Source: Vibrio vulnificus CMCP6 | Lineage (GTDB): Bacteria > Pseudomonadota > Gammaproteobacteria > Enterobacterales > Vibrionaceae | Direction of reading: 5' to 3' | Length of the DNA stretch: 32,000 bases | Assembly (NCBI RefSeq): GCF_000039765.1 | Contig: NC_004460.2 | Coordinates: forward strand, 1,800,001 to 1,832,000 | In this document: positions 1 through 32,000 of the stretch, piece after piece | Numbering within the stretch: the first letter of the stretch is position 1 | Layout: every line of letters begins with the position of its first letter | Translations under genes and position numbers: made by a program | The notes under the pieces: generated by a model | Databases searched by the model: none | Seen by the model: only the letters and a program-made list of their open reading frames with translations | What the model was told of the DNA's origin: nothing

Positions 1-482
1 TTGCCAACCTCTTCCGCGGCTCTTTCCAAATCTGGGAAATGGTTTTGATTGGCTTCTTGGTGAGCACGGATTAATAAGTGGGCAAATTGGCGTCCTGTAA
101 TGCCCGTTTGTGACAGCATTTCGGGAATGGCGATTTGTAAAATGTCGTTGGAGAAAAGAAAGCTGGGCTCTAACGCCATCCCATTTAAGCCACCACGATT
201 GCCTTTGTTGGGGGTAATCGCTTCTAGCTCGGGTTCATCGTCGAGAAACCAAGCGGGATCTTTTTGAAAAACTTCAGCAATCACTTCTAGCATATCGATG
301 CTTGGAACGCGTTTTCCCCGTTCGATCATTGATAGGTAGGAAACCGAAGGCGCGTATTCAGGGTTAATACGGATACAGCGCGCAGAAAGGTCTTCCATTG
401 TTAAGTGGTTATTTTTCCGCAAATTTCTAATTTTTGTCCCCAGAAAATGCGATTGGCGAATCAAGCTTTTTGACACAGACAT
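1..482 (-). CDS. XRE-family HTH transcriptional regulator, N-terminal part (gene continues past the left edge)
   Basis: Manual minus-strand translation from the ATG at complement 480-482 gives MSVSKSLIRQSHFLGTKIRNLRKNNHLTMEDLSARCIRINPEYAPSVSYLSMIERGKRVPSIDMLEVIAEVF... This is a Cro/C1-type HTH pattern and the frame is open to position 1. It is absent from the ORF track because it is truncated. Confidence 0.75.
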   Translation of the reverse strand, partial: MSVSKSLIRQSHFLGTKIRNLRKNNHLTMEDLSARCIRINPEYAPSVSYLSMIERGKRVPSIDMLEVIAEVFQKDPAWFLDDEPELEAITPNKGNRGGLNGMALEPSFLFSNDILQIAIPEMLSQTGITGRQFAHLLIRAHQEANQNHFPDLERAAEEVG

Positions 483-484
483 TT

Positions 485-521
485 TGTAAAATTCACACTG
501 TAAAATTTTTGTTGTGAAATT
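485..521. promoter_or_regulatory. Three phased direct repeats TGT(A/G)AAATT (485-493, 499-507, 513-521); candidate operator in the XRE / hypothetical-gene divergent region
   Basis: Read directly from the sequence. The spacing is exactly 14 bp and the first repeat starts 3 nt upstream of the XRE start codon. Confidence 0.35.
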
Positions 522-664
522 GTAGTAAAAAATTCGCTAGTCTACATACTAAGAGAGCAAGGAAAAGAACCTTCAACTTCACAAATTTGCTTGCAACTAA
601 AACGTAAGTTTGAAGTATGTGCTCTAAAACAAAATTGTTGTGTGTTATCCAAGAGGACAAGACG

Positions 665-1237
665 ATGAATATGCTGACATTCGATAAAAATGAAAACCAA
701 CAACAACGCCCATTTATCGCTGAAGCTGTATTTGCCGTCGAAGCGGTAAATTCTAATCAGCAAGATGAAAAACAACAAAAAGCGAAACAGCTTCTCGACA
801 GAATGTTTCCGCTAGAATCTGGCTCACATCAAGACGTAACCAGCTATGTGATCGATTATCGCCACCTGATGGCATATTTTGCAGATGGTTCCCACAGTGG
901 CCTTCAAGCACCCAAACATTTTGTCGCTTTCACCGGTGAGAAAGAAGATCCTTGCTCTATCTTGCTACGCGATGAATCAGGCAGTCACATTGAAGTGATG
1001 CTGGGTTGCCACAAAGGTACAGGAAGTGTGGAACTTGTCGATATCGATGATATTCAATTGGAAACGCGCACGACCTTTAGCCCTGAATTAACGGGTGATG
1101 CACCAACGGCAATGCGTCATTGGATCAGTCTAGTGAAAGGCGATGTGAATGGTAAGCCAATGGCAAGCAGTGAAGATAAAGAATATACCGCGAAAAGTGG
1201 TGAAGATTATGTACTGAGTTACTGCTATAGCATCTAA
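665..1237 (+). CDS. Hypothetical protein, 190 aa from ATG 665 (the ORF-track start at 617 gives 206 aa)
   Basis: Long ORF with AGAGGA 7 nt upstream of ATG 665 and a strong intrinsic terminator behind it. I recognise no family motif. Confidence 0.7.
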   Translation: MNMLTFDKNENQQQRPFIAEAVFAVEAVNSNQQDEKQQKAKQLLDRMFPLESGSHQDVTSYVIDYRHLMAYFADGSHSGLQAPKHFVAFTGEKEDPCSILLRDESGSHIEVMLGCHKGTGSVELVDIDDIQLETRTTFSPELTGDAPTAMRHWISLVKGDVNGKPMASSEDKEYTAKSGEDYVLSYCYSI

Positions 1238-1254
1238 ATAAACACACAACTCAA

Positions 1255-1295
1255 GCCCCGAGCATCTCTGTTGATTCTCGGGGCTTTGTTGTTTG
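1255..1295 (+). terminator. Rho-independent terminator after the hypothetical gene
   Basis: GCCCCGAG (1255-1262) pairs with CTCGGGGC (1277-1284) and is followed by TTTGTTGTTTG. Confidence 0.8.
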
Positions 1296-1396
1296 TGTTG
1301 ACGTTGTTTGTTGGCCGTTATCGCTTTTGAGCGCTCAGCATGCAGTATGCCTTTCTGCGGGGACTCGAAGTCTTCTCGCTGCTTTTTTTGCTGTCT

Positions 1397-2413
1397 TTAC
1401 AGTGGCATTACGCGGTTACGACCAAGTTGCTTCGCTTCATAAAGCAGTTTGTCTGCACGTTCGATCAACGATTCTGCGGTTTCGTCTGGCTTCAACTCGG
1501 CAACACCAAATGAAGCACTGATGTTTTCCACTTGCTGGCCAGAGCGTTTATCTTTGACTTTCAGTTTTTCGATAGTGCGGCGCAGTGACTCAGCGTATTG
1601 ACGAGCAATGCGCAGAGATTTATTAGGCACAATCAACGCAAACTCTTCTCCACCAAATCGATACGCTGCAATGCCTTCACGGCAACTTGTTTGCAGTCGT
1701 TTGGCAATCGCGCGAATCACCGAATCGCCAAACAGGTGGCCATAGTTGTCGTTGAAGGTTTTAAAATGATCGATGTCGAGCAAGATAAGGCTTAGGTTTT
1801 GCTGGGCATTCACGAGTGCCTTGAGATCACTATCGAACGCGCGGCGATTGTAAAGCGTGGATAATCCATCAAAGAGAGCGTCTCTTTGCACTTCCGCTAA
1901 CTGCTCTTTCAAGCGAGAGATTTCGTTGCTCGCGTTATTGAGTTGGCTAGTGAGGAAACGGGTGGAGTGGCGGATCTCGCGTGACTCTGTCACCAGTTCA
2001 CGTATAACGCCCATCACTTCTTCAATGCTCAAGCCTTCATCTTCGACTTTCTCTAACTTGCTGAAATTTTTATCAACGAGGGTCGAAAAAGAGGAAGTGT
2101 CCGCGATGGTATCCGTCATGGAGCTCGCAACCTCGAGCAACAACACTTCAATGTTGCTTCTCAGGTCCTTCATGCTGGTTTCCGCTTTGCTTGCTACGTA
2201 GTTGTTGTAGAGCTGCTCGTTAGTCGCGGGTGGGCAGATACCGTAGTTTTCTAAAACGGTATCCATTTCCTGGTTGAGTTGAGGAATGGTGTTGTCCACG
2301 TAGGTATACCAAAGGGCATAGTTTGCGGGTGTGGCAGCTACGTGATTCTTAATCATCAAAGGTACCGCTTTTTTCAAATTAGCGGTGGATTTCTTAAAGT
2401 CGTCGCTTGTCAT
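1397..2413 (-). CDS. Diguanylate cyclase (GGDEF domain) with an N-terminal helical domain
   Basis: GGEEF active-site motif (RFGGEEFALIV) and LLDIDHFKTFNDNYGH. The ORF-track start at 2443 is a TTG codon. The first ATG is at 2413 (MTSDDFKKSTANLKK...). Confidence 0.9.
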   Translation of the reverse strand: MTSDDFKKSTANLKKAVPLMIKNHVAATPANYALWYTYVDNTIPQLNQEMDTVLENYGICPPATNEQLYNNYVASKAETSMKDLRSNIEVLLLEVASSMTDTIADTSSFSTLVDKNFSKLEKVEDEGLSIEEVMGVIRELVTESREIRHSTRFLTSQLNNASNEISRLKEQLAEVQRDALFDGLSTLYNRRAFDSDLKALVNAQQNLSLILLDIDHFKTFNDNYGHLFGDSVIRAIAKRLQTSCREGIAAYRFGGEEFALIVPNKSLRIARQYAESLRRTIEKLKVKDKRSGQQVENISASFGVAELKPDETAESLIERADKLLYEAKQLGRNRVMPL

Positions 2414-2760
2414 TCTAATTATGCTTTTAACGAGAGCTAACAATCATATAGCTAAGAGTAGCGGAACAATGATTGTAGTGCTTTAATTTTTATCATTTTT
2501 GAGCAGGAATTATTAAAAAAAACCATGCAGCAATCAATATCTTTAATGACTGGTATGCGATCTATTGAATTGTAATTTGAAAGGGAAGTGTTCCGCAGGG
2601 AAGTGAGAAAGATGGTGTTGAAACAACTGCCTTACCTCTCGCGGAACAAATTTTGGGGGAATAAATGTGCAACAGAGTGAATTGCAATGGATGGAACCTT
2701 AAACCAGATAATTTGTAAAATCCAGTTTGAAATCACAGTTTGTAGGTATGAGACGAATTG

Positions 2761-2796
2761 AAAAGAAAATGAGGGACACAAAATGTGCCCCTCATT
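2761..2796 (-). terminator. Rho-independent terminator of msrAB
   Basis: On the minus strand AATGAGGGGCAC is followed by GTGTCCCTCATT (one mismatch) and then TTTTCTTTT. Confidence 0.7.
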
Positions 2797-2822
2797 GGAG
2801 AATAAACAGAAAACCGACCTTG

Positions 2823-3965
2823 TTATTGGAACAGGGTTAAATACTCGCCGTAACCCATTTTCTCCATTTGAGCCACAGGAATGAATTTCATGGCCGCTGA
2901 ATTCATACAATAACGCAATCCGGTTGGTGCGGGTCCATCGTCAAAGACATGGCCTAAGTGCGAATCCGCAAACTTGCTTCGCACTTCTGTGCGTGGGTAA
3001 AGCAGTTTGTAGTCGGTTTTGGTGACAATGTAAGCCGAGCTAATCGGTTTGGTAAAACTTGGCCAACCTGTACCGGATTTATACTTGTCCGTTGAAGAAA
3101 AGAGTGGCTCACCAGAGACAATATCGACATAGATACCCGCCTCTTTGTTATCCCAATATTCGTTGTTAAAGGGTCTTTCAGTGCCTTCTTTCTGTGTGAC
3201 GTAATATTGTAAATCTGTTAGTTGTGCTTTGATCTCTTTGTCTGATGGGCGCGAGTAGGTTTTGGCGTTTTTCGTCAGTGCCTTCTCATCAATCAACTGA
3301 CGCAGTGTTTTGGGTTGCTCAATGCGATCATCACCAAAGACTTTATCGAGATACTGGTCACGACCAGAGGCGTGGCGGTAATACTTGTATTTCAAGCTAC
3401 TTTTTTTGTAGTAGTCCTGATGGTATTGCTCCGCGGGATAAAACGCTGTGTACTCAATCAATTCCGTTTTAATTGGTTTTGGGTAGATCTTCGCCTCATC
3501 GACTTCTTTAAGAAACCGCTCCGCAATCTGTTTTTGCTCGGCAGTATGATAAAAAATAGCGGGGCGATATTGTGGACCTCGATCGACAAATGAGCCTTTA
3601 TCGTCGGTAGGGTCAATATGGCGTAGGAAGTAATCTAACACCGCTTCATAGCTGACAACGTTGGGATCGTAGCGGAATTGAATTACTTCAATGTGACCCG
3701 TTTTACCCGAGGAGACTTGTCGATAAGTCGGATTCGCCATCTCGCCACCCGAATAACCAGACACCACATCATACACCCCATTCAGTTTTTCAAGGTCTGA
3801 TTCAGTACACCAGAAACAACCACCAGCTAACGTTGCTACTGGCAAGGATGCCAAGTTTGGTGCGGTTTTGTCCATGGTATCGGCAACGCCGACTTTGGCG
3901 AGCAGAGTGAACATAAGTGGCAGCGCAATGGCTGCGGAAATGAGTAATTTGCTGAGTTTTTTCAT
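2823..3965 (-). CDS. msrAB: Secreted bifunctional methionine sulfoxide reductase (MsrA-MsrB fusion)
   Basis: MsrA motif GGCFWC and MsrB motif [11 protein letters not shown] are both present. The start was chosen at [23 protein letters not shown] (signal peptide) because GAGG lies 5 nt upstream. The ORF track extends to 4004. Confidence 0.9.
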
Positions 3966-4094
3966 TACTACCTCAATGGAACTTATTGAGAACATACGTA
4001 ACAAGAAAGGCCAAAGGACAAAAAAATTTCCTAGAAATGCAATTTTCCGTTGCTATCCGGTTTTAGCTGGCTAGAGTAGAGCCACTAATGGTCA

Positions 4095-4511
4095 ATGTTG
4101 AGAATAGAAGCCATGCAAGCAGAAGTTAAGTGGGTAGAAGATTTTAAATTTTTGGGTACCTCGCAGTCAGGACATTCCGTTGTTATGGACGGAAATGGTG
4201 GTGCAACGGCGCCAAGCCCTATGGAAATGGTGCTAATGGCTGCGGGTGGTTGTAGCTCTGTTGATGTGGTAGACGGCCTGAAGACGGCAGGTCAAAAAGT
4301 GAGTTCTGTGAACGCAAAACTGACCACTGAACGTCGTGAAACCGCTCCACGTATTTTTACCGCAGTGAACATCCATTTCGTCGTTTCGGGTGAACAGCTT
4401 GATGAAGCGATCGTGGCAAAAGTGACGGCGGATTCTCTCGAAAAATATTGTTCTGTGTGCTTGATGCTCGGTGCCGGTGTCGAAATGAGCCACAGCTGGG
4501 AAATCGTTTAA
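4095..4511 (+). CDS. OsmC/Ohr-family peroxiredoxin-like protein
   Basis: About 135 aa with the two-Cys pattern (AAGGCSSVDV ... KYCSVCLML) typical of the OsmC family. An alternative start is ATG 4113 (MQAEVKW...). Confidence 0.8.
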   Translation: MLRIEAMQAEVKWVEDFKFLGTSQSGHSVVMDGNGGATAPSPMEMVLMAAGGCSSVDVVDGLKTAGQKVSSVNAKLTTERRETAPRIFTAVNIHFVVSGEQLDEAIVAKVTADSLEKYCSVCLMLGAGVEMSHSWEIV

Positions 4512-4544
4512 ATCCAAACGACCCAAATAACTCGTTAAAGCGGA

Positions 4545-4579
4545 AGAGAAAAGTGAAGGCTTTTCTCTTTTTTCTTTTT
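4545..4579 (+). terminator. Rho-independent terminator after the osmC-like gene
   Basis: AGAGAAAA (4545-4552) pairs with TTTTCTCT (4561-4568), followed by a T-rich tail. Confidence 0.7.
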
Positions 4580-4634
4580 GACTTCTGGTTAGGATGGATG
4601 AGTATTTTTCGTCACTTAGGATGAGGTGTATCCG

Positions 4635-5183
4635 ATGACTGAATTTGAAAAAATGAATTCCGGGCAAATCTTTGATGGCGCGGATGCGGAAATTGATGCG
4701 ATTCGCAATCGTGCTGCGGTGTTATTGAAAGAGATCAACGCAGCAACGGAAACAGAACAACGCATCGCACTGCAAAAACAGCTCTTTGCCAGCATGGGCA
4801 ACAGTTATATCCAGCCACCATTTATGTGTGAATTTGGCAAAACCATCTCTATTGGTGAGGAAACGTTCATCAACATGAATGTTGTGATGCTGGATGGGGC
4901 GCACATTACGATCGGCAGCCACGTGTTAATTGGCCCGAGTTGCCAGTTTTATACCGCTTCTCATTCCCTTGATTACCGAAGCCGCCGCCAGTGGGAAACC
5001 TTCTGCAAACCGATTGTTGTAGAAGATGATGTTTGGATTGGTGGAAATTGCGTTATCAATCAGGGGGTCACTATTGGAGCTCGTTCTGTCATCGCTGCAA
5101 ATTCGGTCGTCAATCATGATGTCCCACCAGACTGCTTGTATGGGGGCACCCCAGCGAAACTGATTCGACGGTTAGACAAGTAG
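4635..5183 (+). CDS. maa: Maltose/galactoside O-acetyltransferase (hexapeptide-repeat family)
   Basis: MTEFEKMNSGQIFDGADAEIDAIR... plus left-handed beta-helix repeats (VWIGGNCVINQGVTIGARSVIAANSVV). GAGG lies 7 nt upstream of ATG 4635. The track start at 4626 is a GTG. Confidence 0.85.
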   Translation: MTEFEKMNSGQIFDGADAEIDAIRNRAAVLLKEINAATETEQRIALQKQLFASMGNSYIQPPFMCEFGKTISIGEETFINMNVVMLDGAHITIGSHVLIGPSCQFYTASHSLDYRSRRQWETFCKPIVVEDDVWIGGNCVINQGVTIGARSVIAANSVVNHDVPPDCLYGGTPAKLIRRLDK

Positions 5184-5240
5184 CGCGAACAGTTTGCTAA
5201 GGACTTTGATACGGAAAACGCTCATGCTGCTTGTTCGCTA

Positions 5241-5927
5241 TCAATCCGTTGGTTCGTATGGCGCTAGATAATGCTTGAGCGATTTGCTTGCGGTTGTTTC
5301 AAACTCTTCATCGTGCATACGTATTGCTTGGATTCGGTCTAGGCGAAACTGACGGTAATCTTGGCGAAGTTCGCACCAGGCGACCAGTGTCCAAACCTTG
5401 CCCCAGAAGAACTGTCCAAGAGGTTGGATTTTACGTTCAGTGGTTTGGCCGTTTTCATCTTGATAATCGAGGCTGACTTTAAAGTGATGTTCAATCGCGT
5501 GTCGCAGCAGTTGCCCGCGCTTTGCGGTTTCTGAATGGGTATGAAACTCCGGCACAATGAGAGGAAAATCTTCCACTTGCTGTTTGAGCTTATCCGGCAG
5601 GACCGAAAGAATCTTGATGGAAGCGGAGCGCGACGCGTCGGCCAATTCTGCATCTGACCAAGCTCGTACCATTCGCATACCAAGTTCCAGTGCCATCATC
5701 TCTTTTTCAGTAAACATCAGCGGTGGCAGGTGAGAACCACTTTGGAGTAAGTAGCCAACGCCCGCTTCTCCTTGAATGGGAACACCAGAGTGAATCAGTG
5801 ACTGAATGTCACGATAAATCGTCCGCTCGCTCACTTCCATTGTTTCGGCAAGTTGCTTGGCGGTGACTGCGTAACGCTTTGAGCGTAATAGGGTGAGCAG
5901 TTCAAATAGTCGTTCCGATTTACTCAT
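5241..5927 (-). CDS. YafY-family transcriptional regulator (HTH + WYL domain)
   Basis: N-terminal RLFELLTLLRSKRYAVTAKQLAETMEVSERTIYRDIQSL and a C-terminal WYL-type segment (VWTLVAWCELRQDYRQFRLDRI). Confidence 0.85.
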   Translation of the reverse strand: MSKSERLFELLTLLRSKRYAVTAKQLAETMEVSERTIYRDIQSLIHSGVPIQGEAGVGYLLQSGSHLPPLMFTEKEMMALELGMRMVRAWSDAELADASRSASIKILSVLPDKLKQQVEDFPLIVPEFHTHSETAKRGQLLRHAIEHHFKVSLDYQDENGQTTERKIQPLGQFFWGKVWTLVAWCELRQDYRQFRLDRIQAIRMHDEEFETTASKSLKHYLAPYEPTD

Positions 5928-5971
5928 GGTGTTCCTAAATTAAACAAGCTGGGTTAAGTGATGCTGGTCGA

Positions 5972-6286
5972 TTACTGAGTGCTGCATGAACTCATTTTGA
6001 TCAACTGATGCTGCATCACTAATGATGGCTGTTCGATCAATCCCATCAATGGTTGGCAATCAGGGCAAGCCATAAATTGTTCACCGGCATTCTTGGCATC
6101 GTCCATTGTTTGCCAGTAAACAATGTCTGTCCAACGATTCGTGGTGCTGTCGTGACTTAGCGAGCGATAAAGAAAACCGGGCAGAGTGGCGATAAACCGA
6201 TGGCTTTGTTCTGTCGCTGTAACGATGTCCTGCTCTGTTGCCCCTTCCACTAACGTGTAGCTTACTAACTCGATAACTTGTTCCAT
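5972..6286 (-). CDS. Small dimeric alpha/beta-barrel (ABM-like) protein
   Basis: A 104-aa ORF with clean coding appearance. The pattern resembles antibiotic-biosynthesis-monooxygenase-like domains. The family call is tentative. Confidence 0.55.
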   Translation of the reverse strand: MEQVIELVSYTLVEGATEQDIVTATEQSHRFIATLPGFLYRSLSHDSTTNRWTDIVYWQTMDDAKNAGEQFMACPDCQPLMGLIEQPSLVMQHQLIKMSSCSTQ

Positions 6287-6338
6287 GAGAGATTCTCCTG
6301 TTGTGTGATAGTCGAACTCACATTACCTCTCTTCGCTG

Positions 6339-7262
6339 TCAGAACGTGTCAGTAGCCGAATCCCAGTACGGTGCATCACTGCCCAGCTTTTCGTTGAGGA
6401 AGTCGATAAACATCCTAACTTTCAATGGCATGTGTTTGCGTTCTGGAAAAACAGCGTAGAGAAAATGTTGTGGCAACTGATACTCTGGCATGAGGGTGAC
6501 GAGTTTTCTGTCACGTAACTCTTTGCCGATGATAAATGTCGGCATTTGCGCAATGCCAATGCCGGCAAGCAGTGCTCTTCGGATGGCTTCACTGTTGTTG
6601 ACGATAAAATTGCCCTTAGGCAGAACTTTATATTCGTTACCTTGATTGAGAAAAAGCCACTCGTTACCACCGCGAAAATAGCTGTAGCGCAAGCAATTGT
6701 GCTGAGCGAGATCGGCAGGTTTGCTCGGTGAACCCATGCGAGAAACATAGTCTGGCGAGGCACACAACACGGTGCGGCATGGCGCTAGACGCTTTGCGAT
6801 AAGGTTCGAATCAGGAAGGTGACCAATACGAATGCCGAGATCAAAGCGGCCAGCCACGAGGTCGACCATCTGATCTTCCAACTGCAAATCGACTTCGACC
6901 TTAGGATAACGGCTCAAAAATTCACTGATCAGCGGGGCAACATGAAGCACACCAAAAGTCATCGGGGCGGTGATTTTAAGTCTTCCTCGTGGTTCACCTT
7001 GCAGTTCGGTAACGGCATCAACCCCTTGTCTGGCCAGATTGAGTGCTTGCGCCGCGTACTCGTAGTAACGTTCTCCCGCCTCCGTTAAGCTCAGCTTTCG
7101 AGTGGTACGATTCAACAAGCGGCTACCGAGTTTATCTTCGAGATGATTGATGCGTTTACTAACGGCGGATTTGGTTAAATGGAGCTGTTTGGCAGCAGAG
7201 GAAAAGCTACCGCATTCAACAACCGAGACAAAAATCGGCAAATCGGAGAATTGGCTATGCAT
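6339..7262 (-). CDS. LysR-family transcriptional regulator
   Basis: N-terminal HTH (VVECGSFSSAAKQLHLTKSAVSKRINHLEDKLGSRLLNRTTR) followed by a LysR substrate-binding domain. Confidence 0.9.
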   Translation of the reverse strand: MHSQFSDLPIFVSVVECGSFSSAAKQLHLTKSAVSKRINHLEDKLGSRLLNRTTRKLSLTEAGERYYEYAAQALNLARQGVDAVTELQGEPRGRLKITAPMTFGVLHVAPLISEFLSRYPKVEVDLQLEDQMVDLVAGRFDLGIRIGHLPDSNLIAKRLAPCRTVLCASPDYVSRMGSPSKPADLAQHNCLRYSYFRGGNEWLFLNQGNEYKVLPKGNFIVNNSEAIRRALLAGIGIAQMPTFIIGKELRDRKLVTLMPEYQLPQHFLYAVFPERKHMPLKVRMFIDFLNEKLGSDAPYWDSATDTF

Positions 7263-7387
7263 AGGGCTCGTGATGAAAATGAGATTGTTGCCACTAAGGA
7301 TACAATGTTTTTCTCTTTGTGGTGATTATCTTAAATAGAAAAACAATCTAAACTAGCGAAAAATGAGTTGGTTGTGGAAGTAAAACA

Positions 7388-8062
7388 ATGAAATACGAAT
7401 GGATCTGGTTTGATGCAGACGAAACCCTTTTTCACTTTGATGCCTTTAAAGGCATGCAATTGATGTTTGCCCGTAAAGGGGTGGATTTCACGCAAGAGGA
7501 CTTTCAAGAGTATCAAACCGTCAACAAGCCACTTTGGGTAGACTACCAAGATGGCAAGATCACCGCAGAAGAGATCAAGCATCGACGTTTTGCTGATTGG
7601 GCGAAAAGACTCGACACCACGACTTTAGAGCTTAACTCTGCGTTTCTCGATGCCATGGCCGATATTTGTACTTTGCTGCCAGGTGCGCGAGAACTAATGG
7701 AAGCACTGCACGGCAAAGTGAAGATGGGCATCATTACCAATGGTTTTACTGAATTGCAGGCAGTACGTTTAGAGCGCACCGGAATGAGCGCCTATTTCGA
7801 CAAAGTGGTGATCTCAGAACAGGTGGGCGTTGCCAAACCGGATCTCGCCATTTTTGACCACGCGCTGCAAGTGGCAGGATTACCATGCAAAAGCAAAATT
7901 CTGATGGTGGGCGACAACCTTCACTCTGACATTCTCGGCGGGCTGAATTTTGGTATTGAAACCTGTTGGTTGCAACATCCAGGTAGTCAGCCTGATGTAA
8001 AGATTGCTCCTCACTACACCGTGACGTCACTGTCAGAGCTGAAGGCCATTCTTCAAGCGTAA
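7388..8062 (+). CDS. yjjG: HAD-family pyrimidine 5'-nucleotidase, YjjG-like
   Basis: [18 protein letters not shown]..., [12 protein letters not shown] and [18 protein letters not shown] closely parallel the E. coli YjjG sequence as I recall it. Confidence 0.85.
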
Positions 8063-8064
8063 GA

Positions 8065-8979
8065 TCAAGCTTCTTTCCGAGCTTTACCGGGGCTAATAAG
8101 AAACGCTTTCTTAAAGGCCCTTGAAAAAGCCGCTTCCGAGCGATAACCCACCGATTCGGCGACTAAAGCTATGCTGTCTCCAGCCTTAATTTGGCTCCAT
8201 GCAAGCTGCATGCGCCACCAGGTCAAATACTCGATGACCGTTGAACCACTGATCTGACGAAACGTGTTCGCGAGTGCGCTGCGCGACATAGCGCAGTGCT
8301 TGGCGAGAGATTCTAATGTCCAGTCATGCTGTGGCTGTTGATGAACCGCAGAAATGACATGACGCAGCTTGGGGTGGGCGTACAAAGAGAGCAGCCCCAC
8401 TTGTTCGGGATGCGAGTACAAGTAAGCCCTTAACGCGTTGATAAACAGCAGTTCGGCAAGCCTGCCGATGATCACATCCGACCCAGTCCCGTCTTGATAA
8501 CTTTCAGCAAGAATCATCGACATGATTGGTGTCAGCCATTTTTCACTTTCTTCTGCTTTGATGACGAAAACACAAGGCAAGGCTTGCAAAATGCCATGAA
8601 TGCCAATGTGTTGAAACTCGACTTTAGCGCACAATAATCCGGTGGCGTTTGGATCTTGGCATTGCGCATAGCTGAGATGCTGCTGCTCGCCACTCAATGG
8701 CGTAATGGGGGCGAGGCTATGGTTGAGCTCTTTGGGGAAAATGACCAAGTCACCTGTGTTCAAGGTTTCTTGCATTACGTCAGGAACATCTAAACGACAG
8801 TCGCCTTTGGTCACCATATGGAAACTGGTGTGGGTGGCTTCGTCTTTGTTTATTACCCAGTTTCCACACACTTGGGCATTGTGATACACCTCAACGTCCA
8901 ACCGCATATGTTGAATTAAATGAGAAAAGGGCTCCAAATTGTACTCCTGAGCATAATTTGTGGACGAGAAAGCATTCAT
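8065..8979 (-). CDS. AraC-family transcriptional regulator with an N-terminal cupin-type domain
   Basis: C-terminal dual HTH (SRSALANTFRQISGSTVIEYLTWWRMQLA ... VGYRSEAAFSRAFKKAF). The track start at 8991 is a TTG. The first ATG is at 8979. Confidence 0.85.
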   Translation of the reverse strand: MNAFSSTNYAQEYNLEPFSHLIQHMRLDVEVYHNAQVCGNWVINKDEATHTSFHMVTKGDCRLDVPDVMQETLNTGDLVIFPKELNHSLAPITPLSGEQQHLSYAQCQDPNATGLLCAKVEFQHIGIHGILQALPCVFVIKAEESEKWLTPIMSMILAESYQDGTGSDVIIGRLAELLFINALRAYLYSHPEQVGLLSLYAHPKLRHVISAVHQQPQHDWTLESLAKHCAMSRSALANTFRQISGSTVIEYLTWWRMQLAWSQIKAGDSIALVAESVGYRSEAAFSRAFKKAFLISPGKARKEA

Positions 8980-9104
8980 CGTACAGAACAATTCCTTTAC
9001 TGTTAACCCCGTTAAAACGAATTATTCCTGCATTTGCTGGTGGTAACTCCAAGGCAATCACACAAATTAAAGCACGATAAAACAACAGGGAGCTGACCTT
9101 TGCC

Positions 9105-9377
9105 ATGCCAACTTCAGAATTGAAATCGACAAGCAGAAAAACAACGTTGAGTGACTTTATCTCGACCGCGAAAACCCCTTCAATTTTGAAACGCTCCATC
9201 AAGGTGGCGGCGATTGTCGGTACGGTACTGATGATGATCAATCACGGTGATGCATTGTTTGCGGGTCAGGTCGAAAGTGAGCGTGTGCTAAAAATTTTGC
9301 TGACTTATATGGTGCCATTTTGTGTTTCTACCCAAGCCAGCGTGAGTGCAACATTGGCCATGCGAAAGAGTACGTAA
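9105..9377 (+). CDS. Small two-TM membrane protein, NrtS-like (nitrate/nitrite transporter NrtS family pattern)
   Basis: KRSIKVAAIVGTVLMMINHGDALFAG ... LTYMVPFCVSTQASVSA matches the family pattern as I recall it. It lies 4 nt upstream of the MCP gene. Confidence 0.6.
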   Translation: MPTSELKSTSRKTTLSDFISTAKTPSILKRSIKVAAIVGTVLMMINHGDALFAGQVESERVLKILLTYMVPFCVSTQASVSATLAMRKST

Positions 9378-9381
9378 CTGA

Positions 9382-10284
9382 ATGAAATTTAGACTATTCC
9401 AAAAGAAATTAGAGCAAGAGCAGATCATCATTGATCGCTCACGACTAGCAGAATTAGAAGCAACCGAAGCACGCTATCAGCAGTTTGTCCAAGATAATCC
9501 CTTGGCTTATGCGCAGCAAATTGTCACCAACGCGAGCAATGTGAATAAGGCGTCTGCCAATCGCATGACTTCTATTACGGAAAGCTCAGAGCTGGTGGGG
9601 TATTTCATTGAGCAATCTAACGATATTGAACGTTTGTCGGCAGATTCTTATCGCTCGGCAACGCAAACGGCAGACACTGCGTCACACGCCATTTTGAAGT
9701 TGCATAGTGTCATGGAACAAATTCATGATTCGAAAGTGCAGATTTGTGAATTTACCAAGCTGTTGAATTCGCTAGAGCAAAACAACCAAAATATCGGAAA
9801 ATTGGTGGACTCCATCAAAGGTATTGCAGCACAAACCAACTTGTTGGCACTGAATGCGGCGATTGAGGCAGCACGCGCTGGTGAGCATGGACGAGGCTTT
9901 GCGGTAGTCGCAGACGAAGTGCGCTCTTTGGCTAACACAGCAACGGAATCTGCTGACAGCATTAGCTTTGAGATGAAATCCATCATGGATATTTCTGCTC
10001 AGGTGATGGAAAAGCAGAAGGAAGTGGAGCAAGTCATCCACTACAGTGCAGAAATTGCAGAAAAAACCGTTAGCGATATGGAAAGCTTGGTGCAGATGTC
10101 CAGCGAAAGCCAACGCTCGGTGGCGAATGTGATTGAGAGTGTGCAAAAGCAGCTATCAGATTCACATACGATTCAAAGTAATATGCATCGTTTGGTCGAA
10201 GACACCAGAACGGCGTTATCCTTGTCGGGTTCTAACCATGAACTGGCGAAGCAAATTACTCAAGCACTGATTGACGTAAAATAA
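9382..10284 (+). CDS. Soluble methyl-accepting chemotaxis protein (signalling domain only; no TM or sensor domain)
   Basis: Highly conserved MCP hairpin tip [37 protein letters not shown]. No hydrophobic segment occurs anywhere in the 300 aa. Confidence 0.9.
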
Positions 10285-10319
10285 TTTCCCCAACGGCGCA
10301 GGGACGCGCACTCCATCTC

Positions 10320-11045
10320 TCAGGATTTCACTTGTTTGACAAACGCATCCGATAAGGATTGAAACAAGCGGTCAATCGACGGTCTTTGCTCAATGTGTTG
10401 ATACAACGGCGTATGCACATCGGCAAGGATCTCCGCATTATGATTGCTCAGCTGGTTACATAATTGCACGGGTTTGACTATCTCGGCCATATCGGCATCG
10501 ATCAATAAACACGCTTGAGCAAGGATGATTTGTCCTCCTGATTTTTTCAGCAGCACACGTTGTGCAGTACCCACAATTTTTTGCCCAGCAATGTTGAGAT
10601 TGTAGTCACCATCACAATAAGAACCCGGTGTGGCATGAACATCAGCCTCTAAGCCATATTGCTGAAAAAAGCCGCACAGAGTTTCACACAGTTTCAGATA
10701 GGCTGAGCGGATGTCATAAGCTTGATCTTGCGGCCAGTGGTAAAGGTGCGAGAGGTTAATAATGCCCGGCACCTGTGGCACAGGCGCTCCACCGGTTTTT
10801 CGTGCCGTCAGTTTCCAGCCAAGCTTAGCCAATTCAGCGCGCAAATGTTCGGTTTGTGGCCATTTATTACCCGCGGGTAGCACAAGCGTGGGGTGCTTTA
10901 CTTGCCAGAGCAACAGCACTTGATCGAGTTCACCAGCCTGTACCTGCTTGATCAATGCCTCTTCCCGCTGGAACAGCGTTTCTGCATCGATACTGAGATA
11001 GCGAATTAATCGGTTTTTTGTAGCCACAATGTTCCTCACACCCAT
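10320..11045 (-). CDS. Lipoate/biotin protein ligase (BPL/LplA/LipB) catalytic-domain protein, LplA-like
   Basis: GSYCDGDYNLNIAGQKIVGTAQR resembles the LplA lysine motif. At ~240 aa it lacks the LplA C-terminal domain. An alternative GTG start at 11027 has GAGGAA upstream. Confidence 0.6.
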   Translation of the reverse strand: MGVRNIVATKNRLIRYLSIDAETLFQREEALIKQVQAGELDQVLLLWQVKHPTLVLPAGNKWPQTEHLRAELAKLGWKLTARKTGGAPVPQVPGIINLSHLYHWPQDQAYDIRSAYLKLCETLCGFFQQYGLEADVHATPGSYCDGDYNLNIAGQKIVGTAQRVLLKKSGGQIILAQACLLIDADMAEIVKPVQLCNQLSNHNAEILADVHTPLYQHIEQRPSIDRLFQSLSDAFVKQVKS

Positions 11046-11057
11046 TACGACGACGAT

Positions 11058-11081
11058 GAAAAAACCGCCCGTAGGCGGTTT
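11058..11081 (-). terminator. Rho-independent terminator of the aminotransferase gene
   Basis: Minus strand reads AACCGCC-tacg-GGCGGTT followed by TTTTTT. Confidence 0.75.
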
Positions 11082-11100
11082 AGTCTCGAGCTTTCTGTTC

Positions 11101-12255
11101 TTAAACCAAGGCCAGTTTAAGACCTTCCGCCAATCGCGTCACGGCTTCTTTCAACTGTTCTGGCGTGGCATTGGTGAAGTTGAGACGCAGCGCAGCTTGC
11201 GCTTTTTGTCCCGCAGGGTAAAACACCGGGCTAGGGACCACTGCAACACCATTGCCGAGTAGTGACTTAGCCAGTGCGAACGTATCGCACTCTGGTAGCG
11301 TTACCCACACAAACATACCGCCATCGACCGATTTCAACTGGCAGTTTTCAGGCAACTGCGTTTGCAACGCCTCTGCCAATACTTGGTAACGAGATTGGTA
11401 AAGCGTGCGGATTTTTTCCATATGCTCTGGGAATTTTTCATGCTCCAGCAAACCAAGCAGTAGGGCTTGCATCGGCACGCTGGAATGAAGATCGGCCCCT
11501 TGCTTTACTTTGATCAACGGTTCTAGGTAGCTGACTTTGCCTGTCACGATACCAATGCGTAGGCCCGGAGAGGCGATCTTTGAAAACGAACGAAGCACAA
11601 TAGAATCTTGCGGACAGAAATCGGAAACCAGCGGCAGTGCTTCACCTTGGAAGCGAAGCTCACGGTATGGCGCATCTTCAATGAATGCCACTTTGTGTTC
11701 GATACACAGTTTGGCGACCTGTTTGCGCGTTTCGAGTGACCAACACACGCCCGTTGGGTTGTGAAAATCAGGTACGGCGTAGAACATTTTTGGCGAATGT
11801 TGCTTAAAACACGCTTCAAGTTCGTCAAGATTGGGCCCTGCTTCGGTTTGAGAAACAGTGACAATGTTCGCACTGACAAGGCCAAACACTTGCATCGCAC
11901 CAAGATAGCTTGGCGCTTCCATCACCACAGTGTCGCCCGGGTTAATATAAGCGCGAGCGATGAGGTCGAGCCCTTGCTGTGAACCGGTACACGCCATTGC
12001 CATGTGCGTTTCAGGCAGCGACATGTAGGTTTTTAGAAAGTTAAGCAGCGGGGCGTAACCCGCCGTGGCACCGTATTGGAATACTTGCGGCATTTCCGAG
12101 AGTTTTTCCAATGTCGGTTTCATTAACTCGATCGGGAAAGTCTGCTCATCAGGCAAACCACCCGCAAGAGAAATGACACTAGGATCGCTCGCAGCAGCGA
12201 GGATTTCGCGAATATAGGACGATTGAATTTGTTGTAACGAACGAGCGATTTCCAT
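11101..12255 (-). CDS. PLP-dependent aminotransferase, class I/II (2-aminoadipate/aromatic transaminase-like)
   Basis: IREILAAASDPSVISLAGGLPD near the N-terminus and the PLP-lysine motif SFSKIASPGLRIG. The start was chosen at MEIARSLQQ (AGGAAA upstream). The track extension to 12351 comes from ATGs inside a promoter repeat. Confidence 0.85.
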   Translation of the reverse strand: MEIARSLQQIQSSYIREILAAASDPSVISLAGGLPDEQTFPIELMKPTLEKLSEMPQVFQYGATAGYAPLLNFLKTYMSLPETHMAMACTGSQQGLDLIARAYINPGDTVVMEAPSYLGAMQVFGLVSANIVTVSQTEAGPNLDELEACFKQHSPKMFYAVPDFHNPTGVCWSLETRKQVAKLCIEHKVAFIEDAPYRELRFQGEALPLVSDFCPQDSIVLRSFSKIASPGLRIGIVTGKVSYLEPLIKVKQGADLHSSVPMQALLLGLLEHEKFPEHMEKIRTLYQSRYQVLAEALQTQLPENCQLKSVDGGMFVWVTLPECDTFALAKSLLGNGVAVVPSPVFYPAGQKAQAALRLNFTNATPEQLKEAVTRLAEGLKLALV

Positions 12256-12321
12256 TGTGTTTCCTGTCTGTCTTTTATTTTGTTTATTCGACTGATAGTA
12301 CATGGGGTTGAGTTTTGTGAA

Positions 12322-12358
12322 ATGTCCATTTATGCTCTTGAATATGTCCATTTATGCT
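12322..12358. promoter_or_regulatory. Perfect 15-bp direct repeat ATGTCCATTTATGCT (12322-12336 and 12344-12358; 22-bp register); candidate AraC-type operator
   Basis: Read directly from the sequence. It lies in the divergent aminotransferase / AraC-GyrI regulator intergenic region. Confidence 0.45.
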
Positions 12359-12368
12359 ATTTTCGTTG

Positions 12369-13238
12369 ATGAGCCAGCAGCACATATCCCGTATCAATGA
12401 CGTTCTTTACTTCATTCATCAAGACATCAGTCGCGAACTGTCTGCCAAAGCACTGGCCGATGTGGCTGCTTACTCTGAGCAGCATTTTCATCGTGTGTTT
12501 AAACAGGTGGTTGGGGAGTCCATTCATCAATATATTCGGCGCACTAGAATGGAGTACGCAGCCAATCAATTGATGTTTGATACGCGCTCGTCGGTACTCG
12601 ATATTGCCAACAAATGTGGCTTTAGCTCGGTCTCCTCGTTTAGCCGAGCGTTCAAAGCGACGTTCTCAATGGCGCCCGGAGAGTGGCGTTATCACGATTT
12701 ACACATCTCCGACAAACCCTATTTGAAGGATCCCGAGGTGGCTGCGGGTTATCATCGTGTGGCGAAACGTACCTTACCCGAACCGAAAATTACCGAAGTG
12801 CCTGAGCGGATGGCGGCGTATGTTCGCCATGTGGGGTATAACCGATCCATCAAAAATGCGTGGCTGATCCTCAAAGCGTGGGCAAATAGTGAAGGGCGCT
12901 CATTTGAGGTGCAATTTGGCTTGCACCATTCCAATCCAGCGTGGGTTGAGTTGGATAAGTGCCGTTATGTGGCGTGTATCGCGATAGATAAGCCTTTGAA
13001 ATATCGGGGAGTGGTGAATCAAATGGTGATTCCAGGTGGTTTGCACGCGGTGTTTCGTCTGCATGGGGTGTATGGTGAATTGCTACCTCAAATTAGCATG
13101 GTACTGGAAAAATGGCTGCCAGCCTCCGGTTTCAAACTGCGCTCAACGCCCGCTTATGTACACTATCACAGCAATCATTTTGTCAATGAAAGTGAAGCGT
13201 TCGAGCTGGACTTTTATCTGCCTATCAGTTTTTTCTGA
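12369..13238 (+). CDS. AraC-family regulator with a C-terminal GyrI-like effector-binding domain
   Basis: The N-terminal AraC dual HTH (SEQHFHRVFKQVVGESIHQYIRRTRMEYAANQL ... GFSSVSSFSRAFKATF) is followed by a ~150-aa GyrI-like region. The start is uncertain, either 12354 or 12369. Confidence 0.8.
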   Translation: MSQQHISRINDVLYFIHQDISRELSAKALADVAAYSEQHFHRVFKQVVGESIHQYIRRTRMEYAANQLMFDTRSSVLDIANKCGFSSVSSFSRAFKATFSMAPGEWRYHDLHISDKPYLKDPEVAAGYHRVAKRTLPEPKITEVPERMAAYVRHVGYNRSIKNAWLILKAWANSEGRSFEVQFGLHHSNPAWVELDKCRYVACIAIDKPLKYRGVVNQMVIPGGLHAVFRLHGVYGELLPQISMVLEKWLPASGFKLRSTPAYVHYHSNHFVNESEAFELDFYLPISFF

Positions 13239-13260
13239 GGCGCTTTTCTGAGGACTGGTT

Positions 13261-13293
13261 CGCCGCGTGTTGTCCACGCGGCGCTCGTTTATT
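13261..13293 (+). terminator. GC-rich hairpin terminator between the convergent AraC/GyrI and phnX genes
   Basis: CGCCGCGTG (13261-13269) pairs with CACGCGGCG (13275-13283), then CTCGTTTATT. Confidence 0.55.
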
Positions 13294-13311
13294 GTGCCGT
13301 GATTTTAATCG

Positions 13312-14127
13312 CTATGGACGCTCACCTGCCGCTAGGCGACGTTCGATATCTGCAACCACTTCAGGGAAGTCAGCAATGGTGTCGATAAGGTAGTGCGGCG
13401 AGCTCTTGAGCAATTTTGCGCGTGCTTTTTCACGAGCTTTCTCTAAGGTTGCTTCGTCTGCGGCTTGGTATTCTTCAAATGTCAGACCCGCTTCGTTACC
13501 AGAAAGCAGCAGACCCACCGTCCACATGCCCGCATTGTGACCTTCAAAGATGCCTGGTGCTGAATCGTCCACTTTGACGCATGCTTTAACGTCGCTTACA
13601 CCAAGCTCAATCACGTTTTTCAGTGCCATAAACGGCGCAGGGCGACCGCCTTGTGGCAGATCGTCTGTCGCGACAACATAATCTGGTTGGTAGCCGTAAT
13701 CCGCTGCCACTGGAATCAGTACGTCCATCACTTCACGAGGGTAACCAGAACAAGAACCGATCTTGATGCCTTTATCTTTTAGACCGTTCACAACTTCAAT
13801 CGCATTGAGAATTGGCTCTGCGTGGTCAGCCACTTTTGCTTTTTGCAAAGGCATAAATGCTGCGTAGATAGCATCGATGTCTTCGCTGATCATTGAGCGA
13901 CCAAACTTCTCATTCCAACGCTTATCAACAGCAGGAATACGACCCACAGCTTGGATGTGATCCCACTTACCAAGCCCCATTGGTTCGCGCGCTTCTTCAA
14001 GGTCGATTTCGAAATCAAAGCCTTGTTTGAACGCTTCCACAAAGATGCTGGTTGGCGCAAAAGAGCCAAAATCGACGATAGTGCCAGCCCAGTCAAAGAT
14101 CACTGCTTGAATTGGTGATTTGTTCAT
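13312..14127 (-). CDS. phnX: Phosphonoacetaldehyde hydrolase (phosphonatase)
   Basis: HAD motif I in [20 protein letters not shown] and a PhnX-length product (271 aa from MNKSP; AAGGA upstream). It sits in the AEP cluster. Confidence 0.9.
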
Positions 14128-14216
14128 GTTCAATCCTTTTTCTTGCTTGCCAGAGCGCTGCCTACACATTGGAACCGCGCTCAGGATAAATTGGTTTTTG
14201 TTGAGGTCTATTGACC

Positions 14217-15596
14217 CTAAAAGTAGTTAAAGTCTTTGCACACTTTGGCGATCGCTTCTTCGAAGATCGCCAACGCTTCTGTCAGTTGTTCGCGAGTGAT
14301 GATCAGCGGTGGGCTGAGTTGAATCACATTGCCTTGTGATACCTTGAAGCTCACGCCATTGTTGAGGCATTGGTACAACACAGCTTCCGCTTCGTCATAC
14401 GCGCGTGCTTTGCTTTCGTGGTCAGTGACCAACTCAATGCCCCATAACATGCCGATGCCACGCACATCACCAATTACTGGGTATTTGGCTTTCATCTCTA
14501 GCAGCTTTTCACGCATGAACTGGCTGTCGACTTTGACTTTATCTAGCAAGCCCTCTTGCTCAATGGCTTCCATGGTTGCCAGCGCGGCAGCACAACCGAT
14601 AGGGCTTTTCTCATGAGTGTAATGACCCATTGAGATTTGCTCGGCGGTGTTGTATTTGTCTTTGGTTACCATGGCTGCGATAGGCACTAAGCCTCCGCCC
14701 AAGCCTTTACCGATGCAGAGCATATCTGGCTCGATATCGTAGGCTTGGTAGGTAAACCATTCTCCGCTGCGACCCATGCCATTCGGGATGTCGTCGATGA
14801 TCAACATGACATTGTGTTTGTCACAGATTTCTCGAATGCGTTTCCAGTAGGCTTTGCTCGGCACTTGTACGTCGGTATTACGAACTGCTTCTGCGATAAA
14901 CGCGCCCACGCCGCCTTCTTTCTCAATCACGTATTCGAGGTAATCGGCGTAATGTACGTCGCTGCCGTCCGCGACTGGGAAAGCACCACGGTAAGATACG
15001 GCTGGTGGGATGCGCTCAACACCTGCCATTAATGGTCCCATACCTTGGCGGAAACACGCTTCGCCGCCCACTGAGATGGCATCCAACGATGCGCCGTGGA
15101 AGGAATCCCACAGAGACACCACCTTGTAGTTGCCCGTGATGTGGCGCGCTAGTTTAAGTGCCATGCCAACCGCAGATGTGCCACCCGGAGCAAACAGCAC
15201 GCGATTCAATTCGCCGCCACAGATTTGGGTGAGTTTTTCGGCACATTCAATCGCAGTTTCATTGGTAAAACGACGTGGTGAAAACGGCAGTTTGGCAATT
15301 TGCTCTTGCACACGGTTAATCACATGCGGATGACCATAGCCTAGCTGATGGACGTTATTGCCATGAAAGTCCATGTACTTTTTGCCGGTGGCATCTTGGA
15401 TGTAGATGCCTTCCGCTGCTTCCAAGGTATCTAAGCAAGGCGTCGACATGGCTTGATGAAGAAAGACCTCCGAATCACGCTTCAATAATGCTTGCGTGCT
15501 TTCGTCGTCCATCGAGGCATTCCAAGCTTGGCGCGCCGGTGTCGTGTTGACATCGCCTTCACTACGAAAATGGGTCGGTTTGATGTTCTGAGTCAT
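14217..15596 (-). CDS. Class-III (omega) aminotransferase-fold PLP enzyme; probable PbfA-type (R)-1-hydroxy-2-aminoethylphosphonate ammonia-lyase
   Basis: [14 protein letters not shown] and the PLP-lysine context CIGKGLGGG are present. The gene sits between phnW and phnX in one operon (26-nt and 89-nt gaps). Confidence 0.6.
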
Positions 15597-15622
15597 AGCG
15601 CTCTCTCAATCAGAAGGCTGCT

Positions 15623-16726
15623 TTAAGCAACTTGCCAGTACATTGCTTTTTCAATCGCACCGATTAAGCGCTCGATATCTGCTGGGTAAACTTCACCAAT
15701 GTTGCCGATACGGAAGCAATCTGCGTTCGATACTTTACCCGGATAAATTACAAAACCTTGCTCTTTCAAACGCGTGTAGAACGCTTTGAATTGGTAATCA
15801 CTGTGTGTTGGAGAGTAGAAAGAAGTGATGATTGGCGAGTGAAGCTCATCATTCAGTAGCGGTTCGAAACCCAAAGAGCGCATACCTGCAACCAGTGTTT
15901 TCTGGTTAGTTTGGTAACGGTTGTGACGAGCTTCAATGCCGCCTTCTTGTTCGAGTTCTAACAATGCTTGGTAGAAAGCGCGAACCGTGTGCGTAGGAGA
16001 CGTAAAACGCCATTTGCCGTGGTTCACTTCCATGCAGTGCCACTGGTCGTAAAGATCAAGGCTCAAAGAACGTGCCTGACCTTGGCACTTTTCGAGTTCC
16101 GTTTGCTTCGCAATCACAAAGCCAAAGCCCGGCACGCCTTGAATACATTTGTTTGCAGAGCTGATCATAAAATCGATGCCCAATTCTGCGATATCGATAG
16201 GAATGCCACCAAAGCTCGACATGGCATCGAGAATCACCACTTTACCGTGCGCTTTAGCGACAGAAGCAAAGGCCTCAATTGGATTAAGCATGCCAGTGGT
16301 TGTCTCACAGTGAACAATTGCCACGTGCGTGATAGCAGGATCCGATGCCAATGCAGTTTCCACCTCGTTCAAGTGTGGCTGTGATGTTTCGCCTGGGGAA
16401 ACAACATGGCATGGAATATTTAAGTAATCAGCGATCTGAGCGATACGCGCACCGTAAGCACCGTTGTCGACTACCAACAACTTTCCCTCTTTGGCAATTG
16501 CGCTGCCAATCGTTGCTTCTACTGATGCGGTGCCGCTACCTTGCATGAGTACGCTGGTGTAGCCGTCTTGTTGAGTGGCTAACTTCACTAGCTTAGTGCG
16601 GATCACTTCTACGATGTCTTTGTTGTATTCATCATCCCAAGTACACCAGTCTTTCAGCATGGCTTCGCGTACGGTTTCAGAAGTAGATAGAGGACCTGGA
16701 GTCAGTAGTAGGTATTCGTTTTTCAT
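15623..16726 (-). CDS. phnW: 2-aminoethylphosphonate:pyruvate aminotransferase
   Basis: [34 protein letters not shown]... matches PhnW as I recall it, giving 367 aa from ATG 16726. The track start is 16738. Confidence 0.93.
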
Positions 16727-16752
16727 CTCGATTTCCATCAGAATAATTTAAT

Positions 16753-16764
16753 TGGTCTACACCA
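16753..16764. promoter_or_regulatory. Candidate PhnR (GntR/HutC-type) operator TGGTCTACACCA, 26 nt upstream of phnW
   Basis: TGGT-N4-ACCA inverted repeat. It is one of three such sites, all directly upstream of phn transcription units. Confidence 0.55.
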
Positions 16765-16892
16765 GAAATTGAGTTCACTCTAACAAGGATGAAAAAGGGT
16801 CGTAAATAGCCATTCAGTGAATTTCATAAAACTTTAATATCCAAAATTTCACCGATCAGTTGGTCGCCTATTTATCGATAATTTTCTCAAAA

Positions 16893-16921
16893 CTGCCATT
16901 TAATGGTCATGATTTCGTCAC
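16893..16921 (+). promoter_or_regulatory. Pho-box-like phased repeats CTGCCAT-ttaa-TGGTCAT-gatt-TCGTCAC upstream of phnS
   Basis: 7-bp words in an 11-bp register with 6/7, 5/7 and 4/7 matches to CTGTCAT. The spacing to a -10 element is unclear. Confidence 0.35.
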
Positions 16922-16950
16922 AAAGGCTCAGTAGGGTGGTTATCGTCAAC

Positions 16951-16962
16951 TGGTACAGACCA
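16951..16962. promoter_or_regulatory. Candidate PhnR operator TGGTACAGACCA, 32 nt upstream of phnS
   Basis: TGGT-N4-ACCA inverted repeat. Confidence 0.55.
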
Positions 16963-16994
16963 AAATGAAAACTTAGCCAAATTAACTGGAGAAA

Positions 16995-18005
16995 ATGATG
17001 AAAAACCGTTTGATGAAAGGATCGCTGGCTGCGCTTGTCTCTCTGCTTGCTACCAATGCAATGGCTGCACAGGAAGTGACGGTTTACACCGCTTTCGAAA
17101 CTGACATTCTTGCTAAATACAAGTCTGCGTTTGAGAAAGACAACCCAGATATCAAGATTAAGTGGGTTCGTGATTCAACAGGTATCATGACGGCGAAATT
17201 GCTGGCAGAAAAGAACAACCCTCAAGCGGAAGTGGTTTGGGGTCTTGCTGGCTCGTCAATGGCACTGCTTAAAGATGAAGGTCTTCTTAAGCCTTACACA
17301 CCAAAAGGTTTGGAAGAGCTGCACGCGAACCTAAACGACCCCCAATCAAACCAAGCTTGGTTTGGTAACGATGCGTTCTTTAACGCAGTTTGTTTCAACG
17401 AAGCGGTAGCGAAACAACTTAACCTACCGAAACCAACGTCTTGGGAAGACCTAACGAAGCCAGTTTACAAAGGTCACATTGCAATGCCTAACCCAGCTTC
17501 TTCAGGCACGGGTTACATGCAGGTGTCTGCTTGGCTACAAAACATGGGTGAAGATCAGGCATGGAACTACATGCGTGACCTAGACAAAAACATTGCACAC
17601 TACACGCACTCGGGTTCTAAGCCATGTGTTCAAGCGGGTATGGGTGAAGTGGCTATCGGTATTTCGATGGCGAGCCGCGGCGCGAAGCTGAAAACACAAG
17701 GTGCACCACTTGCGGTTATCACACCTAAAGGCATTGGCTGGGAATCAGAAGCGGTTGGCCTAGTGAAAGAGTCGGATGCAGCGAAGCGCGTTGTCGACTG
17801 GTCAATCTCGAAAGCGGCGAACGAGCTTTACGTGGAAATGTACCCAGTGGTGGGGCACAAAGATGTGAAAGCGACCGTGTCTAACTTCCCGAACGTTCAA
17901 GAAAATATGGCGAAGATGGACTTCGCGCAAATGGGTAGCAAGCGTGCAGAAATTCTAGCGGCATGGTCTGAGAAGTTTGACGCGAAATCAGAGCCAAAGT
18001 CTTAA
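16995..18005 (+). CDS. phnS: 2-aminoethylphosphonate ABC transporter periplasmic substrate-binding protein
   Basis: Signal peptide (LAALVSLLATNAMA|AQE) and an Fbp/AEP-type binding-protein fold pattern in a phn cluster context. The second ATG at 16998 has better RBS spacing. Confidence 0.85.
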   Translation: MMKNRLMKGSLAALVSLLATNAMAAQEVTVYTAFETDILAKYKSAFEKDNPDIKIKWVRDSTGIMTAKLLAEKNNPQAEVVWGLAGSSMALLKDEGLLKPYTPKGLEELHANLNDPQSNQAWFGNDAFFNAVCFNEAVAKQLNLPKPTSWEDLTKPVYKGHIAMPNPASSGTGYMQVSAWLQNMGEDQAWNYMRDLDKNIAHYTHSGSKPCVQAGMGEVAIGISMASRGAKLKTQGAPLAVITPKGIGWESEAVGLVKESDAAKRVVDWSISKAANELYVEMYPVVGHKDVKATVSNFPNVQENMAKMDFAQMGSKRAEILAAWSEKFDAKSEPKS

Positions 18006-18031
18006 TTGAATTTGCTTTGAGTTGAATGCTG

Positions 18032-18062
18032 AAATCCACCTCGGTTGAGGTGGATTTTTTTG
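18032..18062 (+). terminator. Strong rho-independent terminator of phnS
   Basis: AAATCCACCTC-ggtt-GAGGTGGATTT forms a perfect 11-bp stem, followed by a T-tract. Confidence 0.85.
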
Positions 18063-19065
18063 TCTGCGGCGCCAAGGCGAGGCTGTTTTTTTATCGTGTC
18101 GACGCTTTAGGTTCGATGCCATTCGTTTTACGGGGGCTCGCGGCGGAATGGATTCCGGATAGCTCGCTCAGGCTCGTCCGGAATGACGTGCTTTTTGATT
18201 ATGGAAGTGTCGTGCTTTAAGTGTCATTCCCGATAGTGACGAAGGAGCGTGATCGGGAAACCATGGTATTTGCTTGGTGTTGGGGTGAATTTTCATCTCG
18301 ATAGAAATGGATTTTTTTGTCTTCGGCACCAAGGCGAGGCTGTTTTTATCGTGTCGACGCTTTAGGCTCGATGCCATTCGTTTTACGGGTGCTCGCGGCG
18401 GAATGGATTCCGGATAGCTCGCTCAGGCTCGTCCGGAATGACGTGCTTTTTGATTATGGAAGTGTCGCGCTTTAAGTGTCATTCCCGATAGTGACGAAGG
18501 AGCGTGGTCGGGAAACCATGGTATTTTCTGGCGCGAATGCGAAAGTTCACCACGATAGAAATGGATTGTTTGTTATAGGCACCAAGGCAAGGTTGTCTTT
18601 TATCGTTTCGACGCTTTAGGTTCGATGCCATTCGTTTTGCGGGTGCTCGCGGCGGAATGGATTCCGGATAGCTCGCTCAGGCTCGTCCGGAATGACGAGT
18701 TCTTTGATAATGGAAGTGTCGCGCCTAAGTGTCATTCCCGATAGCGACGAAGGAGCGTGGTCGGGAAACCATGGCATTTGCTTGGTGTTGGGGCGAATTT
18801 TTCCCTCGATAGAAATAGATTTTTTTGTTTTCTGCGCCAAGGCGAGGCTGTTTTTTTATCGATTCGACGCTTTAGGTGCGATGTCATCCGTTTTACGAAG
18901 AACGCGGCGGAATGGATTCCAGATAGCTCGCTCAGGCTCGTCTGGAATGACGAGTTCTTTGATAATGGAAGTGTCGCGCCTAAGTGTCATTCCCGATAGC
19001 GACGAAGGAGCGTGATCGGGAAACCATGGTATTTGCTTGGTGTTGGGGCTTAAGTTGGCCATAGT
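18051..19065 (+). repeat. Tandem array of four ~255-bp copies of a hairpin-rich non-coding element
   Basis: Unit starts are at 18051, 18308, 18562 and 18816. The landmark (G/T)TCGACGC recurs at 18098, 18353, 18607 and 18863. The copies are collinear with scattered substitutions and small indels. Confidence 0.95.
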
Positions 19066-19117
19066 ATCTTTAACGATGAGTCTTGTTAGGTCGACGCGGT
19101 GATCTCACTTCATCTAT

Positions 19118-19167
19118 TTGTCATCTTCTGGCTATAAATTTGTCATTGGAACGTAACACTCTAAAAC
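19118..19167 (+). promoter_or_regulatory. Candidate independent phnT promoter: Pho-box-like repeats TTGTCAT-cttc-TGGCTAT-aaat-TTGTCAT plus a possible -10 TAAAAC (19162-19167)
   Basis: 7-bp words at 19118, 19129 and 19140 in an 11-bp register. TTGTCA at 19140 could also serve as a -35 element, 16 nt from TAAAAC. Confidence 0.35.
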
Positions 19168-19173
19168 TAAATT

Positions 19174-19185
19174 TGGTATATACCA
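19174..19185. promoter_or_regulatory. Candidate PhnR operator, perfect palindrome TGGTATATACCA, 15 nt upstream of phnT
   Basis: Perfect 12-bp palindrome of the same TGGT-N4-ACCA type as the phnW and phnS sites. Confidence 0.55.
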
Positions 19186-19200
19186 TTTGGAGTGTGTGTT

Positions 19201-20307
19201 ATGTCAACTAACCAACCTTACCTAAATATTGAAAATGTTGTGAAGCAATTCGGTCAGTTCACGGCATTAAAGAATATCTCGCTGGCGATACAAAAAGGCG
19301 AATTCGTTTGTTTCTTGGGCCCTTCTGGCTGCGGTAAAACCACTTTATTACGAGCCATCGCTGGTTTAGACCTACCAACGTCTGGTGCGATTTTTCAAAA
19401 CGGTCAAGAAACCACATTCCTACCACCAGAGAAGCGCGATTTTGGCATCGTATTCCAATCTTATGCGCTGTTTCCGAATCTAACTGTGCAAGAGAACATT
19501 GCGGTGGGTTTGAAGAACCAAGGCATGTCGACCAAAGAAGCGTTAGAGACTGTGGAGATGTGGCTTGAGACCATTGGCCTGCCAACTTCTGGTGAGAAGT
19601 TCCCGAACCAGCTTTCCGGTGGGCAGCAGCAGCGTGTTGCTTTGGCCCGCGCGTTGGCGTTGTCTCCAGGTCTACTGTTACTCGATGAGCCTTTGTCGGC
19701 GCTGGATGCAAAAGTGCGCGTTCACTTGCGTAATGAAATTTGCAAGCTGCAACGCAAGCTCGGCATCACCACCATTATGGTTACACACGATCAGGACGAA
19801 GCCCTGTCGATGGCCGATCGCATCGTGGTGATGAACCATGGGGTGATTGAGCAAGTCGGCACACCTCAAGAGATCTACCAACAACCAGCAACGCGCTTTG
19901 TCGCTGAGTTTGTCGGCAGCATGAACTTTATTGAAACCTCCGTCGCAACGGATTCCCAAGTGCGCATTGCTGAGACCTTGATGCCAGCGCCAAGCCTGAC
20001 CAATCGTAAGATCCAACGTGGCGACCGATTCGATCTGGCTGTGCGTCCTGAAAGCATCAAGTTCGTTGAAAACTACAACAACTCTTTACCGGTACGTGTT
20101 ACCGCAACCGAGTTTCTGGGGGCGTTTTTCCGCATTGATTGTGTATTGCAAAACGACAGCGCAAGCCAAACCATCGTTGTGGATGTGCCTGTAGAAACAG
20201 TGCAGAAACTTACTATCAAGGCGGGCGATGTACGTTACATCCAGTTTGCGGAAGAAGGGTTACATGGTTACGCCGTGCCTTCGGTTGATAAAGCGCTAGC
20301 GGCGTAG
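19201..20307 (+). CDS. phnT: 2-aminoethylphosphonate ABC transporter ATP-binding protein
   Basis: Walker A GPSGCGKTT, signature LSGGQQQRVALARAL and Walker B LLLLDEPLSALD. GGAG lies upstream of ATG 19201. The track start at 19192 is a GTG. Confidence 0.9.
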   Translation: MSTNQPYLNIENVVKQFGQFTALKNISLAIQKGEFVCFLGPSGCGKTTLLRAIAGLDLPTSGAIFQNGQETTFLPPEKRDFGIVFQSYALFPNLTVQENIAVGLKNQGMSTKEALETVEMWLETIGLPTSGEKFPNQLSGGQQQRVALARALALSPGLLLLDEPLSALDAKVRVHLRNEICKLQRKLGITTIMVTHDQDEALSMADRIVVMNHGVIEQVGTPQEIYQQPATRFVAEFVGSMNFIETSVATDSQVRIAETLMPAPSLTNRKIQRGDRFDLAVRPESIKFVENYNNSLPVRVTATEFLGAFFRIDCVLQNDSASQTIVVDVPVETVQKLTIKAGDVRYIQFAEEGLHGYAVPSVDKALAA

Positions 20308-20315
20308 GTGTAAAC

Positions 20316-22040
20316 ATGGATGCAAAGATAATGACAATGAATAGCCTCACCACACAAGACAAAGCGAAATCTTTACTCGGGCGCATCAGTCGTGACAACC
20401 TCGTGTTGTTTGGCTTGTTGGCCGGTTTATCGGTATTGATGGTGCTGTTCATCTTAATGCCGCTTTGGGCAATGTTGACCAAAAGCGTACAAAACAGCGA
20501 TGGTGAGTTTGTTGGGTTAGCCAACTTTGTGACGTACTTTGCCTCTTCAAGCTTGTGGGTTTCCGTCGGCAACACCTTTACTTTGGGCGTGATTGTGACC
20601 TCGGTAGTGGGTGTACTTGCGTTTGGTTATGCCTACGCGCTGACTCGTTCATGTATGCCGTTCAAAGGTTTGTTTCAAATCCTAGGTACTGCGCCGATTC
20701 TCGCGCCTTCGTTGTTACCGGCGATCAGTTTGATCTTCCTTTTTGGTAATCAAGGCATTGCCAAAGAAATGCTGTTAGGAAACTCGGTTTACGGCGTGAT
20801 TGGTATTTCGATGGGTTTGATCTTCTGGACCTTCCCTCATGCATTGATGATTTTGACCACTTCGCTGCGCACTTCCGATGCCCGTTTGTATGAAGCCGCC
20901 CGCGCGCTGAAAACCTCACCAATCAAAACCTTCTTTATGGTGACGTTACCGGCGGCGAAATACGGTTTGATCAGTACCCTGATTGTTGTATTCACGTTGG
21001 TGATTACCGATTTTGGTGTACCTAAAGTAATTGGTGGCAGCTACAACGTTCTGGCGACGGACATCTTCAAGCAAGTGGTGGGGCAACAAAACTTTGCTAT
21101 GGGGGCGGTGACCAGCATTCTGTTGCTATTCCCTGCGGTCATGGCGTTTGGTGCAGACCGTTGGGTACAGAAAAAACAAAAGAGCTTATTCGACACGCGT
21201 TCAGTGCCTTATCAGCCAGAACCTAACAAAGCGCGCGACAGCATTTGTTTGGTTTACTGCAGCATCATTTCTATTGCAGTGTTGGCAGTACTTGGCATGG
21301 CGATGTATGGCTCGTTAGTTACTTTCTGGCCTTGGAACAAAGCGCTGACACTAAACAACTATAACTTTGCTGAAATGAGCACTTACGGTTGGAGTCCATT
21401 CTTTAACTCGCTAACGCTGGCAGGTTGGACTGCGCTTATTGGTACAGCCATTATTTTCGTCGGTGCGTATTGCATTGAAAAAGGGCGTGCGTTTGGGCCA
21501 GTTCGTCAAGTGATGCAAATGCTCAGCGTGGTGCCAATGGCGGTTCCCGGTATGGTGCTTGGCTTGGGTTACATTTTTTATTTTAACGATGCGAACAATC
21601 CTTTGAACGTGCTTTATGGCACCATGGCATTCTTGGTGATTAACACCGTAGTGCACTATTACACGGTCGGCCATATGACAGCATTAACGGCGCTCAAGCA
21701 ACTGCCTTCAGAAATAGAAGCCACAGCGGCATCGGTCAAGCTGCCACAGTATAAGCTCTTTTTTAAAGTGAGTTTGCCCGTGTGCTTTCCTGCGGTTTTG
21801 GATATTGCTAGCTACTTGTTTGTTAATGCATTAACCACCACTTCTGCGGTAGTATTCCTCTATTCGACGGATACCATTCCCGCGTCAGTATCGATTCTCA
21901 ATATGGACGATGCAGGCCAAACGGGCGCAGCGGCGGCAATGGCGGTGATGATCATGCTATCGGCCGCTATCGCAAAAATCGTGCAAATGATATTGGGCCA
22001 ATGGTTAGACAGTCGTACTCAAGCTTGGCGGAAAAGATAA
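20316..22040 (+). CDS. phnU: 2-aminoethylphosphonate ABC transporter permease (fused two-domain, ~12 TM)
   Basis: A 574-aa polytopic membrane protein with two permease halves. It starts 8 nt after phnT. Confidence 0.85.
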   Translation: MDAKIMTMNSLTTQDKAKSLLGRISRDNLVLFGLLAGLSVLMVLFILMPLWAMLTKSVQNSDGEFVGLANFVTYFASSSLWVSVGNTFTLGVIVTSVVGVLAFGYAYALTRSCMPFKGLFQILGTAPILAPSLLPAISLIFLFGNQGIAKEMLLGNSVYGVIGISMGLIFWTFPHALMILTTSLRTSDARLYEAARALKTSPIKTFFMVTLPAAKYGLISTLIVVFTLVITDFGVPKVIGGSYNVLATDIFKQVVGQQNFAMGAVTSILLLFPAVMAFGADRWVQKKQKSLFDTRSVPYQPEPNKARDSICLVYCSIISIAVLAVLGMAMYGSLVTFWPWNKALTLNNYNFAEMSTYGWSPFFNSLTLAGWTALIGTAIIFVGAYCIEKGRAFGPVRQVMQMLSVVPMAVPGMVLGLGYIFYFNDANNPLNVLYGTMAFLVINTVVHYYTVGHMTALTALKQLPSEIEATAASVKLPQYKLFFKVSLPVCFPAVLDIASYLFVNALTTTSAVVFLYSTDTIPASVSILNMDDAGQTGAAAAMAVMIMLSAAIAKIVQMILGQWLDSRTQAWRKR

Positions 22041-22049
22041 GGACACTTC

Positions 22050-22754
22050 GTGCAATACGTAAAAATTAAAGATTCGATTGTTGAACAGATTGAAGCAGGC
22101 ATGTTAGCGCCAAGACAAAAGTTGCCAGCAGAACGCAAATTAGCTGAGTCGTTTGATACCACACGAGTTACGCTGCGCGAGGCGTTGTCTTTATTGGAAG
22201 CGGAAGGTCGAATCTATCGCGAAGATCGCCGAGGTTGGTTTATCTCGCCTTTACCGTTGCGTTACGACCCAACTCAAACACTGAATTTTACCAATATGGC
22301 GTTAGCGCAGAATCGAGTGCCGAAAACACAACTGCTCGGCGCAAAAGCGATTTTAGCTAACAAAGTGGCGGCTCGCTTACTTAACCTTCAGCCATTTTCT
22401 GATGTGTTCCGTGTTGATCGTGTGCGTTATCTTGAAGACCGCCCGGTGGTGTACGTAACAAATTACGTTCGCCCTGAGTTGTTTCCCAATCTGTTAGACC
22501 ACGATTTATCGAACTCACTGACGGATATCTATCGTGAGCACTTTGGGGTCAGCTATCAAAAAACGCGCTACCGCATTTCTACCAGTACCTTGCTCGGAGA
22601 GATGGCTCAGGCGCTACGCGCAACTTCTGGGACGCCAGCAATGGTGGTGGAGCGCATTAACTACAATCAGCATGGCGAGCTCATTGACTGCGATATTGAA
22701 TATTGGCGTCATGATGCCATTTGTATCGAGTCTCTCGCAGAATTGGCAAGATGA
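22050..22754 (+). CDS. phnR: GntR/HutC-family transcriptional regulator of the phn locus
   Basis: Winged HTH (KLPAERKLAESFDTTRVTLREALSLLEAEGRIY) plus a UTRA-type C-terminal domain. GTG start 9 nt after phnU, with AAGGAC upstream. Confidence 0.85.
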   Translation: MQYVKIKDSIVEQIEAGMLAPRQKLPAERKLAESFDTTRVTLREALSLLEAEGRIYREDRRGWFISPLPLRYDPTQTLNFTNMALAQNRVPKTQLLGAKAILANKVAARLLNLQPFSDVFRVDRVRYLEDRPVVYVTNYVRPELFPNLLDHDLSNSLTDIYREHFGVSYQKTRYRISTSTLLGEMAQALRATSGTPAMVVERINYNQHGELIDCDIEYWRHDAICIESLAELAR

Positions 22755-22836
22755 TCACATGGTGAAATAAGCCAATTGAAGTCTGTTTCATATCCGAGTA
22801 TTTTCCTAATCGATAAGCATTCTTCTATGCAGTGTT

Positions 22837-22861
22837 AAGGCTCCATCTGGAGCCTTTTCTA
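22837..22861 (+). terminator. Hairpin terminator after phnR
   Basis: AAGGCTC-catctg-GAGCCTT followed by TTCT. Confidence 0.55.
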
Positions 22862-22873
22862 TAAGGAACGCAG

Positions 22874-23776
22874 ATGAATTCATTGGCGATAGTGTTAGTC
22901 ATCATTTCAGCCGTTTTTCATGCAGGTTGGAATATCCTTGGTAAGAGCCATTCTGGTTCAGGCCCTACCTTTACTATGGTGGCCAGCCTTGCTGCCTCCC
23001 TATTGCTCACGCCTTATCTGATTTGGTACCTAAGCCAAGTTGGTTGGTCAGCGTTACCCGCAACGTTCTGGTGGCTGCTGATCATTAGCGGTATTTCACA
23101 AATGATCTATCTGGTTGGCCTCATCATTGCGTACAAACACGCTGACGTTGGTGTGGTGTATCCCATCGCGCGTTCACTGCCAGTCATGATGGTGGGTGGA
23201 GTAAGTCTAGTGTTGGGATACGAGCTTACCGTCCAACAATGGTTCGGTTTTATGCTGATCACTTTAGGTTGCATGTTGGTGCCATTGACTCATTTTAACC
23301 AGATGAGACCAGCCTCTTACCTGAATGTTGGGGTTGCTTGGGCGCTGGTGGCAGCGTTGGGTACCGCAGGGTACTCGGTGATCGACAAAGAAGCGTTGGC
23401 GTTGGTCACGCAAACCGCGCACTCCTTTTTGGCGGATCAATACAGTGCTATTTTTTATCTTGGTATTCAGTTCTGGGCAATGGGGCTGCCGATGTTGCTT
23501 TGGTGCTTGAAGTTCTCCAAGCGCACCGAATTTGAATATGCCTGGAACATCCGCCTAAGCGCAAGTTTGGCAGGGGTAATGATGGCATCGACTTACGGTT
23601 TGGTGCTGTTTGCGATGACCATGACTGATAACGTCAGTTTGGTGGTCGCTTTGCGCCAAGTCAGCATCGTGTTTGGTTTGCTGATGGGTATTCAATTTTT
23701 GGGTGAGAAGTGGTACCTCACTCGTGGGGTTGGCGTCGCTTCAATCGTGGCTGGATTAGTGTTAACGCTTACCTAA
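22874..23776 (+). CDS. EamA/DMT-superfamily transporter (10 TM)
   Basis: A 300-aa hydrophobic protein with the two-fold EamA-like repeat pattern. AAGGAA lies upstream. Confidence 0.8.
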   Translation: MNSLAIVLVIISAVFHAGWNILGKSHSGSGPTFTMVASLAASLLLTPYLIWYLSQVGWSALPATFWWLLIISGISQMIYLVGLIIAYKHADVGVVYPIARSLPVMMVGGVSLVLGYELTVQQWFGFMLITLGCMLVPLTHFNQMRPASYLNVGVAWALVAALGTAGYSVIDKEALALVTQTAHSFLADQYSAIFYLGIQFWAMGLPMLLWCLKFSKRTEFEYAWNIRLSASLAGVMMASTYGLVLFAMTMTDNVSLVVALRQVSIVFGLLMGIQFLGEKWYLTRGVGVASIVAGLVLTLT

Positions 23777-23918
23777 ACACTCTTGGTTTAAGTGCTGAGT
23801 CAATTCGAGTTTTTCAGTCATCGTTATCATTTCTTACGCTGTACAACAGTTTTTCTCGCTCGTGCCTTTGGCGAGCGTTTTGTAATTTATCGTTATGATT
23901 ATTGCAAAGGAAAACCCC

Positions 23919-25367
23919 ATGCGAAATGTTAATGCCACTAAACAATCGGGCTCACCGTCGAACCATTCACACCCTTCTTTCTGGTTTAAACAAGCGATCG
24001 AACAGGAGCAACCCCCATCAGCAAAACCACTGCAGGGGCAACTTGAGACGGATGTTTTGATTGTCGGTGGTGGCTACACGGGTTTGTGGACGGCCATCAT
24101 GCTCAAAGAGCAGGCACCAGAAAAACGGATTACCGTCATTGAAAAGGGGCTATGTGGCAGCGGAGCCTCGGGTGCAAATGGTGGCTGTATGCTGACATGG
24201 TCAACCAAGTATCCGACGCTCAAGCGATTGTTTGGTGAAGACCACGCCAAGTGGTTGGTTGAGCAATCGGAAAAAGCCGTCTTAGACATTGAGGCATTTT
24301 GCCAACAACACCAAATTGACGCACAACTTTCGTCAAAAGGCGTTTATTACACCGCGACCAACTCGGCGCAGAAAGGCGCATTACAGCCTGTCGTCGCGGA
24401 GCTAGAGCGTTTGAATATCAACAGTTGGCGTCATTGTGAACAACACGAACTCGCCACCCATAGCGGCTCGCCTCGCAATGTTGATGGCCACTACTCGGCG
24501 ATCGCGGCCACTGTTCAACCTGCAATGTTAGCAAGAGGGCTGCGAAAAGTGGCCATAGAGATGGGCGTGCAGATCTATGAGCACACACCAATGACGGCGT
24601 TAGCATATGGAGAACCAGCGAAAGTCACTACGCCTCAAGGGGAAATTTATGCACAGCAAGTGGTTCTTGCGCTGAATGCTTGGATGGTGGAACAGTTTCC
24701 GCAATTTAAGCGCAGCATTGTGGTGGTCTCGTCAGATATGGTGATTACCCAATCGCTTGCACCTGAAGCTTTAGTTGATGCAGGTTGGAAGGCAGGAAGC
24801 AGCGTGTTGGACTCACGAATTTTTGTGCATTATTACCGCGATACGGTTGATGGCCGCTTAATGCTCGGAAAAGGGGGTAATCATTTTTCCTATAACAATG
24901 CGGTAGAGCCGATGTTCCAGCGCGCTACACGCTACCAAGATTTGCTACGTCGTTCCTTCGACAAGCTCTTTCCAAGCTTAAAAGGCGAAGAATTTGCTTA
25001 CAGTTGGACAGGTGGTTCGGATCGCTCTGCTACGGGTTTCCCTTTTTTCGACCGCTTAGCAGGGCAAACTAATGTCTTCTACGGTTTTGGCTATTCAGGC
25101 AATGGTGTTGCTCAAACGCGAATGGGTGGCAAGATTCTCTCCTCTTTGGTGTTGGGAATAGACAACGAATGGAGCCAGTGCGGCTTGGCGAAAGGTCCGT
25201 TAGGGCAATTCCCTCCAGAGCCGTTTCGTTGGTTGGGTGCCATGATGGTGCGCAATGCAGTGAGAAGAAAAGAAGAGGCGGAAGACAACGAACAAACACC
25301 TTGGCTCTGGGATAAATGGCTGGCAAAGCTGGCAGGCCCTGCTGGCAAGGCGGACAAGCTTGAATAA
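23919..25367 (+). CDS. FAD-dependent oxidoreductase (DAO/PuuB-like amine oxidoreductase family)
   Basis: Dinucleotide-binding motif DVLIVGGGYTGLWTA and overall resemblance to gamma-glutamylputrescine oxidoreductase-type proteins. Start chosen at MRNVNATKQ (AAGGAAA upstream). The track start is 23895. Confidence 0.8.
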   Translation: MRNVNATKQSGSPSNHSHPSFWFKQAIEQEQPPSAKPLQGQLETDVLIVGGGYTGLWTAIMLKEQAPEKRITVIEKGLCGSGASGANGGCMLTWSTKYPTLKRLFGEDHAKWLVEQSEKAVLDIEAFCQQHQIDAQLSSKGVYYTATNSAQKGALQPVVAELERLNINSWRHCEQHELATHSGSPRNVDGHYSAIAATVQPAMLARGLRKVAIEMGVQIYEHTPMTALAYGEPAKVTTPQGEIYAQQVVLALNAWMVEQFPQFKRSIVVVSSDMVITQSLAPEALVDAGWKAGSSVLDSRIFVHYYRDTVDGRLMLGKGGNHFSYNNAVEPMFQRATRYQDLLRRSFDKLFPSLKGEEFAYSWTGGSDRSATGFPFFDRLAGQTNVFYGFGYSGNGVAQTRMGGKILSSLVLGIDNEWSQCGLAKGPLGQFPPEPFRWLGAMMVRNAVRRKEEAEDNEQTPWLWDKWLAKLAGPAGKADKLE

Positions 25368-25482
25368 TATTACTGTCACTAACTGACGATAGGCTGCTCT
25401 TTACATTGTAAATTGGAAAACAAACATGCGGTTGTCTTCTTATTGGGGCGCGTGTTTGGTTTCGCTCAAGTGAGAGTACTGA

Positions 25483-26361
25483 ATGCAAAGCCTACCACCA
25501 CTGAATGCGCTGAAAGCGTTTGAAGCCGCTGCGAGATTGCAGAGTTTTACCAAGGCGGCGGAGGAGTTAAACGTCACCCGTGCTGCCGTGAGTCAGCAAG
25601 TGAAAGCACTTGAATCTCAATTAGAGGCGATTTTGTTTGAGCGGCACGGCGCGCAGTTGCTACTCACTGAGGCGGCGAGAGATTATTTGCCTGTGGTTTC
25701 CAATCTTTTTCAGCAATTGGCGGTGACCACGGAGCAATTGTTCAATCGTAGGCAAAATGGGCAATTGGTTTTACACGTGGCGCACAGCTTCTGTTTGCAA
25801 TGGCTGTTACCACGTTTGGGCGATTTTAGACGTCGCTATCCACAATGGCCACTAAAAATTTCCACAACATCAAATACTTTACCTGATAACAGCGCCACGG
25901 CAGATGTCGAGATCATCAATGGCTATGGTGACTGGCAATACCATCAAGTGACGAAACTAACAGAGGAAAACTGGATATTGGTCGCGAGCCCCGGCTTTCT
26001 GCAACTCAATCCGATAGCCACGTTAGATGATCTCAAAAATGTGCCTCGCTTGGCGACCAGTGGGTATGTGGAAACTTGGCCACGCTGGTTTGACTATCAT
26101 GAAGTCTCCGTCGCCTGCGGCAAAATGGCCTTAGAGTTTGACCATTCGACACTCTCCATCGAAGCGGCAGTGCATCAACTGGGTGTGCTGTTGGTACGGG
26201 ATTTATTGGTGGATGACCACTTACGCCAAGGCAGCTTGGTTCAAGTGGGAGAGTGGTCGATGCCCAGTGCTGGCGCACATCATTTGATTGTACGAAACCC
26301 AGACAAACCTCAAGTGGATGCATTTGTTCACTGGCTTACAGATTGTTGCAAAAATCGCTGA
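25483..26361 (+). CDS. LysR-family transcriptional regulator (GcvA/AmpR-like subgroup)
   Basis: LPPLNALKAFEAAARLQSFTKAAEELNVTRAAVSQQVKALE. Confidence 0.9.
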   Translation: MQSLPPLNALKAFEAAARLQSFTKAAEELNVTRAAVSQQVKALESQLEAILFERHGAQLLLTEAARDYLPVVSNLFQQLAVTTEQLFNRRQNGQLVLHVAHSFCLQWLLPRLGDFRRRYPQWPLKISTTSNTLPDNSATADVEIINGYGDWQYHQVTKLTEENWILVASPGFLQLNPIATLDDLKNVPRLATSGYVETWPRWFDYHEVSVACGKMALEFDHSTLSIEAAVHQLGVLLVRDLLVDDHLRQGSLVQVGEWSMPSAGAHHLIVRNPDKPQVDAFVHWLTDCCKNR

Positions 26362-26475
26362 GAGGCGGCAGACAAATTACGCGTTTGCTCTTTTCGAATC
26401 AAAGGCATTCGTTGTTACTATCTCACCGATATTTTTCCGCTGTATGTTGTGCGGAACAAAAGTGGGAGGAGTGAA

Positions 26476-27261
26476 ATGGAAGTACTCAATGGTGGCCGAG
26501 AAGGGGTCATTTTGCGACAAGGAAATCATGTAACTCGTCCGGCGAGCGCATCAACCGTGACAGTCCATCAACTGCTGCGGCATTTGCATCAGCATGGGTT
26601 TCATGCTTGCCCAGAGCCGTTGGATCTTGAGCAAGATCGTGAAACCGTCAGCTTTGTGCTGGGGGACTGCTATAACTATCCGTTAAGCGGCAAAATCACA
26701 TCAATCAATGCTCTCAAATCAGCGGCTCGCCTACTGCGAAACCTGCATGACGCATCACAATCTTTTCTCAGTTTACATTCGCATGAGAACCTACACTGGA
26801 TGCTGCCAGCAAGGCAGCCTGCAGAAGTGATCTGCCATGGTGACTTTATGCCTTACAACGTTGTGCTTGATGAAGAGGTGGTGGTCGGCGTGTTTGATTT
26901 TGATACTGCGCACCCAGCGCCAAGAATTTGGGACATTGCCTTTGCGGTTTATGGCTGGGCACCGTTTAAAACGGATGAAACAGATAAGCTTGGCAGTCTA
27001 GAAGAGCAAATTAGCCGCGCACGGATATTTTGTGATGCCTATGAATGCAGTCGTTTACAGCGAGAAGAACTGGTCGAAACCATGACGTTAAGGCTGACCG
27101 CACTGGTGGATTACATGCGAACCCAAGCCAGTGAAGGGAATGAGCAGTTCGTAGAAAATATCGCGCAAGGCCATCACTTGGCCTATCTGAATGACATCGA
27201 TTATCTCAATAAATATCGCCATGCGATCACCCAAGGTGTGCTGCAAGGCCTCGCGAGATAA
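26476..27261 (+). CDS. Phosphotransferase-enzyme-family (APH/choline-kinase-like) small-molecule kinase
   Basis: Catalytic loop ICHGDFMPYNVVL and metal-binding GVFDFDTAHP. GGAGGAG lies upstream of ATG 26476. The track start is 26449. Confidence 0.8.
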   Translation: MEVLNGGREGVILRQGNHVTRPASASTVTVHQLLRHLHQHGFHACPEPLDLEQDRETVSFVLGDCYNYPLSGKITSINALKSAARLLRNLHDASQSFLSLHSHENLHWMLPARQPAEVICHGDFMPYNVVLDEEVVVGVFDFDTAHPAPRIWDIAFAVYGWAPFKTDETDKLGSLEEQISRARIFCDAYECSRLQREELVETMTLRLTALVDYMRTQASEGNEQFVENIAQGHHLAYLNDIDYLNKYRHAITQGVLQGLAR

Positions 27262-27305
27262 ACGACTCAAACACAAAGAACGGACTAAGGCATCGTACGA
27301 TCAAA

Positions 27306-27326
27306 AAGCCCGCAAAATGCGGGCTT
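27306..27326. terminator. Bidirectional hairpin terminator between the kinase and POT genes (better T-tract on the minus strand)
   Basis: AAGCCCGCA-aaa-TGCGGGCTT, flanked by an A-run on the left. Confidence 0.7.
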
Positions 27327-27350
27327 GATTCGTTTAGAATGCGTCAGTGA

Positions 27351-28835
27351 TTAACCTTGCACTTCAGCTTCTGCCAGCACTTCAGGCTGTTCGCTCTCTT
27401 TTGCTGCATCAAGCATCTTACGAATAATCCAAGAAGCAGCCAGCGCTACACCCACCATGACGACCGCTAGTACGGTGAGCAATTGGAAGTAATCACCGTA
27501 GACCGTTTGCACGATCTCTTGCGTGATGGCTTGACCTTTCTCTAGGGCGATAGAAGTAGAGAATACCGCGCCAACGATGCCACTGAGCGCAAGCGCCACA
27601 GAGAACAAGCTGACAGAGAAGTTCTCAATGTGTTTTGGTGCAACCGATAGGATAAACGCCACCACCATGGAGCCCACGATAACTTCAGCAATCGCTTGGA
27701 AGAAGTGAATCGCGAGGAAAATCTCCGGTAGGATGATCACATCTTCACTGATATTGATGACGGCGAAGGTCAGGATACCAAAGGCTATGGCGGTTAAAAC
27801 AAACGCCAAAGCAATCTTTGTTGCTGTTGAGAGGAAGATGTCTCGCTTCTCTAGCATTGCAAAGAAACCTGCCACGATAGGGCCACCCACCATACACCAC
27901 AATGGGTTCATCGCCATGGCCGCTTCTGGCTCAAGTGGAATGAAACCAAAGAGGTCGCCTTTTAGCGTATTGATCGCCACCATGTTCATCGATGTCATCA
28001 TCTGACCGTAGTAGACGAAGAAACATGTGGTCAGGAATGTCACGATTAAGATGGTGCCCATCTTCAACGACTCTGACTTGCTCACTTTAAACATCAAAGA
28101 GATAAAGTAGAGGATGGCTGCGCCGCCAATGGCGTAAACGATGTTTTGGCCAATCGCCATGTTTGAGAACATGAAGAACACCAACGCAATCATGGCTGCA
28201 GAAATCACAGCAAAGAAGATCCAGTTTTTTACACTCACGGACTGTCTATCCAGATCCGTTGCGACACCCACCAAGCCTTTGCGGAAAATAATCAAAGTGA
28301 CCAGTGCCGCCGCTGCCATCACGGCTGAAATGACGAAGCCGCCGTTAAAGCCAATGACCAACACCAGCATTGGGAAGAGGTATTGACCTAAGAATGCCCC
28401 AACGTTGTTAACGGAATAGTTGATAGGGTAGCCCTTTTCAAAATCTTCTTGAGAGTTGAAAGTGCGCTTGTACAGGCTTGGGTAGGATGGAGACATCAAG
28501 CCACGGCCATAGCTGGCCAAAGCGATACCGCACATTGAAAGGGGAACGTTACTGGCGGATGCGCCCAGCACCAACAGAACATAGCCAGAAGAGAACGCAA
28601 GGAATGCGATAGACAATGAGCGATATGCGCCTAAAAATTTATCAGCGATAAAGCCACCCGCAATCGCAAACAGTGGACCGATGGCGGAGAATGCGCCGAC
28701 GATCATCATTGTATCTGCTTCGTTGTAATTCAGATCCTCTAAGAAAAAGCGCGTTAAGCTAACGAGCACGCCGTAAAATGACAAGCCAAACATCATTTGG
28801 CAGAACATCATGGATTTGTTTAGTTTATTCCACAT
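27351..28835 (-). CDS. POT/PTR2-family (proton-dependent oligopeptide transporter-like) MFS transporter, atypical
   Basis: GGFIADKFLGAYRS and the NYSVNNVGAFLG motif are POT-like. The TM1 ExxERFxYYG motif is replaced by QMMFGLSFYG. Confidence 0.75.
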   Translation of the reverse strand: MWNKLNKSMMFCQMMFGLSFYGVLVSLTRFFLEDLNYNEADTMMIVGAFSAIGPLFAIAGGFIADKFLGAYRSLSIAFLAFSSGYVLLVLGASASNVPLSMCGIALASYGRGLMSPSYPSLYKRTFNSQEDFEKGYPINYSVNNVGAFLGQYLFPMLVLVIGFNGGFVISAVMAAAALVTLIIFRKGLVGVATDLDRQSVSVKNWIFFAVISAAMIALVFFMFSNMAIGQNIVYAIGGAAILYFISLMFKVSKSESLKMGTILIVTFLTTCFFVYYGQMMTSMNMVAINTLKGDLFGFIPLEPEAAMAMNPLWCMVGGPIVAGFFAMLEKRDIFLSTATKIALAFVLTAIAFGILTFAVINISEDVIILPEIFLAIHFFQAIAEVIVGSMVVAFILSVAPKHIENFSVSLFSVALALSGIVGAVFSTSIALEKGQAITQEIVQTVYGDYFQLLTVLAVVMVGVALAASWIIRKMLDAAKESEQPEVLAEAEVQG

Positions 28836-29044
28836 AATTTATTGCTCACTGTTGGATTATTTGCAGTGGTTATGACTGGATTTATTGTAGATTAATGGTG
28901 TGTAATATTTTGAAACAATTGTCGCACAAAGTAAAAGTTTTGCACTACATTTTCTAATGACAAACGATTGCTTAACTAATGGGTTGTTCTAAATCAAATG
29001 TATTGATTGGGATAATATTCGTCAGATGAAACTAACGGTAGTTT

Positions 29045-29062
29045 TTTGTGAAATTTCACAAA
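29045..29062. promoter_or_regulatory. Perfect 18-bp palindrome TTTGTGAAATTTCACAAA; candidate operator upstream of the POT gene
   Basis: Read directly from the sequence. It lies 210 bp upstream of the POT start codon. Confidence 0.35.
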
Positions 29063-29136
29063 TGTATTGGTATTGGTAAGCAAAAGCGCGCAGAAAAAGG
29101 GAAGAAGAGAGGGGGCACTGAGTTTGTGCGTAAGCC

Positions 29137-29167
29137 ATACAAAGAAAGGGCAGCAGCGCTACCCTTT
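29137..29167 (-). terminator. Probable terminator of sdaA
   Basis: AAAGGG-c-AGC-agc-GCT-a-CCCTTT hairpin, with CTTTGT following on the minus strand. Confidence 0.5.
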
Positions 29168-29203
29168 GTGATGTTTATTTAGTCAATTTGATGAAGTGAC
29201 GGG

Positions 29204-30574
29204 CTATTCACACGGAGGCGCCATGTGAATCAGAGCCAAACCGCCGAGCGAGGTTTCTCGATATTTTTTATTCATATCTTTACCCGTTTGGTACATGGTC
29301 TCGATAACTTTATCTAATGAGATGAGGCACTTACTTGTGCGCTTTAAGGCCATGCGCGAAGCGTTTATCGCTTTCATTGCGCCCATCGCATTGCGTTCAA
29401 TGCACGGCACTTGAACCAAGCCACCAATCGGATCGCACGTCATGCCGAGTGAATGTTCCATCGCGATTTCTGCTGCAATGCAAATTTGCTCGTTGCTGCC
29501 ACCGCGTAATGCGGTCAATCCCGCCGCAGCCATTGAGGAGGAAACACCAATTTCACCTTGGCAGCCCACTTCTGCTCCTGAAATCGAAGCATTGGTTTTG
29601 TATAAAATGCCAATGGCACCAGATACGGCAAGGAAGTCTTTCAACTGCTTAGTATCGAGTTCTTTGATGAACTTGTGGTAGTACATTAACACCGCTGGAA
29701 TCACACCTGCTGCGCCGTTGGTCGGGGAGGTGACCACTTGGCCACCGGCCGCGTTTTCTTCGCTGACGGCAAAGGCAAACAAGTTAATCCAATCCATGAT
29801 TTCCATTGGATCATTTTCAATCGCGGCATTGGCTTCGAGCTTTTTCAGCAAGTTGGGTGCACGGCGAGTGACACTCAAGCCACCGTCAAGAATGCCTTCG
29901 GTTTCAAAACCGCGCTTCATGCACAGGCTCATCACTTTCCAAATTTGCTCAGCTTTGGCATCGATGGTGTCCATATTGTGGAACATTTGCTCATTGCGCA
30001 GCACCATTCCTCCAAGGCTAAGCCCGTTCTTTTCCGCCATTTCTAGCATTTCATCGGCATTTCTAAAGGGGAAATCCACCTTCACAGCGGATTCTTGCTT
30101 GCCATTTTTCAGTTCATCTTCGGTCGCAATAAAGCCGCCGCCAATGGAGTAGTAGGTCTCGAAGTGAAGGCGCTGCTGCTGTTCATCGAAGGCACTGATG
30201 GTCATGCCATTTTCGTGCAGTGGTAGGTTTTCGGTATGGAAGAGAATGTCACTGGCAAAGTCGAATTCAATAAAGCGCTCGCCACGTAGCGAGAGTTGCC
30301 CTTCGTGAATGGCTTGGCGCATCGCTTGATTGGCACTGCTAATACGGATGGTATCAGGGCGATTGCCTAACAGCCCTAAAATGACCGCGCGATCGGTGTG
30401 GTGGCCTTTTCCTGTTAGCGATAAAGAACCGTAGAGATCGACCTGAATTCGTTGCACTTTATCAAGATCATTTGCCAACAATTGCGTAAACTGATAACCC
30501 GCAATCATGGGACCATTGGTGTGAGAGCTTGAAGGGCCAACGCCAATCTTAAAAATATCAAAAATCGACAGCAT
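29204..30574 (-). CDS. sdaA: L-serine ammonia-lyase (iron-sulfur L-serine dehydratase, single chain)
   Basis: MLSIFDIFKIGVGPSSSHTNGPM... together with CIERNAMGA and the 456-aa length is typical of SdaA/SdaB. Confidence 0.93.
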   Translation of the reverse strand: MLSIFDIFKIGVGPSSSHTNGPMIAGYQFTQLLANDLDKVQRIQVDLYGSLSLTGKGHHTDRAVILGLLGNRPDTIRISSANQAMRQAIHEGQLSLRGERFIEFDFASDILFHTENLPLHENGMTISAFDEQQQRLHFETYYSIGGGFIATEDELKNGKQESAVKVDFPFRNADEMLEMAEKNGLSLGGMVLRNEQMFHNMDTIDAKAEQIWKVMSLCMKRGFETEGILDGGLSVTRRAPNLLKKLEANAAIENDPMEIMDWINLFAFAVSEENAAGGQVVTSPTNGAAGVIPAVLMYYHKFIKELDTKQLKDFLAVSGAIGILYKTNASISGAEVGCQGEIGVSSSMAAAGLTALRGGSNEQICIAAEIAMEHSLGMTCDPIGGLVQVPCIERNAMGAMKAINASRMALKRTSKCLISLDKVIETMYQTGKDMNKKYRETSLGGLALIHMAPPCE

Positions 30575-30758
30575 AATGATTTCCTATCTGACAACCTGCT
30601 AGTAAGTATGGATGAAGCAGTGTGTTGTACCAGTTCATCTTGAGTATGTATGTTGAAATTTTGTTAATGAATCTTAGTGCGGTGAAAATAGCCTCAGCTT
30701 GAACAAAAGTACAGCAGAAGATGAGAGTGATGTGTTTAAAACGAGAGATCTGTAAATA

Positions 30759-31616
30759 ATGGAAGAGAAACGTCTGGTCATCGTGCTGGGTAAGAGACTG
30801 TTTAAAAATGCGTTAACGCCAGAAGGCGTTAGCCGAGTAGACGCTTTGGTTGATGCAATGGCTTCGGGAAAGATTGAGCCTGGGAGTCGTATTGCATTTT
30901 GTGGTGGCATCACACAGGGGCAGACTCGCTCAGAAGCCATTGCTATGTTCGATTACTTCCAACAGCGTTGCCATGCGAATAACCTGACTTTTTCGGCTCA
31001 AAACATTTTGCTGGAAGAGCGCTCGACCAGTACAGTGGAGAACATTTTTGAAGTGTCTCGTTTGCTGATCCAAAGTGGCCAGTGTTCAACGGGCAGCGTT
31101 TTGAAAGTCACTTTCGTTTCCAATGATTACCATCTCAAGCGTATCTTTGAAATCCAACAATTAATGGATGAGCAAGGGCTATTGCGAGTGTTGCGCGAGC
31201 GCTGCGCTCAACACGGTGTGCATCTTGACATTCACCATGATCTGGAAGCGCATGTTAGCGTGCCGTATCCAAACGTCGGCGGCGAAGCACAACTGTTTTT
31301 GTTGATTGATGAGCTCACTACATACCGAGTGTATCTGGAAGGGGTGGCGCGCGGTGTGTTTCAGCGGCCATTAAAAGAGGTGCGCCGTATCCCCTACCAA
31401 AAAGCCCAAGAAGCATTAAGCGCTATTCGCTCTGTGCTAGCACAACATGCGGAATTTTCTGCTTATTATCACGATTTTGCGCAGCTTCAGCAGTGGATAG
31501 AAGAGAGCGATATTGAGCAAGAGGCTGCAACGATTTCTCAGATTGCTCGTTGTTTTAACCGCACCTTAGTGGGGCTAAATCGTCGCTTCGATCCGGAACA
31601 GGCTTTAAGGGACTGA
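30759..31616 (+). CDS. DUF218 (YdcF/ElyC-like) domain protein with a C-terminal extension
   Basis: LVIVLGKRL ... IAFCGGITQGQTRSEAIAM ... ERSTSTVENI matches the DUF218 pattern. Confidence 0.7.
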   Translation: MEEKRLVIVLGKRLFKNALTPEGVSRVDALVDAMASGKIEPGSRIAFCGGITQGQTRSEAIAMFDYFQQRCHANNLTFSAQNILLEERSTSTVENIFEVSRLLIQSGQCSTGSVLKVTFVSNDYHLKRIFEIQQLMDEQGLLRVLRERCAQHGVHLDIHHDLEAHVSVPYPNVGGEAQLFLLIDELTTYRVYLEGVARGVFQRPLKEVRRIPYQKAQEALSAIRSVLAQHAEFSAYYHDFAQLQQWIEESDIEQEAATISQIARCFNRTLVGLNRRFDPEQALRD

Positions 31617-31781
31617 TAAACCTTATTGAGCAATTTGGAAGTTAGCGCACGCTCGACTACGCTTAGAAGAGTTTCAAGTGGTGAAGCTCCGATTTTTACC
31701 ATTGATATTAACAGGTTTGTTGCGTCACTTTTCGCTCTGCGGTTATCGTATCGCAACCCATCATTGGCAAAGGAAATGTAA

Positions 31782-32000
31782 ATGTCACAACAAAAATTCC
31801 GTTTGGTAACCCGCAGTGATTTTGACGGCTTGGTTTGTGCTGTTTTATTAAAACAACAAGATTTGATTGATGAGATAAAATTTGTCCATCCCAAAGATAT
31901 GCAAGACGGCCTGATTGATATTACGGAAAACGATATTGTTACCAACTTGCCTTATGTCGCAGAAGCACACTTAGTGTTCGACCACCATCTCTCAGAAACC
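31782..32000 (+). CDS. DHH-family phosphoesterase-like protein, N-terminal part (runs off the right edge)
   Basis: Manual translation gives MSQQKFRLVTRSDFDGLVCAVLLKQQDLIDEIKFVHPKDMQDGLIDITENDIVTNLPYVAEAHLVFDHHLSET. It contains DxD and DHH motifs. AAGGAA lies 6 nt upstream of the ATG. Confidence 0.65.
   Translation, partial: MSQQKFRLVTRSDFDGLVCAVLLKQQDLIDEIKFVHPKDMQDGLIDITENDIVTNLPYVAEAHLVFDHHLSET

What the first reader, a model, noticed from the sequence alone, without database searches (positions are those of the whole stretch)
18032..19065. ~1 kb array of four tandem ~255-bp copies of a structured non-coding element splits the AEP transporter operon between phnS and phnT
The unit boundaries can be read directly. 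The word TGGATTTTTTT starts at 18051 and 18308. It reads TGGATTGTTTG in the third copy (18562) and TAGATTTTTTT in the fourth (18816). The periods are therefore 257, 254 and 254 bp. The landmark GTCGACGC/TTCGACGC recurs at 18098, 18353, 18607 and 18863. The copies are collinear over their whole length, with scattered substitutions and 1-2 nt indels. The array fills nearly all of the 1195-nt gap between the phnS stop (18005) and the phnT start (19201). By contrast phnT-phnU and phnU-phnR are separated by only 8 and 9 nt. The first unit begins inside the 3' arm and T-tract of the phnS intrinsic terminator. The later unit junctions look like decayed copies of that terminator. No reading frame is open through all copies. 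There are no unique spacers, no terminal inverted repeats and no adjacent transposase or integrase. The position directly after the binding-protein gene of an ABC operon is the classical niche of REP/BIME elements. In the enterobacterial mal and his operons those elements uncouple expression of the binding protein from the membrane components. This unit is much longer than a REP element and is tandem. I do not recognise it as a named Vibrio repeat family.
Basis: partly seen in the sequence, partly recalled or inferred. Interest (0 to 1): 0.75.

Follow-up and report, generated by a model that had tools for sequence, protein, structure and literature searches.

The report
Variable hairpin-repeat array after phnS
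The 1-kb array is a real, strain-variable (1 to 5 copies) tandem repeat in Vibrio vulnificus, built from REP-like DNA hairpins that also occur in other marine vibrios; it most likely is selfish or near-neutral repeat DNA lying between two separately controlled phosphonate-uptake transcription units, not a device that splits an operon.

Summary
There are four head-to-tail ~255-bp units at 18037-19049 (88% matches). The same array is present in complete V. vulnificus chromosome II sequences. Copy number ranges from 1 to 5 between strains.

- The unit as a whole is not significantly structured, is non-coding, and was found only at this locus.
- Each unit carries two ~42-nt hairpins in inverted orientation. 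They have the form cGTC-ATTCCnnn / purine-rich loop / nnnGGAAT-CTC.
- These hairpins belong to a dispersed family found in V. campbellii, V. rotiferianus and marine metagenome contigs. Members always occur in clusters of alternating orientation, usually at gene 3' ends, and the clusters are often tandemly duplicated.
- The 8-bp stem covaries. The outer motif matches the extended Neisseria dRS3 (NIME) repeat.

The operon is not "split" by the array.
- phnS ends in a strong terminator that lies before the array.
- phnT has its own Pho-box-like site and a PhnR-type palindrome.
- Other V. vulnificus strains carry a GNAT gene, or another insert, in the same slot.
- The slot coincides with a haplotype break: 94% identity on its left and 82% on its right.

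Best reading: a REP/BIME/NIME-like mosaic expanded by unequal recombination, which makes it a new member of a known kind. No RAYT or recombinase partner was found.

The parts
16893..16921 (+). Pho-box-like site upstream of phnS: three 11-nt-phased heptamers, CTGCCAT/TGGTCAT/TCGTCAC
   Evidence: one of only two triple-phased matches in the 32 kb, on both strands, against 0.07 expected. Consensus definition from PMC4415409. PhoB binding is inferred.
16951..16962 (.). TGGTACAGACCA palindrome upstream of phnS, a candidate PhnR (GntR/HutC-type) operator. A second one lies at 16753-16764 next to the phnW start.
   Evidence: 6 matches to TGGTNNNNACCA against 0.5 expected, three of them in phn promoter regions. 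The operator role is inferred from knowledge of the family.
16995..18005 (+). phnS2, the substrate-binding protein of the 2-aminoethylphosphonate ABC transporter
   Evidence: TIGR03261, 528 bits.
18031..18065 (+). phnS intrinsic terminator: 12-bp stem, GGTT loop, T7. It is also the first part of repeat unit 1.
   Evidence: -17.9 kcal/mol, z -6.4.
18037..18293 (+). Repeat unit 1 (257 bp)
18294..18547 (+). Repeat unit 2 (254 bp). It starts with a decayed copy of the terminator.
   Evidence: -4.8 kcal/mol.
18548..18801 (+). Repeat unit 3 (254 bp). It starts with a decayed copy of the terminator.
   Evidence: -2.2 kcal/mol.
18802..19049 (+). Repeat unit 4 (last unit)
   Evidence: junction hairpin -0.6 kcal/mol.
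18147..18188 (-). Family hairpin A of unit 1: cgtcATTCCGGA-17 nt-TCCGGAATcc, read on the minus strand
   Evidence: 50.8 bits, E 3e-11.: -17.5/-14.3 kcal/mol.
18402..18443 (-). Family hairpin A of unit 2
   Evidence: 50.8 bits.
18656..18697 (-). Family hairpin A of unit 3
   Evidence: 50.8 bits.
18911..18952 (-). Family hairpin A of unit 4, with a compensatory double change (CCGGA/TCCGG to CCAGA/TCTGG)
   Evidence: 49.5 bits.
18222..18265 (+). Family hairpin B of unit 1: tgtcATTCCCGAT-17 nt-ATCGGGAAac
   Evidence: 48.3 bits.
18477..18520 (+). Family hairpin B of unit 2
   Evidence: 47.7 bits.
18730..18773 (+). Family hairpin B of unit 3
   Evidence: 48.4 bits.
18985..19028 (+). Family hairpin B of unit 4
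   Evidence: 49.1 bits.
18198..18227 (-). Minus-strand promoter-like site (ATGACA-18-CATAAT) in the A-B spacer. It recurs at 18453-18482, 18707-18735 and 18962-18990.
   Evidence: 9-10 of 12 matches. The count for the region is not above the shuffles (5 against 3.1 +/- 2.0). Function is speculative.
19050..19108 (+). Unique tail between the last unit and the conserved phnT promoter segment. The right boundary of the variable slot is at 19108/19109.
   Evidence: the GNAT allele, the L018 allele and all array alleles rejoin homology at 19109.
19107..19146 (+). Pho-box-like site upstream of phnT: phased heptamers ACTTCAT/TTGTCAT/TGGCTAT/TTGTCAT
   Evidence: The segment 19109-19200 is 96-97% conserved in GNAT-type strains, whose phnT is only 82% identical.
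19174..19185 (.). TGGTATATACCA palindrome 15 nt upstream of the phnT ATG, a candidate PhnR operator
   Evidence: Also present in L001.
19201..22754 (+). phnT2-phnU2-phnR, tightly spaced (8 and 9 nt)
   Evidence: TIGR03265, TIGR03262, TIGR03337.

Best explanation
The array is a minisatellite-like, strain-variable tandem amplification of a ~255-bp intergenic mosaic. Its conserved cores are two REP-like hairpins in inverted orientation, forming a REPIN/BIME/NIME-type doublet.

The hairpin family has the form cGTC-ATTCCnnn, a 14-19-nt purine-rich loop, then nnnGGAAT-CTC. It is dispersed at low copy number in vibrios, mainly at gene 3' ends. An as yet unidentified trans-acting enzyme is presumed to spread it.

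Proposed history at this locus:
1. One mosaic unit (terminator, hairpin relics, A/B doublet) sat downstream of phnS, as it still does in strain L020.
2. Unequal homologous recombination or replication slippage between unit copies then produced 2 to 5 copies.

The array lies in a dispensable spacer. It sits after the phnS intrinsic terminator and before the independent Pho-box/PhnR-type promoter of phnTUR. Its main effect is therefore to lengthen that spacer from about 430 to about 1450 nt. At most it reinforces insulation against read-through. It is not needed for phn operon logic and is probably near-neutral.

Shown here: the array, its copy-number polymorphism, the hairpins and their covariation, dispersal of the family, the alternative alleles in the slot, and the separate promoter-type sites.

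Inferred: the amplification mechanism, neutrality, PhoB and PhnR binding, and how the family is mobilised.
For: - Array and unit structure.
- Copy number of 1-5 with conserved first and last units and variable internal units, as expected from unequal crossing-over.
- Complete genomes carry the array, and the organism is V. vulnificus.
- Hairpin family: 8 of 8 array hairpins score 47-51 bits and nothing else in the 32 kb does.
- The same family occurs in V. campbellii, V. rotiferianus and 9 metagenome contigs, in clusters of alternating orientation. The clusters lie mostly between convergent genes.
- Two clusters were found in 300 kb of V. campbellii chromosome 2.
- Independent tandem duplications of hairpin-bearing units of 200-320 bp occur in L012, L025 and L059.
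- Stem covariation: 95% of cells are paired, 5 of 8 pairs change on both sides, 0 of 500 shuffles reach the observed values, and slid controls give 4-59% paired.
- The A+B doublet folds as one long hairpin (z -3.3).
- Strong terminator before the array and decayed junction copies.
- phnT's own Pho-box-like and palindromic sites.
- The slot holds a GNAT gene or a different insert in other strains.
- No coding or Rfam signal.
Against: - No mobilising enzyme was found. There is no RayT homologue in any Vibrio record of PLSDB, including the 2-Mb V. campbellii chromosome 2 that carries the hairpins, and no transposase in the window.
- Genome-wide copy number in V. vulnificus could not be measured. 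The exact hairpin A 26-mer occurs in only one of 185,579 representative genomes, so individual variants are rare.
- Seven strains share a 100% identical four-unit array, and the hairpins are the best-conserved part of the unit. This could reflect selection rather than neutrality.
- Neutrality and the lack of transcription across the array are untested.
Confidence: 0.6

Rival explanations
1. Cis-regulatory array. The hairpins act on RNA to stabilise the 3' end of phnS mRNA, or to attenuate read-through, and so set the ratio of binding protein to membrane components. Copy number would tune that ratio.
For: - The position directly after the binding-protein gene is the classical REP/BIME niche.
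- The hairpins are stable (-12 to -17.5 kcal/mol).
- G-T wobble pairs in the stems are kept on the canonical strand (8 G-T against 2 C-A at stem positions 1-8), which suits a single-stranded (RNA or ssDNA) form.
- The hairpins are the most conserved part of the unit.
Against: - A strong intrinsic terminator (z -6.4) precedes the whole array.
- phnT carries its own Pho-box-like and operator-like sites, conserved across alleles.
- Strains with the identical PhnS protein have no array at all and carry a GNAT gene instead.
- Copy number of 1-5 varies freely, and one strain (L018) has most of the unit replaced.
Confidence: 0.15
2. NIME-like recombination site. The hairpins share the CGTCATTCC...GGAATCT ends of Neisseria dRS3. 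They would be targets of a site-specific recombinase or hot spots for recombination with incoming DNA. This would promote exchange of the adjacent segment and gene block, and the array would grow as a by-product.
For: - Three non-homologous alleles (array, GNAT gene, 677-nt insert) occupy the same slot with one shared right boundary at 19108/19109. One left breakpoint lies 8 nt from hairpin A.
- There is a sharp haplotype break at the slot: 93-96% identity on the left against 69-83% on the right.
- The same outer motif as dRS3 is seen in N. gonorrhoeae and in L033.
- Neisseria NIME arrays vary in length, flank divergent genes and hold recombination end points (PMC1797815).
Against: - No ORF of 150 aa or more in the window matches a recombinase family.
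- The shared right boundary is not at a hairpin.
- Only one locus was examined, so the coincidence with the haplotype break may be chance or may simply mark the edge of a variable island.
- The Vibrio hairpin geometry (14-19-nt loop) differs from dRS3 (4-nt loop).
Confidence: 0.12
3. Array of small or antisense RNA genes. Each unit would carry a minus-strand promoter (ATGACA-17/18-CATAAT) that fires a transcript beginning at hairpin A. From unit 1 that transcript would run antisense into the 3' end of phnS.
For: A promoter-like site with 9-10 of 12 matches is present in all four units.
Against: - The number of promoter-like sites is not above the shuffles (5 against 3.1 +/- 2.0).
- There is no minus-strand terminator.
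- The whole unit is not significantly structured on either strand.
- There is no Rfam match.
- Copy number is freely variable.
Confidence: 0.06
4. A protein-coding gene, an integron cassette or CRISPR array, or an assembly artefact.
For: Gene callers annotate 64-136-aa ORFs in the array in some assemblies.
Against: - No frame is conserved and indels are 1-2 nt.
- The ORFs match no protein family.
- Homologues exist only in the same V. vulnificus array and have variable lengths.
- There are no unique spacers and no integrase.
- The array is identical in two finished chromosomes.
Confidence: 0.02

Closest known systems
Neisseria intergenic mosaic elements (NIME): arrays of RS units flanked by dRS3 repeats (ATTCCC-N8-GGGAAT)
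   Same: - The extended ends are the same: CGTCATTCC(C)...(G)GGAATCT.
- Both are arrays of 50-300-bp units punctuated by the hairpins.
- Array length varies between strains.
- Both are associated with divergent flanking genes (PMC1797815).
   Different: - The Vibrio hairpin has an 8-9-bp stem and a 14-19-nt purine-rich loop, where dRS3 has a 4-nt loop.
- Copy number is far lower: 2 clusters per 300 kb against about 700 dRS3 per 2.2 Mb (the Neisseria figure is from my own knowledge).
- Here the units are a regular tandem of one 255-bp unit rather than a mosaic of many RS families.
- No phage or recombinase partner is known.
E. coli/Salmonella REP and BIME elements, including tandemly amplified BIME-2
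   Same: - Both are extragenic imperfect palindromes in alternating orientation at gene 3' ends.
- The niche after the binding-protein gene of an ABC transporter is the same.
- Both tend to amplify in tandem.
   Different: - There is no GTAG 5' tetranucleotide; the Vibrio hairpins have CGTC.
- No RAYT was found.
- The array lies downstream of an intrinsic terminator, not inside a polycistronic mRNA.
- The repeat unit is 255 bp and includes non-hairpin sequence.
REPIN-RAYT systems (Pseudomonas, Enterobacteria)
   Same: Two inverted REP-like hairpins form a doublet that can fold into one long hairpin.
   Different: - Spacers between the two hairpins are variable in length (about 20-150 nt) and sequence.
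- A cognate RAYT was not identified.
Bacterial VNTR or minisatellite loci
   Same: Head-to-tail units with copy-number polymorphism (1-5) between strains. The edge units are conserved and the internal units are variable.
   Different: The units are old (10-17% diverged) and contain members of a dispersed hairpin family.
Vibrio superintegron attC repeats (VCR/VVR)
   Same: A Vibrio chromosome II location and repeated structured DNA sites.
   Different: - There is no integrase.
- There are no cassettes between the repeats.
- The sequence is unrelated.

Membership tests
REP/BIME (RAYT-associated repetitive extragenic palindromes) | Short imperfect palindrome, located outside genes | tested here: met
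   Hairpins of 40-44 nt with an 8-9-bp stem. Clusters lie between genes, mostly at 3' ends.
REP/BIME (RAYT-associated repetitive extragenic palindromes) | Many dispersed copies per genome | tested here: inconclusive
   Several loci in several species. Two clusters in 300 kb of V. campbellii chromosome 2. No copy in the window outside the array. A whole V. vulnificus genome could not be searched.
REP/BIME (RAYT-associated repetitive extragenic palindromes) | Alternating orientation of palindromes within clusters (BIME) | tested here: met
   Minus/plus pairs in every unit and in most other loci. The L059 array has three hairpins in one orientation.
REP/BIME (RAYT-associated repetitive extragenic palindromes) | Conserved GTAG-type 5' tetranucleotide | tested here: not met
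   The conserved 5' flank is CGTC. The REPs flanking the Neisseria RAYT do have GTAG.
REP/BIME (RAYT-associated repetitive extragenic palindromes) | A cognate RAYT gene flanked by the REPs | tested here: inconclusive
   tblastn with E. coli RayT found no Vibrio record in PLSDB, including the 2-Mb V. campbellii chromosome 2, and nothing in any fetched locus. Chromosome I and the V. vulnificus genomes were not searchable.
Neisseria NIME/dRS3 | 20-bp dRS3, ATTCCC-N8-GGGAAT | tested here: not met
   The Vibrio hairpins are ATTCC plus 23-27 nt plus GGAAT. Only the outer ends (CGTCATTCC.../...GGAATCT) coincide.
Neisseria NIME/dRS3 | Arrays of repeat units bounded by the hairpins, differing in length between strains | tested here: met
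   1-5 units in V. vulnificus. One against two units at the orthologous locus in V. campbellii and V. rotiferianus.
Neisseria NIME/dRS3 | Hairpin is the integration target of a phage-encoded recombinase | not testable with these tools
   No ORF of 150 aa or more in the window matches a recombinase family. No family hairpins of the Vibrio type were found in the viral contigs.
MITE | Terminal inverted repeats, target-site duplication and a related autonomous IS | tested here: inconclusive
   The A/B doublet gives TIR-like ends. No target-site duplication could be identified and no empty site was available. No transposase match in the window.
Integron cassette array (attC/VCR) | intI integrase, plus unique cassettes between attC sites | tested here: not met
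   No ORF of 150 aa or more matches an integrase family. The units are head-to-tail with no unique inserts.
CRISPR array | Short repeats separated by unique spacers | tested here: not met
   The 255-bp units are homologous along their whole length.
Known structured RNA family (Rfam) | Match to a curated covariance model | tested here: not met
   No hit at gathering thresholds in the window. Only two chance-level hits at E <= 10 in 17900-19300.
VNTR/minisatellite | Tandem units with copy number polymorphic between strains | tested here: met

The most novel reading that the evidence does not exclude
Vibrios would possess NIME-like arrays, which Bentley et al. 2007 described as not observed in non-neisserial genomes. 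Hairpins with the ends CGTCATTCC...GGAATCT occur in Neisseria, Vibrio and GC-rich proteobacteria. They would be recognition sites of a conserved, still unidentified recombinase or HUH-type enzyme. That enzyme would promote cassette-like exchange of adjacent DNA. This would explain why the phnS-phnT slot holds three unrelated inserts and marks a deep haplotype break.
Probability: 0.12. Interest if true: 0.65.

Novelty: new member of a known kind. Interest (0 to 1): 0.3.

Why it matters
- For annotation: the 64-136-aa 'hypothetical proteins' called inside this array in V. vulnificus genomes are spurious. phnS and phnTUR should be treated as separate Pho/PhnR-controlled units.
- For typing: the locus is a ready-made VNTR marker (1-5 copies) that also distinguishes two deep haplotypes of the phosphonate cluster.
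- For repeat biology: it adds an apparently unnamed REP-like hairpin family in Vibrionaceae. The family forms tandem mosaics of 200-320 bp and shares its ends with Neisseria dRS3. This gives a second, genetically tractable genus in which to ask what spreads such hairpins and whether they promote recombination.
- The array does not appear to change how the AEP transporter works.

Tried and rejected
1. Rfam at gathering thresholds and at E <= 10 gave nothing relevant.
2. Whole-unit RNA folding on both strands is not better than shuffles. I therefore dropped 'one structured 255-nt RNA'.
3. BLAST of the unit or the whole array against PLSDB and INPHARED phages found only a 39-nt hairpin hit in V. 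campbellii chromosome 2 and no phage match. The 255-bp unit as such was found only at this locus.
4. The genome-contig scan with the exact hairpin A 26-mer found only V. rotiferianus.
5. The viral-contig scans found no Vibrio-type hairpins. They did turn up Neisseria dRS3 and GC-rich relatives.
6. The RAYT search (E. coli RayT tblastn against PLSDB and all fetched loci) gave no Vibrio hit. The Neisseria RAYT is flanked by GTAG-type REPs, not by dRS3, so a RAYT link is unproven.
7. Coding potential was rejected: Pfam and NCBIfam on five array ORFs and a 5.8-billion-protein search with the longest ORF.
8. Similarity between the array and the GNAT gene that replaces it: none.
9. A literature search for the hairpin sequences, Vibrio REP/REPIN/MITE and V. 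vulnificus tandem repeats found no description of this family.
10. The L018 insert has no PLSDB match and its ORF matches no protein family.
11. Possible decayed hairpins in the 5' half of the unit (GTCTTCGGCGCCAAGGCGAGGCTG, and CCATTCG...CGGAATGG) resemble family members by eye but do not score with the model. I treat them as unproven relics.
Full report
**1. Observation**

Tandem Repeats Finder reports a single large array in the window. It spans 18037-19049, with period 255, 4.0 copies, 88% matches and 1% indels. A MAFFT alignment of the four units is collinear, with only 1-2-nt indels and 90% mean column identity. Pairwise identities are 83-90%.

- phnS2 (16995-18005), phnT2 (19201-20307), phnU2 (20316-22040) and phnR (22050-22754);
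- phnW, a PbfA-like lyase and phnX divergently upstream;
- a DUF6/EamA protein and an aminophosphonate oxidoreductase downstream.

**2. Organism and reality of the array**

Exact-protein look-ups of PhnS and PhnT place the locus on Vibrio vulnificus chromosome II. L014 is CP012740.1, strain FORC_017, and L022 is CP027031.1. Hits to the array ORFs are also named V. vulnificus.

The 1103-nt spacer is 100% identical in the window and six assemblies, two of them finished chromosomes. Other strains with the same PhnT protein have 5 units (L016), 3 (L019), 2 (L017) or 1 (L020). The first and last units are conserved between strains and the internal units differ. The array is therefore real and behaves as a VNTR.

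**3. The slot is variable and the operon is not split by the array**

Nine V. vulnificus contigs encode the identical PhnS protein but have no array. They carry a different terminator and a 136-aa GNAT acetyltransferase gene between phnS and phnT. Homology to the window stops at the phnS stop codon and resumes at 19109.

A further strain (L018) keeps unit 1 only up to 8 nt past hairpin A. It then has 677 nt of unrelated DNA and rejoins at the same right boundary.

The slot also marks a haplotype break:
- To its left, all strains are 93-100% identical to the window.
- To its right, array-type strains are 96-100% identical.
- GNAT-type strains are only 82% (phnT), 83% (phnU), 78% (phnR) and 69% (eamA) identical on the right.
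- The 92-nt segment just upstream of phnT is nevertheless 96-97% conserved in GNAT-type strains.

That conserved segment holds a Pho-box-like run of 11-nt-phased heptamers (19107-19146). A triple-phased match with at most 4 mismatches occurs only twice in the 32 kb, upstream of phnS (16893) and upstream of phnT (19118), against 0.07 expected. The consensus definition comes from PMC4415409.

A perfect TGGTATATACCA palindrome lies at 19174. Related palindromes lie upstream of phnS (16951) and next to phnW (16753). In total there are 6 matches to TGGTNNNNACCA against 0.5 expected. From what is known of GntR/HutC-type operators, I infer that these are PhnR sites.

phnS ends in a 12-bp-stem, T7 terminator (-17.9 kcal/mol, z -6.4) that precedes the array. 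The homologous sequences at the later unit junctions are decayed (-4.8, -2.2 and -0.6 kcal/mol).

Taken together, phnS and phnTUR look like two separately PhoB/PhnR-controlled units in every allele. This is an inference from sequence. The array occupies a dispensable spacer.

**4. What the unit is made of**

The 255-nt unit as a whole folds no better than shuffled sequence on either strand (z about -0.5). It has no Rfam match. It is non-coding: there is no conserved frame, the ORFs match no protein family, and the only homologues are variable-length ORFs from the same array.

Each unit does contain two related hairpins in inverted orientation:
- A, on the minus strand: cgtcATTCCGGA-17 nt-TCCGGAATcc.
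- B, on the plus strand: tgtcATTCCCGAT-17 nt-ATCGGGAAac.

They are 35 nt apart. Unit 4 carries a compensatory double change in A. Together A and B can fold into one long, REPIN-like hairpin (z -3.3 on the minus strand).

**5. A dispersed family**

The same hairpins occur elsewhere:
- in V. campbellii chromosome 2;
- at the orthologous locus of V. rotiferianus, where a ~300-bp mosaic of four alternately oriented hairpins is duplicated in tandem;
- in nine metagenome contigs with unrelated gene contexts.

A covariance model built from 20 members finds exactly the eight array hairpins in the window and nothing else. Elsewhere it finds 2-8 hairpins per locus, in clusters whose members mostly alternate in orientation. 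Most clusters lie between convergent genes or at gene 3' ends.

In 300 kb of V. campbellii chromosome 2 there are two clusters. One of them is a further tandem array of about three ~307-320-bp units filling a 1.4-kb intergenic gap. L025 holds another 2 x ~200-bp duplication.

Across 43 distinct hairpins, 95.3% of stem cells pair and 5 of 8 pairs show changes on both sides (32 cells). None of 500 shuffles reach the observed values, and slid controls give 4-59% pairing. One caveat applies: that alignment was fitted to the model. RNAalifold on an independent MAFFT alignment gives the same helix.

G-T wobbles are tolerated on the strand that reads CGTCATTCC. This hints at a strand-specific single-stranded form.

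So the 255-bp unit was found only at this locus, while its cores are members of a low-copy, dispersed, REP-like family that repeatedly forms tandem mosaics.

**6. Relation to known systems**

The architecture matches the REP/BIME/REPIN kind. It has extragenic palindromes, a conserved 5' flank, inverted doublets, clusters at gene 3' ends and tandem amplification.

Two defining features are missing or unproven:
- There is no GTAG tetranucleotide.
- No RAYT was found. E. coli RayT finds no homologue in any Vibrio record of PLSDB, including the 2-Mb V. campbellii chromosome that carries the hairpins, nor in any fetched locus.

A degenerate scan for the hairpin ends unexpectedly recovered Neisseria dRS3 repeats (CGTCATTCCCGCGCAGGCGGGAATCT) and GC-rich relatives. 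The N. gonorrhoeae sequence confirms the shared ends. In that locus the RAYT itself is flanked by GTAG-type REPs, not by dRS3.

Neisseria NIME arrays are RS units flanked by dRS3. They vary in length between strains, adjoin divergent genes and hold recombination end points. They were said not to occur outside Neisseria (PMC1797815). The V. vulnificus array parallels these properties. It fails the strict dRS3 definition, however, because its loop is 14-19 nt rather than 4 nt, and only one locus was examined here.

I found no paper describing this Vibrio family.

**7. Mechanism and verdict**

Most likely (0.6), this is a REP/NIME-like mosaic unit downstream of phnS that was amplified to 2-5 copies by unequal recombination or slippage. 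It sits in a spacer between two independent transcription units and has little or no role in phn regulation.

Rivals:
- an RNA-level regulatory role (0.15), weakened by the upstream terminator, phnT's own promoter-type sites and the array-less alleles;
- a NIME-like recombination-promoting site (0.12), suggested by the three alleles in one slot and the haplotype break;
- minus-strand sRNA or antisense promoters in each unit (0.06), for which promoter-like sites are not above chance;
- coding sequence, integron, CRISPR or artefact (0.02).

Novelty: a new member of a known kind. Interest is modest at 0.3. It would be higher only if the dRS3-like ends turn out to mark a shared recombination machinery.

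Noticed in passing
L018 3232-3908 (V. vulnificus GCA_965138845.1), the slot equivalent to window 18190-19108: The array is replaced, 8 nt after hairpin A, by 677 nt of unrelated DNA. It carries a 36-aa minus-strand ORF (MRFKDPLKDSVRDSLPVLARGILAALAGKICELLMW) followed by a strong hairpin. This looks like a small hydrophobic-peptide (type I toxin-like) cassette. It has no Pfam, NCBIfam or PLSDB match.
   Followed up: partly
L001 7012-7546 (and L002-L010), the slot equivalent to window 18006-19108: Most V. vulnificus contigs with the identical PhnS protein carry a different phnS terminator and a 136-aa GNAT acetyltransferase gene instead of the array. Their phnTUR-eamA genes are only 69-83% identical to the window and their downstream neighbours differ. 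There are thus two deep haplotypes of the phosphonate cluster.
   Followed up: partly
L059 36211-37048 (V. campbellii NZ_CP050465.1, about 586.2-587.0 kb): A second, unrelated intergenic tandem array: about three units of 307-320 bp, 87% matches. Each unit contains a hairpin of the same family, and the array fills a 1.4-kb gap between two co-oriented genes.
   Followed up: partly
L033, L043, L050, L037, L047 (viral/prophage contigs) and L055 1227-1364 (N. gonorrhoeae): Hairpins with the same ends, CGTCATTCC...GGAATCT, occur as Neisseria dRS3 repeats and as GC-rich versions in unidentified bacteria. This suggests a cross-genus class of hairpin repeats whose shared partner is unknown.
   Followed up: partly
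window 16753-16764, 16951-16962, 19174-19185: TGGTNNNNACCA palindromes lie next to the phnW, phnS and phnT starts (6 in the window against 0.5 expected). They are candidate PhnR (GntR/HutC-type) operators. Three further matches lie inside coding regions at 3355, 24233 and 27071.
   Followed up: partly
window 12318-12358: A 22-bp direct repeat (TGAAATGTCCATTTATGCTCT, 1.9 copies, 95% matches) lies in the divergent region between an aminotransferase gene and an AraC/GyrI-like regulator gene. It may be an operator.
   Followed up: no
window 617-1237: A 206-aa ORF matches only the insertion domain of malate synthase G. This suggests a gene fragment or a mis-called frame at the left part of the window.
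   Followed up: no
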